Shown here piece after piece: positions 1 through 64,000 of a stretch of DNA of 64,000 nt. Below the pieces are notes generated by a model that had not been told where the DNA came from, ran no database searches, and saw nothing but the letters and a program-made list of their open reading frames with translations. The stretch is from a virus. The stretch is taken from IMG/VR virus record IMGVR_UViG_3300025117_000032. One strand, given 5' to 3'. Positions within the stretch are counted from its first letter, which is position 1. Each line of letters begins with the position of its first letter. A program made the position numbers and the translations under genes.

Positions 1-122
1 ATAGCTTCCATCGCTTCTGCTTTTCCATCATCAAACCCTTCTTTGTATGCCTCATCAATTGCGTTTTCAATCGAATCTTGATCATCATAATTGACATTTG
101 GGTAACTGTAATACCTTCCCAT
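1..122 (-). CDS. hypothetical protein (partial, runs off window)
   Basis: ATG at 122 just after upstream stop; open frame MGRYYSYPNVNYDDQDSIENAIDEAYKEGFDDG... to window edge. Confidence 0.5.
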   Translation of the reverse strand, partial: MGRYYSYPNVNYDDQDSIENAIDEAYKEGFDDGKAEAMEA

Positions 123-123
123 T

Positions 124-930
124 TCAAACCACCTTTCGTTTGTATTCCTTTAGCACAGACCGAATCTTGCTCCACGATACATTAAACTCTACAGAAATTT
201 TTCTGTATGATAATCCCCCCTCCCTCAATACCAACATTCTTTCCATTTCCAATTCTGTAAACACAATTGTTCTTGATTTTATTAAGTTCTCAATATGTCT
301 TGAGGATTTTTTCTTTCCAATCAAAGAATCACTAATTTTTTTTCGTTCTTCATTTGATGTAAATCTTCTTTTTGCAGAAATAGATGCAGATTGTTTAAAT
401 TTTTCCAAATTTTCGGGTGTTATTTCTGCCCAGCGTTTTATTTGGGCTACCCTCATGTTTTGTTTTGCTTCGTCTGTCATCTTTTTTCCAGTATTCGCTA
501 AAGTTAATCTCTCCCCAAACGATTTTGGATATTTCATTCCAATATGGGATCGACTAATTTTTTTCTTTGTTTCTAATGATGGGTTTATGGTTCCATTTTT
601 TCTTTTTGTTTCCAAAATTTTACCAATGGTTTCCCGAGTCATTTTTCCAACTCTACCACCATGATCGTTATTATATCCAGACGCATATGAACCAAACTCG
701 CCAACATATTTCTGTTCCAATATATTCAATTCTTCTCTTGTTTTCCCACTACATAAAACTTTCCAAGTGAAATTGTTTTCCCCATATTTCCTAATTGCAC
801 AATGAAATGTTGCAGTTGACCCGTTTTTTGCAGATCTAAGGTGCTGTTTTTTTCTAATATCCAACTCAAATTTTGTTTGACCAATATATTGTTTTCCATT
901 AATTAAATTTTCCGCTATATAAATAATCAT
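124..930 (-). CDS. GIY-YIG homing endonuclease with NUMOD3-like repeats
   Basis: N-terminal IIYIAENLINGKQYIGQT...F..AIRKYG..NF...GYN; repeated ETKKKIS / EAKQNM / EERKKIS motifs; GGAGG RBS. Confidence 0.88.
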   Translation of the reverse strand: MIIYIAENLINGKQYIGQTKFELDIRKKQHLRSAKNGSTATFHCAIRKYGENNFTWKVLCSGKTREELNILEQKYVGEFGSYASGYNNDHGGRVGKMTRETIGKILETKRKNGTINPSLETKKKISRSHIGMKYPKSFGERLTLANTGKKMTDEAKQNMRVAQIKRWAEITPENLEKFKQSASISAKRRFTSNEERKKISDSLIGKKKSSRHIENLIKSRTIVFTELEMERMLVLREGGLSYRKISVEFNVSWSKIRSVLKEYKRKVV

Positions 931-953
931 GACTTACCTCCAAAAAATAAATA

Positions 954-3422
954 TCACGAAGTCATGGTTTTATATTCATCAAGTATCGGTTTTATATAAC
1001 TAATATGAGAAAATTCTTTTAATGGCGTGAACACCTGTTTATCAAACACCAAATCATAGTCAATCTCAAAGACATCCTTCCTCTCATCAATTAAGTGTAG
1101 GTCTTCCTGCAACAAACAAATTGCCGTTGTCCTCAACCTTGGTTTTTTATCATCTTCAACCTTGGATCTTATGTAGAACATCAATGGGATATCCCTGTAT
1201 GTAATATTTGTTCCAAGATGTTCATTGGCAAACTTAGCACCCTTTACATGCTGGGGTTTGTTCTTAAATTTATCAAACGGCATCCCAAATTTCTTGAAGA
1301 TACCCAATGATTCTGGTGGCAAGGTTTCTATCTCTTGTCTTAAGTCAACCAAGGTTTGGGTTGTCAAATTTCCCCTGACAACCAATTCAGTTATCTCGTT
1401 CATCCTTGCTCTCAAGAATTTTGGTGTATCCTTTCGTATGATGTTCAACCCATGAATGTACTTCTTTCCGCTTTCACGTTCTATTCCATAGTACCTCTTC
1501 TTTGAATCCCCAAAATAGATAACCTCAAGATCCTTTTCATATTCAAGTTCCATCATTTCATATTCGGGTAGGGGATATTTGTTGTACCTTGGAATAAAGA
1601 CCTTTTTGAGCGTCTTATTGAAAATCTCCACCCAAGATCCTATGTCTTCATTCGATCTCCCAGATTGTTTAAAAAATGATGAGTCAGTGTCGGCATATAT
1701 GACTTCAAACCCATCCTGATTGAGATTATCCATTGCATAATTCAAAGCTCTCCTAGCAAAGAATGTTATGGCATCTGCAACCTCAATCTTATACAGTCTA
1801 AAAAACCTAAAACCAAAGGTTCCATAGGCAGAGTTCAAAATGATTTTCAATGCATACTGGTGCTTGTCTAGCGCATTAAGTTTAACAGGATCCTCTTCTG
1901 TTTTCATCAATTTCTTTATGCGTCTACGTTCCCCATACATCTCTTTCAGGATCTTTGGGAGTACCCCAACCCTATTTGTGTGGGCATAAAACAGATACCG
2001 TTTTCCAACCAACTCATCACTGTATCCAGTATCAACATACTTCACCTTTTTCTTGTCAAGCCTTTCGATAATCTGTTCAATGGTATACCCATTTTCTTCT
2101 GCCTGTGCTTGCGAACAGATAAAGGTTTCCGGCGACAAATTGAAACTCATAACTGTTGTTGGGTATAGTGATGCATAGTCAACCAAACCAATGTCACTAT
2201 ACAACCCCGGTTTTGGATCCAAAACAATGGCACCCATGTAACTTTCTTTTTCAGATGGGTTTTTGGTTGGCAAAACCACTTGCCCACTACATTGCGACAT
2301 GATATAGCTGTCCACAATTGAAGACTCGTTCATTGCGCTGTCAAGCGTTGTAATATTTGTCATTTTCTGGACCAAACAGAACAGGTTGAATATTCCTAAC
2401 CTATCATCAATTTCCTTTAGAATCTCAACATCCCTAAACCCATATCGAATAAACCCTGGATAATCATCTTTCCAGTTTTTCCAAGTTACCTCTGTTAACT
2501 TTTCTATATCTGGATCCTCAATTATCTCAACTGCTGCCGTAGCTAATTTGTTGTTGGATAAATTGTAGTTCATCTTTTCACTGACAGCAATCAACATATC
2601 AATGTGATCAAGCCCAACCGTGTATGTTGCCCATTGTTGATCCCTTGGTTTCTTGTAACAGTTAACCAATCGGTCAACCATCCCACCACTCTCCCTTATG
2701 GTGTTATACATAGGAGACATTTGGTTGTAATCAATGTGCAAAAGCTTACAACGATTCACAATGTATGGAAGATCAAATTGAGAAGACCACCAACCTGTTA
2801 CAACATCAACGCTGTAGTCTTCTAGGAAAGCAAAAAACGAGAGGATAACATCTTCCTCATCCTTGCAAAAGACAATTATCTTATCCCCAGACTCTTCAAT
2901 CTTTGTTTCCTTAAGGTTTTCAGTTTCGGTTTCATGCCATGTGAACATGACATATTTTTTTTCACCGGATAGATATCCTTGAATGGAAGTGATCGGTGCC
3001 TTTGGATTGTCTGGACCCATAAATGTAACATCGTCTGTGAATGTTTCAATGTCAAAATAGAAGATGTTTCTATCCTTGGCATCTGCCCATTCAAACTTTG
3101 TTGTCATAAGGTACTTGAACTCTGGTCGAATATCCGATTCGTATATGTAACCTGGATAGAGTTCTGCTAGAGATAGTTTTTCCCGAATGCTTGTGTATTC
3201 TACCTTAACAACGTTCTTGCCGAAGATAGACTTATACCCAACCGATTCTGGTATTTCCATTCTAGGAAACCTGTCTAAATTTCCAACCTGGGATTCATCA
3301 AAGTAGAACCAATCCCTAAATTCGGATTTCAGATGAACCCGCTCACCGGAATCTGACACACCGAACCTATGGATAACCCAATCGCCGTAGGAAAATTCAG
3401 AACACACCCTTGTTAACTTCAT
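954..3422 (-). CDS. family B DNA polymerase (T4 gp43-like)
   Basis: ExoI FDIET, ExoII FDLPYI, motif A DYASLYP, motif B KIILNSAYG, motif C YADTDS, KKRY. Confidence 0.96.
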   Translation of the reverse strand: MKLTRVCSEFSYGDWVIHRFGVSDSGERVHLKSEFRDWFYFDESQVGNLDRFPRMEIPESVGYKSIFGKNVVKVEYTSIREKLSLAELYPGYIYESDIRPEFKYLMTTKFEWADAKDRNIFYFDIETFTDDVTFMGPDNPKAPITSIQGYLSGEKKYVMFTWHETETENLKETKIEESGDKIIVFCKDEEDVILSFFAFLEDYSVDVVTGWWSSQFDLPYIVNRCKLLHIDYNQMSPMYNTIRESGGMVDRLVNCYKKPRDQQWATYTVGLDHIDMLIAVSEKMNYNLSNNKLATAAVEIIEDPDIEKLTEVTWKNWKDDYPGFIRYGFRDVEILKEIDDRLGIFNLFCLVQKMTNITTLDSAMNESSIVDSYIMSQCSGQVVLPTKNPSEKESYMGAIVLDPKPGLYSDIGLVDYASLYPTTVMSFNLSPETFICSQAQAEENGYTIEQIIERLDKKKVKYVDTGYSDELVGKRYLFYAHTNRVGVLPKILKEMYGERRRIKKLMKTEEDPVKLNALDKHQYALKIILNSAYGTFGFRFFRLYKIEVADAITFFARRALNYAMDNLNQDGFEVIYADTDSSFFKQSGRSNEDIGSWVEIFNKTLKKVFIPRYNKYPLPEYEMMELEYEKDLEVIYFGDSKKRYYGIERESGKKYIHGLNIIRKDTPKFLRARMNEITELVVRGNLTTQTLVDLRQEIETLPPESLGIFKKFGMPFDKFKNKPQHVKGAKFANEHLGTNITYRDIPLMFYIRSKVEDDKKPRLRTTAICLLQEDLHLIDERKDVFEIDYDLVFDKQVFTPLKEFSHISYIKPILDEYKTMTS

Positions 3423-3783
3423 TGATTTCCCTCATCCACTCTATTGCACCACAAGTTGGGCAAATGTGTTTGTGCCTATCTTTTCCACGGAACAAATTTG
3501 TATGATCATATTTCATTTTTCCCTTACGGCAAACCAAGCAATACTTCAAAACATTTGTGAGTCGATAGTAGTCAAGACGTTGATCATCTTTCACCCAGGA
3601 CATGGAAACCCATTTTTCTTTTGTCCCCCTTACTGTGAAGAAATCAGTTGTGAAATATCCACCCTCAATCCAGCCCACTGTTTTCCACCACTTACGTTCT
3701 GGCCCAATTTTTTTGGGAAGCCAAAGAAACTTTCTCTTCAGCTTCCTCTTGTGGTTTGGGTATATGGTTTGTTTCATTTTCAA
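3397..3783 (-). CDS. hypothetical protein with C-terminal Zn ribbon
   Basis: CLVC...CPTC; overlaps neighbours in operon. Confidence 0.6.
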   Translation of the reverse strand: MKMKQTIYPNHKRKLKRKFLWLPKKIGPERKWWKTVGWIEGGYFTTDFFTVRGTKEKWVSMSWVKDDQRLDYYRLTNVLKYCLVCRKGKMKYDHTNLFRGKDRHKHICPTCGAIEWMREINEVNKGVF

Positions 3784-4502
3784 ACCCCTTGCTTTCCAAT
3801 CTTGTTTCCATCATCATTGTCTTCTTCCCTCAAGCATGATGTTGAGATAGACATATTATCAAATGCACTTCTAGTGCCAACAGCATCGGCAGCATAACAC
3901 CATGTAAATGATGGATTAAAACCATATGCACGACTTGTGGCAAAGGCATCTTGGTTAGCTGCCAAGAAAACGAATTCCCAATTATGGCAAGACCTTTGGT
4001 GACTCACCATATCGTTTATCTTTTGGGTTGTGAATTCCTTTGAACAGTTCTCTTGCCCATCGGTAAGTATAGCACAGATAACCCTTGGTCTGCAACAATT
4101 ATGTTCCCCCGATCTATGCGAATCATAGTGGTAAGTTTCCTCTTCAACTTTCTTGTTAACCATGTTGATCGTCCTACCAATAGCATCATTCAAAGCAGTC
4201 ATACCCCTTGGAACAAACGATGCATTGGTTAGTTCTCTTGCCTCTCGAATGGGTACATGATTGTAAACACACTCATACTGGTCGTCAAATTGAATCATGG
4301 TAAGATATGCATTGCCCCCCATTTCTTTTTGCTGCCTCAAAAATTCATTGAACCCACCAATGGCATCCGAACGAATGTCAGACATACTCCCAGACCGATC
4401 CAAGATAACCACGATTTCTACAAACTTCTCTTTCATTTTCTTCTCTCTTTCCTGTTCACACCAACAATCATACCAATTTCCCCATTGATCTTCATAACTC
4501 AT
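3780..4502 (-). CDS. von Willebrand factor A (VWA) domain protein
   Basis: MIDAS motif ILDRSGSM, GMTALNDAIG, ILTDGQEN. Confidence 0.9.
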   Translation of the reverse strand: MSYEDQWGNWYDCWCEQEREKKMKEKFVEIVVILDRSGSMSDIRSDAIGGFNEFLRQQKEMGGNAYLTMIQFDDQYECVYNHVPIREARELTNASFVPRGMTALNDAIGRTINMVNKKVEEETYHYDSHRSGEHNCCRPRVICAILTDGQENCSKEFTTQKINDMVSHQRSCHNWEFVFLAANQDAFATSRAYGFNPSFTWCYAADAVGTRSAFDNMSISTSCLREEDNDDGNKIGKQGV

Positions 4503-4915
4503 GTCCCTGTACTCCCAAATTTTCCCTCACCCCTTGGAGTATCATCTAGCTCTTCAACCAAATCTGGTAAACCAACCCAACATGGCACAACAACTAGCTG
4601 TGCAATCTTCTCACCAATTTTGTAGGTAAAGGGAAGCTCTCCATTGTTGAACATATGAACCAACAGTTCACCCCTATAACCAGAATCAATAACACAAGCA
4701 CCTATTGTAAGCTTATCTTTTGTTGCCCTGCCAGATTTCTCTTTGACAACCCCAACATAACCCTCTTGAATAGCCACCGCTATTCCTGTTCTCACAACCG
4801 CATCTTTACCAGGATGAATACAACCATTGCTTATCGTGTAAAGATCCAACCCAGCGTCACTTGGATGCGCTCTTGTTGGAACGATAGCACCATCTACCAA
4901 TTTCTTGACCAGCAT
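4499..4915 (-). CDS. dut: trimeric dUTPase
   Basis: DAGLDL, KSG, VIDSGYRGE, IAQLV, RGEGKFGSTG. Confidence 0.96.
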   Translation of the reverse strand: MLVKKLVDGAIVPTRAHPSDAGLDLYTISNGCIHPGKDAVVRTGIAVAIQEGYVGVVKEKSGRATKDKLTIGACVIDSGYRGELLVHMFNNGELPFTYKIGEKIAQLVVVPCWVGLPDLVEELDDTPRGEGKFGSTGT

Positions 4916-4934
4916 AGAACCCCCTTGTTTGGTA

Positions 4935-4963
4935 ATGTTACACTATTTCAGCATAGATGTAAA
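4935..4963 (-). promoter_or_regulatory. sigma70-type promoter upstream of dut
   Basis: TTTACA-17 nt-TAACAT. Confidence 0.4.
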
Positions 4964-5097
4964 GGTTTTCCTTCACTATTTACCACAAAAAATGCGGAAG
5001 CCTTTTCACCGCACCAGCATTTCATGTTTTTTTCTAGTAAGACATCTCCAACAGGTATGATTATAAGACGTTTACACTTTGGACACAAATACATCAT
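4948..5097 (-). CDS. small Zn-finger-like protein (49 aa, below ORF-track cutoff)
   Basis: MMYLCPKCKRLII...KCWCGEK...; fills gap between genes. Confidence 0.5.
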   Translation of the reverse strand: MMYLCPKCKRLIIIPVGDVLLEKNMKCWCGEKASAFFVVNSEGKPLHLC

Positions 5098-5166
5098 TTA
5101 CTTTTTCTTCCGATCAGCATATCTCCGTATGCGGGTTAATCGTTATTTATTGGTTACTTTTCCAAC

Positions 5167-6054
5167 CTATATTTGCACAACCAAGTCAGTCTTTTTTGGT
5201 ATTGGATATCTTAGACCATCGTGTTTGTATGTGGTGGGTCCAGATTTAACAAGGACTATATCGTCACCTTCATCTGGGTATCTAAACTTATCCCCAACCT
5301 TCAACTTTGAAAATGGAACTGTATCATTTTTCTCAACACCCTCTTTGACTGTTTCAGCAAGGTTCTTACCCCTTCGCATACGGTAAGCAACCCGTTCTTT
5401 GACTGTCCTATAGCTCTTATCCAAGGCCACAACACTTATGTAGGGTTTCCCATCTTCCTCATTCAACTCACTGGAAACATGCACCCCAACATAGAAACCA
5501 GCATCCTCGTATACAAGGTAAGCACCTTTTAACAACTTCTTACCCTTCTTGAAATTTCCATCTCTTTCAAGTTTGATGTTGTTCTTAAGATCCTTGGACA
5601 ATCTTGGATCTGTATAATGCAATTGGGTTATCCTCTTCAATGAGGGATAATGCGCCTTGAATGATTCGTTTACATCTATTCTTTTCATGCTGCTTACCTT
5701 TCTTTCGGTCAATAGTTTACCATAGAACTCTCTTTTTTCTCTTACGCTGGGCTTCCTCAAGCTTGCCCGCATATACTTTCGATACCCTTTACCAACTGCA
5801 TACCAAGCTGTTTTCTTGACAATGTTGTAAAACTCTTCGCCATCCACACCTGGAAACGTCCTTATTAACGTCCTTAGTCTTTTTATGTACCATTTTGATA
5901 AATAGTTGGTATTTATCCCCTCTATGTATCTTTCTCCATCATCATAGAACACCAGGAGCAATGGTGATTTATCGTTTTTCCACCCACCAACCTGTCCAGG
6001 TCTTTGTTTCTTGCCATAAACAAACGACAATATTGATCCGAATTTGTAGCTCAT
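5167..6054 (-). CDS. putative T4 gp2-like DNA end-protector domain protein with C-terminal extension
   Basis: F.YG...D..PLLLVF...EGINTNYL...YRKY pattern; paralog of 6051..6644. Confidence 0.45.
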   Translation of the reverse strand: MSYKFGSILSFVYGKKQRPGQVGGWKNDKSPLLLVFYDDGERYIEGINTNYLSKWYIKRLRTLIRTFPGVDGEEFYNIVKKTAWYAVGKGYRKYMRASLRKPSVREKREFYGKLLTERKVSSMKRIDVNESFKAHYPSLKRITQLHYTDPRLSKDLKNNIKLERDGNFKKGKKLLKGAYLVYEDAGFYVGVHVSSELNEEDGKPYISVVALDKSYRTVKERVAYRMRRGKNLAETVKEGVEKNDTVPFSKLKVGDKFRYPDEGDDIVLVKSGPTTYKHDGLRYPIPKKTDLVVQI

Positions 6055-6644
6055 GTTTCTTTTTTATCCTGTATCTTCTCAACTAAGTTTTGGTTTTCTA
6101 CGTTATAGTATATGTATGTAAATATATTTCGAAAGCTCGAACGAACATACTTTCTGTATCCCTTGGTTATCGCAAACCTAGCTGTCCTCCTAAGGATATG
6201 GTAGAACTCTTCCCCATCAATACCAGGAAACCGTTTCATGATTAGCTTTAACTTGTGAACATAAAACCCAGACAAGTAATTCATATTGATACCCTCAATA
6301 CGATCCTTTGGCATATCATCCCAGAACACCAATAGGTTTGGTTTCCGGTCCACCTTCCAACCACCGATCTGTCCTTGAACTTGCTTGTTTCCATATACAA
6401 ATTCAAGGACTGTTCCATACGGAATTTTTTTCACAATAGAGTATGACTTCCTAATCATACCTGGGGGGATTGGTCTTCTATATTTGATTGGAGCAAGCTC
6501 TGGTTTCTTGGCAAACTTACCCCTAACATCCCTGGCAACCTCTCCAGTGATGACAACCTTCTTGGTAAACTTACCCTTGACATCCCTAAATGAATGTTTG
6601 GCACGCTTTGGCTTGAATGCCTTATGTGGTTTTTTGGCTTTCAT
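6051..6644 (-). CDS. putative gp2-like protein with basic N-terminus
   Basis: FVYG...GGWK.D..PNLLVF...EGINMNYL...KGYRKY; RDVKGKF/RDVRGKF repeats. Confidence 0.45.
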   Translation of the reverse strand: MKAKKPHKAFKPKRAKHSFRDVKGKFTKKVVITGEVARDVRGKFAKKPELAPIKYRRPIPPGMIRKSYSIVKKIPYGTVLEFVYGNKQVQGQIGGWKVDRKPNLLVFWDDMPKDRIEGINMNYLSGFYVHKLKLIMKRFPGIDGEEFYHILRRTARFAITKGYRKYVRSSFRNIFTYIYYNVENQNLVEKIQDKKET

Positions 6645-6825
6645 TGAACCTCTTCACAATCTCATCCATGTATGCTTGTTGCATTTTTTCAGCAAACTCA
6701 TGGATTTTGTTCTTCCTATGGTTCAAGCTTTCTGCTCTTAGCTGGTGATTTTCTTTCTTCAATCGGTTCCTCTTTTGAGCTTTCTTTTGCTTGATCGCCA
6801 TTGAGTGTTTGTTCGGCTTTTTCAT
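6622..6825 (-). CDS. small basic hypothetical protein
   Basis: ORF with GGAGG RBS, overlapping neighbours. Confidence 0.5.
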   Translation of the reverse strand: MKKPNKHSMAIKQKKAQKRNRLKKENHQLRAESLNHRKNKIHEFAEKMQQAYMDEIVKRFNESQKTT

Positions 6826-7096
6826 TGTATACCTCCAACAACTTGTTAAAAACTTCCATGAACATCTCTGAAAAATTTATGTTGCCTAGATCCTCTAGCA
6901 CATACACACTAGGAATACTTATCTTCCGTTTGGTGTAGACTTCCCTCTTTACCTTGTCTGGTCTTTTTGCTGGCAAGGGTTCCCCTGGAAAATCTATGAC
7001 CTCATTCCCAGCATGAATGGTTGTGTACTTATCCGTATCAGACTCTAGTTCCTTTAGTTTAAGATGTTGGCTTCCTCCTAAAAATAGTACCTTCAT
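6716..7096 (-). CDS. hypothetical protein
   Basis: ORF coupled to upstream gene (ATGA overlap). Confidence 0.55.
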   Translation of the reverse strand: MKVLFLGGSQHLKLKELESDTDKYTTIHAGNEVIDFPGEPLPAKRPDKVKREVYTKRKISIPSVYVLEDLGNINFSEMFMEVFNKLLEVYNEKAEQTLNGDQAKESSKEEPIEERKSPAKSRKLEP

Positions 7097-7457
7097 TTTT
7101 CTCCCTCCAATTCAATCATCAATATCTTAGCGTGTTCCAAAATACTTTCACCCTCTGGAACGCAAAGTATTTCTCTTAACTCATACAAAATTTCTTCTGC
7201 ATCTTTTTGTGGTTCTACCATATCATTCCATGTAGGTACGATACCATTTCGCACAAAAAAATCATTTTCAAACATAATATCCTCCATTTCTGAATCGTCT
7301 TCTTCAAAGAGATCATCGTACTCTTTTTCGAAGTTTGGGTTATCTTCTAGGGCACACTCCCATGAACAATACCCCTCTGACAATGGGTGAAGACCACGAT
7401 TCCACCCACAACTACCACACCAATGAAACCCCTCCTACACCTTTTGCATTCACTCAT
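7093..7457 (-). CDS. Cys-rich Zn-binding protein split by a -1 frame change
   Basis: ATG 7457 with GAGGT RBS gives MSECKRCRRGF; -1 frame continues HWCGSCG...YCSWEC into ORF 7093..7383. Confidence 0.5.
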
Positions 7458-7459
7458 TT

Positions 7460-10400
7460 TTATACCTCACATGATCCTGTTTTGCACTCTTCATTAACAA
7501 CCTTAACCAAATCTTTGTTCTTAGCATACAACTCAACATTCTCTTCTGTTGTTGGTATGGCAACCAATGGTTCATTAGCTCTTGACCCAGCACGATACAA
7601 TGTCAACCCCTTCAAGCTATCGCTGTAATTCAATATCAACTCCATCAAATTATGGTAGTCATAGTCCTCTGGGAGATTTATGGTGTTGTGCGAAACTATC
7701 CCATCTATTAGGTATGAATGAGTATCTTCAACTGAAATATCCCACACCTGTTTAACTCCAACACATTCTATTGACACCACCTTTACACAAGTAACATTGG
7801 AATCATAACCACTATACCCAAGATTTTTCAAGGATTCTTCAACCATAAAACCACCACACAAATTCATGGACCTCTTAAAATTTCTTCTCTTATACGATTC
7901 AGTGGTTCCAACCCCAATTAATTCAACCAATTTTTCTCTATCTTCTTCCTTAACAAACCTCTGAATCCATTTTCTACCTCCACTTGGTAACTTGTGGCTT
8001 TCAATTGGAATTAAATCACAACCATCGTTATAATATATGGAAATTCCATAAGACTTATTTGATTTCAACCCGGTCTTAACTTTCTTTTCCCCAAAATAAT
8101 ATTGGTATCCCAACCCGGCACAAATAGAAATGCATTTCTCAGCTATGTCTTTTGAATACCCCTCATAAATCACAAGCTTTCCGGTGTCATTAATTTTGTA
8201 TCCATCTAAGGTTAAGCCCCTCAAAAAATGTTTCTTCACAAGATTATTTGAACACATAATTTCACCTGGGACCACCTTGTCTACACAATTAGAACCAAAT
8301 TTATCTCTGAAGTGTTTAACCATTACTCTTGAATTTATGTGGTGCGACTTAACACCAGATCTTTTGTCAACCGAAGTTTTCGGTTCTACCCCAAAACACT
8401 TAACAAAAAGGTTGTCAATCAATTCACCAACAATATGATTTTTTTCAACTATACCAACAGAGTTTTTATTTGTATATCCATCTGCTAACCACATACCAAG
8501 AAATAAGGCAAAATCTTCGTCCATATGCGTTGGGTAATCTTTTACCCAATTGTTTGGTCTATCAATTTTTTTGTATTCAAACAAATTATCGTTCAACATT
8601 GGCGTTGTATTATAAAACACCCTATCTCCAATATCTAAACTTGTTACCCCCTCCCATCCGTTTGGTGTTTTAAATTTGTGGTTAAGAGAACATTTTATTT
8701 CTCTTCCGTTAGAAAACTTAATAGAATAGCATTTTTTTCTTCCTCCATTATATACACTTACAACTTTTTTCATACAGCCATTTTCATCCAAAACCATAAT
8801 CCCATCATGTGGAGTGGTAAATGTATCTTTTGGAATGTTCTTTGTTTTTGCTATATCTTCTATTTTTATAGTGCCGAAATTTGTATTAATTAGCGTTCCT
8901 TCGATGACACATTTGCTTATTGCCTGATCAACATAATCCTGAATGGCTGCTTGAACCGCAATGTGTTCCTCTGGGGTTACATCATAAGCCCCAACGATAT
9001 GCTCCCATTTGTTTCCGCTATTAACAGCCCTTGCGAACATTGGGTCAACCACAATCTCTTCTGCTATGACATTATCAACTCTATACTTTCTCCTATACAT
9101 AGGTGAGAAGATTGGTTCAATCCCGCTAGACGTTCCGGCGATCATGGATATTGTCCCGGTTGGAGCTATGGAAAGAATAACAGCATTCCTTATCCCGTAC
9201 TTCTGTATGCTCTTCAAAATTCTAGTTGGTAGCTTCTTCACAAAGTTATTGTCTATGTATTTCTCATAGTTAAACTCTGGAAAAGACCCCTTGGTTTTTG
9301 CTGTATCTATACTTGCCTTGAATGCTTCGTTGCGTATGGTTGTGAACAACCTCTCTATGAACTCCAAAGACTCTTCCGATCCATATCTATACCCAAGCTT
9401 GATTAGCAAATGGTGAAGACCCATGACACCTAGACCTATTCTCCTAGACCTCTCTGCTACGATCTTTGTCTCTGGAGTTGGATAAACGTTCATGGTTAGT
9501 ACATTGTCCAACATCCTCACGGCAATCCCGATCACCTTTTCCAACAAAGACCAATTCACATCATCCGTGACTTCATCATACATCAACCCAAGGTTGATGC
9601 TTCCCAAGTTGCAGTTTCCATCATCGGGAAGCAAGGCTTCTGTACAATTTCTTGTTAACACCATACTATATTTGTTGTTTCCATTTTTATCAACTGTTGG
9701 ATTACCAATGCAGAAAAAATTATGGTGTTTTAGTACATTCCCGCAATATACATCTTCAACACCTATTTTTTCAACAGACACAACCCTATGGTTGTTTAAA
9801 CCATTTAAGTCTATATGATGAACACACTCATCTGGTCCAATTTTAACACCAGTTCTCAATTCTACTTGGATATTGTGCTCTGTTCTTCTATTACCACTAT
9901 GGGAAATCCAATTATAATATTGGGATTTTGGTTTATTCCAAAGTTTCTGTTTCCACATTGTCATTGAATGTATTGAATCGTTATTTTTCAATTGTATACA
10001 AGTTTTCTCTGATCCATCTTTCATTATGAATTTGTGTTTGTCATTTACATCTAAGTATGTTCCATCGGAAAATGAAACTCTATAGATGTCATTCATTTTT
10101 CCAGTTTTCCGTATGTTTTCCATTTTTGATATTGATAGACTTCCATTGTTGTCAACACAATATACGTCAGTATCCTCACCAATTTCTGATAATTCTGAAA
10201 TCTTAATTGGATCTCTCCCATCTGCAACGGCAACCAATGTATCCCCAACTACACATGGATTGCAACTGCTATACTCTTCAAAATACTTGGTTGCAAAATT
10301 GTTCTTTATGTTATCGACAAACAGGAACCCAGGTTCACCGGACTCAACTGCATTCTTGCAAATGGTATCCCACAACTCTTTGGCTTTGATGTTTGTCAGA

Positions 10401-11182
10401 CCAACCACTTCAAAGGTATCTTCCCAATGAAGTCTAAAGAAATTTTCTGCTGTCTTCAAAGCAGTTTCTTCGGATGTGGCAACCACATAAATTTCGTCCT
10501 CAATACCCTTAGATGTTCTCTTTAGCAGATACCTATTGAACACCTGCCCCCTAAATTCAAACACCCAATCCTTGTCTGCTTTCACAGCCTCAAAAAACTT
10601 ATTGAAGTAATTCACACTAATATTGTGGTTGTTCAACTCATGCAAAGTCAACTTTACATTCAAAAACTCTTGAACATCGGGGTGTGGTATATCCAGGTTG
10701 GCTATTAGAGCCACCCTCCTGCCCCCACCCGACTTTATCTCATTACCAATGGCATCTATCTTCCTTATCTCTGAAACGACTCCTGGGGCAACCCCTTGGA
10801 CACCCTGGATAGGATCCCCCTTTGGTCTTATGTTGCTGTAGTTTGTTCCAACTCCCCCACCAAATGTAGAAATTAGATACATATCGTGCATAAGCTTGGC
10901 AATAGAGTGCCGGTTGTCCTCAACATCCTTGCAAAAGCAATTCAACAAACCACCAAGTCTTCTGCCCGACCCATACAGAACCCTTCCACCTGGAAAATAA
11001 TAACCATTTGACAAAACCCAATTAAACCTCTTTTCCCATATAACCATATCTCCATTGTGTTCTGCTTTTGATAAATGATTCGCTACCCTTCTTGCTACCT
11101 CTTCCCATGTTTTTTCTGTTGGCAATGCGTATCTTTGTGCCATTATGCTCCGTTGAAAATCACTCATCTCAAATTTATCCAT
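7460..11182 (-). CDS. nrdJ: class II (adenosylcobalamin) ribonucleotide reductase with two inteins
   Basis: PGGR, NCF, GGGVG, GEPG, NP|CTE, CNLGSINL, RRIGLGVMG, SIAPTGTIS, ISK|TINLP, KGLTLYR, C-terminal CKTGSC; no nrdB in window. Confidence 0.9.
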   Translation of the reverse strand: MDKFEMSDFQRSIMAQRYALPTEKTWEEVARRVANHLSKAEHNGDMVIWEKRFNWVLSNGYYFPGGRVLYGSGRRLGGLLNCFCKDVEDNRHSIAKLMHDMYLISTFGGGVGTNYSNIRPKGDPIQGVQGVAPGVVSEIRKIDAIGNEIKSGGGRRVALIANLDIPHPDVQEFLNVKLTLHELNNHNISVNYFNKFFEAVKADKDWVFEFRGQVFNRYLLKRTSKGIEDEIYVVATSEETALKTAENFFRLHWEDTFEVVGLTNIKAKELWDTICKNAVESGEPGFLFVDNIKNNFATKYFEEYSSCNPCVVGDTLVAVADGRDPIKISELSEIGEDTDVYCVDNNGSLSISKMENIRKTGKMNDIYRVSFSDGTYLDVNDKHKFIMKDGSEKTCIQLKNNDSIHSMTMWKQKLWNKPKSQYYNWISHSGNRRTEHNIQVELRTGVKIGPDECVHHIDLNGLNNHRVVSVEKIGVEDVYCGNVLKHHNFFCIGNPTVDKNGNNKYSMVLTRNCTEALLPDDGNCNLGSINLGLMYDEVTDDVNWSLLEKVIGIAVRMLDNVLTMNVYPTPETKIVAERSRRIGLGVMGLHHLLIKLGYRYGSEESLEFIERLFTTIRNEAFKASIDTAKTKGSFPEFNYEKYIDNNFVKKLPTRILKSIQKYGIRNAVILSIAPTGTISMIAGTSSGIEPIFSPMYRRKYRVDNVIAEEIVVDPMFARAVNSGNKWEHIVGAYDVTPEEHIAVQAAIQDYVDQAISKCVIEGTLINTNFGTIKIEDIAKTKNIPKDTFTTPHDGIMVLDENGCMKKVVSVYNGGRKKCYSIKFSNGREIKCSLNHKFKTPNGWEGVTSLDIGDRVFYNTTPMLNDNLFEYKKIDRPNNWVKDYPTHMDEDFALFLGMWLADGYTNKNSVGIVEKNHIVGELIDNLFVKCFGVEPKTSVDKRSGVKSHHINSRVMVKHFRDKFGSNCVDKVVPGEIMCSNNLVKKHFLRGLTLDGYKINDTGKLVIYEGYSKDIAEKCISICAGLGYQYYFGEKKVKTGLKSNKSYGISIYYNDGCDLIPIESHKLPSGGRKWIQRFVKEEDREKLVELIGVGTTESYKRRNFKRSMNLCGGFMVEESLKNLGYSGYDSNVTCVKVVSIECVGVKQVWDISVEDTHSYLIDGIVSHNTINLPEDYDYHNLMELILNYSDSLKGLTLYRAGSRANEPLVAIPTTEENVELYAKNKDLVKVVNEECKTGSCEV
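7685..8911 (-). mobile_element. intein 2 of RNR (409 aa, LAGLIDADG)
   Basis: CVIEGTLI...NHKF...LGMWLADG...FLRGLTLDG...VWDISV...SHN|T. Confidence 0.93.
9647..10255 (-). mobile_element. intein 1 of RNR (203 aa, degenerate HNH remnant)
   Basis: CVVGDTLV...HKF...VHHIDLNGLNN...VYCGNV..HHNF...TRN followed by catalytic Cys of NPCxE. Confidence 0.88.
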
Positions 11183-11185
11183 GGT

Positions 11186-12613
11186 CTAATCCTCCAAGTC
11201 CTTCAATAAGGACGCTATATCAACGGAACCACTTCTTAATATATTGCTGCTGTGATCTAGCACATTTCTTACTGCCGTATTCACATCATGTTGCCGATCC
11301 CTGTTTTCTAAATCTTCTTCATCCAACCCAACTTCATCAATTGTAAAATTCATGCAAGTGGTGTCAAATAAACCAGTAAAGGCAACCTTATCTTCACCCA
11401 TTCTACTCTTGGCTAAAAAGTAACAAGCCATACCCAACTCTCTTAGCCTTGGGGATCTTCCAATAGAAATCACTAGGTCTGCCGTGAAAGCCTTTGCCAA
11501 TGCTTCTGATATTGTCTTCAAAGCAACAATAGACACATCCAAACCATCACGATTAGTTTGTGTAGCAGACCATAGGGGCAAAGATTCCTCTCCTGCCCAC
11601 CCCCTAAGCTCCTTTATTATGGAATCAATCTCAAATCTGTACTCACCATATTTTCTAGTTGGTTTTATCAAATCAGCATAATCAACAATTATCATGGATG
11701 GATTTATCCCCATGGCCCTAAGTTGCGCTAGGTGGTTTTTCAAATCAGCAATACTGGAACCCATAGTTGGAAATTCTTTGATGATAATTTCTGGTTTATG
11801 CACAAATCTACTGGATATTTCCTGTACCTTTGCCTCAACTTGTTTCCTATACTTTCCATCTGCATCCAACATTAATTTGGTCAACGGTATTCCCGTTATC
11901 TTTGAATCCAACCTCATACCAAAAGGAATCTCTTGCAATTCGAATGAGTATATGAGGGGGGTTCCCCCATTCATAAAACAAGCATACGCAAGGTGAGCAA
12001 GCATAAAACTTTTTCCAACCCCTGTGCCGCCCATGATCAAACCTAATTCTCCACTAGACAACCCACCAGCAATATACTCTTCGTCCAACATGGGAAAACC
12101 AGTTGGTATTGGATGCCTCCTTGCTGTCGTTCTCCCCAAAACATTTTTCACATACATATGTCCTATGTCTCTAGTTTGCCCGACCATCAAAGCCCTCTGG
12201 ACTATCTGTGATATCCTATCATAGTCTTCCTTGTCCAGCAAGTTAACCGACTCAAGAATGGCTCTTTTCATGGCTTGTTGCTTACAGAACTTAACGGTTT
12301 CCTCAACAATGAATTTCTTGTCCACACCATATTCACGTTTCGAGATATCATTAATCTCACCCAATAAATATTCCCTCTTGATTTCATCTTCAATTTTTGT
12401 GTTGAATATGGTTGTCAGGTTTTCGAAAGATGGTATTGTTGTATACTGTTTGTTCCATTCAACAATTGTTTGAATCATTACACCAAAATTTTCGTTGCTG
12501 AAAAAATCTGGCTTCAAGATATCTAAGACTTGTAATGCAAATTTTGAATCATTGATGATATGATATATGATTTTTTTCTGAAATGCTTCTCCGAATTTTT
12601 CAAACGAATCCAT
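11186..12613 (-). CDS. replicative DnaB-family helicase (T4 gp41-like)
   Basis: Walker A GGTGVGKS, IIKEFPT, IIVDYADL, WSATQTNR, KSRMG. Confidence 0.93.
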   Translation of the reverse strand: MDSFEKFGEAFQKKIIYHIINDSKFALQVLDILKPDFFSNENFGVMIQTIVEWNKQYTTIPSFENLTTIFNTKIEDEIKREYLLGEINDISKREYGVDKKFIVEETVKFCKQQAMKRAILESVNLLDKEDYDRISQIVQRALMVGQTRDIGHMYVKNVLGRTTARRHPIPTGFPMLDEEYIAGGLSSGELGLIMGGTGVGKSFMLAHLAYACFMNGGTPLIYSFELQEIPFGMRLDSKITGIPLTKLMLDADGKYRKQVEAKVQEISSRFVHKPEIIIKEFPTMGSSIADLKNHLAQLRAMGINPSMIIVDYADLIKPTRKYGEYRFEIDSIIKELRGWAGEESLPLWSATQTNRDGLDVSIVALKTISEALAKAFTADLVISIGRSPRLRELGMACYFLAKSRMGEDKVAFTGLFDTTCMNFTIDEVGLDEEDLENRDRQHDVNTAVRNVLDHSSNILRSGSVDIASLLKDLED

Positions 12614-12639
12614 ACAGTCTACTTTCTCTTTTAGGTGTC

Positions 12640-12683
12640 AAAAAATCCCACCACCAAACTCCATACAAGCCTAGTGGTGGGAT
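12640..12683 (-). terminator. intrinsic terminator after porin-like gene
   Basis: ATCCCACCAC...GTGGTGGGAT 10-bp stem followed by T run on - strand. Confidence 0.6.
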
Positions 12684-12715
12684 CTACTGTGTTCTACTAG
12701 TAACTATTCAACATC

Positions 12716-13567
12716 CTAAAATGTTGCAACAAACTGCATAACAATTGGATTCAACCCCTCATCTAGCTTGTATTCAACCGAAGCTGTTACCCTTTCAGAA
12801 AGGTCCATGTATGCGCCATACACCCAAGCATCTGGGTTGTAAACAAATTCAGAGTATCCATTGATGATATCGGCATTGTCTCTCACATTATAGTATCCAG
12901 CAAACAACCCAACCTTATCAAAGATCCCTGGGCTTGTTACACCCTTTGCCCAAAAGTTTCCATTGTCAGGCATATACTCACCCATGAAAGACAAGTTTGC
13001 AAACAACGATTCATACTTGAACAATCCCCCAACCACAAAACTCCCGTATGTAGTTTTCAAAGAGTCAACATCGTTGTAGCTAACAAACACTTCCAACCCA
13101 TCTTCAAACAAATTCACACTTGTCTTGACAACGTACTCTTCTGATCCCTCAAGGTACATTCCTTCTACAGAAAGTATATCATACCCTGTATCCAAATGTA
13201 AACCTTTTGCAATAAAATCTCCCCTTGGTGCCGTAATAAACACGGACTGATCCGGTCTTTGCATATGCATGAACCCAATGGGCACAGCCTTTTGACCAAT
13301 GGCCCAATTCAAATCGAACAGGCTAAACTTGATGTTAGCTTCCTCAAACTCTAGTGTGTTTAGGTCTTGATTCCAAACACCATAAAGCTCAAAGGATTCT
13401 GCATTGCACCACCCAGCAACGTAGGTAAGATCTGTTGAAAGGTTCTGTGCATCGTTGTCTACATTAACTGTAGCATCAATAGCAGCAGTACCACCAAAAT
13501 CCCCTGCCAACACTGGAAAGGCACCCATCATTGCAACCACCATAACCAACAAAATTTTCTTAATCAT
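12716..13567 (-). CDS. putative outer-membrane beta-barrel (porin-like) protein
   Basis: signal peptide MIKKILLVMVVAMMGAFPVLA; amphipathic aromatic/Gly-rich strands; C-terminal MQFVATF. Confidence 0.65.
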   Translation of the reverse strand: MIKKILLVMVVAMMGAFPVLAGDFGGTAAIDATVNVDNDAQNLSTDLTYVAGWCNAESFELYGVWNQDLNTLEFEEANIKFSLFDLNWAIGQKAVPIGFMHMQRPDQSVFITAPRGDFIAKGLHLDTGYDILSVEGMYLEGSEEYVVKTSVNLFEDGLEVFVSYNDVDSLKTTYGSFVVGGLFKYESLFANLSFMGEYMPDNGNFWAKGVTSPGIFDKVGLFAGYYNVRDNADIINGYSEFVYNPDAWVYGAYMDLSERVTASVEYKLDEGLNPIVMQFVATF

Positions 13568-14605
13568 GTTTCATTCTCCTTTGTTTGAACACCAGTTCTG
13601 AAAATGTATGTTCCCAATCCTCATAGTATTTCACTTGATGGTTTAGTTTGTCACCCAGGAACATCATCCTCAATCTGATATCGTTAAATCGTTGTGGTTT
13701 ACTGTTCACCAATTCATCAATTTGTTTCTTGGCTTGGAGACTGATATTAACTCTTGTCAATTGCATCAATTCCCAATTAGCCTGTATCAAATCTTGGTTG
13801 TCAACCACAACCTGATATTTGCCCAACATTTTCCCAGCGTTACCACTGTCCAAAGCGTGTTGAGCCATGTTAACCAATTCCGTCACGTTCTCAATCTTTT
13901 CTATAGAGACAATCGGGAACATTTTGAGATAAGTCTTTTCCCCTATTCCCTTTACACCAGAAATCCCATCACTCTTGTCACCATTTAGACACTTGAAGTA
14001 GATATGATTCCCAGGTAAATATCCATGCTTGCTGAAAAAAGCTTTCTCGTTTGTCAACATTTTCACTGTTGGATTGTAGCATGAAACTCTCTCATTTACC
14101 AACTGCTTGAAATCAGCGTCAGTTGAGTAAATAATAGCTTCACAATCTTTTTCCATCGAACCAACAATCTCTGCTATGATATCGTCTGCCTCTACATATG
14201 GGATTGATATTACCTTGATTGGCAACACCCCCAAATATTCTGAAAGACGACCTAGCTGGAATGAGAAGTTTGTATCCCTATCGTTCTCATTCAAAAAATC
14301 GTAAGCTTTCACCACCCCCTTTTTGAATTCCTTTTTCCTGTTTGCTTTGTAGTTTTTATTCTGGAGCTTCCTCTTTAGTCCAGAGTTTGGTCCATCCATT
14401 ATAACATAAACTTCGTCAGGAGTAAACATATTAATGGCAGTTTTCATGCTACGGAGTGTTCCAAATACAGCACCATAATGTTCACCATCAATGTTTGTAA
14501 CTTCCACGACATGAAAGCTTCGTATGAACATGCCTAATTATAGAAATCAACCAGTAACAATTTTTTCCTATAATTATTTACTATCCGATTTCTATCCACT
14601 TGCAT
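13560..14605 (-). CDS. 5'-3' exonuclease / RNase H (T4 rnh-like), N-terminus interrupted at 14532-14536
   Basis: YKANR, VEADDIIA, STDADFKQL, GDKSDGISGVKGIGEKT; first LLVD motif lies in upstream mini-ORF 14534..14605. Confidence 0.88.
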
Positions 14606-14655
14606 CACCCCACCTTCTCTCCCAAACCATCTTGGTTAATATACTAATTTTCTAA

Positions 14656-14985
14656 TCAATCAGCAATAACCTTTTCATTTATCATTCCATTTCTGATTAG
14701 GGTGTCAGCCAAAACGTGTGCTATTCTGTCAAGGTTTGTGTGCCCCTCTTCTCCCTCAAAACATTTCAACTTGAAGTCCGTTTCTACAGCATGAAGAACC
14801 TCATATATCAACGTCTGAAACTTATCTTCTGGGGTTCTTGTTCCAGAATATATGCGTATGGTTCTATCCCAGAAATCTATCTGACCCCAAAGGGAATCTC
14901 GCTTATGACCATCTACATCGGATGGTCAATCACAATATTCTATTTTGTAAATGAACCCACCAACGTTTATCTTGCTCATTGGCAT
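14656..14985 (-). pseudogene. phage zincin-like (HExxH-family) protein with in-frame TGA
   Basis: MPMSKINVGGFIYKIEYCD*PSDVDGHKRDSLWGQIDFWDRTIRIY...TLIYEVLHAVE...; TAATG-coupled start; TGA at 14926-14928. Confidence 0.6.
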
Positions 14986-15584
14986 TATGAAACACCCCTT
15001 GCAAAATCTATCGCCATCTGTTTAGCATCTTCCATTGTTTCAGCAACCCATTCCCCACGACCAAAATCTTCTGGGTAATATTTGGTTTCAAGCTCTCTAA
15101 TATTAATGTCTTCATCTACGCATTCCCAAGATACCATTACAACTTCATCACCATTAGCATTGAAAGCCCACTCTGCCCTAACATTCTTGCGACCTTTATC
15201 ACTCCAAAAATCTATGGAACACCTTAAAGCATCATCTCTATCCTTTGGTTTATAGTGGCAGTCCCCAAATTTACAAGTAGACCCAATGGTAAAACCATAG
15301 ATTGCACGGTGCGACCAACCAAACCATTTATTGTCAATAGTACAAAACCCAATTGAACAAACAGAATTACCTGGGTTAGCAAGCTCTGGCTTTATGCCCA
15401 TCTTCTTGCATAACTTAACTGCATCTTTTGGTTGCCCTATGAGTAAACCACCCTCTGTGAAAGCTTGTTTCAGGATAATTTTTTCACACCCATGAGCATC
15501 CTCACCACTATATTCCACATCTTTTAAGACATACCCAAACTTTCTCATGTGTCTTTCTTTTAGAACCTTTTTAGTTTCCATCAT
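14985..15584 (-). CDS. hypothetical phage protein
   Basis: 199-aa ORF, KWFGWSHRAIYGF motif. Confidence 0.7.
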   Translation of the reverse strand: MMETKKVLKERHMRKFGYVLKDVEYSGEDAHGCEKIILKQAFTEGGLLIGQPKDAVKLCKKMGIKPELANPGNSVCSIGFCTIDNKWFGWSHRAIYGFTIGSTCKFGDCHYKPKDRDDALRCSIDFWSDKGRKNVRAEWAFNANGDEVVMVSWECVDEDINIRELETKYYPEDFGRGEWVAETMEDAKQMAIDFARGVS

Positions 15585-15714
15585 GATACCTTCTTTGGTT
15601 TACAATTTTTGATCTCTCTGCTATTGGGTGCGCCTGCCAAAACCCCACAATCTCGGATATATCGTAACTCAAAATATCAACCTATGTATGCTTTTTACCA
15701 TACTAAAAAAAATG

Positions 15715-15927
15715 CTAGAACCCACTTTCTCTGTATTCGAAGACCTTCTCTATTGACCTTTCCCGTAGGGCAGCTTCAATCAAACCACACATATCTTTCA
15801 TCAATTGATTCAACCTAAGTGAATAGATGATGTTATCGTTAAATTCAGTGACCGTTGCCTGTCTGGTAGCCACCATTTTGTCGTCAACCTTCAAAATCAA
15901 TTGAAAACTATGCTCTTTGTTGCTCAT
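15715..15927 (-). CDS. hypothetical protein
   Basis: AGGAG RBS, 70 aa. Confidence 0.6.
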   Translation of the reverse strand: MSNKEHSFQLILKVDDKMVATRQATVTEFNDNIIYSLRLNQLMKDMCGLIEAALRERSIEKVFEYRESGF

Positions 15928-15941
15928 AACCTATCTCCTTG

Positions 15942-17066
15942 TTAATCCTCTGACTCGGGTTCCCCTATCATAATATCCTCATCACCAAAAGATTTTGGAC
16001 CTATGATGTATGCCTTAGCTAATGCTTCTTTCAATTCACGCTGAAACACTTCCTCTTTCCATAACGATAAAAATTTTCTCTTGGTGAACTCAACATCTGT
16101 CCCCGTTGATGGAGATACAAATTTATACGTTTGGCCTCCACACTTTTTTATTACATCAACCCGAACGGCTGAATCCCAAATTGTCTCTTCATCATCAATC
16201 CAGGCACCAAGCTTATCTCCCCACTTCATGTAATAATACATGGTTCTCATTGGTGGCGCAACCTTGTTCTTCTTAACATCACACTTTACGATCTTACCAA
16301 TTTTATTTTTGTCCACATCTGTTATTTCTTTGAAGTGCGTCAACCTAAGTCTAACACTTGAATGAAATGGTATTGCTTTTCCACCTGGAGTTATTTGGTT
16401 ATCCCCATATGTTACACCAATATTTGCTCTAAGCTGATTGATAAACACGAGGTATATATTGTTGTCGGCTACAACTGACATAAACTTTCTCAACCCTTGC
16501 CCCAACAGTCTAGCTTTAAGTCCTATTGTGGCATCCCCATAATCACCTTCAACCTCAATCTTGCATGGTGTTGCTGCAACTGAATCCCATACTATGCAAA
16601 GAGGCGGTCTATCTTTGGTCTTACTTTTCTTGAAGTTGTTTGATATGGCCTCCATAGTTTGAAAAACCTCTTCAACCGTATCCACTTCAACATGAATCAA
16701 TCTATTAACATCCACCCCACAAGCTTCCATTACCTCAAGTGACCCAGCGTGTTCCGTGTCAATAAGAACTGCTGCCCCACCTTTTCTCTGGCAGTCTGCT
16801 ATGATATAGTTTCCCATCATAGATTTCCCGGCACCCTCACCACCTGAAATTTCAACCAACCTACCCTGGGGAATACCACCAACCCCAACACGATTTGATA
16901 ACACAAGGTCAAGCATCCATGATCCAGTTGACAACCAATTTTCAACATTGACATTTGCATCTGTCATGAAACAAGCTTTGCCAGTTGACTTAAAACTAGC
17001 AAAACCAGACTTAATATCCTTGAGAAGCATACCAGAAAAATCATCTATTTCTTTTGCCACATTCAC
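15942..17066 (-). CDS. uvsX: RecA/UvsX recombinase
   Basis: STGS..LD, GGIPQGR, GGEGAGKS, IDTEHA, VWDSVAA, FINQLR, TPGGKA, KNKVAPP. Confidence 0.93.
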   Translation of the reverse strand: MNVAKEIDDFSGMLLKDIKSGFASFKSTGKACFMTDANVNVENWLSTGSWMLDLVLSNRVGVGGIPQGRLVEISGGEGAGKSMMGNYIIADCQRKGGAAVLIDTEHAGSLEVMEACGVDVNRLIHVEVDTVEEVFQTMEAISNNFKKSKTKDRPPLCIVWDSVAATPCKIEVEGDYGDATIGLKARLLGQGLRKFMSVVADNNIYLVFINQLRANIGVTYGDNQITPGGKAIPFHSSVRLRLTHFKEITDVDKNKIGKIVKCDVKKNKVAPPMRTMYYYMKWGDKLGAWIDDEETIWDSAVRVDVIKKCGGQTYKFVSPSTGTDVEFTKRKFLSLWKEEVFQRELKEALAKAYIIGPKSFGDEDIMIGEPESED

Positions 17067-17407
17067 TCCAACCTTAAAATGGGTTTCAAATTATTTTCTA
17101 TGAAAGTTTTTATTGATTCCAAAGAAATGTTCCTTGGACAATCTTCAATCGAAAAGTAACATGTGCTAGATGGACCACCCTCTAGTTTTTGTTCTATGTT
17201 GAACACATAGGAGTAGATTTTTGTATCGTCACCCAACAACTGTAAGTATCTCTTGTCAACAAGAAGGGCAGACTTGGCAACATTCTTGTTACCAAAGGGA
17301 CGGAAGAAAACAAATCCATCCGTCCCTTCCCCCACGACCTCAACAATAAGCCCATCGATGGATAGCCCGGTTCCCCTAATGATATACACCTTTGGTTTAT
17401 TTTTCAT
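17063..17407 (-). CDS. hypothetical protein
   Basis: 114-aa ORF between gp32 and uvsX. Confidence 0.6.
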   Translation of the reverse strand: MKNKPKVYIIRGTGLSIDGLIVEVVGEGTDGFVFFRPFGNKNVAKSALLVDKRYLQLLGDDTKIYSYVFNIEQKLEGGPSSTCYFSIEDCPRNISLESIKTFIENNLKPILRLE

Positions 17408-17410
17408 GAG

Positions 17411-18217
17411 TTAGTCTCCAAGCAAGTTGCTTAGTCTGGATTTGAAGTCACCTTGATCAGATTTCTCTTCCTCTTGAACCACCACGGAATCATCTTCCGG
17501 TGGAAAATCAGTTTCATCTTCTTCAACTGGATCTGTTGAGAACTTACGAACGATTTCCTTAAGCTCTTGGTATGACTTAACAGGAAATGCTTTCTTGTCA
17601 TCCTCTAAGTAGTTTGGAGTAGACTTTAGCAAGGCTTCAATGTCAACTTTCTTAGCCAACAACTTGGACTGTGTTGGAAACACATCAAACTGCGGTTGGT
17701 CAAATTCTTCCTTCGTCTTCTTGGGAACAGTCCAAATTTCAATGTCCCGTCCTGTTGCAACATCGGAAAGGTGTCCCCACTTGGGGTCCTCAAACTTTTC
17801 CAACAAAGCCTCATAGATTTGAACGCCATAACCCCAAAGCTTAATTCCAGCACTCTCGTTCCCACGTTCGATAACAGGGGAGTATGCACGAAGTCTTGCT
17901 TTGATTTTCTTGACCATGTTCCATGCTTCTTGTGAACCAATGTTTTTCAACTCATCCACCATTTCACAAATGGGGCAGGGATCACCGTTGGTTTTCAATG
18001 GGCAAAGAACGCTGCTGTTTCCAGCAACCTTATAGTGCCAATACACTTTGAAGAAGGGGTATCCATCTGGATCGTGGATATAAGGAATTTGCCGTATAAC
18101 CTTTTTTGTCCCATCTTTCGGAGAGATACAAAACACATCGCTTTTTTCTGTGTTTGTATTCTTCCTGCGTAAGTTCTCAAGTTCTTCTGCTAGTCTGCTT
18201 TTCTTTTGTTCTGCCAT
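17411..18217 (-). CDS. single-stranded DNA-binding protein (T4 gp32-like)
   Basis: HY...CP....DPCPICE Zn motif, KLWGYG, TGRD, acidic C-tail. Confidence 0.88.
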   Translation of the reverse strand: MAEQKKSRLAEELENLRRKNTNTEKSDVFCISPKDGTKKVIRQIPYIHDPDGYPFFKVYWHYKVAGNSSVLCPLKTNGDPCPICEMVDELKNIGSQEAWNMVKKIKARLRAYSPVIERGNESAGIKLWGYGVQIYEALLEKFEDPKWGHLSDVATGRDIEIWTVPKKTKEEFDQPQFDVFPTQSKLLAKKVDIEALLKSTPNYLEDDKKAFPVKSYQELKEIVRKFSTDPVEEDETDFPPEDDSVVVQEEEKSDQGDFKSRLSNLLGD

Positions 18218-18302
18218 GTGTAAACCTCCAATGGTTCATTTGTTTTAGCTGTTTAGCTATGTTATCATACCACTATGGTACGAATCGTTGTGTGTAATGA
18301 TA

Positions 18303-19094
18303 CTATGTTTTGCTCTGCTTGTAAAGCTTTTTGTCGTAAAAAACTTGTATATCAAGTTCTTTTTTGAATTCATCTGGATCTCGATTCTGTTTTGAACAAT
18401 TTATTGAGTCATCACACCAACAAATGTTGTTTGGATCTCTTGCCAACTCTGGATACTCTGACCTTGGTTTTATGTGATCAACAGAAGCGTTGATCCCCAA
18501 GACAAGATCAAGCATCGTCCAATGGCACTTATGCCCTTGTTGTTCAAACAAGTTTTTCAGGTGTTTCCAATGTTTGCTTGAACCAAAAGCAGAATAAGAT
18601 TTGTGTTTGAACCAACATTTTTCGCAATATGACTTGCTATTTCCCATAAGTTGTGATCCACAATCTACACACAAACCAAACTCTTTACGTTTTTCATACT
18701 TGTTTCTTGTATATTGTTTTATTTTATCTTTGTTTATCTCATAGTATTTTTTAATGCGGTTTCTATTGACTTCTCTCCAGTTTTTGTTGGCTAGTTTTAT
18801 TTTGTCTTTGTTGGTTTTTCGATAGTTTTTTGCATATTGCTTTATTTCGCCTTTGTTGATCTCATAATATTGCTTTTTTTTGTCTTTGTTGTTTTCGTAG
18901 TAAATTTTTTTATGTTGGTTCATTTTGTCTTTGTTATTTTCATACCAATTTTTCATTGCAAGACAACCACAACTTTTGCAAAAACCTTGTAACCCATCTT
19001 TGCTTCCACTACAACTAAAAAATTGATCAATAGGTTTTTCAACCTCACATTTGGGGCACAATTTCAATCCTGTTTCAAAATTAGCTTTTGGCAT
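18303..19094 (-). CDS. HNH homing endonuclease
   Basis: KLCPKC..EKP...F...CKSC; YYENNKDK repeats; SVDHIKPRS...N....D..IN..K. Confidence 0.85.
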   Translation of the reverse strand: MPKANFETGLKLCPKCEVEKPIDQFFSCSGSKDGLQGFCKSCGCLAMKNWYENNKDKMNQHKKIYYENNKDKKKQYYEINKGEIKQYAKNYRKTNKDKIKLANKNWREVNRNRIKKYYEINKDKIKQYTRNKYEKRKEFGLCVDCGSQLMGNSKSYCEKCWFKHKSYSAFGSSKHWKHLKNLFEQQGHKCHWTMLDLVLGINASVDHIKPRSEYPELARDPNNICWCDDSINCSKQNRDPDEFKKELDIQVFYDKKLYKQSKT

Positions 19095-19100
19095 CGGATT

Positions 19101-19409
19101 TCATCCCCCAAAACTATATCTCAAAATAATATCTGCCGCATTTGATAACCACTTTATTCTTGGCTTTGCTTCCTTCAACTGTTTCAGTTGATCTTTGGAT
19201 AATCCACCCAGATAGTTGTGGAACTTCTTGTATGCTGGGGCAGTTGGGTCAACAGTATTGATCTTAGAAAACTCAACTCTCAATTTATCTAACTGATCTT
19301 CTGAAAACTTCATCTGATTTTCTATGATGCGTTTACTATTTTTCTTGTTTGGTTTGTTTTCTTCTAACAAACATTCTATGATAATACTCTTTAGCTCTGA
19401 TCTTTTCAT
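19101..19409 (-). CDS. hypothetical protein with KSELK leader
   Basis: MKRSELKSIIIECLLE N-terminus. Confidence 0.7.
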   Translation of the reverse strand: MKRSELKSIIIECLLEENKPNKKNSKRIIENQMKFSEDQLDKLRVEFSKINTVDPTAPAYKKFHNYLGGLSKDQLKQLKEAKPRIKWLSNAADIILRYSFGG

Positions 19410-19421
19410 CTACAATTTCTC

Positions 19422-19820
19422 CTATGAGTTAACCTTCACTAGCCTGATTGGAACAGACACCAATTTGCCACCACGAATAATCAGGAAGGAATTTTCATAG
19501 TCTCCCCAATTTACGTTGTAGCTCTTATCTAAATATCCCCCATTCTTGTTCTTGATTAACTCATTCATTGCATTTAGGGAGTAGAGGGTATTGGTCTGCT
19601 TTTTTCTATGTATGCTAATCGTGTTCTTCCAAATGGTTGAAAACCTCATGTTTGAAAACTCTGGGTTTAAGTTGTAGGAAAGGATATATTCTGCATTGTC
19701 GTCTTCATTTATGAACACAAAAATTTCATTCTTGGCTAAGTTCAACATACTGGATATTTGATCAATCGCTTTATGTAGTTCATCCTTTTGAACAAAGGAT
19801 GCGAGAAGTAAAAATTTCAT
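19422..19820 (-). CDS. conserved hypothetical phage protein
   Basis: TISIHRKKQTNTLYSLNAMN motif; 132 aa. Confidence 0.7.
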   Translation of the reverse strand: MKFLLLASFVQKDELHKAIDQISSMLNLAKNEIFVFINEDDNAEYILSYNLNPEFSNMRFSTIWKNTISIHRKKQTNTLYSLNAMNELIKNKNGGYLDKSYNVNWGDYENSFLIIRGGKLVSVPIRLVKVNS

Positions 19821-19821
19821 T

Positions 19822-20754
19822 TTATAGCTCCAACATGGAAGTCAAACCCCTCCCTATTTGAATGCCAACTTCTAAGTGGTACTCTGGGTGGATATTTTCC
19901 ATGGTTCTCTTGATAACTCCTATACTGTTCTCCAATTGTGATTTGTCCACATCGAAATATATGGAGTCAAACCTATGAAAAAGGATATGGGTTTTCTTTA
20001 AACCCAATAAATCTATGGAGATTAGATCATCAATCAACAACTCTGTACCTATTGATTGTATGATATTGTTAAATATAGAGCTTTCATCCTTGGGATAAAT
20101 CTTTCTCCCATATGAGTTGACAACATACCCTGTTTTTCGGAACATCTCAATCTTGGTTTTGTTGTATGCTTCTATGTAGACCCTTAGATTTGAGAAAACA
20201 TCAAATATTGACCTAAGAGATTCCTTGTCATATTTCTTTGAATCAACCAGGGATTGACACATCCTGATAACAGATTCTTCCCTTGCGTATAGAAGCGTAG
20301 AATCGATCACCTTGGCTTCTGACCTGGGAACACCCAATGTATCGGATACAAACTTATGAATGTCCTGGGGGCAATCTGGAACGTTTAGGAGGCTTCTGAA
20401 TATGTTGTACTCATGTACCTTGTAATCAAAGACCACAATATACCCATCCTCATACCTAGATTGTATACTCTTTAGGACAATAGGGTCAGATTCATTTATT
20501 AGGTTAACATACCCCTTAACAGCAAATATCCTAAAGGTTCTTTTATCCCTTCCATAGTATTTTGATCTTATGTAGTTATTATTTTGAACTGCTTCTTGAT
20601 ATACTTTCACTAAGCTGCTTTTTTTCTTATGCTTATTAAGACAGTAATGGACATAGAGTGCATTTGTGTTTATATGCACTATACAGTTATTTAAGATGCT
20701 TTCAGCTATTAATGAGCTTATGTTCCTTTTATATGTAGATTGTACTATATTCAC
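19822..20754 (-). CDS. divergent family A DNA polymerase-like domain
   Basis: FDYKVHE (motif A-like), DIH...R.EAK....LY (motif B-like), GYVVNSYGRK, FNNIIQS, FDS (motif C-like). Confidence 0.7.
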   Translation of the reverse strand: MNIVQSTYKRNISSLIAESILNNCIVHINTNALYVHYCLNKHKKKSSLVKVYQEAVQNNNYIRSKYYGRDKRTFRIFAVKGYVNLINESDPIVLKSIQSRYEDGYIVVFDYKVHEYNIFRSLLNVPDCPQDIHKFVSDTLGVPRSEAKVIDSTLLYAREESVIRMCQSLVDSKKYDKESLRSIFDVFSNLRVYIEAYNKTKIEMFRKTGYVVNSYGRKIYPKDESSIFNNIIQSIGTELLIDDLISIDLLGLKKTHILFHRFDSIYFDVDKSQLENSIGVIKRTMENIHPEYHLEVGIQIGRGLTSMLEL

Positions 20755-20763
20755 TGTAACCCC

Positions 20764-20844
20764 TTAACTGCTTTTTAGATATTAGGTACTTTAACTGCTT
20801 TTTAGATATTAGGTACTTTAACTGCTTTTTAGATATTAGGTACT
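20764..20844. repeat. 3 x 27-bp perfect tandem repeat in AT-rich intergenic region
   Basis: TTAACTGCTTTTTAGATATTAGGTACT at 20764, 20791, 20818. Confidence 0.95.
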
Positions 20845-20912
20845 TTAAGCTACTAAGCTCTTTATAATATATAAGATAAATAAGATATTCTTTTTTTCTT
20901 CGCCGCTACGAA

Positions 20913-20941
20913 AGTATAGCAGAGAAATTAGGATTTGTAAA
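20913..20941 (-). promoter_or_regulatory. sigma70-type promoter at start of replication module
   Basis: TTTACA-17 nt-TATACT. Confidence 0.55.
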
Positions 20942-21665
20942 GAAAATTTTGAAAGATTTTTTCAAAAGACCCAAATTTTTTCACAATGTAAACCAAAATT
21001 TCCTGTTTCGATAGGTTTCGTTGGGATTCAAACTGCTTGTGGATGCTGTCCATGGTTAGAATTTTACCACACAACGCCTGACACGCATCCTGTAGGACAA
21101 TGGGAATCACCTTGCAACTCTTGATATCTACATCTTCATTACTAAAAATCATACAAGATTTGCCACAACCATTTATCAAATCAACAACTAGTTTATCTGG
21201 ATCCATGCCAAGATACACCAGGGAGTCCTTTTTCATTGAAAAGATGGTTAGTTTCCCGCTATCATCAATGCACAGGTATATCTCATACCTACCATTGTGA
21301 ATAAAAATCTTCTTGGTTTTCTGTAAGAAAAACTCAAGGGGGTCTAGCTTATCAAACATCAAGTCTAAGCTAACATCTGTGCACCTGAAAAATTCATCCA
21401 GGGTTTTCTTGACAAATTTATCAACCCAACACTCATGAGGGATCTCTTGTTCCGAATAAGACCAGTAGTAATATTGATTGATCTTTGTATCGTGGCCAAC
21501 TGAATCACCAAAGATTTCTTTGGCTAATTTTTTTCCATAAATCAACGTTGGTTTGTCAGTTTTTACTTGACTTATGCCGGAACATATGTTAATATGTGGG
21601 GTGTCGTATTCTCTTAGTTCACCAGGAACCTTTTCAGAACCGATCAATACGTTCATTAGAACCAT
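20928..21665 (-). CDS. hypothetical protein
   Basis: 245-aa ORF with GGAG RBS. Confidence 0.65.
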   Translation of the reverse strand: MVLMNVLIGSEKVPGELREYDTPHINICSGISQVKTDKPTLIYGKKLAKEIFGDSVGHDTKINQYYYWSYSEQEIPHECWVDKFVKKTLDEFFRCTDVSLDLMFDKLDPLEFFLQKTKKIFIHNGRYEIYLCIDDSGKLTIFSMKKDSLVYLGMDPDKLVVDLINGCGKSCMIFSNEDVDIKSCKVIPIVLQDACQALCGKILTMDSIHKQFESQRNLSKQEILVYIVKKFGSFEKIFQNFLYKS

Positions 21666-21677
21666 TGTTTGTTACTC

Positions 21678-23444
21678 CTATCCAAATCCACCAGTGCCAA
21701 TAGCATCATTTACATTTGTTTTGTGTTCGCTTGATGGGAATACCATTTCTCTCCAATTGAAGCTAGGCACAACCAACTCATCTGGAACATCATTCGTGAC
21801 ATTTTGATCACTCGTTGCAGCCCTACTACCATCAACAAACGTCTTCGTTTGGATCAACTTCATCGCAGTTGTAAACACATTCTCATCAATCTCATGTGTG
21901 AACTCAATGACCTTGTATTTTCCACTCCACAACATTCCACCCAAGTTCAAATCTATGTCATCAAATAAACTTACAGACGGGGTTCCCAAGATAACCATTC
22001 CAATTTCTTTTGCCTCTTGGGCAATGAATTGATACATGGATTTTATGTTGTTTATCAAGGCTGGGGTTGACATTGACATTTCTGTTCCATCTTTTCCAGC
22101 CATCTTATCTGCTGATATAGCATTGTAGATGGTAAACTCACCAGAGTCAATGCCGGCGTCGATTGATATTATCACATTGTTGTTTGAATGTATATCAAAA
22201 CTTGCGTTTTTGTTGAATATGCTTTTGAATGAACTCGCAACTTGAGTCTCTTGCATGGTGTTTAGGATGCTAGGAAATTCGTATGAGGTATATTCCCCAA
22301 TGTTGTTGAAACTGGATTGAAGGATCGTCCACTTCATCTTTCCTTCTTTGTTGACCACATCTGGAGTTTGCCAAATTGTGAAACCATTTTCAGAAAGCAT
22401 ACTGTCAATCATCTGCAATACACTAGTGTTAGCATACTCTTCAACATTCCAAAGTTTGTTCAATGTTTCTGTGTTCTGCATTGCACCCTGGGAAAAATCT
22501 CTTGCCAATTCTGTTCCATTTGTTGTGGACCCATCTTGCAGCACAATATCAAAGCAAATCAACCTTATGTCATCTGAACTTGGGATATCTGTTTCATCCA
22601 CAAACAACATTCTACTTGAAAGAGCTATTTCATTTGTGGTTGGTTGTGCTTCCTCACTCTCGATAACATTACTCTGCCCATTCAAACCATTGACGACTTT
22701 AATCCTGGCAAACTTTTGTTCCGTTCTACTGGTCATTTGGTCTGGGTTTATGCCGTCTTTCAAGACACCACTTTTTATGTTCCTCACCAAAGTCTTCGAT
22801 GCCTCTAGCAAAATCTTAATGGTGTTAGCCAAAGATTGGGGGTGTAACCAAACTCCATCCGAATTGCAATATTGTGCCCCAGGTATACCAGATGAAACCT
22901 TCATGTTATCACCTTCACCACGAACATAATAGTCGGTAGGGTCATAGTCAGTATTAGTTGTGCTTACGTTCATTGCATTTTCTGCCAGTGTCTTAATTGC
23001 CCCAACCTTTATGTCATCTAGCAACAAAGAGTTTGTGGATATCAATTGTAGTTCAAGACCAAAGGTTCTCGTGTCACTAGCATAAGTTAAAGATGGTCTT
23101 CCAGCCAACATCAAATCAGACAGAGTTCCTTTGAAATATTTGCTCTCTCCACCGTCACCAGCCCAACCATATTCCAGCTTAAATTTTTCAGAGAACATCA
23201 ACAGTCTATTCAACAGACTAGAATCATCATCTGCTTCTATTACTAAGTCCTGGGATAGGGTTATGCTGGCGACTGCTTCAACATATGATCCCTTGTTATT
23301 GATCGTGACTTTGTTCAACCCATAAAACGAAACAGGGTTTCTCACAAAAATGTTCGAGTTGCTACCGCCGATAACAATGTCTTTGTGGGTGGACCTACTT
23401 ATTTTTGTTAGTACAGCAAAGGGAACTAGATTTGAGTATGACAC
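21678..23444 (-). CDS. baseplate hub / late-control-D-like tail protein
   Basis: LEYGW near N-term; C-terminal G.P.....D.I.....SGKYKVIEFTHEI....FTT; baseplate context. Confidence 0.6.
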   Translation of the reverse strand: MSYSNLVPFAVLTKISRSTHKDIVIGGSNSNIFVRNPVSFYGLNKVTINNKGSYVEAVASITLSQDLVIEADDDSSLLNRLLMFSEKFKLEYGWAGDGGESKYFKGTLSDLMLAGRPSLTYASDTRTFGLELQLISTNSLLLDDIKVGAIKTLAENAMNVSTTNTDYDPTDYYVRGEGDNMKVSSGIPGAQYCNSDGVWLHPQSLANTIKILLEASKTLVRNIKSGVLKDGINPDQMTSRTEQKFARIKVVNGLNGQSNVIESEEAQPTTNEIALSSRMLFVDETDIPSSDDIRLICFDIVLQDGSTTNGTELARDFSQGAMQNTETLNKLWNVEEYANTSVLQMIDSMLSENGFTIWQTPDVVNKEGKMKWTILQSSFNNIGEYTSYEFPSILNTMQETQVASSFKSIFNKNASFDIHSNNNVIISIDAGIDSGEFTIYNAISADKMAGKDGTEMSMSTPALINNIKSMYQFIAQEAKEIGMVILGTPSVSLFDDIDLNLGGMLWSGKYKVIEFTHEIDENVFTTAMKLIQTKTFVDGSRAATSDQNVTNDVPDELVVPSFNWREMVFPSSEHKTNVNDAIGTGGFG

Positions 23445-23445
23445 A

Positions 23446-23745
23446 CTACACCTGGTTCCTTATTTCATTCAAGACATCTGCAAGTGGATAGGGAACTCGT
23501 ATTACTTCCCCGGCTTCTATATCAAACTCTATGTGGTAATTATTGGCAGCTAAGATTACCCACCAGTAGTTTGGTGAGCCATATACTCTATTGGATATCA
23601 AGTCAAGCCTATCCGCACTATTGTATGTAAGAAACACATCTGTTTCCCGATCCAATATTTTGTAAGGTGGGGTGTTTGGTGGGGGAACATTATCCTTACT
23701 TTTTTTCAGGTTGAATATTTCCCTGTATCTGTTAACAACAGCCAT
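23446..23745 (-). CDS. baseplate wedge protein (gp53/LysM-like)
   Basis: DRLDLISNRVYGSPNYWWVILAANN...G.VIRVP. Confidence 0.8.
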   Translation of the reverse strand: MAVVNRYREIFNLKKSKDNVPPPNTPPYKILDRETDVFLTYNSADRLDLISNRVYGSPNYWWVILAANNYHIEFDIEAGEVIRVPYPLADVLNEIRNQV

Positions 23746-23747
23746 GC

Positions 23748-25271
23748 TTAACTCACACTATCTTTGTCAAAGTTGTAGAAGTCTTCGCTGTCTGCGGACA
23801 ATGAAGCTCCATGTAATAGTTTACCATTCAAGGTTATCTTCATAATCATAGGCACGATATCGTTGTCATTCAAATCCCAAATCAATGGATCATAGGAAAA
23901 GTTTGTGGACTCTATTATGCAATAGATTCCCCTGAACATTGAACCAACCCATAGCCTGCAATATGGTGCTGATTGGTATTTCCCGTAAGAATATTTTGGT
24001 CTTTGGCATTGGTGTAAGAAGTTCTTTCTTTTTGCCACTTCACTCTTTGTTAGCAATGGATACTGTTCCCCATTCGGACCCGTTAGTTTGTTTCTCATTG
24101 GGTTTGTTCCCAACTCTTCTAGTAAGCCCTTTCCAGAATTCGGTCCAAAGTCTCCAACAACTGGAATGTCTCCCCCGTCTGCAAATAACATGAAATCCAT
24201 GGTGAAGGTTCTCTCTGCCCTTTGGTATGTGTATATGTCCTCACTTCTGTTTATTAGGGAGATACTATTCCAGGAAGCAGAATCTTCTTCGTTGATGCTT
24301 TCAATGTATGCCGGGAAACTCATAGTTTTTCCATTGGCTAGGTTCATAATTTTGAAATCAAACCCAGGTGCCTCTAAATCAGAGGGTTTGTACTCTGGAC
24401 CCCCAAACCTATTTGGTAAATATTTGTTCCCGTATGTTCCACCAAAGCTGGGTCCAAATTTTGGTATGATTGGTAGTTTAATCGGTCCAGTTGGGATTGG
24501 GAATTTGATTGTTCCGTTTCCACCTTGGTTTGTTAAGGCTTTTTTGAGTTGACTTGATGGGTCAAGTGAACCAATATCAGAAAAGAAACTTTCAACATTA
24601 CCAAATATCTTTGATGTATCAAGTAAGTTTGTTCCCAAAAACGACTGTTCCTTGGATAGTCTGTTGCCTTTCAATTGATGCAATTTTGCTAACATCGAAT
24701 GCTCTATTGCTGTCTGGGTGTTGGTTACAACCGATGCTCTCCTTATGGAATCGATCATCATGCTTGCTGGTATCTCTTCAAACGGTCCAACCGTTCTAGC
24801 CATCAAAGCTTGAAGCTGTTGGATAGAAGCTTCCACCGCAGAATCTTTTGCCTCATTCAAAAAGTTACCCAAGGTTTCGGTTGGATTCTGGATAAGTGCA
24901 ACCGTATCTTCCACAATGTTGTCAATTCCAAAGCTAGAAAGGGATAGACTCCCAAGTACGTTTCCTATGGCATCACCAAGATCATCAACCGATGGTAACA
25001 ATTGGGGTTTGTTGTTGGACTTGTTTTCCTCAAGCTTCTTTTTTCTCTCATCTTCTGTTCCAATTCGCTCCCAAATTGTGTCATATTGTTTGAACATGGT
25101 TGACAAAGCTTCATAAGCTATTGCCGATCTTTCCACAATGGTACTTTCGTTAACATATCTGTCAACAACCTCGAAAATTTCCCCAATCAAACTTGTATTT
25201 TCATCATAAGTGTCAACAATAGGGTGTCTTCCACCTAGCAAGCTATCATCAATTTTGCGATCAGACATCAT
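23748..25271 (-). CDS. baseplate/tail-tube initiator-like protein
   Basis: FPAYIESINE..SASW......R.EDIYTYQ..ERT..F; position after tape measure. Confidence 0.6.
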   Translation of the reverse strand: MMSDRKIDDSLLGGRHPIVDTYDENTSLIGEIFEVVDRYVNESTIVERSAIAYEALSTMFKQYDTIWERIGTEDERKKKLEENKSNNKPQLLPSVDDLGDAIGNVLGSLSLSSFGIDNIVEDTVALIQNPTETLGNFLNEAKDSAVEASIQQLQALMARTVGPFEEIPASMMIDSIRRASVVTNTQTAIEHSMLAKLHQLKGNRLSKEQSFLGTNLLDTSKIFGNVESFFSDIGSLDPSSQLKKALTNQGGNGTIKFPIPTGPIKLPIIPKFGPSFGGTYGNKYLPNRFGGPEYKPSDLEAPGFDFKIMNLANGKTMSFPAYIESINEEDSASWNSISLINRSEDIYTYQRAERTFTMDFMLFADGGDIPVVGDFGPNSGKGLLEELGTNPMRNKLTGPNGEQYPLLTKSEVAKRKNFLHQCQRPKYSYGKYQSAPYCRLWVGSMFRGIYCIIESTNFSYDPLIWDLNDNDIVPMIMKITLNGKLLHGASLSADSEDFYNFDKDSVS

Positions 25272-27686
25272 TTATCTCCTTGCAGATGGGATCAATTTGA
25301 TAACCCTCTTTGAAATTTTATCCACCAAAACATCCCCATCCAATTTTACTTCTGTTTTCAATTCAACGGGAATGTATTCCATTTGTTTGTTCATTACTAC
25401 AGTCAAACCCCTTATGGCGTTGGTTAATTCGTTGGTCGAAAGATCCATGTGCTGTGTCTTTGGTGAAGCTGGGGTTGAGTTAAAAATCCCCCCTGTTGCA
25501 ACCATGGCACCATATCCGCCGGCCATTGCAAACATACTAGCACCAATCTTGAATGGGTTTGATTCAGATAGGATGGTTGCTAAGTTGCCTATGTTCTCAA
25601 GAGACTTGTTAAACACTTCCCCTATGGGAACAAACTTTGTCATTGCCGAACCAAGCAACCACATGGCTCCAGACATAACACCAATTGCGATTGACCCACC
25701 AAGGATTGCTGGGGATATTGTACTTAACAATGCAGCTATAGCACCAAGCCCTGCAATTCCAGCGGTCATAATACCAAGTTCTTTCCATCCAACATTAGCT
25801 TTCTTTAGTTTACTTAGAGCATCACTCATTATCCACACAGCACCAGCTAAGATCAACATTGCTGCTGCTCCTGCTAACCATTGTTTGGCTTGTGCTGCCA
25901 TCATCTTTGAATTGAAAGCCCCTTGGTTTGTGAATCTTCCAGTAGCAGGATCTCTCATTTGCGATGCACCCATTGTCCTACTTGCTTGTCCAGGTACCCT
26001 TGGTTGTCTTGTTGATCTTGCTACATTTGGGTTAACTATTTGGGCACGATTTGTTAGTCTTCCGGTTGCTGGATCTCTAACTTGGTGTATTTCTTTTCCA
26101 CTAAAGGTAGAGAAAAGTCTTGATACCCTTCCTCCCCTACTTACCTTCCCTAGTTGTTTTTGCTTCCACATGGAAAAACCATCTGGCCCAAGATTAGATG
26201 CTCCAGCCAAACCATGCTTATAGACATTAAGTTTTCCAGCAACGAATTGTTTTACTTTCCAGGCTTTATCAAATACAAACCAAGCAATTGCAGCCCCGGT
26301 TAAGGTCTTCACCAGTGTTTCGTTTTTCATTGCCCAACCAACAAGTTTCCCCAACAGACTTACGATTGGTGCTACTGCCCACCATATACCTTGCACCAAA
26401 GGAGAAACAATATCAAATATTGCTGTTGAAAATTCCTTAAGGGGTTGCTTAAAACCAGACAACAATTTAGTTATGAACCCAACACCTTTTTGAATTGCTG
26501 GAAATGCTTTTTCAGCTAGTGAGTTGATGGTTGTTGCTAAGAGATTACTCAACGAAACCTTTATTTGGTTTAGGTAGTCCCTGTTTTCTCTTGCTAATGT
26601 TGTCATGTCAATCCACTTTTGGGAAGACATACCAGTGTTCATAGCTATTCTCTTGGTTGCCTTTAGCAACTCTTCCCTATCTAGCCCAACCAATGGTGCC
26701 AAGTTATCAGCAATGTCTATTCCGATTTGAGAAATGTTTCCACTCTTATCAGTGTATCTTTGCATCTTATCAAGAACACGCTTCAACAACATTGTGGAAT
26801 CTCCACCCCTAGCAGACGCCATCAATGCTCTCATGTCTATATTCATACCAAACCTAGAAGCCGTCACCGTTGCTTGCATAGCTTCCTGGAAATTCCTATA
26901 CTTGTCTGTTGCCCCCACAACTTTTTCCAGGTTAACTCCGGCTCTCTCTGCAAAGATAGCCATGTCTTTTACGTTGCTCATACCAACCTTGGATGATATG
27001 TTGAATTTGTACATATACTTGGCAATACCAGAAACTTGCTTCATGACTTCAATGTAGTTTAAGTTGTATTGCCCAGAAGATTCCACCAACCTGTTTGACC
27101 AATCAGTTATTCCCTTGGCGTCTTTTTTTCCGAACATAACAAGGGATCCAACCAATTCGGAAGCATCGCTACCCTTTAGATCAAACACATCACCGATCAA
27201 GGCTGTGGTGGAGGTTAGGTCTTTGATGTTGAAGGGTGTTTGTATGTTTCTGAATTCAGAATACAGTCCCTTGAATGCTTCATAGTTATCGTTTAGGGTG
27301 AACCCATATTCAGATAGAAGTTCATGCTGCCTCATTAGACCACTTAAGAATCCGGTCTGTCTGTCAATGGTTATACCCATTTCCTTACCAAGCAAAACCT
27401 TTACACCAACTATTTCACTACCCAAGTGGGCAATAGAATCCGCGACAGAAGACAGAGACAAGATTTTGATTGGTTCCTTGACAAAGAATTTTAGCTGGTC
27501 TGTTATGGTTTGCTTGGTGGATTTTATACCTTGAGCATGTCTTTTTGTTATCGCATCAAAGGCAAGTATCCCAGCCATGAACATACCAGCACTACTCTTG
27601 AATGTCTGGGATGATTTCTTCATCTTATCCGAAGACTTAGACAACTCTTCAAACGCATCTTGATTGCCAATATTTTCAAAGTCCAT
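25272..27686 (-). CDS. tape measure protein
   Basis: long Ala/Gly-rich helical ORF with hydrophobic segments; better start ATG 27686 (AGGAG RBS) than 27776. Confidence 0.75.
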   Translation of the reverse strand: MDFENIGNQDAFEELSKSSDKMKKSSQTFKSSAGMFMAGILAFDAITKRHAQGIKSTKQTITDQLKFFVKEPIKILSLSSVADSIAHLGSEIVGVKVLLGKEMGITIDRQTGFLSGLMRQHELLSEYGFTLNDNYEAFKGLYSEFRNIQTPFNIKDLTSTTALIGDVFDLKGSDASELVGSLVMFGKKDAKGITDWSNRLVESSGQYNLNYIEVMKQVSGIAKYMYKFNISSKVGMSNVKDMAIFAERAGVNLEKVVGATDKYRNFQEAMQATVTASRFGMNIDMRALMASARGGDSTMLLKRVLDKMQRYTDKSGNISQIGIDIADNLAPLVGLDREELLKATKRIAMNTGMSSQKWIDMTTLARENRDYLNQIKVSLSNLLATTINSLAEKAFPAIQKGVGFITKLLSGFKQPLKEFSTAIFDIVSPLVQGIWWAVAPIVSLLGKLVGWAMKNETLVKTLTGAAIAWFVFDKAWKVKQFVAGKLNVYKHGLAGASNLGPDGFSMWKQKQLGKVSRGGRVSRLFSTFSGKEIHQVRDPATGRLTNRAQIVNPNVARSTRQPRVPGQASRTMGASQMRDPATGRFTNQGAFNSKMMAAQAKQWLAGAAAMLILAGAVWIMSDALSKLKKANVGWKELGIMTAGIAGLGAIAALLSTISPAILGGSIAIGVMSGAMWLLGSAMTKFVPIGEVFNKSLENIGNLATILSESNPFKIGASMFAMAGGYGAMVATGGIFNSTPASPKTQHMDLSTNELTNAIRGLTVVMNKQMEYIPVELKTEVKLDGDVLVDKISKRVIKLIPSARR

Positions 27687-27774
27687 GTGTATCTCCTGTT
27701 TCATATAAATAATGGGAACCATAGAAAATGCGCCATATTTAATTGAGAAACCAACATTAAGGAGTTGATGCTTC

Positions 27775-28269
27775 ATGGCAATAGAAATGCTAAGACCCGT
27801 ACCAATTAGTTCTGAGCCTAAAAGACAGAATAGGTTTTACCTAGACATACCTGGAATCACAGACGGAGAAAACTATTGGATGGTAAAGTCTGCCAATAGA
27901 CCGACTGCCACAGTCAACGAAACAGAAATACCATATATGAATACTAGTTCATGGGTTGCTGGTCGTTCAATCTGGGAACAATTGGATATTACATTCATCG
28001 ATTGCATTGGTCCATCGACTTCCCAAAGAGTAATGGATTGGATAAGATCATGTATAGAACATTCAACTGGTAGAATGGCGTATGCCTCTAACTACAAGAA
28101 ACAACTTTCATTGTACTTGCTTGATCCTGCTGGGGAAATAGCTGAGCAATGGACCTTGAACGGAGCCTGGGTAACAAACGGAAACTTTGGATCATTGGAT
28201 TATAGTACAGAAGACCTAGCGGAAATAACAATCACGATAAGGTTTGACTACGCAGTGCTTAATTTTTAA
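27775..28269 (+). CDS. tail tube protein (T4 gp19-like), opposite strand
   Basis: EPKRQNRF, RPT, AGRSIW, DW, YKK.L.L.LLDPAG...EQWTL.GAW....FG.LDY. Confidence 0.9.
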   Translation: MAIEMLRPVPISSEPKRQNRFYLDIPGITDGENYWMVKSANRPTATVNETEIPYMNTSSWVAGRSIWEQLDITFIDCIGPSTSQRVMDWIRSCIEHSTGRMAYASNYKKQLSLYLLDPAGEIAEQWTLNGAWVTNGNFGSLDYSTEDLAEITITIRFDYAVLNF

Positions 28270-28363
28270 ATTGTTTGTTTCCAACGAGTTACGAAGAAAA
28301 GCACAATCGAATGTAACTCTAACAATCCTCCTGCATATTTATTATGTGTAGGAGGATAAATTT

Positions 28364-29185
28364 ATGCAACATAAATGTTGGGTTTGCGAAAGCACATTTG
28401 AAAAATACGATTCACTTCGTAGGCATGTTGGTAGGGCGCACAAAATACATTCGTCCGAAGTGTATGTTAAAGTAAACCTTGATGGGGTCTATCCAATTTG
28501 CGCTTGTGGTTGTGGTGAAAAATTGCCATGGACAAACAAGGGCTTTCTCAAATATATTCGCGGCCATGCATCTAGGGTGAACAACAATTGGGGTCACAAT
28601 CCAAAGGCAGTTCAAAACTCAACTGATACCAGAAGGGAACAATATAAAAGTGGCCTTAGAACGGTTTGGAATAAAGGTTTAACCAAAGAAGATCCTAGGG
28701 TTTTAAAATACATTGTTGGAATGAACACAGAAGAAAGATCTAAGAAGATATCAGAAACAACAAAGGGAAAAAAGAAAACTGGAAAAGCTTTAATTGCTTC
28801 CAGAAACAATATACTAAACTTCCACAAAAGCAATCCAAAATATAGCGGGCTTGAAAATAAATTTGAGTTTATATTAGATAAGCTTGGTGTAAAGTATGAA
28901 AAGCAGAAACAATTGGTTTATGGAACTTTTGGGGTTAGAATTTATGATTTTTGTATTCCATCTAAGAATATTTTGATAGAAGTTGATGGTGATTATTGGC
29001 ATTGCAATCCGTCTATTTTCCAAGATGGACCAATAAATAAAACCCAAACAGAAAATATAATAAACGATGCGTTGAAAGAAAAGTTGGCAAAGATAAGGGG
29101 ATATACATTAATCAGGTTTTGGGAACAAGATATAGTAGACACACCAAATGCTATTTTTGATGATTTGTATGAGAAAATAAAGTGA
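28364..29185 (+). CDS. DUF559/Vsr-like putative homing endonuclease with Zn finger
   Basis: C2H2 N-term, CACGCG, WNKGLTK, YDF...LIEVDGDYWHCNP...GY.LIRFWE. Confidence 0.8.
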   Translation: MQHKCWVCESTFEKYDSLRRHVGRAHKIHSSEVYVKVNLDGVYPICACGCGEKLPWTNKGFLKYIRGHASRVNNNWGHNPKAVQNSTDTRREQYKSGLRTVWNKGLTKEDPRVLKYIVGMNTEERSKKISETTKGKKKTGKALIASRNNILNFHKSNPKYSGLENKFEFILDKLGVKYEKQKQLVYGTFGVRIYDFCIPSKNILIEVDGDYWHCNPSIFQDGPINKTQTENIINDALKEKLAKIRGYTLIRFWEQDIVDTPNAIFDDLYEKIK

Positions 29186-29625
29186 TGACTTACAAAAGAA
29201 AACGGAACCCTCATGCTTATGGTGTGAGGGTTTTGCTTAGGAAACGTCCTCAAAATAGCCTAGAAAAACGGTTTGAAAAGATCCTCATTGAATTGGGGGT
29301 TGACTACAAAAAGCAAGCCGTTGTTTGGGTGAGTTTAATCAGGGGTCACAAAAAATACAAAGTGTACGACTTCCAAATACCATCCAAAAAGATCCTCATT
29401 GAAATAGATGGAGACTATTGGCATTGTAACCCCAAAAAATATCCAAACGGCCCCATAAACAGAGTCCAAAAAAGAAACATTCTGAATGATTCCATAAAAG
29501 ACAGAGTTGCTATTGCGTATGGTTATCAATTAATCAGGATATGGGAAGACGATATCAATAACAACACAAAAAATGTAACCAAAAGCCTAAAGAAAGTTAT
29601 TGGCAAAATAAATCTACCCACTTGA
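29182..29625 (+). CDS. DUF559/Vsr-like endonuclease
   Basis: LEKRF, YDF...LIEIDGDYWHCNP...GYQLIRIWE. Confidence 0.8.
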   Translation: MMTYKRKRNPHAYGVRVLLRKRPQNSLEKRFEKILIELGVDYKKQAVVWVSLIRGHKKYKVYDFQIPSKKILIEIDGDYWHCNPKKYPNGPINRVQKRNILNDSIKDRVAIAYGYQLIRIWEDDINNNTKNVTKSLKKVIGKINLPT

Positions 29626-29651
29626 TAATCCTGTCAACCTGTCAATTTTAG

Positions 29652-29903
29652 TCAAACTTCTGTGGTTTTCACCTTTTTTGTTGGCCTCTTTGGCTTTCCA
29701 ACCTCTAGCTCTTCATTAGAAGCCTCTAGCTTGCCCTCTGCTGAATCTTCTGCCTTTGGCTGGGGCTTTGCTTCCACCTTTGCCTCTGGTTCGACAGGAG
29801 CCAACCCAGGGGTTTCACCTATCACTTCTGGCCCGGCATGATCTTGAGCCAATTTTGCTCTCTGTCTCTCCCAACAACTCATCTTTGAACTGTATATTCC
29901 CAT
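29652..29903 (-). CDS. hypothetical low-complexity protein
   Basis: 83-aa ORF coupled to upstream gene. Confidence 0.55.
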   Translation of the reverse strand: MGIYSSKMSCWERQRAKLAQDHAGPEVIGETPGLAPVEPEAKVEAKPQPKAEDSAEGKLEASNEELEVGKPKRPTKKVKTTEV

Positions 29904-29904
29904 T

Positions 29905-30768
29905 TTATACCTTACCTTTCTTCTCTAGTTTTCTCTTTACATCATATCTGATATCATATACAAGAGAAAATTTGCCATCTGTTGGGGAAGCTCCCCCAAC
30001 CCATCTGAATTTTATTATCCTGTCTACCCAACCATTTGCGGATTCCCCATTAGCCTTGTATGACAGAACAGATTTTGCCAATTCTTTAGCATAACCCATA
30101 ATGACATTCTCTCCAACTCCACGGCCAGAATGTAGTTTCCTGAAATTGTCTCTAGATATACACAACTCTGGATCAATACTAAGATATACAACTGTTGTTG
30201 TGTATCCCTCTTGTTTTGCTTTCTTGAATCTTTCTGCTGCTTTCTTTACGTTTGTTCCTGTTGTGTCAATGATCAGTATATTTCCAGCCTTAACTATCTT
30301 TAAGTCAAACAAATCTTTTTCCATTTTGATTGCTAATTCTCTGATATCAAAATAAACAGAATAGTATGGTTTGAAAAATGTCTTGACAAAGGTGTTAAGT
30401 CCACTGTCTTTGTTTTCTTTCCACCAAGCCCAAGTTATCGGTAGTGCAATTGAACTCTTTGTGTATGGGTTATCATATCTTGTTGAGCGTGTGAATTCAT
30501 CAAAATCATTTTGTGTCTTTACGTTTTTTTCAATGTAATCATAGTGTTCTTTTGCTTTTTGATATTGAAGTGCCTTTACTTGTGCATCACTATTGCTAAC
30601 ACTGTATGATTTAAACCCAGCAATATATTTACCCAAAATTCCACTACTGATAAGACTACTCTTTCCAGAAGCCGGAAGTCCCATCAACATTACACATTGC
30701 TTTCCCATGTCTGATTTGAATTCAAGCAAGCACTCTTTGATCAAATTTTTCAATTCAGTATGTTTCAT
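29905..30768 (-). CDS. P-loop kinase (AAA_33/zeta-toxin-like) with KSELK-type leader
   Basis: MKHTELKNLIKECLLE; GLPASGKS, IIDTT, GY..VVYL, R...R. Confidence 0.75.
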   Translation of the reverse strand: MKHTELKNLIKECLLEFKSDMGKQCVMLMGLPASGKSSLISSGILGKYIAGFKSYSVSNSDAQVKALQYQKAKEHYDYIEKNVKTQNDFDEFTRSTRYDNPYTKSSIALPITWAWWKENKDSGLNTFVKTFFKPYYSVYFDIRELAIKMEKDLFDLKIVKAGNILIIDTTGTNVKKAAERFKKAKQEGYTTTVVYLSIDPELCISRDNFRKLHSGRGVGENVIMGYAKELAKSVLSYKANGESANGWVDRIIKFRWVGGASPTDGKFSLVYDIRYDVKRKLEKKGKV

Positions 30769-30966
30769 TTTTTCTTTCCAGCTTTGGCAGCAGCTTCAAC
30801 TGCCTTTTTTATGTTCTCTATCTCATTGACGGTTCTATCTATGAACCACTTTCTCTGGTAAACAGGTAACAACCTAGCATCCGACAAACTAAACTTGCCG
30901 TGAAAAACTAGCTGGAACAACTCTTCCAAGAGATACTTTTTATCATCAACTGTCAGGCCAAAAAAA
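30765..30966 (-). CDS. tail/baseplate assembly chaperone C-terminal extension (probable frameshift product)
   Basis: FFGLT...LEELFQLVFHG.FS.....LPV.QRKWF overlapping end of 30946..31749. Confidence 0.6.
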
Positions 30967-31749
30967 GTTTTCCCGTAGGGGGATAACCTCCTTGGTTTCG
31001 TTTCCACAGAAGGTGCAAGTGGAATCCTGGACCATCATGATTCCAGGTTCAATTGAGTTAGCATACTTTCTGAATGCCTTGGTATCCTTGACAGGCATGG
31101 TGCTAACAAAACTTGTGATGGTTGCCAAATCGTTGTTACCATCAACCTCCTTGATCATAGCTTTTATCTTCAAGGATTCTGTTTGGTCAACATTTCCCCC
31201 AACCTTCTTCTTGATATCCTCAACCTTCTTAACAATCTCTGATTCATCTCTTGCTGTCAAGAGTCTAAATCTAATCTTCTTGTTTGTCTGGGGAAGGGTC
31301 ATAGAAAACAAACCATCACTATCTGGGTCTTCTGCTAACTCTCTTACTTCCAACTTTGACAAGTCGAATTCCTTTTCGTACCTCTCTCCGCATTGCGAAC
31401 ACAACACTTGAACAGGATACTCCGCACCATATCCGGTTGACCTTAACCAAATGATGATTGCGTTTCTATCCCCAAGCAAAAAATCACCTGGGTCAATTGT
31501 CTTGTTCTTGAGGACACTCCTGATAAGAACATCAAGCATCTTTCCACTTTGTAGCAAGTTTGGTGAAGTCAAAATGTCTTCTTCCCTTGCTGTCAAATAA
31601 TGAACCTCAACACTACTCTTGCCAACCAATGTTCCGGTCTTGTATAGCAACCCCTTTGATGGTAATTCAATCACATCGAAAGGTATGTCAAAGACACTTG
31701 AGGAACCACCCTTTGGTTTTATTTCGCCGGGTTTCATAACGTCATCCAT
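30946..31749 (-). CDS. baseplate hub assembly / tail chaperone (gp26-like)
   Basis: LPSKG.LY, TAREEDIL, LL.GDR.AI...LR..GYG, two CxxC, FFWP end. Confidence 0.75.
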   Translation of the reverse strand: MDDVMKPGEIKPKGGSSSVFDIPFDVIELPSKGLLYKTGTLVGKSSVEVHYLTAREEDILTSPNLLQSGKMLDVLIRSVLKNKTIDPGDFLLGDRNAIIIWLRSTGYGAEYPVQVLCSQCGERYEKEFDLSKLEVRELAEDPDSDGLFSMTLPQTNKKIRFRLLTARDESEIVKKVEDIKKKVGGNVDQTESLKIKAMIKEVDGNNDLATITSFVSTMPVKDTKAFRKYANSIEPGIMMVQDSTCTFCGNETKEVIPLRENFFWPDS

Positions 31750-31764
31750 GTAACTCTCCTTTGG

Positions 31765-32124
31765 TTATTTCTTTTTCTTTTCTTGATACTTTTTTTCTAA
31801 ACCTGGGTTTGTGAATGCTGCTTCGTTTGTTTCCTCGCTCTTTTCATTGAATCTGCTTGTCAACGATTTGAAGTCAAAATCCGATATGACATAAAACGTA
31901 AAGTCACCATACATCTTGAACTCATGCACAAACTTTCCACCCATGACACGCTTTCTGCCAACATTGGTTATGAACTTACTCTTCTTTGACATCATCTGTA
32001 TGATCCTGTCAAACATGACCCAAGCCTTCAACGGAGCTTTCTTAGACTTAGCTTGTTCTGGACCCTCTTTGACAAGTTCCTTCTTACACTCAATAACTAT
32101 TTTCTTCAACTCTGATTTCTTCAT
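31765..32124 (-). CDS. hypothetical protein with KSELK leader
   Basis: MKKSELKKIVIECKKE. Confidence 0.7.
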   Translation of the reverse strand: MKKSELKKIVIECKKELVKEGPEQAKSKKAPLKAWVMFDRIIQMMSKKSKFITNVGRKRVMGGKFVHEFKMYGDFTFYVISDFDFKSLTSRFNEKSEETNEAAFTNPGLEKKYQEKKKK

Positions 32125-32142
32125 TGGTTTCCCTCTCTAGCG

Positions 32143-32466
32143 TTATTTATCGACAACTTTCACAACCTTTTTCCCAAACTGTTTCTTGTTTGTTGGTTTC
32201 TTGGTTGGCTTTCCTCTTTGCTTGTTTAAATAGTCGAGTTGTTCTTGACCACTCATAGGAACCAATCTCCCATTGATTGATTTGAACAAAGCTCTTCCAC
32301 CCTTTCCATAATTCTTGCCACCAAGGAACTCAAGTCCCTTTTGCTTGATAACATCTTTTTTGTCGTACTCATTCAAGCATTCTCGAATGATCTTTTTCAA
32401 TTCAGACTTTTTCATTGCTCTCTCTTGTTTAAATTGTGGGGCATATCCATAAGTTCCTTCACTCAA
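32143..32466 (-). CDS. hypothetical protein with KSELK leader (alternative ATG 32415)
   Basis: internal MKKSELKKIIRECLNE. Confidence 0.65.
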   Translation of the reverse strand: MSEGTYGYAPQFKQERAMKKSELKKIIRECLNEYDKKDVIKQKGLEFLGGKNYGKGGRALFKSINGRLVPMSGQEQLDYLNKQRGKPTKKPTNKKQFGKKVVKVVDK

Positions 32467-33236
32467 TAAATATCACTTGATTCCAGGATATGCTGGATGC
32501 CCTTGCTTTTTATATCACTTTCCCAAATCACCAAAAGTCTATATCCATGATCTATTGCACATTTTGTCTTTCTTTCATCTCTTTCAACCTTTATCACTTG
32601 TATTTTATCTCTTGGTTCTTTATAAACACTTGGGTTACAATGCCAATAATCACCATTTACTTCTATCAATGTATTTTTGTTTGGGATGTATATGTCATAC
32701 AAAAAATTTTCCACTCTAAATTGAGTTTCTATTTTTATTCCAGCTTCAATCAAATGCACACAAACATCGGTTTCTAGTTTTGAAACCTTATAGCCATTGG
32801 TTTTCATTTTTTCGATTCTTTTACAACCCATTATTCTCTTTGATTCTTTAGTGTGCCTGCATCTTTTACCCTCCGCTCCAAACCCAACATTTCTCCCCTT
32901 CAATTTTTCAGATATTTTCTTTCTACTTTCTAGGTTTTTCATTGGGTTGTTTTCAATCAACCAATCAGAAACAAATTTACCTTGATCTTTATGTTTTTGG
33001 GGGCAGAAGTTTGAACAATATTTTTTGGGGGACATTTTGTAGGTTTCAAAAGCAATCCCACATTTACAAATTCGGTTCTCTTTACTGTTGGACTTTCTCC
33101 AAGTATACATGCAGGGTTTGGAACAAAACCTTTGGTTCCTGTATTGCCAGGATTTTGGTGTAAATGGTTGCCCGCAATATTCACAAACTTTTTCATATGG
33201 TATTTTTGCTAACCCATAGCTTCCATCTCTTGACAT
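32463..33236 (-). CDS. DUF559/Vsr-like putative homing endonuclease
   Basis: CEYCG..F...FCSK.C repeats; SKLE; YDIY...IEVNGDYWHCNP...GY.LLVIWE. Confidence 0.8.
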   Translation of the reverse strand: MSRDGSYGLAKIPYEKVCEYCGQPFTPKSWQYRNQRFCSKPCMYTWRKSNSKENRICKCGIAFETYKMSPKKYCSNFCPQKHKDQGKFVSDWLIENNPMKNLESRKKISEKLKGRNVGFGAEGKRCRHTKESKRIMGCKRIEKMKTNGYKVSKLETDVCVHLIEAGIKIETQFRVENFLYDIYIPNKNTLIEVNGDYWHCNPSVYKEPRDKIQVIKVERDERKTKCAIDHGYRLLVIWESDIKSKGIQHILESSDIY

Positions 33237-33326
33237 AAAAACTCTCCTTGCTTAATAATAAATATCAAACAAGGAGAGAAAAAACTTTATTTTTTTATCA
33301 ATTGCTCCAACTTAGTTTGTAATCAA

Positions 33327-35594
33327 TTATGATTCACTAAATTCGGCACCTGAGGCCAAAATATTGAAATTGACCAAGATAGCTTCTGCTGTCTTGGTTG
33401 GCTTCACATAAATTTGCCCAACCATTTGATTTCTGTCAATCATGTCTGGGGTATTGGTTGTCTCATCCATGATAACACGGAAGTCATACAATCCCCTGTT
33501 GATCTTCACAATATCCATGATTGGTTGGACCATGCCCTTGAAACGATTCCAAGTATTCACATCATTCTGTTCGAACACAAGATACTTGCTTGCGCCAGCG
33601 ATAACTTTTTCAATGTAAAGCATCATCCTACGAACATTGATTCTATCCAATGCCGTTGGTCTGGTTTGCAAGGTCTTTTGTCCCCAAATTGTGATACCTT
33701 GTCCTGGGAAGGTAGCGATAGGGTTGATCTTTGCGTTATACAAGGTCTCCCTGTCTGCTGCCGTCAATCTGTATTGTGCCCTGATAACGTCTGTCAACAG
33801 ACCACGATTCATACCGGCAGGGGCATACCATGGGAATGCAGCACTATCCGTATAGGCCAAAGCTTCCAAAGCCTGTGGTGTAGGTGGAATGTACACATCT
33901 TGCGAATTGTCGCTATCATAGATTTTGACATAAGGCCAGTAGGTACAAGCATAGCTGCTATCCGGCAAGGTTACTGCCGCAGCTTGAGAGGAAGAAGTCT
34001 TTCCAGAAGGCATATCTCCAATGTACAAACAGTCTGCCCTTTCTTCTGCAAGCTCTTGAGCATAGGTTCCGATTGAACAAGTAAGATCTACACCAGGAAC
34101 AGCCAATAGATTTATATCATACTCTTCTGGATTACGAAGGGTATCCAAGGCGGCATCCCATTGTGTGATTTGTGAAGCGGTTGGATCGTTTGTCAATAGA
34201 TCCCTAGTTGCGGCACTATACACCCAGCCATCTCTACCACCAAAAACAGGCACCAAGAACTTAGCGTGTGTTGTGGCATAAGAAGTTATGGCAGATGGAC
34301 CAGTAGCATACAATGTAGTATTAGCTCCACTGTTTAGGTGGAAACCTTTCCTTGCCTGCCCACCCAAATCTTTATCCCAGGCACTACCATTTCCAATCAT
34401 AAGAAGATCTGGGTCTGTGTTTACATAATCTAATCCAAGGTACTGTCTGCTAATTGAGGTTGTGGTTGCATAAGCAGTTGTGCAAGAATACTGTGGAAAT
34501 ACGGCGCTCCCAGCAAAACTAGCAAAAGTTGTCGCAGATGGAATAGTTGTACCATTCCAACCGTAGGGTACTAACCCTGTGTGATCCCCACTTTCCGCTT
34601 CAATATAGATGTAACCAGAAACCAATTTGAAGTTTCCTGTTTCATCTCTGCTGTCTCCAATTTGTTTCAAGATGTAATCATCGCTAGTTGGATCCATGGT
34701 ACACTTAGCAAACCTCTCCAATACAATTTGACTTGCATTGGTATCAGCATAATCTCTAACCACAATATCAAAGGTTGTGTTAGCAGTATTGATGTTCTCT
34801 ATCCCAATTTTGATTATAGAGTTTGCATCAATACCATCACTGATTGTATGAACAGTAAACAACCCTGTTCCAGCGTTTGTTGTATCCGGTACGTTCGCAA
34901 CAATCAATGGTGAACTTGCTTTACTGTATCCTGTAATATTCAAAGCCGTATCAGAAATTTGAACAGAGGCACCTGTCCACGCTGAATAAGTTGGCATCGC
35001 TGCTGTGGATCCTGTCAAGGTTAATCCTCTAGCAATTGTCAATGGGAAAATATGTTGCAAAGCCATAGCATTTGCGCTGGCAGCAACAGTTGTTCCTCTT
35101 GGGAATAGGGTTCCAATGTAGTCGGCAGCATTTGTATCATACAGGTTAACGCTTCCAGTATAAATTGTGTCTGCTGTCATTCTGAAACTTTGAATTGAAG
35201 TCTTTCCACTCTCAATCTTCACAGTGTTTGCAACAGTCAGACCATCACATAGTAGGGTAGCTGCAACAAGCTTTTCCGAAGTTCCTTGGACAACAAATGT
35301 CAATAGCTCTGTCCCAGATGGTCTAAGCGCATCATTACCAAGCACCCTAACCACATAGGCAGAGTTAGCATACTTGAAATAACTCTTTGCCGCATATCCA
35401 ACAAGTTTGTTTGGATCCATGTTGCCAAATTTTTCTCTAAACTCACTCATATTTTTAACTAGGGTTGGCAAAAATGCTGGACCCTTCTTGGTTTCTCCAA
35501 CCAATGCCAGTGATGAGTTTCCCACACTAGAAACGTAGTATGAGAAATCTCTCTCCCTAACGTAGACCCCCGGCGAAACGAATACCTCACTCAT
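33327..35594 (-). CDS. contractile tail sheath protein (gp18-like)
   Basis: SPGVYVRERD, KGPAF.P, PWYAPAG..RG, INPI..F, WGQKTL, LDRINVRR, FEQND. Confidence 0.96.
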   Translation of the reverse strand: MSEVFVSPGVYVRERDFSYYVSSVGNSSLALVGETKKGPAFLPTLVKNMSEFREKFGNMDPNKLVGYAAKSYFKYANSAYVVRVLGNDALRPSGTELLTFVVQGTSEKLVAATLLCDGLTVANTVKIESGKTSIQSFRMTADTIYTGSVNLYDTNAADYIGTLFPRGTTVAASANAMALQHIFPLTIARGLTLTGSTAAMPTYSAWTGASVQISDTALNITGYSKASSPLIVANVPDTTNAGTGLFTVHTISDGIDANSIIKIGIENINTANTTFDIVVRDYADTNASQIVLERFAKCTMDPTSDDYILKQIGDSRDETGNFKLVSGYIYIEAESGDHTGLVPYGWNGTTIPSATTFASFAGSAVFPQYSCTTAYATTTSISRQYLGLDYVNTDPDLLMIGNGSAWDKDLGGQARKGFHLNSGANTTLYATGPSAITSYATTHAKFLVPVFGGRDGWVYSAATRDLLTNDPTASQITQWDAALDTLRNPEEYDINLLAVPGVDLTCSIGTYAQELAEERADCLYIGDMPSGKTSSSQAAAVTLPDSSYACTYWPYVKIYDSDNSQDVYIPPTPQALEALAYTDSAAFPWYAPAGMNRGLLTDVIRAQYRLTAADRETLYNAKINPIATFPGQGITIWGQKTLQTRPTALDRINVRRMMLYIEKVIAGASKYLVFEQNDVNTWNRFKGMVQPIMDIVKINRGLYDFRVIMDETTNTPDMIDRNQMVGQIYVKPTKTAEAILVNFNILASGAEFSES

Positions 35595-35611
35595 GATTTA
35601 CCTCTCTTTTA

Positions 35612-36337
35612 TTAGACATCTTCTCTGATATCAACCAAAATGTTACTGATTCCAATCTTCTCTTCGAATTCTTTTTCGTCGATCAGATAACCCTTTACCT
35701 TTATCGAATACAACGTATGTATAACCCTTTCTTCTTGTATGTCCTCTGCATTTGACTCATCCGAGATGCTTTCAATTGTCATGGGCATATAATGCTTGTC
35801 AATATCTAAATATGCTTGGAGACTTGCGAAATGCCTTAGTAGGATTTCATTAATCGTATTTATGTCCTTTATGTAATGGGTTAATATCCTCACTTGATAC
35901 TCCAAGTCAACCCTTATTGGTGCCGGAACCTTGTATAGCTTATAGGTTGGTCCTGCTGGGGTGTAAAAGGGAACCCTGTATGTTGTATATTTCATGTTTG
36001 GTATCCTAGCCTTGATTGGATCTTGCCCAGGGTTGGTGTTGGATCTTCGCATGGTTATGTATGGATAGGTAACATTTCTGTCGTTATCCATTGCCTTCCA
36101 ACGCTTCACAAACTCTGCCCATTTTTCTGTTGTCAGAACGTGAACAGGAATTTTAACCCCATCTATTTCCAGGTCATTTGTGGTGAACCAAGAATAAACT
36201 GATTTATCAATATCTTCTAAAGATATGCTTCTAGGAAAGAAAGTCTTTTGATCTTTCAATGGATTCTTTTGCATCCACTCCTTTTCCTCTATTTGAGATA
36301 GCTGCTTACCACTTGGGATTCTCTTATCGTAGGTCAT
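35612..36337 (-). CDS. tail completion/terminator protein (gp15-like)
   Basis: LEDID, IPV....EKW, P.ITMRR; between neck and sheath. Confidence 0.6.
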   Translation of the reverse strand: MTYDKRIPSGKQLSQIEEKEWMQKNPLKDQKTFFPRSISLEDIDKSVYSWFTTNDLEIDGVKIPVHVLTTEKWAEFVKRWKAMDNDRNVTYPYITMRRSNTNPGQDPIKARIPNMKYTTYRVPFYTPAGPTYKLYKVPAPIRVDLEYQVRILTHYIKDINTINEILLRHFASLQAYLDIDKHYMPMTIESISDESNAEDIQEERVIHTLYSIKVKGYLIDEKEFEEKIGISNILVDIREDV

Positions 36338-36828
36338 TCCTGGTATCCTTGTTCTGTTGCCGATCCAGCAAATATGTCTTCCAAGACAACCTTAGCTAAA
36401 ATCTCTTGGAAATAGTTCCTATCACCTGCAAATTTTCTTCTCATATTATCCTTGTTTGGACTGTTATCATATACCTCATACACCTTACCCTGAAACCCTA
36501 TGAAATTTCCCACAGAAATCGCCACGTTCAATTCAGACAAGTGTTGCAAGTACACCCAAGCCTGCATATCCCCCTTGCCCATTCTTCTTGCCCCACCCTC
36601 TTCAACAACGTCAGAATCAGTTATGGATATCCTAGCCTTGACATCAACTGCTGGTAGCCAAACCTTACGCTTCGCCTCCCCATAGAAGTTTGTTTCTGTA
36701 TTGTTTGGGTCTGGTCTATACAGAGTAAAATGCTGGGTGATAAGAGTTTCAACCAACTCCCTACCAAGATTGTTGAATAGAGTATTTTCAGCTTCACCAA
36801 ACCACAATGACATTCCTGAATAAGCCAC
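36334..36828 (-). CDS. neck/head-closure protein (gp14-like)
   Basis: T.TNFYGEA..K...P; HL.EL...I.VGNFI...YEV; synteny. Confidence 0.6.
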   Translation of the reverse strand: MAYSGMSLWFGEAENTLFNNLGRELVETLITQHFTLYRPDPNNTETNFYGEAKRKVWLPAVDVKARISITDSDVVEEGGARRMGKGDMQAWVYLQHLSELNVAISVGNFIGFQGKVYEVYDNSPNKDNMRRKFAGDRNYFQEILAKVVLEDIFAGSATEQGYQE

Positions 36829-36834
36829 TAAAAT

Positions 36835-37125
36835 TTACCCCTTGTGTTTATTATCTGCCCTGTTTGAGCTTCTACTTCTAACCCTCAAGTTCGACTTGGA
36901 GTTTGAACCACCACTCTTAATCTTTCTCTTGTGGTCAACATCTTTACCGTCACCTTTGCTAACCCTACCATCTGCCTCAAGAGTTCTTCTTGCTGCATTC
37001 CTTTGGGCACGATTTTTCTTCTGTTTACTAGACCCATGGTAATCGTTGTATTCCTTTTTGTAGTCCCTCTTTTTTTCTTCCATCAATATCTCTTTGATGA
37101 GGGCTTTCAGTTCACTTTTGTTCAC
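36835..37125 (-). CDS. small HNH-like protein with KSELK leader
   Basis: GTG 37125 with AAGGAG RBS; VNKSELKALIKEILME; RDYKKEY...RNAARR...GDGKDVDH...N. Confidence 0.75.
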   Translation of the reverse strand: MNKSELKALIKEILMEEKKRDYKKEYNDYHGSSKQKKNRAQRNAARRTLEADGRVSKGDGKDVDHKRKIKSGGSNSKSNLRVRSRSSNRADNKHKG

Positions 37126-37139
37126 TATTTGTCTCCTTA

Positions 37140-38231
37140 TCAAAACAAATATATCTTGTTGGGCGTGAAGGCTAGGGTTTTGTTTATGTTCTCTGCTGCC
37201 ATAGCATCCTCTTCAAGTAGCTTCCTTGTACTTAGTTCCTGCAACTCATTAAGCAAGTATTCCTTAAGCTCTCTCTTTTCCTCTTGCCCTTCTGTTAACA
37301 ACCTTTCCCCGTCAAGGGTAACTTCCGCATCTGGTATAGGTAGGGTTGAAAACTTGTTCCTTATCCTACCAAGAATTTCCTTGCATGTGGCAAAGGCAAA
37401 CTGCTTGACCCATCTTTGTGAAGTTGAGTTGAAAGCACTATAGGGAATCTCATCAACCCGTATGGTTCCTGGGTTGTTCACATACTCCCCCGCACTTTGG
37501 GCAGAGTACAAATTCAGTTCATCAATCCTCTTGTAGAAATACCAGACATTTATTCCATCTTGTGACTCTTGGGGGATTGGATAAATGTGAACAACATTCC
37601 TTGTCTTACCTGTATATCCAGCCCTCGTTGCGTCTGCTTGTCCAGGGAATATCTTGTATGTATAGTCCCCCTTGTATATCTTCCATCTCATCTCTGTAGC
37701 TTGCGCTAACTGGATTGAGTAATACACCGGAACAATGTATTGATAAGAGTATCCCATGTACCCCCAACCAAACTCAAAGTTTACCCACGCTGGGTTGTTG
37801 TTTGGATCTGCTAGGTATCTCGTTATGGCTGCTGGCTCTTGCCACATGACTTCATTAATGTTTATGTCATCCGGTAAACCATACGCTTGCGTTCCATTCG
37901 ATAGGGTAAAGGCAGACTTGTATATCGGCACAGTTCCCCCAACATTTGCCTGTTCAGAATATGCTTCCGAGAATGACTTGGCAAACTCAAAATTCTTGGC
38001 AACCCATCTTTGGGTGAAGTCTGTTGCACTAGGTAAACCAAATGCTCCTGCAATATTGTTTCTGATTGCCCATTGGTTTATGTAGTTGCTGTACTCCTGA
38101 ATCGAATTGTTGAAAGCATGGGTGTACTGGTTTGCAGACAGTTCAACATTGACAACTGGCGCACCGAACATTGCTTCAACATAATCAGTGAATCCAGTTA
38201 CCTCTATACTTGTTGCACTATAGTTAGCCAA
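37140..38231 (-). CDS. neck protein (gp13-like)
   Basis: FGAPVVNVEL, WVKQF..A.CKEILG.IR.KF..LP. Confidence 0.85.
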   Translation of the reverse strand: MANYSATSIEVTGFTDYVEAMFGAPVVNVELSANQYTHAFNNSIQEYSNYINQWAIRNNIAGAFGLPSATDFTQRWVAKNFEFAKSFSEAYSEQANVGGTVPIYKSAFTLSNGTQAYGLPDDININEVMWQEPAAITRYLADPNNNPAWVNFEFGWGYMGYSYQYIVPVYYSIQLAQATEMRWKIYKGDYTYKIFPGQADATRAGYTGKTRNVVHIYPIPQESQDGINVWYFYKRIDELNLYSAQSAGEYVNNPGTIRVDEIPYSAFNSTSQRWVKQFAFATCKEILGRIRNKFSTLPIPDAEVTLDGERLLTEGQEEKRELKEYLLNELQELSTRKLLEEDAMAAENINKTLAFTPNKIYLF

Positions 38232-38242
38232 AGTATTTTCTC

Positions 38243-40123
38243 CTATCCATTTATCACTTCATAATCACTTGGGAAAGTGACTCTTATCAAACCATACTTT
38301 TTGTTATTCACAACTTTCTTTGCTGCCCTATTCATTATACCAAATTTCCAATCATACAAGGTGCTTGGATCGACAACTTTTGGTGTTGGTTGAAGGGCAA
38401 TGTATGGTGCATATATGTATCCGCAATCGTAATCATTATCCCCCAAATATCCAATGAGGCAAATATCATCTGGCAACATCGGATCTATGTAAAGATCATA
38501 TTTGCAATTCACCCTCCCAGCATAACTTATCATATAATCATCGTGTGGGTTATAATCCTTTGAGGTTGGCACAAAGTCAATGTTGTCTCTTAGAACACTC
38601 CCAACCTTTGCCGAGCAAACAATCCAATTAGCCTCGTGGTTGAAGTTTGCGCGACCTATCATAGCACTTATTTTGTTGGCTTCTATGAGCAAAGTTTGAT
38701 TCCATTCCTCTTGGGTTACTCTAGCACTTGAGGCTTCAACTGGAATAACAGTTCCATCAATCCTAGTTACGGCAGACCTTGGGCTATAGTGCCAACTGGT
38801 TTGATAAGGTGCAATGTTTATCAGGTCCGATATTACTTGTCTGTCTATCTCCAAAGCTATCTCTGTTGCCATGAGGTTAGCCACTTCATCAACCATAGAG
38901 ATACCAAAGAACGATTTCAAATTTTGGTCTAGCTCTTCTGTCCAACTTGCCTTGAGCTTTCTTGTGTTACAAGAGATTGAGGTTCCGGTTATGTTCAATT
39001 GGACTTGTTGCATTCCAGACACAGCTTCATTAGAAGCATATGTATTGTATCTTGTGTAGGCTGTCCGATTGCTTCCAGACAACCATGTTTCATCTGTTGT
39101 TGCTATTAAACTCAATCGGTTGTTTGCAAACAAATTTTGACCCCATGTTTGTGGAGATACGGCATATGGTAAAGCTTCATAACCTAACAATTCTAATTCA
39201 GTGACAAGAGTTCCAATTGCCCCACTGAAATTGAATCTAAAGTAAGTGTTCCCCGTTGATTCTGTTGCCAAGTTGTACCTGTATGTTGTGTTTGCAACAA
39301 GAGATAATCCAGAATGATAATCTAGTTGTGACCAAGATGTTGAGTCTGTTGAACCACACAACTCTATTAATGTTGGTGGCAAAGCTAAACTACTTTTAAG
39401 TGTGTATGATGTAATATTTGGGGTGAGAGAAGTAAATTGAAACTGACACCATCCAGTTTGGTTTGCCGTGCTTACAATAAGATAGTTGGTTCCCGCGTCC
39501 ACGTTATCATCGAATGTCATCCCAGTAAACAGACTTGTTGGGGAGGATGTTACAATTCCATTTCGTCCACTCAATCCAGTTTGGTCATACTCCAGGAACA
39601 CTTGAAGTGAAGAAAGACTACCCACCCCACCCGAATAGGGAACAGTAAAAGAAGCACCTGACAAATATTGTGCTGCCGTTATGGCAGTCATAGCCCCATT
39701 TACGGAAGTTGCCTCACCAAGAGAGATATCATAATTTGAATGACCGCTTCTTGCTTCAATTAAAGAAATGTAGGCAGAGCTTCCCTTTGCTGTTTCTATT
39801 TTTGGATCATAGTAAAACACCATAGCTGTTGGATACAGTATCGGTTGGATTGAAACAAGCTTCCTAGAAATTCCTGTTGGTATGATTCTCCTAACGATTG
39901 GCATCATTGGAAATTGCGATTGAGTTCCACCATCTAAATCTCCACCAAGATCGGTGGTTGAGTTTACTTCATTCAAAAATCTTCTTTGGTTTTCCAATAG
40001 GATTGCAGACTTGCTATCCACTCCTGGAAATACTTTGTTCCATTCTGCTTGGATATCTTTGGAAACCCCTCTTAGGCTAGACAGTTCTGCTTTATACTTC
40101 TCACTGATACTAACTTCGATCAT
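38243..40123 (-). CDS. second major-capsid-family (gp23-like) protein with inserted beta-sandwich domain
   Basis: LLENQ, P.VRR, TRKLKA.WT.EL.Q, EI..EIDR, GYIYAPYI; ~100-aa insertion. Confidence 0.88.
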   Translation of the reverse strand: MIEVSISEKYKAELSSLRGVSKDIQAEWNKVFPGVDSKSAILLENQRRFLNEVNSTTDLGGDLDGGTQSQFPMMPIVRRIIPTGISRKLVSIQPILYPTAMVFYYDPKIETAKGSSAYISLIEARSGHSNYDISLGEATSVNGAMTAITAAQYLSGASFTVPYSGGVGSLSSLQVFLEYDQTGLSGRNGIVTSSPTSLFTGMTFDDNVDAGTNYLIVSTANQTGWCQFQFTSLTPNITSYTLKSSLALPPTLIELCGSTDSTSWSQLDYHSGLSLVANTTYRYNLATESTGNTYFRFNFSGAIGTLVTELELLGYEALPYAVSPQTWGQNLFANNRLSLIATTDETWLSGSNRTAYTRYNTYASNEAVSGMQQVQLNITGTSISCNTRKLKASWTEELDQNLKSFFGISMVDEVANLMATEIALEIDRQVISDLINIAPYQTSWHYSPRSAVTRIDGTVIPVEASSARVTQEEWNQTLLIEANKISAMIGRANFNHEANWIVCSAKVGSVLRDNIDFVPTSKDYNPHDDYMISYAGRVNCKYDLYIDPMLPDDICLIGYLGDNDYDCGYIYAPYIALQPTPKVVDPSTLYDWKFGIMNRAAKKVVNNKKYGLIRVTFPSDYEVING

Positions 40124-40186
40124 GTAAACTCCTTAAGATTGTTCATTGTACATCTTTAAATATTACAAGCAGGATACAAAAATTAA

Positions 40187-41500
40187 CTAAAATGACATTA
40201 TGAATTTGGCAGATCCACAATTCCACACCTTCCAATACCCAAGTTCTTTCATTATTTCTGATTCAGATTTGTTTTTATCATACCCACTATCCACCAGCTT
40301 TGACTTTCTACACTGGATTCTATGTTTCCTTACCATTTCTTTGCTGACATACCAATAATTTGGTGGAGAAATATGGGAAAGTGCGAACCCATTTTTTGCG
40401 TAAACATTATTTGCAGTATCGAAATTCCAATCCAAATCCATAAAGGTTGTTATCTCTTTTGGGTTTATTGATTTTATGAAATATTTTAGCATTTTTGAAA
40501 AGCCACCCACCACTCTTTTTTTAGAACAATATCTCAATATTTCAAATTTTCCTTCTTCTGGGTTGGAACCAAGAATCTTTCTTTGTTTTCCTATTGTTAA
40601 AACAGAAACAATTTCTCCATCGCATAGGAGTTTCACGCTGTATTCAAAACTTATATTTCCCTGGGTATGGTATTTTCCCACAAATTTCACAACCTCCTGT
40701 TTATTGCCAAACTTGACTACACAATTTCTTGCATATATCTTGTCATTGTTGGGTATCATATTAAACAATCTTTTCATAATTGCTTCCCTTCTACTAACCC
40801 AAGCATCTTCGAATATGTGGACTAATCTCACCCCATTTTCAGCACACAATTTTGATTTATTGAAGTGATATCCCTTATTTTTGCCAGCACTTTCTGAATG
40901 CCAATATATGCCATTGAATTCTACCCCGATTTTATGGTCCGGTAAATATAAGTCTATTTCCTTTCTGGACAACCAATCTGGTTTGTACCTTTCAACAATA
41001 TTATTAATACCACTACTTTCCAATATTGATTTTATTTCGTGTTCATAAGAAGATTGGTGTGTTTTTCCATAACAATCTATCGAACAATACGTTACATTAT
41101 ATCTGTTATCTCTACTATTTTTTACATAGAATTCCTCTCCGCATTTTTTGCATATTTTCTTTATGGTATTTGATTTTGACTTAAGTTTATTTCCACAAGC
41201 TGGCGAACAACACTTCTGTGTTTTATGGTGTCTGGTTTTGAATTCATTTCCACAAATTTTACAACAAACTATCTTCATACAAGATTCATTGTTTGCTTTT
41301 CTGGCACATTTTGGTGAGCAATATTTTTGGTTTGATTTTCCTAAAAATGGTTTGTTACAAATTGTGCATATTTTCTCTTGTTTTATTTGTGTTGCCTTCA
41401 CATTGTTTTTTGATAAACAAACCTTTGAGCAAAATTTGCTTGTCTTTTTCTTTGTCTCAAAATCTATCCCACACATTTTACACCCGTGCTTGTATACCAT
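40187..41500 (-). CDS. Hef-like putative homing endonuclease with Zn-finger repeats
   Basis: CxxC..F...FCS..C repeats; EIDLY....GVEFNGIYWHS; IYARNC; GGFSKML; likely ATG 41500. Confidence 0.8.
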   Translation of the reverse strand: MVYKHGCKMCGIDFETKKKTSKFCSKVCLSKNNVKATQIKQEKICTICNKPFLGKSNQKYCSPKCARKANNESCMKIVCCKICGNEFKTRHHKTQKCCSPACGNKLKSKSNTIKKICKKCGEEFYVKNSRDNRYNVTYCSIDCYGKTHQSSYEHEIKSILESSGINNIVERYKPDWLSRKEIDLYLPDHKIGVEFNGIYWHSESAGKNKGYHFNKSKLCAENGVRLVHIFEDAWVSRREAIMKRLFNMIPNNDKIYARNCVVKFGNKQEVVKFVGKYHTQGNISFEYSVKLLCDGEIVSVLTIGKQRKILGSNPEEGKFEILRYCSKKRVVGGFSKMLKYFIKSINPKEITTFMDLDWNFDTANNVYAKNGFALSHISPPNYWYVSKEMVRKHRIQCRKSKLVDSGYDKNKSESEIMKELGYWKVWNCGSAKFIMSF

Positions 41501-41556
41501 AATTTTCGCCTTTCTGAACGATATTACACCATCAAGTATAATTATAGCACAAAGAC

Positions 41557-41587
41557 AAAAAAGAGGAAACAATTTCTTGTTTCCTCT
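41557..41587 (-). terminator. intrinsic terminator after major capsid gene
   Basis: AGAGGAAACAA-GAAA-TTGTTTCCTCT followed by TTTT. Confidence 0.8.
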
Positions 41588-41606
41588 CTTAGCTAAAAAC
41601 TACTGA

Positions 41607-43139
41607 TTAGAAGTTCGAAACATTGGTGCTTGAACCATTAATCAAAGTGTAGCTTGTTGGGAAGATAACCCTAACCATACCGTAATACTTGTTGTTAACA
41701 ACTTTCTTAGCGTATCTGGTCATAATACCCTTCCTTGGTGTGAAGTCATCTGGATCCAGGACTACAGGAGTTAGCTGGAATGGAATGTATGGAGCATACA
41801 CATATCCAGTATCCATGAAGTTGCTTCCCTTGTGCCCAATCAAACAAATTTGAGCAGGTAGGTAAGGATCCTTGTAAACGGTGTACCTTGAAGATAGGGT
41901 TCCCATCTTTTCGATACCCATGTTGTATTGCTCGGTGTCGGCTTCGGAAACGGCGTGGAATTTCTCGATGTCTTCCATAACCGATCCAACCTCAGTGGAG
42001 CAAACAATCCAGTTTGCACCACCGCGCAACATTGCCTTGTGGATTTGGGCGCTAACCTTGTTAACCTGTGTCAACAGAGTTTGGTTCCATTCCTTTTGGG
42101 TAACATATGCGCTTGCAGGATCGCCAGGAATGGTTGTACCATCTGTCCTGGTTATCGAAGCTGTTCTATCGTAAGACCAGCTTGTTTGGTAAGGAGCAAC
42201 ACGGATCAAGTCACGAATGATTTCGCGGTCGATTTCTGCTGCAAGTTCCTCACTCAACAAAGCAGTCAATTCAGCTTCGGCGTCCAAGCTGTGGTATGCA
42301 GCCAAGTCCTGTGCCAATTCTGGGGTCCAGTGAGCTTTCATCTTTCTGCTGGTAACACTTACAGTTGTAGAAGTTACGATCAACTTCACTTCTGCCATGT
42401 TAGAGCTACCTTCTAAATCTCCATACACTGTGTATGAAGTTCTAGCAGAGTTAGCTACGCAATCAACGTAGGCTACGTTAGTACCAGTATAACCGCTATC
42501 ATTAACCTTAACCAAGATTTGGTTGTTAGCAAACAACCCAGCGGTCCAGGTTTGTGGATCAATAGCAAAGTGAGTAACACCTGTTACAGTTGCACCAATA
42601 CCAGAGATAACTTCAATTTGCAATGAAGCAAGAGATTCCTCGCTACCACTATAAGTTAAAGTTACATAGTTATCTCCACCAACATTTGCCCATGCACCAT
42701 AGGTTGTGGCCCCTGTAGCAAATGAATAGTTGTGCCCACCATTGTCATAGTGTGCATCATACACGCTTGCATAGGTTCCTCTGGCACCTGTAGTAACTGT
42801 CTCCACTTGATGATCAAGATAGAATAACAATCCACTAGGTAGGTTCAATGGTTGAACCGATACAATATCGTTTGCCAATAGGCGAGAGAAAACTCTACGC
42901 ACCATTGGGAACACAATGATATCAAACCCAGCTATGTTAGAAGTTGAGTTGTCCGCTTCCTTCAACAAAGCACCAGCTTGGTTTTCCAATAGTTGGGCCA
43001 TGTTGGTTTTCTTTTGGGCTTCTAGTCCCTCAAGAAGACCTGTCTTTTCCCATCTATTAACAACCTTCATTCTTTGTTCTTTCAGTTGATTGGTTTGGAT
43101 GTTCCCCACCAACCCTGATTTTAATAGTTTCATTCCCAT
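41607..43139 (-). CDS. major capsid protein (T4 gp23-like)
   Basis: W.KTGLLEG, LLENQ, VSVQP, SRKMKA.WTPELAQDL.AYH.LDAEAEL, YAPYIP, PRKGIMTRY. Confidence 0.96.
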   Translation of the reverse strand: MGMKLLKSGLVGNIQTNQLKEQRMKVVNRWEKTGLLEGLEAQKKTNMAQLLENQAGALLKEADNSTSNIAGFDIIVFPMVRRVFSRLLANDIVSVQPLNLPSGLLFYLDHQVETVTTGARGTYASVYDAHYDNGGHNYSFATGATTYGAWANVGGDNYVTLTYSGSEESLASLQIEVISGIGATVTGVTHFAIDPQTWTAGLFANNQILVKVNDSGYTGTNVAYVDCVANSARTSYTVYGDLEGSSNMAEVKLIVTSTTVSVTSRKMKAHWTPELAQDLAAYHSLDAEAELTALLSEELAAEIDREIIRDLIRVAPYQTSWSYDRTASITRTDGTTIPGDPASAYVTQKEWNQTLLTQVNKVSAQIHKAMLRGGANWIVCSTEVGSVMEDIEKFHAVSEADTEQYNMGIEKMGTLSSRYTVYKDPYLPAQICLIGHKGSNFMDTGYVYAPYIPFQLTPVVLDPDDFTPRKGIMTRYAKKVVNNKYYGMVRVIFPTSYTLINGSSTNVSNF

Positions 43140-43166
43140 AAATATTACTCCTTCAATTTCTTTTCG

Positions 43167-44294
43167 TTAACCTTTCAAACCAGACAGTTGACGCATTCTC
43201 TTCAACTCTTCTGATTCGTATAGCTTATCCTTCTTTGCTTCCTTTGCTTTCGAGGTAGTCTTAACTTCCTTGATTATGCTAGAGAAACTAGTTGACGGAT
43301 CACTGTTTGCTGCTTCCTTGATGATCTTTCCATAAAGAAGCTTTACTGTCTTCAAGCTCTTGCATCTGTCTAACCTTTCGGCTATCCTTTCCTTTTCCCT
43401 GTTGGTAAACATACCACTCATGTAAAGCTTATTCAGGTGAGCAAGCTTACTGTTGAAAAGGTTTGTCTCTCTCATTTGGGTAGTCAAAGATTCAATCAGC
43501 CTCTTAAGCTTCTTGTTTTCTCTTACTAGTTTCAACGTAGTCTTACTAATCTTTCTACCCTCTCCAAGATCCTTAAATTCATCATCCTCTTCATCTCCCA
43601 TTTCTGAGTCTTCACTGTCAAGATCGTCAACATCAATCTCGTCTTCATCATCCAAATCGATATCTATGTCTAGGTCTTCATCGTCTGCCTCACCTAGATC
43701 TTCTTCATCATCAAAGAGTTCATCGGGCACTTCAAACTCTTCATCATCGTCTTTCAATTCATCTTCATCACCAAATTCTTCTTTGCGAAGTTTTTTGGCA
43801 CTCCTCTTTTTTCCCTCTTGGGTGATGGGTTCTGGTTTTGCTGCGGAGGCTGTTGCTTCCCAACCATCTGCTGTTTGCTTAACAGTCAAATTTATTGGTT
43901 GAGCAGATTGATTTTTCTCTGGAACTGGATCGCCAGCTACATCGTCAACCTCATCCAGTTCTTCATCCTCATCGTCTTCATCATCGAAGTCGATATCAAC
44001 ATCATCATCCCCATCATCGTCAAGGTCAATCTTTTCATCTTCCTCTTTACGAACCTTTTTTCTTTCCTTGATTGGTTCCTCTGTATCAAAGGCAGCATCG
44101 GTATCTTCCCTACCAAGATCCTCTTCCTTACCAATATCATGTTCCGCTTCCTTCAATACATCCTTGAAAAAATCAGTTAGGTTAGGAGCAAAATTCTCAA
44201 TGACAAGATTTTTTGCCGCTTCCAAGGAAGCTCTTTCTAGTTCTTCTGCCTCAAGCAGAGCATTCTTAATAACGTCTTTCTTTTGTTTCAACAT
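43167..44294 (-). CDS. prohead scaffolding/core protein
   Basis: highly acidic centre, coiled coil, ETNLFNSKL, RMRQLSG end; directly upstream of MCP. Confidence 0.75.
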   Translation of the reverse strand: MLKQKKDVIKNALLEAEELERASLEAAKNLVIENFAPNLTDFFKDVLKEAEHDIGKEEDLGREDTDAAFDTEEPIKERKKVRKEEDEKIDLDDDGDDDVDIDFDDEDDEDEELDEVDDVAGDPVPEKNQSAQPINLTVKQTADGWEATASAAKPEPITQEGKKRSAKKLRKEEFGDEDELKDDDEEFEVPDELFDDEEDLGEADDEDLDIDIDLDDEDEIDVDDLDSEDSEMGDEEDDEFKDLGEGRKISKTTLKLVRENKKLKRLIESLTTQMRETNLFNSKLAHLNKLYMSGMFTNREKERIAERLDRCKSLKTVKLLYGKIIKEAANSDPSTSFSSIIKEVKTTSKAKEAKKDKLYESEELKRMRQLSGLKG

Positions 44295-44308
44295 AGTTCC
44301 GTTTCTCC

Positions 44309-45988
44309 TTACTTAAAGTATGAATCTTTCAATATTCCATGAAGGATATTGCGTAGTCCATTGTATCTGTCCGTAACATTTTTTCCAACACTCTCTACTA
44401 AATATGCGCCTGGAGTGGATGGCGACGAAACTGCGTCAAAAGCAATGAGTTCGAAGTCATCTTGAACCACATTTATTTCAGCCTCTTGCTGTAGTGATCC
44501 AATTCCCCTAGACGATATTCCGATCTTCACACCCTGCTGAATAAGGTTTTTTAGAATCTGCCCTGGGGGTGTGTTCAAAATTTCCAGTGATCCCCTAACC
44601 TCTTCATCTCGCATATAAATATCAGTTACTAAGTGTGAAACATTTTTTAATTCAATTATTGCCGAGTTTCCTGTAAGAAATGCTTTGCCATTTTCCTTCA
44701 TATAAAAGTTTCCATTCTTAACTGTTAGACAATATATATTTCCCTTGTGTTCTACTTTTTCTATCTTTAAGAACCTTTCATCCAAATATATACCATTTGT
44801 TGTGGATATGTTTAACTGATATAGTGGTCGTTTATTTTTGGCCTCTATTAGATGATCAGCAAACATATAATCATCCTTGGTTATTATTTCTTGCCAATTT
44901 CCAGACCCACCAATTTTGATAAGACATTCGTGTAAATCCTCAACAAGCCTTTTCGAGGTGGAAAACAAATTTTGTCTAATTCCATGTTGGTGTGTTTGTT
45001 TTCTTCCATCTCCCATGATAAACCAATCAATCAATTCAGATAGATAAATTGGATCAAGTTGTTTGATATCACTAGGGATATATTTTTCATGGCACTTTCC
45101 CAATATATCCAAATATTTTGCCAATCTTATATCTTGGATTGAGAATACTATTTTATCATTCCCCTTATTGTATTCTTTTATTTCAATTTGGAATTTGCTT
45201 AACATTTCTCTGATCAAATCAGCCTTAACACCAGATTTTTGTGTGATTACTGATAAATAAGATCCACCCCCTATGCGGGTGTGGCCCTCTGCGAGCCAAA
45301 TTCCTAGGAATTGAACAAATGTCATTGTGTCTATTTTAAGTGGTTCCTCAACATTATTCGTAAATCTATTTGAATATTTTTCTTTTGACACACCTGGAAT
45401 TTCAATGAAATCTGGGTTGTTACCAAACCAATCAAAATTAGATTTTAATATTTTATGTTTATTGTATTTGCCTCTATTGTTGTGTATTTCCTCAATTGTG
45501 ACATACTCCCTTTTTCCATACCTTGCTTCTAGTAACAATTTGTGGGTTGGGGTAAACGAAGAATCTATTCCTCTGCCTCTTATTTTATAAGCGTTTCCGC
45601 TATATGGTTCATCGATAATTCTTTCTATTTCATTTAATTCTAACCTGTTATTTTCATTGATTGCATATATCTTCTCCCCTAGTTTTAACTCAGAAAATGG
45701 TTTCCAACCAAATTCTGACAATACATCAAAGTTTTTTGATATATTGCAATCTGGGTGATCTAATTCCCCCATGGCCCTACGATCTTTTACTATGTGTGAA
45801 TACTTCTTAACCTCTCTGGCTAAGATCTCTTTTGGGTAGACCCTACCATTGTGGTTTTTCACGTTGGCTTTTTGTAGAAGCTTGTCTTTGATTATTACTG
45901 GTTTGCTTGGGTTGTCTGCAATCTCTTGTAAAATGTCAGCACCAACATCTAGTTCAAACCATTCTGTTATGAGTAGTTTTTGGTTCAT
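44309..45988 (-). CDS. prohead protease (T4 gp21-like) with intein
   Basis: N.NGRVYP, GELDHP, SH, GISSRGIGS, FDAVSSPSTPGA. Confidence 0.93.
   Translation of the reverse strand: MNQKLLITEWFELDVGADILQEIADNPSKPVIIKDKLLQKANVKNHNGRVYPKEILAREVKKYSHIVKDRRAMGELDHPDCNISKNFDVLSEFGWKPFSELKLGEKIYAINENNRLELNEIERIIDEPYSGNAYKIRGRGIDSSFTPTHKLLLEARYGKREYVTIEEIHNNRGKYNKHKILKSNFDWFGNNPDFIEIPGVSKEKYSNRFTNNVEEPLKIDTMTFVQFLGIWLAEGHTRIGGGSYLSVITQKSGVKADLIREMLSKFQIEIKEYNKGNDKIVFSIQDIRLAKYLDILGKCHEKYIPSDIKQLDPIYLSELIDWFIMGDGRKQTHQHGIRQNLFSTSKRLVEDLHECLIKIGGSGNWQEIITKDDYMFADHLIEAKNKRPLYQLNISTTNGIYLDERFLKIEKVEHKGNIYCLTVKNGNFYMKENGKAFLTGNSAIIELKNVSHLVTDIYMRDEEVRGSLEILNTPPGQILKNLIQQGVKIGISSRGIGSLQQEAEINVVQDDFELIAFDAVSSPSTPGAYLVESVGKNVTDRYNGLRNILHGILKDSYFK
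44666..45748 (-). mobile_element. intein in prohead protease (361 aa, LAGLIDADG)
   Basis: CNISK...GWK...TPTHK...LGIWLAEG...MGDG...IYCLTV.NGNF...TGN|S. Confidence 0.9.
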
Positions 45989-45990
45989 AG

Positions 45991-46275
45991 CTATTTGGAG
46001 CCTCCCCCGTTCTTTAGTTCTTTAGCAATTTCTTCCTCAATTTGACTAAGTTCTCTGATAACTTTCTTGAAAATTTCCATAAAGACAGCCGCCTGCTTTT
46101 TTGATTTCATTTTTTCGATGACACTGTACACTACTTCCAATGCTTCTATTGCATTCCCATATACGTTTTGGTACTCTTTTCTGAAGTCCCATTCCACAGT
46201 GGTAAATCCATGTTTGTGGATGTTTGCTTCTAATATTGTTTCCTTGATAATCTTTTTCAGTTCGCTTTTCTTCAT
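45991..46275 (-). CDS. hypothetical protein with KSELK leader
   Basis: MKKSELKKIIKETILE. Confidence 0.7.
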   Translation of the reverse strand: MKKSELKKIIKETILEANIHKHGFTTVEWDFRKEYQNVYGNAIEALEVVYSVIEKMKSKKQAAVFMEIFKKVIRELSQIEEEIAKELKNGGGSK

Positions 46276-46278
46276 TGG

Positions 46279-46518
46279 TTAATCCTCTATTCTCAATTGA
46301 CGATATCCATGCTTCTTTAGGTCACCCTCTATTTCTTCAACGTCAGCATCATTCCACTTTTTGAAAATCTTAGACCCATATCCAAGGTTGTAACTCCTAT
46401 GGTTCAATTGTGACAGAACAAATTTTTTCTCATCTTTACTCCAAACGGTAACGTAGTGATCAAATACATCCTCTTGGAGTATTTCTTTGATAAGCTTTTT
46501 CAGTTCACTCTTTTTCAT
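46279..46518 (-). CDS. hypothetical protein with KSELK leader
   Basis: MKKSELKKLIKEILQE. Confidence 0.7.
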   Translation of the reverse strand: MKKSELKKLIKEILQEDVFDHYVTVWSKDEKKFVLSQLNHRSYNLGYGSKIFKKWNDADVEEIEGDLKKHGYRQLRIED

Positions 46519-47070
46519 CTATGCTGCCCCCTTTACCTTCGAAAAGTTCAAGTTGGATTTGCTCTCATTGAAGATATCCATATCCAAAATCCTGTTCATT
46601 GTGTCTTGTAACTCACTCTCAAAACTAGCAAAGGGAATATTGTTCACTTTTCCAGTATCCTTGTTTTGTGCTGGGCCACCATTCCAATCAATATCATTCA
46701 CTGTATCGATATTGAATTCTAGTTCCAAAAACTGTCTTTTCCCTATCTCTGCCCCCTCTGCAATAAAACTATAATCAAAGATCAAAGAAGCTGGATCGAA
46801 AAACTTTGAGTTGAAGTAATTCTTGAAGCTCCTACCGCGTACCTTAAGTTCTTTTTCGAAGTCAGACATAATGACCCCAACCAACTCGTCTGATTCGTGT
46901 GTGGCCGTATTCTGGGCCTTTACAACCGATAATTTAGGCTTCACCCAAGAGTTAAAGACGATGTACAAAGCCTCTGGTCTATTTTTGTTCTCAATAGCAC
47001 CAATGGTCACTTTCCAATCTTTTCTGTTAACACTTAGTTCTTTCTTTGTTCCTGGTCCAAATTTAGCCAT
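46519..47070 (-). CDS. hypothetical head-module protein
   Basis: 183-aa ORF, GGAGG RBS. Confidence 0.7.
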   Translation of the reverse strand: MAKFGPGTKKELSVNRKDWKVTIGAIENKNRPEALYIVFNSWVKPKLSVVKAQNTATHESDELVGVIMSDFEKELKVRGRSFKNYFNSKFFDPASLIFDYSFIAEGAEIGKRQFLELEFNIDTVNDIDWNGGPAQNKDTGKVNNIPFASFESELQDTMNRILDMDIFNESKSNLNFSKVKGAA

Positions 47071-47082
47071 TAATTTCCTCCG

Positions 47083-47319
47083 TTACTTAACATAAAATAT
47101 TGCTTTATAAGGAAACACATTGTCTGCCTCAATCTCTTTAGAAAGAATTTTCTTTTTAGTTAGCTTTTGTAGTAGATTCTTTATATCATCAAATTTGTGA
47201 TAATCTCTTGCGTCCCATGTAAAAGGAAAGCTTATCGGTAGCTTTACCTTTTTGTATCCATCCATAACATCCTCATTCAAGGTTTCCTTGATAATTTTTT
47301 TCAGTTCACTTTTCTTCAT
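47083..47319 (-). CDS. hypothetical protein with KSELK leader
   Basis: MKKSELKKIIKETLNE. Confidence 0.7.
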   Translation of the reverse strand: MKKSELKKIIKETLNEDVMDGYKKVKLPISFPFTWDARDYHKFDDIKNLLQKLTKKKILSKEIEADNVFPYKAIFYVK

Positions 47320-48115
47320 TGTCTTTCTCCCTTAGATTTCTTAACTCACAAACCAACTCATATGTATCCAATAGGCCATCTGCTGTTTGGTTCTCTTTGC
47401 ATTGCTTGGTGGCTGCTGCTGCCTTACTAGACAACTCTTCGCCCATTGATCCACCAAGTTTCACCAATAGGGACTCTATTTCCGCTATCATCAATTTTTG
47501 TTTATCAGCTATCTTGCCTTGATCATTCTCTTTCAACAAAAAGAAAACCTTGCGGTCATCTTCATTCAATTGGTTTGAGTATTTGCTGTTGAATTTTCCA
47601 AGGGCAATTCTAATAACATGCTTTGGCTTCAAGAATTTCAGTTCCGAATTGGCAACCATCTCACTCAAGTTCTCATAGGGATCTTTGTCCTCATGCAATG
47701 AGTTCACATGCTGAACAACTCTATCGAATGATTCAACATATCTCTTTGGGTCAACTGATTCCTTATCCAACCGATACCTTATGACTGTTCCAATATCCAT
47801 GTTCAATTGAGAAGACTTCATAGCTGGTATCTTACACTTAGATTCAAGAAGAGTATTGTAAGCTTGAACATCCTTGAAGTTCATTCCATCCAATGCGGAT
47901 ACCGTTTCATTGACAAACATCTCTGCTAGTCTTCTGTCGGCCATATATGATGATTCCAATCGTGTGAACACATTGAATTGCTTGTGTAATACTTCCTTGA
48001 TGTTCACAAAATTTATGAAGGTCTTAGCTAACATCTTAGCGTCCTGTTCCTGGTTTGCCAATGCTTTCTTTGCACAGACACTTGTTACTGATTGTAGTAT
48101 TGTTCCAAAGTTCAC
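47306..48115 (-). CDS. hypothetical head-module protein
   Basis: 269-aa helical ORF after portal; KFNSKYS..L motif. Confidence 0.7.
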   Translation of the reverse strand: MNFGTILQSVTSVCAKKALANQEQDAKMLAKTFINFVNIKEVLHKQFNVFTRLESSYMADRRLAEMFVNETVSALDGMNFKDVQAYNTLLESKCKIPAMKSSQLNMDIGTVIRYRLDKESVDPKRYVESFDRVVQHVNSLHEDKDPYENLSEMVANSELKFLKPKHVIRIALGKFNSKYSNQLNEDDRKVFFLLKENDQGKIADKQKLMIAEIESLLVKLGGSMGEELSSKAAAATKQCKENQTADGLLDTYELVCELRNLREKDNEEK

Positions 48116-48159
48116 TTACATACGCTCCTTAAATGTTGTCGCTATAATGAAATATACCC

Positions 48160-50004
48160 CTAGTCCTCATTGGATTTGATTTCATTTATATTTTTTATCG
48201 GATTCTCAAGCCCTCTTTCTAATTCAGATAGGGTTGTGATCATGTTTGCATAGGCAAAAGAGTTTGTTGCCAAGGCATTATTCCTTGGCTTTTTCTTTTT
48301 CTTAAATGCTGCATTGTAGTTCTCAAGCATAACATCCAACCCCTGTTTTACATTCTCCATGGTTGTCCTAATCTCTGTTGCCACATACTTCTTTCCCTCT
48401 GGTGGTGTAGCTGGCAAAGCATTTCCATTCTGATCAACGAAAGGAGAATCAGCAACCCCTGGCACACCTTCTGTTGAACCAAACCCTCCACCCATATCCA
48501 TACTCATATCACCAAGGTCAGGTTGTGAAACTGTCTCAATCTGTAGTTTTATCTTTCCTTCCAAGAATTGTTGGTTGAGGATAACCTTGATCTGATCATC
48601 GGTAAACCCAAGGATCTCTCTAGCACCCCACACATAAGAAATTGGTGACAAGGTTGACTCATCCCACAAGTTCTTGAACACAGTTCCCTTCTTATCCCAT
48701 AGGTCAATCTTTTCAATCTCTGACATGGTTGAAGGGTTGGTAAGTTCCAACTCAAAGCTTGTCAACTGTTCTTTCTCTCTAAACCCAAGAGCATACAAAT
48801 GCAGCACCGCAATTTGATTCAAGGTTGCAAGCATAGCCTGTTGCATTCTATTGATCGTCCTAGCAAACCTAAAGTCCTGCCCAGCCAAGGTTGCCTTCGC
48901 CCTGATATCAGACTCATCCGAAAAATAAGCCTTCGGCACTTTCAATGAAGTGTAAAGTTTCTGTTGCATGTACTCTATGTCTGCAATCTCATCCAAGTTC
49001 GAAGCACCAGGAAGAGTTTCAATCTCTGTATTCTTTTCCCCTCTCCGTGGAATGAAGAAGTCCTCATCAATAGCCATTGGGTTATACTTGAAGTCCATAT
49101 TACCACTAGCCATATTAACCGAAGGTGTTCTCTTGATTTCATCCTTGATACCCTTGATAAACTCTGCAACATCTTCTGGGTTTATGTTCCCAACATCAAT
49201 GTAGAAGATCCTTCTTTCAGGAGCCCTGGTTATACGATAGATAAGCATTGAATCCTCTGCTAACTGTAATTGCTTCCAAACCAAACGCCCAGCCTCTAAG
49301 GCAGAAGTTCCATATGGTTCTCTCTGCAAGTCAGACAACAATCTAAAGTGAGCAATCTGCCAGTTATCAAACGTGATGTTATTCGTATCCCAATAAAACT
49401 TGACGGAGCTTATCTGTCCATCATAAGCTTCCTCTCTCCTTATTTCATCAACCTTGATTGGAAGATATCCAACAACACCCCTGTTTGGTTGAATGTCCAA
49501 TAGAAGAAAGTGATTCCCAAACTGGCAAGTGTTCCTTGTCCAAGTCCAAAGGTTAGATTCAACACAAAGAATATCGTTGAACAAGTTCTCAAGCACCATC
49601 TTGATTTTCTCATTGTCTGATTCAACGTGGATAATCTCTCCATACTCATTCTTGGTAAGACTTTCATCGGCATAGATATCCAACGCAGAAGCAATCTCTG
49701 GACTGTATTGCATAGTAGTGAAATCTTCAAAAGACTTCCTTCTATCTATCTCCAATGAAGTGGTCCTAACATACTTGTCATATGTTGCCTTCATGAATTG
49801 GTCTTTCAAATATTGCTTGTGTTGTTTCCTTATTGGAGCATCAACCTGCTTGGGTTCCGTATAATACTTTTTACCAATTCCCCTCTTCAATAACAGTGTA
49901 AGCTTGGATGGAAGATCCAACCTCTTATCCCTGATATCAATATTCTTTGGTGAAGTAAATACATCCCTTGCTAGTTTGTTGTTACTGTTAAAATTATATG
50001 GCAT
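48160..50004 (-). CDS. portal protein (T4 gp20-like)
   Basis: PEIASALDIYADE, HFRL, EDSMLIYRITRAPERRIFYIDVGN, EDFFIP.R, IETLPG. Confidence 0.96.
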   Translation of the reverse strand: MPYNFNSNNKLARDVFTSPKNIDIRDKRLDLPSKLTLLLKRGIGKKYYTEPKQVDAPIRKQHKQYLKDQFMKATYDKYVRTTSLEIDRRKSFEDFTTMQYSPEIASALDIYADESLTKNEYGEIIHVESDNEKIKMVLENLFNDILCVESNLWTWTRNTCQFGNHFLLLDIQPNRGVVGYLPIKVDEIRREEAYDGQISSVKFYWDTNNITFDNWQIAHFRLLSDLQREPYGTSALEAGRLVWKQLQLAEDSMLIYRITRAPERRIFYIDVGNINPEDVAEFIKGIKDEIKRTPSVNMASGNMDFKYNPMAIDEDFFIPRRGEKNTEIETLPGASNLDEIADIEYMQQKLYTSLKVPKAYFSDESDIRAKATLAGQDFRFARTINRMQQAMLATLNQIAVLHLYALGFREKEQLTSFELELTNPSTMSEIEKIDLWDKKGTVFKNLWDESTLSPISYVWGAREILGFTDDQIKVILNQQFLEGKIKLQIETVSQPDLGDMSMDMGGGFGSTEGVPGVADSPFVDQNGNALPATPPEGKKYVATEIRTTMENVKQGLDVMLENYNAAFKKKKKPRNNALATNSFAYANMITTLSELERGLENPIKNINEIKSNED

Positions 50005-50007
50005 ACA

Positions 50008-53000
50008 TCATCCTTTGCGTTTTCTATCAATCAACCAAGTCAAACTTTCTCTTTCTCCCCTTGGACCAATCTGTACCCAAGGATTGGGGTTTGCCCTAGA
50101 ATTCATGAACCCCCTATTTGTAGGAAGAGAATTCTCTGCTAGATTACTTTCCCCTTGCATAGCTTTCAAGGCAGCAACCACAGCTTCCCTTCCACTTGAT
50201 CTGTCTTTAAGGTGAGTAGACTTAACAAACAATCCAATCCCCCCAGCTATACACAAGTCATCATTATACCCTGGCATAGCTTGAGGCTTTCCATTTATCC
50301 AAACCAAAGTCCTAAGCTCTGAAATTGTCCTGGTAGATCTTATCTTAAAGCTCCCAACTCTAATACCCTCTTCCAATGCAGAAATAATAAGTGGCCTAGA
50401 AGTATTCGTTGTCTGAAACCCAGGTATAGCAGAGACATCATGTTTGGTTGGGTGATCATTCATCTTTTTCATTTTCTCTTTGCTGTACATTCCCTTTTGT
50501 GAATAGAATAAGTTCTTATAATCAAGGTCAACTAGCTTAAGACAAGTTGCATATCCAATGCTATTAGCTTCAGGAACAATCAAAGCATTGTTATAGAGAG
50601 TTCCAACATCATACAACAACCCAGCATATTCATCTGGAGGAAGTCTATGCCTGTACTCTGCAACTTGCTCATCACTAGAATTGATAACATGAAAAGCAGA
50701 GTAATCAGAAGAATCTCCCCTAGCTACGTCCGCACATATTAAATACTCTTCGCCTTCAATGGGGTCTTCCCATACCCAAAGATTCTTATAGAACATACTG
50801 AAAGGAACATCTTCCTTTTTATGGTACTGCAACACTTCAAAGCCTTCATATAGAGGTTTTCTACATTCTTTCTCTGCTTCAAGTATATACTTGTTCTCAA
50901 TAACCATATCCCCAGAACCAAGAAAGTCCATATCCAACTCTTGAGCGATAAGCCTGTCAGAAGCTAACTGTCTCTTTTGGTTTTCATACCAAGATGAGGT
51001 AGGATGAAAACTAGATTCAGCACAAATCTCACAAAGCACTTCACCATTGAACATAGATCCTGTCAATTGTCTATTACCACAACTGGCACAAATCCACTCC
51101 AAGTTTTCAGAGTATAATGGATGTTCCGTCCAATGAATGGTTATCGGATTAAAGTCAGATTCTTTGTTGACCGCAAGCGTCCATTGCTTGTGATACCAAT
51201 TTCCGACTCCCTTGGGGGTTTGGTGTCCAAGTATTGAGTTATATATTACCGAGTGATCCCAAAATGATATCATGTTGATATCACTTTCTGAAATTTCAGA
51301 AGAAATTTTGTGTGAGTTTTTGGTGCTAGGCAATGAAAAATCAACTGTAGGGTTTGAGCTAACTGTAATGCTACGAATAGGTTCCCACTTGACGTTTGGT
51401 GAGAGTATCTTATCTAGTTCAATTGTTAGTTTGTTAGGAATGGTTGTGTTTTGTAGGCAAATATTTTTTAGCTTCAATAGGTTTTGGCGTGAGGTATGGT
51501 GGGTTTTGTACAAACTTTTTTTATTTAGTACCCCATTAATATTCAAACCCCACTTCTTAATCAGCGTCCACGTTCCAAAAGGTAATAAGTCAAACAAACA
51601 CTTGCAGTAATAAACTCCGTTGGGTATTACATCATGTGAGCTTGACTTTACAATATTACTTTTTGTGAAGCTCTCACTTGGGTTTTTTGAGCTAAGTGTT
51701 TGTGTAATATTACTTTGGTTAGCTGCCCGGCATTTTTTTTCTAATTGATTCTCATTTTCAACCTCAAAATTTTCTGGCACGTTTCTTGCTATAGCAAGTT
51801 CTGTGCCAAAACCGGGCTGCACAGAATTTTGTTTGGCACGATTCTTGCTAGACCCACACTCAAATTGGTTTTGACTAGCATTTTCATCTGTAAGCAATTT
51901 GTCGGGCAGCCCATAGTTGGCACGATTCTTGCTAAAGGTTTGATTTATAATGCTCTCTTTTTGTGAAATTGTGAACCCAGTTGTTAATTTTTTATCATAC
52001 AAAACGTCAAAACAATTCATTTTACCCCTTATGGGTTTTTGATTATTTTGATCTATAGTGTGTTTTTCCCCGGAAATTTCAGTTTTGGTTGTTAAAAGTT
52101 TAACAAGATTTTGGGAAGCAATTTTCGTTCCAAGTTTTTGGTTGTCTGCGTCCCTGCATGTTAAAGTTTTAACATCTCCTGATTCTAAATCATCAAAATT
52201 TTCGTCCCTAGCAAGAAGCGTGCCAGGCAAAATTGGCAATAGGTGGAGTTTACCGATACCTTCAAGTTCTGTGCCTGTTAATTTTTTAACATGCGGAGCA
52301 GCAGCCAACAAAACATTATGATTCTCAAATTCGCCATCACAGTTTTTGATATTTGGTTTTATTGTATGATTTTTAACTGCAAAATTTCTGGTATGATTCT
52401 TGCTAGGGGAATTTTGTTCGATTTGGTTGGCACAGAACTTGCTATAGCAAGAATCATGCCAAGTCTGGGATGTAATTATTTGATTCTCATTTTCAATTGG
52501 TGAGCGCATCGCTTGACTTTGTAGCAAAATGCCGGGCAACTCACAAAGCATAGGAAGGACGTTTTGATTATCCTGTTTTTCCTGGGAGTTGAACCCAATC
52601 AATTCATAGAACAATTTCGATTCTGATTGATTGAGAGTTAACCTGTACTGGATGGTATCGTATTGAAAGTAGCTGTTCCTTCCATTGACTGCCCCGTACT
52701 CACTCAAGATTCCAATGTTGTCTAGGATGATTCTTATTTGATCTATTAGAACCTTTGAGGAAAGTCCTATGGACACAATCCCTCTGTCTGCTCTGGAGAA
52801 TCCTTTGCAATCAAAAATTCCGTTCACCAAGGCCCCTAGATTGCCCCCAGACAACTCCAATAGTCTTGGAGGTATGGAGCGTTGGGTGTTCTTTGTGTCT
52901 GGTTTAAAGCCCAGGTAAAGAAGGAATTCAATGAAGTTCTTTGAAGTGGTAAAAATATTGTCAGTATGGGTTTGGATGTCTACATTTTCAAGAGTAAATC

Positions 53001-54111
53001 TATCCTTCATATCCTGGGTTATAGAAACAAAACTTACATATCCCCCTATGAGTTCATTTGCCTGTTGAGAATTTATTATGCTCATTGATCCATTGGCAAT
53101 GTACACACCCAGGAGATAGGCAAGGTCTGGTGTAATCACTGTTGGAAGAAAGTTATCATGCAGGGTTGTGTTTGTGCTAAGGTCTGGTGTTAGACGAAAA
53201 TCGGTTAGTGTATCGTTATTTCCCCAGACATTCATCCCATACTGTACTGCAACGAAATCATTAACTTCTAAATCTCTCAATTGAAACCAATCGTATCTTC
53301 CAACTTTATTTGAGAAAGCCCATAGCTTATGATTCAATGAACCCTCTAGCTTTGCACTCCTAGTAGATATAATTTTAGTTTTACACACTCCATTGTTGTA
53401 AGCTATGCTGCCAGTTCTTAGTTTATCCTTGCCTAACACACCATAAGAAGCAACTGTTTGTTCACCAAGTAAGTCCAGGTTTGCATAGTCACCAATTTGC
53501 TTTATACCCCTATCCGTGTAAATGTAAGTGTCAGGTGTAACGCAAGAGATAACAATACCAGCACCACCCATTGACAATGTAGGGTAAGCTGCTGCCCACA
53601 AGTCCTCAACCTTATTCGTAGGAATGGCTGCTGCCTCATCAATAACCAATAGGGTCAATGATTCAGACCTAGCTGCATCATCTGTGGTGGCGTGAGCAAT
53701 AACCCTGGAACCATTAATGAGTTCGATTGAACCCTGGTTATCCAATAAAAGTTTTGGAACCAACCAAGTGGGAGACTTTTTCAGTATCAACTTTATCTTG
53801 CGAACAAACCCAGAAGAGTTCACTTGCTTATTTGCCACAACTGCAACCTCTGTTGCCTTATGAAAAGCCACCAACCAAGCAATGTAACCTGCTGCTATTG
53901 TTGAAATACCCAACTGTCTTGATTTTAGAATGATGTTGAATCTATGCTCTTGGAATTCTCTCAAGCAATCTTTCTGGAAATCATACAACTGAAACTTAAC
54001 GTACCCACCCTTTGGGTCTCTCACCACACCATAATTGAGTAGGTAATATTCTGGACTAGCGGAACACTTGATGATCTCTTCGGTCATCTGTTGCTTGGAT
54101 AATGCAGGCAT
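50008..54111 (-). CDS. terminase large subunit (T4 gp17-like) with 775-aa intein
   Basis: LYDFQ, KSRQLGIS, LVIDEAA, VIS|TPKG, DVARG...DYS, PEANSIG, NDDL. Confidence 0.95.
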   Translation of the reverse strand: MPALSKQQMTEEIIKCSASPEYYLLNYGVVRDPKGGYVKFQLYDFQKDCLREFQEHRFNIILKSRQLGISTIAAGYIAWLVAFHKATEVAVVANKQVNSSGFVRKIKLILKKSPTWLVPKLLLDNQGSIELINGSRVIAHATTDDAARSESLTLLVIDEAAAIPTNKVEDLWAAAYPTLSMGGAGIVISCVTPDTYIYTDRGIKQIGDYANLDLLGEQTVASYGVLGKDKLRTGSIAYNNGVCKTKIISTRSAKLEGSLNHKLWAFSNKVGRYDWFQLRDLEVNDFVAVQYGMNVWGNNDTLTDFRLTPDLSTNTTLHDNFLPTVITPDLAYLLGVYIANGSMSIINSQQANELIGGYVSFVSITQDMKDRFTLENVDIQTHTDNIFTTSKNFIEFLLYLGFKPDTKNTQRSIPPRLLELSGGNLGALVNGIFDCKGFSRADRGIVSIGLSSKVLIDQIRIILDNIGILSEYGAVNGRNSYFQYDTIQYRLTLNQSESKLFYELIGFNSQEKQDNQNVLPMLCELPGILLQSQAMRSPIENENQIITSQTWHDSCYSKFCANQIEQNSPSKNHTRNFAVKNHTIKPNIKNCDGEFENHNVLLAAAPHVKKLTGTELEGIGKLHLLPILPGTLLARDENFDDLESGDVKTLTCRDADNQKLGTKIASQNLVKLLTTKTEISGEKHTIDQNNQKPIRGKMNCFDVLYDKKLTTGFTISQKESIINQTFSKNRANYGLPDKLLTDENASQNQFECGSSKNRAKQNSVQPGFGTELAIARNVPENFEVENENQLEKKCRAANQSNITQTLSSKNPSESFTKSNIVKSSSHDVIPNGVYYCKCLFDLLPFGTWTLIKKWGLNINGVLNKKSLYKTHHTSRQNLLKLKNICLQNTTIPNKLTIELDKILSPNVKWEPIRSITVSSNPTVDFSLPSTKNSHKISSEISESDINMISFWDHSVIYNSILGHQTPKGVGNWYHKQWTLAVNKESDFNPITIHWTEHPLYSENLEWICASCGNRQLTGSMFNGEVLCEICAESSFHPTSSWYENQKRQLASDRLIAQELDMDFLGSGDMVIENKYILEAEKECRKPLYEGFEVLQYHKKEDVPFSMFYKNLWVWEDPIEGEEYLICADVARGDSSDYSAFHVINSSDEQVAEYRHRLPPDEYAGLLYDVGTLYNNALIVPEANSIGYATCLKLVDLDYKNLFYSQKGMYSKEKMKKMNDHPTKHDVSAIPGFQTTNTSRPLIISALEEGIRVGSFKIRSTRTISELRTLVWINGKPQAMPGYNDDLCIAGGIGLFVKSTHLKDRSSGREAVVAALKAMQGESNLAENSLPTNRGFMNSRANPNPWVQIGPRGERESLTWLIDRKRKG
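51220..53544 (-). mobile_element. terminase intein (LAGLIDADG, Gln-terminal) carrying a ~300-aa extra insertion
   Basis: CVTPDT...NHK...LLGVYIANG...GIFDCKG...TVDFSL...GHQ|T. Confidence 0.9.
51718..52544. promoter_or_regulatory. array of sigma54 -24/-12 sites, Rex-like palindromes and Fur-like boxes inside the intein
   Basis: 9 GG-N10-GC sites (e.g. TTGGCACGATTCTTGCT x2); TGTTAA-N4-TTAACA x3; TTGATTCTCATTTTCAA x2; terminal inverted repeats. Confidence 0.8.
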
Positions 54112-54182
54112 AAAAAGCGAAACCCCCTATGATATATAAATATCACAGGAGGCTTGCTTGATGCAAAAATTGGTAACTGGTA

Positions 54183-54442
54183 CTATCTAGTTTCGATATG
54201 AATTCCAACTAGTGGTGCTTCAGCTACTAGGTTTGGAAACTTTATGGTAGCAGTCTTCTTACCACCTAGATACATGGTTCCATCTAATGCAAAATCAAAA
54301 TTAAAGGCCACAACAAATTCCTTCTTAGCATTTTGACTAAGATTATCTGCCTTTTTAAATAGATTCAACAGGTCAGCAAACTCTTTATCACTACTGTAAC
54401 GAAGAGTATACTCTTTTTTCATTTGGTCAAATGTCATCGCCA
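54183..54442 (-). CDS. hypothetical protein
   Basis: probable start MAMTFDQ.. after GAAGGA; C-terminal part of ORF 54183..54701. Confidence 0.45.
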
Positions 54443-54492
54443 TTCCTTCTTTGTTAGGGTTTTTGGTGTTGATCACACAGAAATTGATTGTG

Positions 54493-54675
54493 CTAGATCC
54501 CCCTTCCACCTTTCCAGGTTTCACTGTTAGGCTTACACCAAGGGCAGTCATCAATGATGTGGCCATTGCACTTAAGTATACCTCCAATAACAGGGTAATC
54601 AGTTTTACACTTATCACAGCGGAAATATCTAAACCTCTGACAACCAAGGTTATATTCTCCAATATACTGTAACAT
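54493..54675 (-). CDS. small Zn-finger protein
   Basis: CDKC...CPWC; AAGGAG RBS. Confidence 0.5.
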   Translation of the reverse strand: MLQYIGEYNLGCQRFRYFRCDKCKTDYPVIGGILKCNGHIIDDCPWCKPNSETWKGGRGI

Positions 54676-54679
54676 GGTT

Positions 54680-54895
54680 TTACTCCTTCTCTCTTAACCA
54701 CTCATCGAATTGCTCTGTGGTGCAAACCTGGACAACATCCGAGATTGCACCCACTTTGAAAAACCTCTCGAAATCACCATTGGGCACAAAAATCTTCTCC
54801 AACCACCACTCCCCCATGTCAACAATCCAAATGTTTCCAAGGTGGTTGATATCGATATCTTTTTGTGTATCGTAGACTTTGAAAAATTTAAGCAT
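54680..54895 (-). CDS. hypothetical protein
   Basis: likely start MLKFFKVYD after AAGGAG; C-terminal part of ORF 54680..55093. Confidence 0.5.
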   Translation of the reverse strand: MLKFFKVYDTQKDIDINHLGNIWIVDMGEWWLEKIFVPNGDFERFFKVGAISDVVQVCTTEQFDEWLREKE

Positions 54896-54911
54896 GGTCT
54901 TTACTCCTTCC

Positions 54912-55418
54912 TTAGAATGGAAAATCAATTGTTTCGGTTGTCTTCCATGGCATAAGGATAAACAACCAAGACTTGTCATTGTCTCGGCAGACAATAGGCT
55001 TGTCCAAGTCTTCCTGGTCAAAGGTATAATCACCGACAAACAAACTAGTGAGGGTGTTCCAATAGCTGCTGTCAACAAAAAGCTTTTCATCACCCCTTGC
55101 TAAAAGACGTTTCTCATAACCATAATTAAGATAGATCCATTGAGTGGGTTTGATTTCAACCCCAACAGTTTTGGAAACAACATCCAGGATGTCTATTGTT
55201 GAATCTGAAAAACCAGCTTTATCCCACCGAATTGTTTTTCCTGGTCTTGGCCATAACACACTTAACTCTGGGGGGAGTATTCCAATCCCAAAATTGATTG
55301 CATAGAAGCCATTGGAAAACAGTTGTTTGCCCTCTTTTGTGGTTTGTAGAAAAAACAACTGAATACCAGTTGGTACTTTTACGATCTTCTTGATGATCTT
55401 CTGATTCAAATATGGCAT
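54912..55418 (-). CDS. hypothetical protein
   Basis: 168-aa ORF. Confidence 0.6.
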   Translation of the reverse strand: MPYLNQKIIKKIVKVPTGIQLFFLQTTKEGKQLFSNGFYAINFGIGILPPELSVLWPRPGKTIRWDKAGFSDSTIDILDVVSKTVGVEIKPTQWIYLNYGYEKRLLARGDEKLFVDSSYWNTLTSLFVGDYTFDQEDLDKPIVCRDNDKSWLFILMPWKTTETIDFPF

Positions 55419-55422
55419 AGCT

Positions 55423-55653
55423 TCATACCTTTCTGTATTCGAACTTTCCCTTGACCTTGGAATTGAGATACCTACCCTTTGACCTAGATCTGATCAGACC
55501 AGAGTAAACAGTCTTGGGAACACCAAAGTAGGTGTAGGTATCACCACTGTTGAAAAGAACCACCAGTTCACTTTCAAGATTCCTATACTCCACAGCATTG
55601 ATGCAAGATGAATCAACCTTGATCATGGCTCTACTCCTTGTCTTGATCTTCAT
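55423..55653 (-). CDS. KTSC domain protein
   Basis: VDSSCI..V.Y......L.V.FNSG..Y.Y.GVP..VY..L....SKGRY.N. Confidence 0.88.
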   Translation of the reverse strand: MKIKTRSRAMIKVDSSCINAVEYRNLESELVVLFNSGDTYTYFGVPKTVYSGLIRSRSKGRYLNSKVKGKFEYRKV

Positions 55654-55882
55654 TCCATGGGTTCACACCAGGATTGGTCACAGCACCGTTGTTTTGAATA
55701 TCAGCCCAGGACCAAGCAAATGCACCCTGGACATGCAAGTGAAAGGTAATCTCTTCAATGGGAAGCTCTGGGTGATTCGTATCACGCAGGATCTTCTGAA
55801 TGGCGTCTGCTATTTCTCTCTTCTGTCTGACTGAAAACATAGCTCTACCCCTTACTTTTTTCTTCACCAGATGGATACTCAA
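55631..55882 (-). CDS. hypothetical protein
   Basis: MFSVRQKREIA...HPELP...WSWADI. Confidence 0.55.
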   Translation of the reverse strand: MSIHLVKKKVRGRAMFSVRQKREIADAIQKILRDTNHPELPIEEITFHLHVQGAFAWSWADIQNNGAVTNPGVNPWNEDQDKE

Positions 55883-56110
55883 TAATGGTGTATTCTTGGT
55901 TAGTCCACATAGCTCTCGGTAACATACCGCTTGAAATCAGCGAAGTCCATGTGGGGAAGATGATCACTGTCGATCATGGAAAAGTTCCTCTTTGCTCTGG
56001 GTGTCCAGTTGCAGGATGTGAACCATCTGCTCATCATCGTACTGGACAACGATCATTTCATGTCGCATTTCTTTTCTCCCTGTCTTGAGGTTATCTCAAC
56101 TTCTAGGCAT

Positions 56111-56139
56111 AGTATAACACAACCACCATCCTTTGTCAA
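56111..56139 (-). promoter_or_regulatory. strong sigma70-type early promoter
   Basis: TTGACA-17 nt-TATACT with TG extended -10. Confidence 0.8.
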
Positions 56140-56312
56140 GAAAAAATCAAGCACTCTCTCCATATCTCTACACTAGGCACATTATAATCCCATTTCTTTC
56201 CCATGAAGGAAAGTCCGTATGGTGGATCGGTCACAATAGCATCTACTGTGTTTTCTTCGAATGTCTTTAGGGTTTCAAGACATTCACCCTGGTAAATTGT
56301 GTTTAGTTCCAA
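56136..56312 (-). pseudogene. truncated N4/N6 DNA methyltransferase
   Basis: TTG start after AAGGAG; LELNTIYQGECLE.LK....TVDAIVTDPPYGLSFMGKKWD...WRECL then stop. Confidence 0.8.
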
Positions 56313-56337
56313 TGTCTCTTTCTCCTTGTCTTCAATT

Positions 56338-56550
56338 TTAGGAAGCGTGTGTTATCAGCCAATCCTCAAACTTGTCCTTTGAGGTATCCTCTATACGAAA
56401 TTCAAGCAAACCAACATCAACCATACCGATGAATTGTGGCCTAGACATTTCAACCTTGCCAACCCATTTGTTGGTGTCCAAGTCAAACTGGACAATAACA
56501 TAGCCAACCTTTGTACCATCTTTGATCCTAAAAATTTTGATGATACTCAT
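56338..56550 (-). CDS. hypothetical protein
   Basis: GGAGG RBS. Confidence 0.55.
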   Translation of the reverse strand: MSIIKIFRIKDGTKVGYVIVQFDLDTNKWVGKVEMSRPQFIGMVDVGLLEFRIEDTSKDKFEDWLITHAS

Positions 56551-56651
56551 GACTTATCCTCCAATGAGTTTGTTTCCTTCAAAGCATAAGCGATGGCTTT
56601 TTCTAACTCTTCGCAAGTCTCTTTGTTGGATTTGTCTATCGGTTACTGTTC

Positions 56652-56915
56652 TTATAAGAAACGTACCTCGTCTTTCTTCACCCAATCATTATCCCTTGCC
56701 CACTCTTCTAGTGTCTTGACTGTAAACACATCTTCTGGAGTGGCTATATAACCAAGGTTTTCTTCTGCCCATTCCTTTAGTGCTTTATCACTGTAAACAC
56801 ACTCTGGATTTATGTTACTACAAATCCAATCGATAGCATGATCTATAGAGTTTTCGCCAAGCACTTGCTTCGCAAAATCACCAATGTCTTTTTCTGTTAA
56901 GTAATATCTAGGCAT
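56652..56915 (-). CDS. hypothetical protein
   Basis: internal repeat PE.V(Y/F)..K.L.EWA. Confidence 0.6.
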   Translation of the reverse strand: MPRYYLTEKDIGDFAKQVLGENSIDHAIDWICSNINPECVYSDKALKEWAEENLGYIATPEDVFTVKTLEEWARDNDWVKKDEVRFL

Positions 56916-56918
56916 GGG

Positions 56919-57671
56919 TCATTCTCCTTTTGGTTTGTTAAGCACAACTATTACAGTGTTGACCATTGTTCCAGAAGACTTGAATGCTTCTGGGCTGTTC
57001 TTTTCAGCGAAGCCATATTTCTCAATCAACTCTCTAAAGTTGACTGTCTTCTTGTTCTCTCTAAACAAAACACCGGCAGCCATAATAGAAACTAGCCTTC
57101 CCCCTGGTACTAGAAATTCCCAAGCATGAAGCACATGGTCAATGTCTGCTTGCTTCTCAAATGGTGGATTCATAATCACCCTATTGTACATTGGTTCTGA
57201 TTTGGTTTGAAGAAAATCTCCTTCATAAATCACGTTGTAACCCTTGCTTCTTAGAACCTCAACATTAGCTGGTAAGATTTCTATACAGTCCACAATACAA
57301 TCCTTGTTTATGTAATCAGCAATCCCACCTTGGCCGGCGGATGGTTCTAGGACAAGATCACCGGGTTCCGTGTGTGCCATCTTAACAATTCTCTCTGCTA
57401 GTTCTGGTGGTGTAGGAAAGAACCCTTGCTTCTTAGGCAAAACAATTTCCCCAGAAAGAAGAACCTGTTCCAAGAAATTTGTTGGGTCTGATTCAAATAT
57501 GTGTGCTGCTAGTTTTCTATTCCACTTTCCCCCCATACCTTCTAACACTTTGTTGACTGCCACATATTGCTTTCTGTCAAGTTGACCACAAGTTAAGGTA
57601 ATGGTGTTTTCACTTATTGTTGCCCTACTAAGCACCCTTAAAGTTTCTTGATCAATTTTTGTTGTGTTCAT
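56919..57671 (-). CDS. SAM-dependent DNA adenine methyltransferase-like protein
   Basis: FFPTP, VLEPSAGQG, DFL, MNPPF, GGRLV. Confidence 0.88.
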   Translation of the reverse strand: MNTTKIDQETLRVLSRATISENTITLTCGQLDRKQYVAVNKVLEGMGGKWNRKLAAHIFESDPTNFLEQVLLSGEIVLPKKQGFFPTPPELAERIVKMAHTEPGDLVLEPSAGQGGIADYINKDCIVDCIEILPANVEVLRSKGYNVIYEGDFLQTKSEPMYNRVIMNPPFEKQADIDHVLHAWEFLVPGGRLVSIMAAGVLFRENKKTVNFRELIEKYGFAEKNSPEAFKSSGTMVNTVIVVLNKPKGE

Positions 57672-57686
57672 TACTTTGTATCCTTT

Positions 57687-57974
57687 TCATTCTTGTTCCT
57701 TCTTTTTCTTCATGCCATCTGCCAGCAATGTGATAAGTTCGGCAAGATCCCGCAAGCTTTCCTCATCGAAAGATGAAAAGGCTGCACCAGATGAATTTCT
57801 TAACATTAGATTTAGGTACTTGGAATCATCAAATGTCTTAACCTCCAGAGTTACCCAATCGTCTCTGATACCAGGGGTTTTACAAGGAGGAAGCCCATAA
57901 TTTCCTTCCAAGTAAATCTTGTCAACTTTTCCCAACCAATTCTTAAGCTCTTGTTTCTTAGTTGTATCACTCAT
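57687..57974 (-). CDS. hypothetical protein (3-member paralog family)
   Basis: KKQELKNWL...YLNL...F....LRDL. Confidence 0.6.
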   Translation of the reverse strand: MSDTTKKQELKNWLGKVDKIYLEGNYGLPPCKTPGIRDDWVTLEVKTFDDSKYLNLMLRNSSGAAFSSFDEESLRDLAELITLLADGMKKKKEQE

Positions 57975-58029
57975 TTTTTAACCTCTCTTGTTTATCCAAA
58001 CCACTTCTCTGTGGCATCTTCTGTTCATT

Positions 58030-58269
58030 TCAGTCTCCATCTTCATGAATGATTTCAGCTACCCCATGTGATTCCATCTGAAAAAGTTTTTCCCTAAGCC
58101 TAGCCTCTTCTTCAACAGCCCAAGCCATCGGGTTATCAGGCATGAACCTCTGATTGGATTCCTTCCAAATACTATCCATGTGAACCCAACGTGGACCTTC
58201 ATGGGTTAGGCACTCACAATCCTTGGTGGCGTCAACAACCTTGCTGAATTTGGTTAGGATGAATTTCAT
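58030..58269 (-). CDS. hypothetical protein
   Basis: likely start MKFILTK; CECLTH.GP.W.H motif. Confidence 0.5.
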   Translation of the reverse strand: MKFILTKFSKVVDATKDCECLTHEGPRWVHMDSIWKESNQRFMPDNPMAWAVEEEARLREKLFQMESHGVAEIIHEDGD

Positions 58270-58270
58270 T

Positions 58271-58630
58271 TCAGTCCCCTTCCCACATGCCAAGAGGAAA
58301 CATGAGCGCCATTTCCTTCAACTGAATTAATGCTGCCTTTGTGTTACCTTCTGTAGCTTTCCAGTAGTCATCATCCACATCATCACAAAGCTTGGAGATT
58401 GCCTCATCAAGCACAGGAATACTTTCTGCTCCGGTCATTCCGTATATGGTTCTGATACCCTTTCCACCCAGAAATACCTTGGAAAAGAATGGTGCATAGT
58501 TCCAGGTTACATTCAGCCACATATCTCTTATTCCACCCATCGCATAGGTTCCACCTTGCATCTGGTGTAACTCATCTGATTTCAAAACTTCTTTGGTGAT
58601 TGGGTCTTTTAGGTAAATGTCATAGCTCAT
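58271..58630 (-). CDS. conserved hypothetical phage protein
   Basis: MSYDIYL.DP...GGTYA.GG...LNVTWNY...YWKATEGN. Confidence 0.7.
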   Translation of the reverse strand: MSYDIYLKDPITKEVLKSDELHQMQGGTYAMGGIRDMWLNVTWNYAPFFSKVFLGGKGIRTIYGMTGAESIPVLDEAISKLCDDVDDDYWKATEGNTKAALIQLKEMALMFPLGMWEGD

Positions 58631-58638
58631 GGTTTACC

Positions 58639-58917
58639 TCACTTGCTCGATTTTTCTATTGCCGACCTAAGCTCACCAAGCAAATCTATTAGATCATTTA
58701 GTTGCTTGCGAGTAAAGGTAACATTGTCGCTACTACTGACATTCACTGAATTATTAAGCTGTAGATTGATATATTCTCCGGGATTAATTGTGCCAACCCA
58801 CAAAAAAGAATCAGTAATCCTATGCACACCATCCTTTGGCAAAACATAGACTCCATTAATGTCAAAATTCTCATCAGAAATAAATTTCTTCAACTGACTT
58901 CTCTTATCATTACTCAT
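58639..58917 (-). CDS. hypothetical protein (3-member paralog family)
   Basis: KRSQLKKFI...FDI.GVY.LP...PGEYINL. Confidence 0.6.
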   Translation of the reverse strand: MSNDKRSQLKKFISDENFDINGVYVLPKDGVHRITDSFLWVGTINPGEYINLQLNNSVNVSSSDNVTFTRKQLNDLIDLLGELRSAIEKSSK

Positions 58918-59200
58918 TTCTTAACTCCCTTTTGTTTTAGTATAGTGTGGAAAACCATCATCGTCCCCATAAACCTTGCCATCAATCCAATCAACAGAAA
59001 GCCAATAATCTGATTTAAAAATTCCATGATTCAACCTCTTCCATTTCAATTTCTCCCACTCTTGATTTCACCAATGAGAACCCAAACCAATCCTATGGCC
59101 AGTCCAACAACTGTTGCACCAAGGCATAACAGCCACCAAATCACATATAGGAAAAAGTAGATGAACATTTTTGGAACCCTTTATTTAGTTTTACAGAAGA

Positions 59201-59229
59201 ATCATAACACCATTTTCGGCAGATGTCAA
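59201..59229 (-). promoter_or_regulatory. strong sigma70-type early promoter
   Basis: TTGACA-17 nt-TATGAT with TG extended -10. Confidence 0.8.
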
Positions 59230-59245
59230 GGAAAAGTAACCATTC

Positions 59246-59581
59246 TCAATCTAAGTCATTATCATCCTCAAGTCTTTTCTTTGAGATGTTCATCATTTCT
59301 TCAATAACTTCTTGTTCATCCAAGATGATCATTCTCTTGCCTTTACCAATGAGATTGAACACTTGCCCATCATCTAGGGTCATGGTTTTGTTCTGCATAT
59401 CGATAGATAAGATGTTACCCATGACAAGGGCTGCCCCTGACTTGTATTTTTCAGAGGCACCAACAAACACACCTTGCATCTGTTCCGGCATTTGCCAATG
59501 CTTATCATATCTGATTGTCCAATGGATTAAGCTAGGAGGCAAAGAGCCAATGGTTGTTGAACCGCTAAAAGTTGACTTCAT
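59246..59581 (-). CDS. hypothetical protein
   Basis: AAGGAG RBS and upstream ATATTTAT. Confidence 0.6.
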   Translation of the reverse strand: MKSTFSGSTTIGSLPPSLIHWTIRYDKHWQMPEQMQGVFVGASEKYKSGAALVMGNILSIDMQNKTMTLDDGQVFNLIGKGKRMIILDEQEVIEEMMNISKKRLEDDNDLD

Positions 59582-59617
59582 TGTGTCTCCTTACGTTATG
59601 AATAAATATCAAGTACC

Positions 59618-60025
59618 CTAGTATTCAACTCCATTGTCCAGGTTGCTATGGTATTCCTCCAGTGGGTCAATACCAAAAATCAATTGACAAGCATCGGCAA
59701 AGGCTTGTTTAGTTCTATTTAGCTCATTCTCAAGATACTCAATCCTTAGTTTGTCCTCTGTTTCCTCTTTGGATTGGTGCCTTCTTTCTGCTATCTCGAT
59801 TACGCTTTCATCACAATAACCAAGATCACCATAGCCACTAAGACTATATCCAATCAGTTGAGCAAACTGTTGTCTGTCATCATTGGTAAAATCCAAGAAA
59901 GCTATCTCGTTAAGATCTATGCCACCATCATTATCAAGCAAATACCTTACTATCTTGTTTTGTTTGAAGCGTAGGGTTCCATGATCGTCTAACTCTAATG
60001 GCTGAATTGGGTGTTTGTGTCTCAT
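59618..60025 (-). CDS. conserved hypothetical phage protein
   Basis: HPIQP...G.LRFK.N.IV.YLLD...QFAQLIGYS.SG; likely ATG 60025. Confidence 0.65.
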   Translation of the reverse strand: MRHKHPIQPLELDDHGTLRFKQNKIVRYLLDNDGGIDLNEIAFLDFTNDDRQQFAQLIGYSLSGYGDLGYCDESVIEIAERRHQSKEETEDKLRIEYLENELNRTKQAFADACQLIFGIDPLEEYHSNLDNGVEY

Positions 60026-60240
60026 TAGCCTTCCTCTTTCTTGCATGGTTGCGTCCAAGCTAATGGGTTAACTCTCCTAGCAACCCTTAGCGCAATGATT
60101 CTTTCACAGTCATTTATGCCATCCCTAAACAATTCATTATCATTCTTACTTCTATCTGGCAATTCACAATAACTGTTCCACGCCATTGCCAACATGGCTA
60201 ACAACTCCCCCTCTAACACATTTAGACCTAGATTTTTCAT
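60025..60240 (-). CDS. hypothetical protein
   Basis: coupled ORF; IIALRVARR. Confidence 0.55.
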   Translation of the reverse strand: MKNLGLNVLEGELLAMLAMAWNSYCELPDRSKNDNELFRDGINDCERIIALRVARRVNPLAWTQPCKKEEG

Positions 60241-60692
60241 TAGTTACCCCATCCTTCGAATATCAGGTTGCCATTATATTCTGGGTATCTCTTGGCAACG
60301 TAACAAAACAACTCTTTAAAACCCATGCTCCTAACAAGCATAATTATGCCCTTTACGGTTGACCTAAACGCTGGATCTTCTGTTTGATTTTCTCCCCAAT
60401 CATCCATACCAAGTTGAGTTATCTGATAAAAGATAGTTCTATCTGGTTGAGATAAACCTGGGTTTTCCCGATAGCATCTTAGGTGTTTGCTTTCCACTAG
60501 CTCGTTTATGATTGGAAATACATCTTTGCTATACGGTCCATATCCACCACTTTCCCAAAAGAACATTGGTATGGAAAGCCACTCACGATCAACCAAGAAA
60601 AATATCTTGGCGATTTGTGAAACCGTAAGACCGTCCAAACCGGCAATCCTAAACACAGATAGGATATGATTTCTTTCTGGATTTTTCATCAC
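60240..60692 (-). CDS. SocA/Panacea-like (winged-helix) protein
   Basis: K..FLVD...F....YGPYS.DV...Y.IT..G...YV...YP. Confidence 0.5.
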   Translation of the reverse strand: MMKNPERNHILSVFRIAGLDGLTVSQIAKIFFLVDREWLSIPMFFWESGGYGPYSKDVFPIINELVESKHLRCYRENPGLSQPDRTIFYQITQLGMDDWGENQTEDPAFRSTVKGIIMLVRSMGFKELFCYVAKRYPEYNGNLIFEGWGN

Positions 60693-61186
60693 TTACCAAA
60701 CCCCCAAGATTTTGCAAAATGAAAGCTAATATTAGCTAGGTGTTTGTTTGTCTTTTTTGCCTCATCCAATATCTGGTCTAGTTTCCCGCATGTCGTCAAA
60801 TAGATGTTTGTAAGGTCTGGTTCACTAGCCCCTTGTGTTTTTCCCTCACGCTTGGAATAGGTGATGTATTCGTCAAATACTTTGCTCCTATTAAAAATGC
60901 TTATGGCTTCCAGACGATTCGCTTTGCGCTTTAGCCTTCTGTTTTCTCCACCAAGCCTATAGATTTCTTCTTGTTGTGATGATATCAACTCATTTATTTT
61001 GTGCATATCTCGATTTACATTGTCATCCTCTAGTTGATGAACTTTTGCCCTCCACTCACCAATTTGTATATCATAGTTACGGATAAGTTCATCAACCGTA
61101 TTTGCCTTATAATAGTACTCAAAAGATGGGCAAAGACCAGTTACTTCTAACATTTTTTTGGTTGTGTAATAACTTTGTAGTCTCAT
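60689..61186 (-). CDS. hypothetical coiled-coil protein
   Basis: 165-aa ORF. Confidence 0.55.
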   Translation of the reverse strand: MRLQSYYTTKKMLEVTGLCPSFEYYYKANTVDELIRNYDIQIGEWRAKVHQLEDDNVNRDMHKINELISSQQEEIYRLGGENRRLKRKANRLEAISIFNRSKVFDEYITYSKREGKTQGASEPDLTNIYLTTCGKLDQILDEAKKTNKHLANISFHFAKSWGFGK

Positions 61187-61416
61187 TTCATCCCCTTTAA
61201 TTCCAACATTCTTTTTTGGATTCCAATTGATTCCCTTTGGGTTTCAATCGTCTGTCTTTGTATCTCAATTATGGCATCTTTGGTCTTGATTTGCTCTTTC
61301 ATTTTATTGTGTAAATCAGACCACTCATCGCACATCTTAAGCAGTTTTTCAATCTGCTCATCTCTGTTTTTCATTTGTTCAACGTAAAAACCCGCATTTC
61401 TAAGGAACCAAAGCAT
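61183..61416 (-). CDS. hypothetical coiled-coil protein
   Basis: 77-aa coupled ORF. Confidence 0.5.
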   Translation of the reverse strand: MLWFLRNAGFYVEQMKNRDEQIEKLLKMCDEWSDLHNKMKEQIKTKDAIIEIQRQTIETQRESIGIQKRMLELKGMK

Positions 61417-61790
61417 TACTTTTCCCCCTTTAATTCAGCCAATCTTTCCAGGAACATTCTGTGAACATAATCTTTCTCGATATTGGAAAGGTTAGCGAAC
61501 CAATTGTCCGCGTCAAGCACAGAGTTTTCTTTCTCTTCCACAATAAACTTGATCTCTGTTTCAAATAGTGGGTCAAAACCCCACCCCATATGCTCACCAA
61601 GATCACTCATTAAAACCCAAAGCTGCCAAGTTGACCAACCCTCACCATCTTCGTGTGGAGATTCATATGGGTGGATCTTTGACCAGTTTTCTCCCATTAG
61701 CTTTAGGTAATCTTCTTCTAACAACTTTTTGCCACGATTGGTTAGCTTAACCTTAACACCATGGTTTACGTTGAACTTGATTTCAGACAT
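61416..61790 (-). CDS. hypothetical protein
   Basis: FNVN..VKVKLT..G...QLW.LM. Confidence 0.6.
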   Translation of the reverse strand: MSEIKFNVNHGVKVKLTNRGKKLLEEDYLKLMGENWSKIHPYESPHEDGEGWSTWQLWVLMSDLGEHMGWGFDPLFETEIKFIVEEKENSVLDADNWFANLSNIEKDYVHRMFLERLAELKGEK

Positions 61791-61992
61791 ATTCTTGCCT
61801 ACACTTTTTTGTGAAACCCATCAACATGGAATATTTCCCATACTGTGGATTGCCGATCCAATTTTTTGCTTCCCAATCACTACGTCTGTTTCGTTCCTTT
61901 GAATCTGCAACGTCCCTGGTATATCCATTCCTGATTGCATCACGGATAAATCTAGCTGGGATTAGCTTGCTGAATTTTGCGTCTTTGTCCAT
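61783..61992 (-). CDS. hypothetical protein
   Basis: likely start MDKDAKF. Confidence 0.45.
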   Translation of the reverse strand: MDKDAKFSKLIPARFIRDAIRNGYTRDVADSKERNRRSDWEAKNWIGNPQYGKYSMLMGFTKKCRQEYV

Positions 61993-61993
61993 C

Positions 61994-62290
61994 TTACTTA
62001 TCCCCCCTAGCTTTGTCCATTGCGGAGGCAATGTCTAACAACATACCACCAAAAGCCCTAAGCTGGGTAGAGGAAAAACTGGCACCCCGTTGTGGTTGCC
62101 CATTTTTATCCTGGATATCTAGGTTCACATAGCTTCCTGGGTCACAACTTTTAACCTCCAGCTTGTGTGCATGTGTCCTTGGTGATCTTTCTTTTTCGCT
62201 ATGCGCTTGACCAGGAAGATCATAAACCCCGCAAATATCGAAGGCTTCTTTTTTGTAAAGCCAATTTCTTAGTTCATCATGTTTTGACAT
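61994..62290 (-). CDS. hypothetical protein (3-member paralog family)
   Basis: KHDELRNWL...FDI.GVY.LP...PGSYVNL. Confidence 0.6.
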   Translation of the reverse strand: MSKHDELRNWLYKKEAFDICGVYDLPGQAHSEKERSPRTHAHKLEVKSCDPGSYVNLDIQDKNGQPQRGASFSSTQLRAFGGMLLDIASAMDKARGDK

Positions 62291-62348
62291 TTTTTACCTC
62301 TTTCTGTTTTTCCACAATTTAAACCTATATTCGATATTGTTCACAGCC

Positions 62349-62504
62349 TTAAAAACCATAAGCCCCCACACCTGATATAAGCAAGAGAGCAACAATCGCA
62401 AAGACCATCCAAAATGGAAGTGTTACTAACCACCAAGACCACGCAATAACCCCGCACAGCTTAAGCGCCACAAACAAAACCCCAAGCACACTCAAAATTC
62501 CCAT
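62349..62504 (-). CDS. small membrane protein
   Basis: MGILSVLGVLFVALKLCGVIAWSWWLVTLPFW... Confidence 0.6.
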   Translation of the reverse strand: MGILSVLGVLFVALKLCGVIAWSWWLVTLPFWMVFAIVALLLISGVGAYGF

Positions 62505-62978
62505 AGTTATATCATCCTTTCATTTACCAACCCATGTCTTTAGGAAGCTCACTGTCTAACATGATCTTTCCACCATCGTACCATTCAGCAAGAGCTTCAC
62601 GCATGAATTCTACAAACTCATTTCCGTCCCCACCTGGATCACCACTTTTCACGGTAATGGAAATTTCATCTTTCCCCCTAATAAGAACAATTATACCACA
62701 ACCGGGACTGGTTGTCAATTTTTTCTAACTATCAAGAAGTTGGTAAAAAACTAGAATTCTTTATTGAGAATGATCCTCATTTTCCTGGTTGTGTAGTGGG
62801 TTGGATGGTTAACCTTGTCCTCACTCATTCTCGTTAACCACAGAAACCATGACAAGACCAAGGACAAAAATTAAAAAGCCAAGCATAGATCGTTCATATC
62901 CATCCAAACTGCTATCCAACACCCCAAGAAAACAAAGCGTCAATGCTGAAAACACGATTAGGTTTGAAAGAACTTTCT

Positions 62979-64000
62979 TCACTTTGTTACCCCCTTAACA
63001 TTGATTAATGGACGTACCCTATGCACGATTTCCACAAGATCCTTTTGCGCCAACATCACATCGAAAATGTTCTTGTATGCGAATGGGGATTCATCAAGGG
63101 TATCGGCATTTACCTTTGCCTTGATCCCTCTCATTGCAACTTCAAAGTCAACCACGTTGGTTGATTCCTTGATAGCCTTTCTGCTGGACACCCTCCCGGC
63201 ACCGTGAGAACTTGACCACAATGATTCTGGGTTTCCTTTACCTTCAACGATAAAAGAACCATCCCTCATGTTGCCTGGAATGACACCCATCATTCCTTCC
63301 TCTGCATGAGTAGCACCCTTGCGATGAATCCACAATCCGTTCTTCAAGACGGCATGGTTGTGGTTTCTGTTGATGAAGCTTACATCATCTTGGCTTGGTA
63401 CACAGTCAACAAACTTCTTTATGGCTGCATAGACGGAACGATTGATGCATAGTCTATTGGTCAAAGCAAATTCCAAGCACCCATTCATATCGGCAATGTA
63501 TTCTTCACCAAGGGTGGAATCAGTTCTGAATCCAAAATGTCCCTCACTTGCCTTTCCACTTGGGGAAGCAAGTTTCATGTATGCTTGAGCTACCTTCCAA
63601 CCGAACCCCCTGGACCCAGAATGAATAATAATCCAACAGCTATCGTTTTCATCGTAGCCAATTTCTATGAAGTGATTCCCACCGCCAAGGGTTCCGACTT
63701 GCCTTAAGGCTTCACAATCCTTGAAGATCCCCGTTGCCAGCGGAGAAAAATCCTCTATGGTAGAATCATCCCAACCACAGGCTTGTTCTTTTTGGTGATG
63801 AGAAAACCCAACGGGGACAATCTTATAGATCTCGTTGAAGATGTTATCTGCATTAGCGATAATGTCTTCCTTGGAAGTGTCTAGCTTGGTAGCACACATC
63901 CCACACCCAATATCGTAGCCGACAAATTGCGGAGAGATCATTTCTCTTGTCGCCACAACACCCCCTATGGGTAATGAATACCCAACATGGGCATCTGGCA
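62979..64000 (-). CDS. rtcB: RtcB RNA ligase (5'-partial)
   Basis: PDAHVGY..PIGG at edge, VGYDIGCG, GTLGGGNHFIE, HSGSRG, HNH, HRKGAT, SHGAGR, DESP.AYK. Confidence 0.95.
   Translation of the reverse strand, partial: PDAHVGYSLPIGGVVATREMISPQFVGYDIGCGMCATKLDTSKEDIIANADNIFNEIYKIVPVGFSHHQKEQACGWDDSTIEDFSPLATGIFKDCEALRQVGTLGGGNHFIEIGYDENDSCWIIIHSGSRGFGWKVAQAYMKLASPSGKASEGHFGFRTDSTLGEEYIADMNGCLEFALTNRLCINRSVYAAIKKFVDCVPSQDDVSFINRNHNHAVLKNGLWIHRKGATHAEEGMMGVIPGNMRDGSFIVEGKGNPESLWSSSHGAGRVSSRKAIKESTNVVDFEVAMRGIKAKVNADTLDESPFAYKNIFDVMLAQKDLVEIVHRVRPLINVKGVTK

What the first reader, a model, noticed from the sequence alone, without database searches (positions are those of the whole stretch)
51718..52544. 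Array of sigma54 promoter sites hidden in-frame inside the terminase intein: candidate host-sigma decoy system
Seen: between the LAGLIDADG domain (IGFNSQEKQ) and the HDVIP motif, the intein carries ~300 aa of unrecognisable sequence. Its DNA holds nine GG-N10-GC sites matching YTGGCACG-N4-TTGCW with at most a few mismatches: + strand 51774, 51833, 51917, 52388, 52427; - strand 51793, 52117, 52210, 52446. Two are identical (TTGGCACGATTCTTGCT). Degenerate copies lie at 51893, 52261 and 52523. The motifs fall in different reading frames and on both strands, so repetition is at DNA level. I saw no comparable site elsewhere in the window. Established: this is the RpoN -24/-12 consensus, and sigma54 holoenzyme forms stable closed complexes until a bEBP activator remodels it. 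Inference: a multicopy replicating phage genome could sponge host sigma54-RNAP and dampen sigma54 regulons. The intein is a safe harbour because the encoded peptide is spliced out and only frame maintenance is required. Alternatives: real phage promoters, a packaging/replication-coupling site, or a captured regulatory element.
Basis: partly seen in the sequence, partly recalled or inferred. Interest (0 to 1): 0.95.

Follow-up and report, generated by a model that had tools for sequence, protein, structure and literature searches.

The report
Host-regulator docking array inside terminase intein

Summary
Observation confirmed. Nine sigma-54 boxes lie in a ~300-codon insertion that only this terminase intein carries. 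They far exceed synonymous-codon resampling, and 8 of the 9 best boxes of the 152-kb genome are here.

The insert is more than a sigma-54 array. It also holds four TGT-N10-ACA palindromes, which sit at enhancer distance from sigma-54 promoters beside activator genes in Desulfobacterota. It holds two Fur-type boxes, like those before feoB and fur in that phylum. The intein's endonuclease has lost both catalytic acids.

New here is a positional rule. In other viral contigs such arrays lie just upstream of terL (12/12 and 22/23 terminase clusters). In cultured PaP1 they lie in the proven terminal repeat, four in frame in an HNH gene. This phage has free non-coding space elsewhere, so position probably matters.

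Best reading (0.4): a host-protein docking hub tied to the packaging/genome-end region. Rivals: decoy 0.25, regulated internal or antisense promoters 0.2, relic 0.1. Binding, host and genome ends are not shown.

The scan noted sigma-54/Fur arrays before on other phage DNA. I found no paper describing them.

The parts
50008..54111 (-). T4-like terminase large subunit gene, 1367 aa, with intact ATPase and nuclease motifs
51220..53544 (-). Intein, 775 aa (Cys1 ... His-Gln / Thr+1). Hint + LAGLIDADG fold. Both endonuclease catalytic acids are lost (E to N; GDG to CKG)
51637..52572 (-). 312-codon linker holding the ~300-codon insertion. Homologues have a short linker here (median 18, at most 31 aa). 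No protein homologue found; pLDDT below 50
51774..51809 (.). Head-to-head pair of sigma-54 boxes (51774+, 51793-), offset 19 bp
51833..51849 (+). Sigma-54 box, exact consensus (antisense to terL)
51917..51933 (+). Sigma-54 box identical to 51833
52117..52133 (-). Sigma-54 box, sense to terL, 1 mismatch
52210..52226 (-). Sigma-54 box, sense to terL, exact
52388..52404 (+). Sigma-54 box (2 mismatches), 96 bp downstream of the UAS-type palindrome at 52276; candidate antisense promoter
52427..52462 (.). Second head-to-head pair (52427+, 52446-), inverted copy of the first pair (35 nt, 94%)
51982..51997 (.). TGTTAA-N4-TTAACA palindrome, one mismatch (bEBP UAS-type; Rex-like)
52090..52105 (.). Perfect UAS-type palindrome
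52159..52174 (.). Perfect UAS-type palindrome
52276..52291 (.). Perfect UAS-type palindrome
51745..51761 (-). Fur-type box
52480..52496 (-). Fur-type box, identical core to 51745 (a degenerate third copy lies near 52319)
51724..51732 (+). TGCCCGRCA motif of unknown ligand, left end of the array
51900..51908 (-). TGCCCGRCA motif, internal copy
52530..52538 (-). TGCCCGRCA motif, right end, inverted relative to 51724 (22-nt inverted repeat, 86%)

Best explanation
The insert is a position-bound docking hub for host DNA-binding proteins, kept at DNA level and hidden in a loop of a non-mobile intein. SHOWN: three motif classes are selected beyond what the protein requires; two of them match sites that the Desulfobacterota use for a PAS-AAA+-Fis activator and for Fur; the frame is kept open; arrays of this kind track terL and terminal repeats in other phages. 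INFERRED: host sigma-54 (free or as closed holoenzyme), the activator and Fur bind the array and form a mostly non-transcribing nucleoprotein patch. INFERRED, least certain: this patch marks or shields the packaging-start / genome-end DNA, for example as a landing mark for terminase or as protection or a ratchet for the entering end. The encoded peptide is a disordered passenger removed by protein splicing. The host is probably a Desulfobacterota member (about 50%).
For: Motif selection and frame maintenance: (chance of a stop-free shuffled insert about 4e-10). Only array in the genome, and no ORF with an RpoN box or GAFTGA motif. Dead endonuclease, so homing does not keep the insert: (family has E in 95 of 106 and GD in 98 motif matches). 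UAS identity: (19 of 46 GTDB hits are Desulfobacterota/deltaproteobacteria by title, 12 with a bEBP gene in the locus); PMC4641369 reports TGT...ACA half sites for EBPs. Fur identity: 18 hits vs 1 control, one before feoB and one before a fur-like gene. Position: sites upstream of terL in 12/12 clusters and 22/23 clusters in a second sample, where 78 of 117 array loci contain terL. PaP1: 7 of 13 boxes in the 1190-bp terminal repeat, four in frame in an HNH gene (4 vs mean 0.56, max 3 of 5000). Free non-coding space exists elsewhere. Spacing of 19-22 bp head-to-head and 26-29 bp in tandem is too tight for several transcribing polymerases (own knowledge). The head-to-head pattern has 0 hits in 185,579 prokaryote genomes but is present in viral and metagenome contigs.
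Against: The genome ends and pac site of this phage are unknown. The closest terminase relatives have no array: none in the 38-kb contig of L131, and none in the 236-kb and 78-kb records. So the hub is not needed for packaging in the family. The DNA upstream of terS/terL is also where many phages keep their non-coding control region, so the positional rule is confounded. The terL clusters are not fully independent, and one cluster dominates each sample. Pakpunaviruses have a second cluster about 12 kb from the end. Many arrays in near-complete linear contigs are internal. No binding data exist.
Confidence: 0.4

Rival explanations
1. Multi-factor decoy. After replication, many genome copies titrate sigma-54 holoenzyme, an activator and Fur. 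This damps sigma-54 regulons and de-represses iron uptake.
For: Mixed activator, repressor and sigma sites, in both orientations and head-to-head, inside a gene and away from gene starts. No phage RpoN or bEBP motif. Fur-type boxes are enriched near sigma-54 boxes in other phage arrays. A decoy role is suggested for intragenic sigma-54 sites in PMC4591121. Synthetic decoys work in E. coli (PMC7826281 abstract). Sigma-54 is scarce, about 100 copies per E. coli cell (own knowledge).
Against: A sponge needs no fixed position, yet arrays track terL and terminal repeats. This phage pays for a 312-codon open frame although free space exists. There is only one genome copy early in infection. Fur is abundant and there are only two good boxes.
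Confidence: 0.25
2. Regulated internal promoters. Host activator plus sigma-54 fire antisense (52388, 52427) or sense (52117, 52210, 51793) transcripts, or bound proteins block elongation. This couples terminase or head-gene expression to the host's redox and iron state.
For: UAS-to-box distances of 96, 135, 142 and 172 bp; host examples run 70-99 bp within the range searched. Some intragenic sigma-54 sites are active promoters (PMC4591121, PMC3844500). Phage YuA has a sigma-54-like promoter (10.1101/2023.10.13.562163).
Against: Four of nine boxes have no UAS upstream. The head-to-head pairs cover each other's start sites. Intragenic sigma-54 binding was not a roadblock in E. coli (PMC4591121). 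No IHF-site enrichment: 4 vs 2 expected.
Confidence: 0.2
3. Neutral relic: a captured control region or miniature inverted-repeat element that landed in a tolerant intein loop.
For: Ends show a 22-nt inverted repeat and mirror-ordered modules; RNA fold z -9.1; the insert is unique to one lineage.
Against: A non-coding fragment of this composition would be stop-free with probability about 4e-10. The boxes are near-perfect rather than decayed. There is no second copy in the genome, and I saw no target-site duplication. The same in-frame overprinting occurs in PaP1.
Confidence: 0.1
4. Iteron-like replication origin, or sites for a phage-encoded protein that only resemble host motifs.
For: Origins and pac sites inside genes are known (lambda O, P22 gene 3, P1 pacA; own knowledge). 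The TGCCCGRCA motif shows no host enrichment (3 vs 2 controls) and may bind a phage protein.
Against: The same sigma-54 consensus occurs across phages of 31-69% GC with unrelated terminases. A tandem repeat with an AT-rich flank at 20754-20928 is a better origin candidate. There is no skew switch beyond the intein itself.
Confidence: 0.05

Closest known systems
Bacterial sigma-54 (-24/-12) promoters with bEBP enhancers, e.g. the Desulfovibrio regulome (PMC4641369)
   Same: Box consensus tGGcacg / tTGCt; TGT...ACA-type UAS; one UAS-box pair at host-like spacing
   Different: Nine boxes in 0.7 kb, both strands, two head-to-head pairs (a pattern not found in 185,579 prokaryote genomes), inside a coding frame, with no gene start downstream and no cognate activator gene in cis
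Intragenic sigma-54 binding sites of E. coli and Salmonella (PMC4591121, PMC3844500)
   Same: Inside genes, mostly silent; a decoy role was proposed
   Different: Those are single scattered sites in native coding sequence; here a dedicated insertion is built from them, in a phage
Sigma-54-like promoter of Pseudomonas phage YuA (10.1101/2023.10.13.562163)
   Same: Phage DNA read by host sigma-54
   Different: One ordinary promoter with a mapped start, not an array; no Fur or UAS cluster described
Host-factor sites at packaging signals and cis-elements inside genes: IHF at lambda cos, pac in P22 gene 3 / P1 pacA, T7 RNAP pausing for terminase loading, T4 gp17-gp55 contact (own knowledge)
   Same: Cis-acting DNA in or next to terminase genes that recruits host or transcription proteins
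   Different: The ligands here are RpoN, a bEBP and Fur; the element sits in an intein; no cleavage site is known
Fur titration (FURTA; own knowledge) and synthetic decoy sites (PMC7826281)
   Same: Multicopy operators can titrate a regulator
   Different: Laboratory constructs; no natural phage example found in the papers searched
Rickettsia palindromic elements and other in-frame MITE inserts (own knowledge)
   Same: Palindromic DNA inserted in frame and translated
   Different: Single copy, about 900 bp, made of host regulator sites; no target duplication or transposase seen

Membership tests
Sigma-54 promoter | GG-N10-GC core in a TGGCAC-N5-TTGC consensus | tested here: met
   9 sites
Sigma-54 promoter | bEBP UAS about 80-150 bp upstream | tested here: inconclusive
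   Met for 52388 (96), 52427 (135), 52117 (142); 49 bp for 52210, 172 for 51793; absent for four boxes
Sigma-54 promoter | Transcription start about 12 nt downstream of the GC, dependent on RpoN | not testable with these tools
   No RNA holder listed
Sigma-54 promoter | Drives a downstream gene | tested here: not met
   All boxes lie mid-gene; five are antisense; one in-frame ATG with a weak SD at 52020
bEBP enhancer (TGT-N10-ACA type) | Palindrome found upstream of host sigma-54 promoters next to bEBP genes | tested here: met
Rex operator | 18-bp TTGTTAA-N4-TTAACAA-type palindrome | tested here: inconclusive
   52089 is a full match; the other three have 2 mismatches; PMC5886521 lists such sites. 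Rex cannot be excluded
Fur box | Motif found at iron-uptake and fur promoters | tested here: met
   One-mismatch copies directly before feoB (Pfam) and a fur-like ORF (by inspection); 18 vs 1 control; several other hits are not iron-related
Fur box | Overlaps a promoter that it represses | tested here: inconclusive
   No sigma-70 enrichment (10 vs 8.1); boxes lie 12 and 17 bp upstream of the outermost sigma-54 boxes
Intein (cis-splicing, LAGLIDADG type) | Cys1, block B His, block F Asp, terminal His-Gln with Thr+1; Hint fold | tested here: met
Active homing endonuclease | Two catalytic acidic residues | tested here: not met
   N and K in place of E and D
MITE / RPE-like element | Terminal inverted repeats | tested here: inconclusive
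   22 nt at 86%, itself made of a motif that also occurs internally
MITE / RPE-like element | Multiple genomic copies and target-site duplication | tested here: not met
   Single copy; no duplication seen
pac / terminal-repeat element | Coincides with the virion DNA end or terminase cut | not testable with these tools
   Only contigs are available; met for the analogous PaP1 cluster
Transcription-factor decoy | Titrates the factor and changes target expression | not testable with these tools
   Needs reporter or infection experiments

The most novel reading that the evidence does not exclude
Many phages, including well-studied Pakpunaviruses, use host sigma-54 closed complexes and Fur as structural, non-transcribing marks on their packaging/terminal DNA. 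The requirement is so tied to position that the sites are overprinted on whatever gene lies there, here a terminase intein that was kept and enlarged only as a carrier for cis-acting DNA.
Probability: 0.3. Interest if true: 0.9.

Novelty: new variant of a known kind. Interest (0 to 1): 0.72.

Why it matters
If true, it gives sigma-54 and Fur a role in phage DNA handling or host take-over that is not described in the papers I could search. It also shows an intein serving as a carrier for regulatory DNA after losing its mobility, a new reason for inteins to persist in phages. The question is directly testable, because the same kind of element lies in the terminal repeat of PaP1 and a related stretch is conserved in about 150 cultured Pseudomonas phage records, whose hosts have rpoN and fur mutants. 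The motif set may also serve as a host fingerprint for uncultured phages.

Tried and rejected
Folded domain explaining the motifs: rejected. No homologue was found, the motifs use three phases and two strands, and synonymous resampling does not reproduce them. The low pLDDT is weak evidence, because the alignment has no depth there.

Assembly chimera: rejected.

Insert-less strain: L138 looked 316 aa shorter, but its contig simply ends; it is identical to the window. P0077's long linker is a tandem second intein.

Other searches that gave nothing useful: blastn of the insert against cultured phages gave only chance hits. UAS close to a sigma-54 box in viral contigs: 0 hits, and the exact UAS is not enriched in other phage arrays. 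TGCCCGRCA as a host operator: no enrichment. IHF, DnaA, FNR, LexA and sigma-70 motifs: not enriched. Two apparent in-frame arrays (L184, L276) are shadow frames.

Structured RNA: the fold is strong (z -9.1) but follows from inverted reuse of the motifs, and there are no homologues for covariation; not pursued.

No RNA holder was listed. No raw reads exist, so genome ends could not be mapped. The contig-end test was mixed. Ten paper searches found no description of such arrays. I did not run a complex prediction, because the host RpoN is unknown.

Full report
Setting. The window belongs to a ~152-kb T4-like phage from groundwater metagenomes, with a terminase-portal-protease-capsid module and 26 tRNA genes in the loci scanned. 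TerL (50008-54111, minus strand) carries a 775-aa intein at 51220-53544. Its splicing residues match the family, and it folds confidently as a Hint plus LAGLIDADG intein. Both endonuclease catalytic acids are replaced, whereas the family keeps them. The intein is therefore probably no longer mobile (inference).

The observation. The nine boxes are real. Between the endonuclease and the DxIP motif, 100 measurable homologues have at most 31 residues (median 18); this protein has 322, and the one other long case is a tandem intein. The extra sequence has no protein homologue in the searches run. With the amino acids fixed, 5000 synonymous resamplings never reach the observed box counts (6 exact vs mean 0.10), and a shuffled insert would be stop-free with probability about 4e-10. 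So the DNA is under two constraints at once: motif and frame. That argues for gradual selection in place and against a captured non-coding fragment. Contigs from several runs and a JGI assembly agree with the sequence.

The whole genome. I covered it with overlapping loci (151,896 distinct 31-mers). Eight of the nine boxes with at most one mismatch lie in the insert. So do all perfect copies of the three other motifs. No ORF carries an RpoN box or a GAFTGA motif.

Three further motifs. (a) TGTTAA-N4-TTAACA, four copies. A GTDB scan for this palindrome 70-100 bp before a sigma-54 box gave 46 loci. Nineteen are Desulfobacterota or deltaproteobacteria by title, and 12 of these hold a bEBP gene, mostly divergent PAS-AAA+-Fis proteins facing hdrA-like or cytochrome operons. 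Many of these loci are orthologues. Aquificaceae glnB and nirB-like promoters also carry it. TGT...ACA half sites are common EBP motifs in Desulfovibrio (PMC4641369). A Rex operator has a similar shape (PMC5886521) and is not excluded. In the insert the copy at 52276 lies 96 bp before the box at 52388. (b) A Fur-type box, two identical copies. In 301 Desulfobacterota genomes it has 18 matches against 1 for the reversed control, including directly before feoB and a fur-like gene. Fur-type boxes are also enriched near sigma-54 boxes in other viral arrays. (c) TGCCCGRCA, three copies, ligand unknown. The order is roughly mirror-symmetric: motif c, Fur box and a head-to-head pair at each end, with the palindromes in the middle. 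The motif set points to a Desulfobacterota host; this is inference, not shown.

Comparison with other phages. One exact 18-mer from the array occurs in at least 120 IMG/VR stretches, mostly intergenic and often in arrays. The head-to-head pattern has no match in 185,579 prokaryote genomes but 5 in viral and 20 in metagenome contigs (the viral and metagenome pattern was slightly stricter). Where terL is present in the locus, the boxes lie upstream of it: 12 of 12 terminase clusters in one sample and 22 of 23 in a second, where 78 of 117 array loci contain terL. None of the 117 arrays lies in a real long gene. Preferred spacings are 19-22 bp head-to-head and 26-29 or 46-47 bp in tandem (partly shaped by my search patterns). 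From known polymerase footprints these are too tight for several productive holoenzymes (own knowledge).

Cultured examples. phiPMW has a head-to-head pair, and the stretch around it matches about 150 Pseudomonas phage records; its paper does not mention sigma-54 (PMC5587285). In PaP1, 7 of 13 boxes lie in the last 1.05 kb, inside the experimentally shown 1190-bp terminal repeat (PMC3652863). Four of them are overprinted in frame on an HNH endonuclease gene, beyond synonymous chance. This parallels the window: boxes written into a homing-endonuclease-type frame at a packaging-related position.

Mechanism. A sponge could sit anywhere, and this genome has about 17 gaps of 200 bp or more without an ORF on the coding strand (a rough count, some hold tRNAs). 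Keeping 300 extra codons open in an essential gene suggests that the place matters. I therefore favour a docking hub for host proteins at the packaging or end region (0.4). Precedents from my own knowledge are IHF at lambda cos, pac sites inside terminase genes and polymerase-assisted terminase loading in T7 and T4. The case is not closed. The ends of this phage are unknown. Its closest terminase relatives have no array. The region upstream of terS is also the usual control region. The decoy reading (0.25) fits the mix of factors and the blocked geometry; PMC4591121 raises it for intragenic sites. Regulated antisense or internal transcription (0.2) fits the UAS spacing, but intragenic sigma-54 binding was no roadblock in E. 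coli. These roles are not exclusive.

Novelty. Ten literature searches found only the single sigma-54-like promoter of YuA, intragenic binding surveys and synthetic decoys. Earlier unchecked notes of this scan report sigma-54 and Fur arrays in non-coding regions of other phages and another motif array inside inteins; I confirmed the spread of the arrays independently. What this window adds is the in-frame intein setting, host counterparts for three motif classes, the dead endonuclease and the terL / terminal-repeat rule. I class it as a new variant of host-factor cis-elements in phage DNA; it would be a new kind if the structural role is shown.

Noticed in passing
window 20754-20928: Intergenic tandem repeat (about 27-28 bp, three full copies) followed by an AT-rich stretch; candidate replication origin.
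   Followed up: no
window 44309-45988 and 7460-11182: Two more inteins: in the prohead protease (LAGLIDADG acids look intact) and in the ribonucleotide reductase. Neither carries the motif array.
   Followed up: partly
window 38243-43139: Two gp23-family capsid genes (510 and 626 aa) flank a 461-aa unknown ORF.
   Followed up: no
L163 8334-17475; L161 13348-17355: Cluster of 26 tRNA genes with an HNH gene inside, outside the window.
   Followed up: no
L358 1380-1982 (PaP1 gp157): Annotated as hypothetical; it is an HNH endonuclease carrying four in-frame sigma-54 boxes inside the terminal repeat.
   Followed up: yes
L354 8300-8670 (phiPMW) and L357 1365-1552 (PAK_P1): Conserved head-to-head sigma-54 pair at the start of the early cassette region, with Fur-like sequence nearby in phiPMW; not annotated in either record.
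   Followed up: partly
L008 178-5700: Viral contig with 27 sigma-54-like boxes upstream of terS/terL, mixed with many GAAC-N4-GTTC repeats that resemble Gram-positive LexA boxes.
   Followed up: no
L286-L327 (Desulfobacterales loci): A conserved PAS-domain bEBP with repeated TGTTAA-N4-TTAACA sites drives hdrA-like and cytochrome operons from sigma-54 promoters; I did not find this regulon described.
   Followed up: partly
L067, L073, L088, L101, L195, L253: Viral control regions where several Fur-type boxes are interleaved with sigma-54 boxes; L026 and L129 carry TGTCAA-N4-TTGACA palindromes instead.
   Followed up: partly

Follow-up and report, generated by a model that had tools for sequence, protein, structure and literature searches.

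Candidate sigma-54 enhancer dyads among sigma-54 promoter boxes in the terminase intein of a T4-like phage

An in-frame insert in the intein of a T4-like phage large terminase holds four copies of the dyad TGTTAA-N4-TTAACA and nine sigma-54 -24/-12 boxes, all packed into 700 bp. Judged from motifs and genomic context, there is about an even chance that the dyads are enhancer (UAS) sites for a candidate host sigma-54 activator, which would complete a sigma-54 module, and the context favours such an activator as the probable reader of the dyads over the NADH/NAD+-sensing repressor Rex, the protein put forward in a sequence-only reading of this DNA. That reading had allowed that other regulators with TGTTAA half-sites might be involved, and this caveat proved the better lead, given that the dyad recurs in linkage with sigma-54 boxes in a second, unrelated phage (L116) and in bacteria.

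A terminase intein with a lineage-specific insert

The window, meaning the whole 64-kb stretch of DNA analysed here, covers the structural and replication genes of a T4-like phage whose entire contig is about 152 kb long. The contig is present in 13-19 assemblies, and the two compared directly were identical. Strong Shine-Dalgarno sites were seen at the phage genes, and no tRNAs were detected in the 64-kb window. Both exteins of the terminase (TerL) match the PHROG terminase large subunit, with E 9e-39 for the N-terminal one, a LAGLIDADG_3 match covers TerL residues 427-506, and the next gene encodes a T4-type portal. The features discussed in this work are the following.

50008-54111, minus strand: large terminase gene TerL, 1367 aa, intein-interrupted (open reading frame list and translation)
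51220-53544, minus strand: intein, residues 190-964 (775 aa), from comparison with the intein-less relative L002
51649-52569, minus strand: lineage-specific in-frame insert, 921 nt, residues ~515-821, carrying all motifs
51775-51808, both strands: sigma-54 boxes S1 (plus) and S2 (minus), a back-to-back pair; S2 in the terL sense direction, with P1 174 nt upstream of S2
51834-51933, plus strand: sigma-54 boxes S3 (51834-51849) and S4 (51918-51933), both perfect
51933-51945 (minus strand) and 52473-52485: matches to the IHF consensus, two of the nine in the window, inside the 921-nt insert
51961-51967 and 51969-51975, plus strand: two tandem TTGTGAA half-sites just before P1
51982-51997, no strand: dyad P1, TGTTAATTTTTTATCA, TGTTAA-N4-TTAACA core with 1 mismatch
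52090-52105, no strand: dyad P2, TGTTAAAAGTTTAACA, perfect core; with its flanks, 18/18 to the Clostridiaceae Rex 18-mer
52117-52225, minus strand: sigma-54 boxes S5 (52117-52132, 1 mismatch) and S6 (52210-52225, perfect), interleaved with P2-P4; P4 144 nt upstream of S5
52159-52174, no strand: dyad P3, TGTTAAAGTTTTAACA, perfect core
52276-52291, no strand: dyad P4, TGTTAATTTTTTAACA, perfect core
52389-52461, both strands: sigma-54 boxes S7 (plus, 2 mismatches), S8 (plus, perfect) and S9 (minus, 1 mismatch); S8/S9 back-to-back

Because residue 189 is joined directly to residue 965 in the intein-less relative, residues 190-964 were assigned to the intein. Four homologous inteins (L001, L003, L004 and L006) in turn skip residues ~515-821, only 0-27 nt separating residues ~514-522 from ~812-841, and the 921-nt stretch was thus identified as a lineage-specific insert. 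It contains no stop in the coding frame, compared with 12-37 in each of the five others (probability of its being open by chance, ~2e-10), and the module is written into the sole reading frame that keeps the intein, hence TerL, translatable. The closest terminases in IMG/VR, 42-44% identical, are without the insert, a search among proteins 751-2393 aa long gave no homologue of the insert protein, and its DNA had no match in a collection of 50,697 phage records. The insert is also rich in internal repeats.

The palindromes singled out in the sequence-only reading are all present where it placed them, as is its TTGTGAA half-site; the second TTGTGAA, at 51969-51975, was absent from its list. With up to one mismatch, TGTTAA-N4-TTAACA matches the 64 kb five times versus 0.39 expected (0 of 100 shuffles reached five), and four of the five matches fall within 311 bp, where the dyads are spaced 69-117 bp apart. 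The window contains 29 perfect dyads of the 6-N4-6 form, among which TGTTAA is the only one to recur (three copies, all in the insert). The rest of the phage genome was reached by exact-protein look-ups, and across its 151,927 unique bases both the perfect dyads (3) and the perfect sigma-54 boxes (6) are confined to the insert. Equal frequency of such palindromes in other AT-rich parts of the genome, which the earlier reading had named as fatal to its proposal, is therefore not seen.

The nine sigma-54 boxes (TGGCAC-N5-TTGCT), six of them perfect, are distributed over both strands between 51775 and 52461 and are interleaved with the dyads. Back-to-back pairs occupy both ends of the array, with the dyads in the centre and the flanking boxes facing outward. 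A dyad lies 98-174 nt upstream of S2, S5, S7 and S8 (P4 precedes S7 by 98 nt and S8 by 137 nt), within the 70-200 nt or so applied here for an enhancer, a distance that no dyad keeps from S1, S3, S4 or S9; P2 and P3 are positioned downstream of S5 and S6, as operators would be. Sigma-70-like promoters were not enriched (5 versus 3.3 +/- 2.0) and no terminators were detected at the locus. The precomputed Pfam matches for the whole phage genome, in which most genes are unannotated, included no recognisable phage-encoded bEBP, sigma-54 or Rex. The two IHF-consensus matches within the insert are suggestive only.

The dyad beside sigma-54 boxes in a second phage and in bacteria

TGTTAA-N4-TTAACA is a TGT-N10-ACA dyad, the class read by Fis-type HTH activators. 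Dyads of the form TGT-N10-12-ACA are used by NifA, FhlA and 15 Clostridiales EBP groups, whose listed sites, among them the AdhR site TGTTAATTTTTATACA, share half-sites with the phage dyads (PMC6615313), and TGT/ACA half-sites are also found in Desulfovibrio EBP motifs (PMC4641369).

When IMG/VR was scanned for dyads followed at 80-110 nt by a sigma-54 box, L116 was retrieved, an unrelated contig of 50% GC with a terminase of a different family (Terminase_3 TerL). Its seven sigma-54 boxes are distributed over the two strands, one pair of them back to back, and are accompanied by two perfect dyads, which precede outward-facing boxes by 101 and 109 nt. This module lies in a 550-bp gap that separates divergent blocks of genes and immediately precedes terS/terL. 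L116 was also the only IMG/VR contig in which the box-then-dyad order was found. Sigma-54 box pairs were detected in at least 120 IMG/VR contigs, often upstream of terS/terL, as also in L012 and L013, and no bEBP gene was found in L116, L012, L013 or L117. The dyad was absent from 80 other phage loci carrying box pairs, so that its pairing with boxes is rare and limited to two phages, that of the window and L116. A scan of IMG/VR for single dyads gave 42 single matches, which is chance level.

Bacterial genomes, one per species, were scanned for dyad-N{80,110}-box, a pattern that requires the box by design and can thus find the dyad only in a sigma-54 context. The 22 loci recovered include eight from MAGs of the order Desulfobacterales, one from an uncultured Desulfovibrio MAG, three orthologous loci from Bacteriovoracaceae, one from Aquificaceae upstream of glnB and four from Maribacter in which the box is coding sequence. 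At the Desulfobacterales loci the dyad stands at bEBP-type promoters, as would be expected of an enhancer, and an alignment of six genomes showed no conservation beyond the promoter and the cluster of dyads. L237 and L254 both have the dyad flanked on one side by a divergent PAS-Sigma54_activat-HTH_8 gene and on the other by a sigma-54 promoter, which drives a TusA-like gene and a Fe-S flavoprotein oxidoreductase. The sigma-54-linked dyad is the sole perfect genomic copy in one Halobacteriovorax genome and in one Desulfobacterales MAG, and the five bacterial genomes checked carry one to three perfect dyads each. All of these five, which have the sigma-54-linked dyad, encode sigma-54, and none had a Rex N-domain match.

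Clues to the host of the phage were sparse. None of 301 Desulfobacterales genomes gave a match to the phage portal, the host-clue search returned one 42%-identical relative in a Bacteriovoracales MAG, and RtcB look-alikes had no usable taxonomy. Bacteriovoracales and Desulfobacterales are weak leads.

Other explanations for the dyads

The sites might have no function at the DNA level and be by-products that arose when a disordered, fast-evolving linker of the intein underwent internal duplication, or traces of a repeated V-K-x-L-T peptide. All four are in one frame and encode (V/D)-K-x-L-T, the insert has many internal repeats, and sequence variation was absent between the assemblies compared. 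However, the shared frame is forced, because either of the other two would place TAA in frame, and identity among the four copies is 96% over the 12 core positions versus 33-38% in the 30-nt flanks, so that the copies are not recent duplicates. Codon choice is also identical and includes the rare leucine codon TTA, used at all four sites and accounting for 14% of leucine codons in the phage; the chance of three V-K-x-L-T peptides all being written T-GTT-AAA-nnn-TTA-ACA is ~1e-7. In L116, moreover, it is non-coding DNA that pairs the same dyad with the same boxes. An RNA-level explanation was likewise rejected, since the dyads as RNA form only weak hairpins (-0.7 to -5.8 kcal/mol; stems invariant, loops variable) and an Rfam search gave no significant match. 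Taken together, the codon choice, the contrast between core and flanks, the weak hairpins and the lack of an Rfam match indicate that the constraint acts on double-stranded DNA. The dyad sites are conserved as DNA and not as peptide, and we regard an absence of DNA-level function as highly improbable.

The sequence-only reading had instead proposed that the dyads are Rex operators serving as decoys, such that multiplying phage DNA would titrate host Rex and derepress fermentation and energy genes. The consensus it relied on, TTGT(G/T)AA-N4-TT(C/A)ACAA, is correct, and the Clostridiaceae form is TTGTTAANNNNTTAACAA (PMC9600882, PMC4600107). Compared with this Clostridiaceae 18-mer, P2 with its flanks (52089-52106) agrees at 18/18 positions and the other sites at 16/18, a count that for P1 includes a core mismatch; window-wide, with up to two mismatches, the Rex 18-mer is weakly enriched (8 versus 3.56 expected). 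Strong Shine-Dalgarno sites and 39% GC would also fit a Rex-bearing host, and arrays of Rex-like 18-mers do occur in other phages: a pair-of-dyads scan of IMG/VR recovered 54 loci with arrays of the dyad core versus fewer than one expected by chance. By their motifs these arrays form a genuine Rex-like class, which differs from the window both in context and in the outer positions. They mix TTGTTAA and TTGTGAA half-sites, contain no sigma-54 boxes and adjoin sigma-A-type promoters and LexA boxes; in L068 and L062 the layout comprises a terminator, a Gram-positive LexA box, one to three dyads, a sigma-A -35/-10 promoter and a small gene. T occupies the outer Rex position in 79% of their half-sites (642 half-sites from 321 sites) versus 33% in the window, 25% in L116 and 6% in Desulfobacterales, and only one of the four window sites retains the outer T/A. 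A search of five array-bearing phage contigs gave no Rex, and the neighbours of the arrays are mostly small unannotated genes. The window dyads, in contrast to Rex operators, are intragenic in the TerL intein and are not placed over, or just downstream of, sigma-70-type promoters of genes for redox or fermentation functions, and five bacterial genomes with the sigma-54-linked dyad showed no Rex domain. An operator-like box-then-dyad order was seen in four metagenome matches, which we read as chance because they are isolated and without further boxes. Of the proposal for Rex, the perfect site thus stands, whereas the outer positions, the sigma-54 context elsewhere and the placement away from sigma-70 promoters do not favour it, and we consider Rex decoys improbable.

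Another dimeric protein could also be supposed to read the dyads, be it a CRP/FNR-type host regulator, an unannotated phage protein, or a small terminase acting at a packaging signal of the pac/cos type. TGTTA-N6-TAACA resembles the CRP/FNR-type TGTGA-N6-TCACA, TGTTAA half-sites serve many regulators, and most genes of the phage have no annotation. In both phages, moreover, the module of dyads and boxes lies in or beside terminase genes, and box pairs precede terS/terL in L012 and L013. Nevertheless, the two terminases are unrelated (T4-type versus Terminase_3) while the dyad is identical, which argues for a shared reader of host type, and the partner motif is the sigma-54 consensus in six perfect copies, both motifs being paired by bacteria at bEBP loci. 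T4-type phages package by a headful mechanism without a strict pac site, which further speaks against a packaging signal. A reader of one of these other kinds is, in our view, unlikely.

Possible operation of the array and its relation to known systems

If the dyads are indeed enhancer sites, activator dimers would bind the four dyads and then assemble, and the assembled activator would contact, by DNA looping, sigma-54 RNA polymerase waiting at the boxes on either side. The boxes might then fire only once the host has turned its activator on, and would yield transcripts in both the sense and the antisense direction from within terL; alternatively, the array might withhold the activator and sigma-54 polymerase from the promoters of the host as phage genomes accumulate. 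Because the boxes point both ways without gene logic and the bacterial genomes checked contain one to three dyads, we lean slightly toward a sink over firing, and a sponge role for the dyads, as earlier suggested, is possible. In its full form, with a lytic phage using the in-frame intein DNA as a decoy that captures a host sigma-54 activator through the dyads and sigma-54 polymerase through the boxes, thereby shutting down one of the host's sigma-54 responses as the phage DNA is replicated, this proposal is rather doubtful. If true, it would represent a virus-encoded transcription-factor sponge made of DNA and not of protein or RNA.

Several observations count against the enhancer assignment. 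The dyads are 69-117 bp apart and well-studied UAS pairs are closer; S1, S3 and S4 have no upstream dyad, and P2 and P3 are operator-like in position. Many unrelated regulators use TGTTAA half-sites, the phage has no recognisable activator gene, and dyads are paired with boxes in two phages only.

Like the TGT-N10-ACA UAS of NifA, FhlA and the Clostridiales AdhR/PrdR groups (PMC6615313) and of Desulfovibrio EBPs (PMC4641369), the phage dyad is 16 bp long, has TGT and ACA at its ends and varies in its AT-rich centre. Several copies are likewise located ~100-170 nt from -24/-12 boxes, and the identical dyad adjoins a PAS-AAA+-Fis-HTH activator gene in Desulfobacterales MAGs. Unlike known UAS, the phage sites are in a part of a gene that is translated and later spliced out, among nine boxes pointing both ways, at a locus without an evident regulated gene and in a phage without an activator gene. 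With Rex operators (TTGTGAA-N4-TTCACAA; in Clostridiaceae TTGTTAA-N4-TTAACAA) the dyads share the 16-bp core, and one site all 18 positions, but they differ in being linked to sigma-54 boxes, in their unconserved outer positions and in not being at sigma-70 redox promoters. Intragenic sigma-54 sites are known from E. coli, and the sigma-54 holoenzyme is reported to be transcriptionally inactive when it binds promoters (PMC4591121). The phage boxes are similarly inside coding sequence, although the E. coli sites are scattered and single, whereas nine boxes and four dyads fall within 700 bp of the phage intein.

The back-to-back TGGCAC-N5-TTGC pairs, often near terminase genes, are shared with other phage sigma-54 box arrays, which are non-coding and without the dyad; TGTTAA dyads accompany boxes only in the window and in L116, and are in frame only in the window. 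Such arrays occur in considerably more than a hundred uncultured phages, and we found no paper describing them or any array of sigma-54 or Rex sites in phages. What is new here is the partner dyad beside a phage sigma-54 box array. The locus would provide the second, so far missing half of a control unit for sigma-54, namely a dyad of the activator type, which in bacteria is found next to activator genes. With the class of protein, its presumed site and possible lineages of the host named, direct engagement of host sigma-54 machinery by phages becomes testable.

The iterons of the lambda origin, inside gene O, are cis-acting dyad repeats that lie in frame in a tolerant linker and are read by the protein of the same gene. 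The phage dyads are also in frame within a tolerant linker of a protein-coding gene, but, unlike in lambda, nothing points to the intein as their reader. An intein, being spliced out of the protein, can be a tolerant store for 921 bp of cis-acting DNA in an essential gene.

Sigma-54-linked dyads in bacteria and viral contigs

In two bacterial genomes, a Halobacteriovorax (L276, G013:C1:1917651) and a Desulfobacterales MAG (L278, G011:C107:22116), the sole perfect TGTTAA-N4-TTAACA dyad genome-wide was the sigma-54-linked site, lying about 85-100 nt upstream of the sigma-54 promoter in both. The dyad also occurred together with sigma-54 boxes at two loci in IMG/VR records:

L116, 4300-4850: 550-bp non-coding hub in IMGVR_UViG_3300001605_002971
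L117, 640-830: dyad-box locus in IMGVR_UViG_3300005573_000178, a near-complete AT-rich phage of 37.5 kb

The L116 hub contained seven sigma-54 boxes and two perfect dyads, and was flanked by divergent gene blocks, with terS (5107-5526) and terL (5516-6961) immediately downstream. In L117, one perfect dyad was located ~100 nt 5' of a perfect sigma-54 box, and two DnaA boxes (TTATCCACA) adjoined the site. This locus may be a live sigma-54 promoter of simple layout, or the match may be due to chance.

Box pairs and Rex-like arrays in other viruses

Back-to-back sigma-54 box pairs (TGGCAC-N5-TTGC-N2-10-GCAA-N5-GTGCCA) were detected in at least 120 IMG/VR viral contigs (L118-L197 and further contigs, 33-68% GC), frequently in tandem. 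In L012 (3620-3653) and L013 (440-1260) they were positioned upstream of terS/terL, and some box-pair loci (L154, L175) carried additional palindromes of their own, of differing type.

Arrays of a Rex-like 18-20-mer, (A/T)TTGT(T/G)AA-N4-TT(A/C)ACAA(T/A), were found in 54 IMG/VR viral contigs (L059-L111 and L041; for example L068:190-10830, L062:170-10760 and L063:300-1000), most of them with 27-48% GC. The arrays were bordered on one side by a terminator and on the other by a sigma-A -35/-10 promoter serving small early genes, and they often alternated with LexA boxes of the perfect Gram-positive form (CGAAC-N4-GTTCG), which numbered as many as 20 in 11 kb. Five of these contig fragments yielded no Rex gene.

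A weak lead to the host

A 109-kb contig of a Bacteriovoracales MAG (L272-L274; G473:C13:36000-70000) carried a T4-like structural module syntenic with and related to that of the window phage, with 42% identity in the portal protein and 31-43% in TerL. Its TerL had no intein, and dyads and sigma-54 boxes were absent from the contig. No related module was found among 301 Desulfobacterales genomes. On this relatedness, Bacteriovoracales would be a weak lead as host of the window phage.

Further features of the window

7460-11182, minus strand: ribonucleotide reductase large subunit (1240 aa), with an Intein_splicing match in the gene table of L112, a record covering part of the phage genome
28364-29625, plus strand: two neighbouring ORFs with DUF559/Vsr-like endonuclease domains
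51933-51945 and 52473-52485: IHF-consensus matches in the 921-nt insert
62979-63956, minus strand: phage RtcB RNA ligase, full length (383 aa) from L113, another such record

Together with the TerL intein, the reductase intein brings the essential genes with inteins in this phage to at least two. The DUF559/Vsr-like ORFs, which interrupt a tail module otherwise on the minus strand, are probably free-standing homing-type nucleases. Bacterial rtcB is controlled by the sigma-54 activator RtcR. Of the window's nine matches to the IHF consensus (WATCAANNNNTTR), two fell within the insert, each directly adjoining a sigma-54 box.
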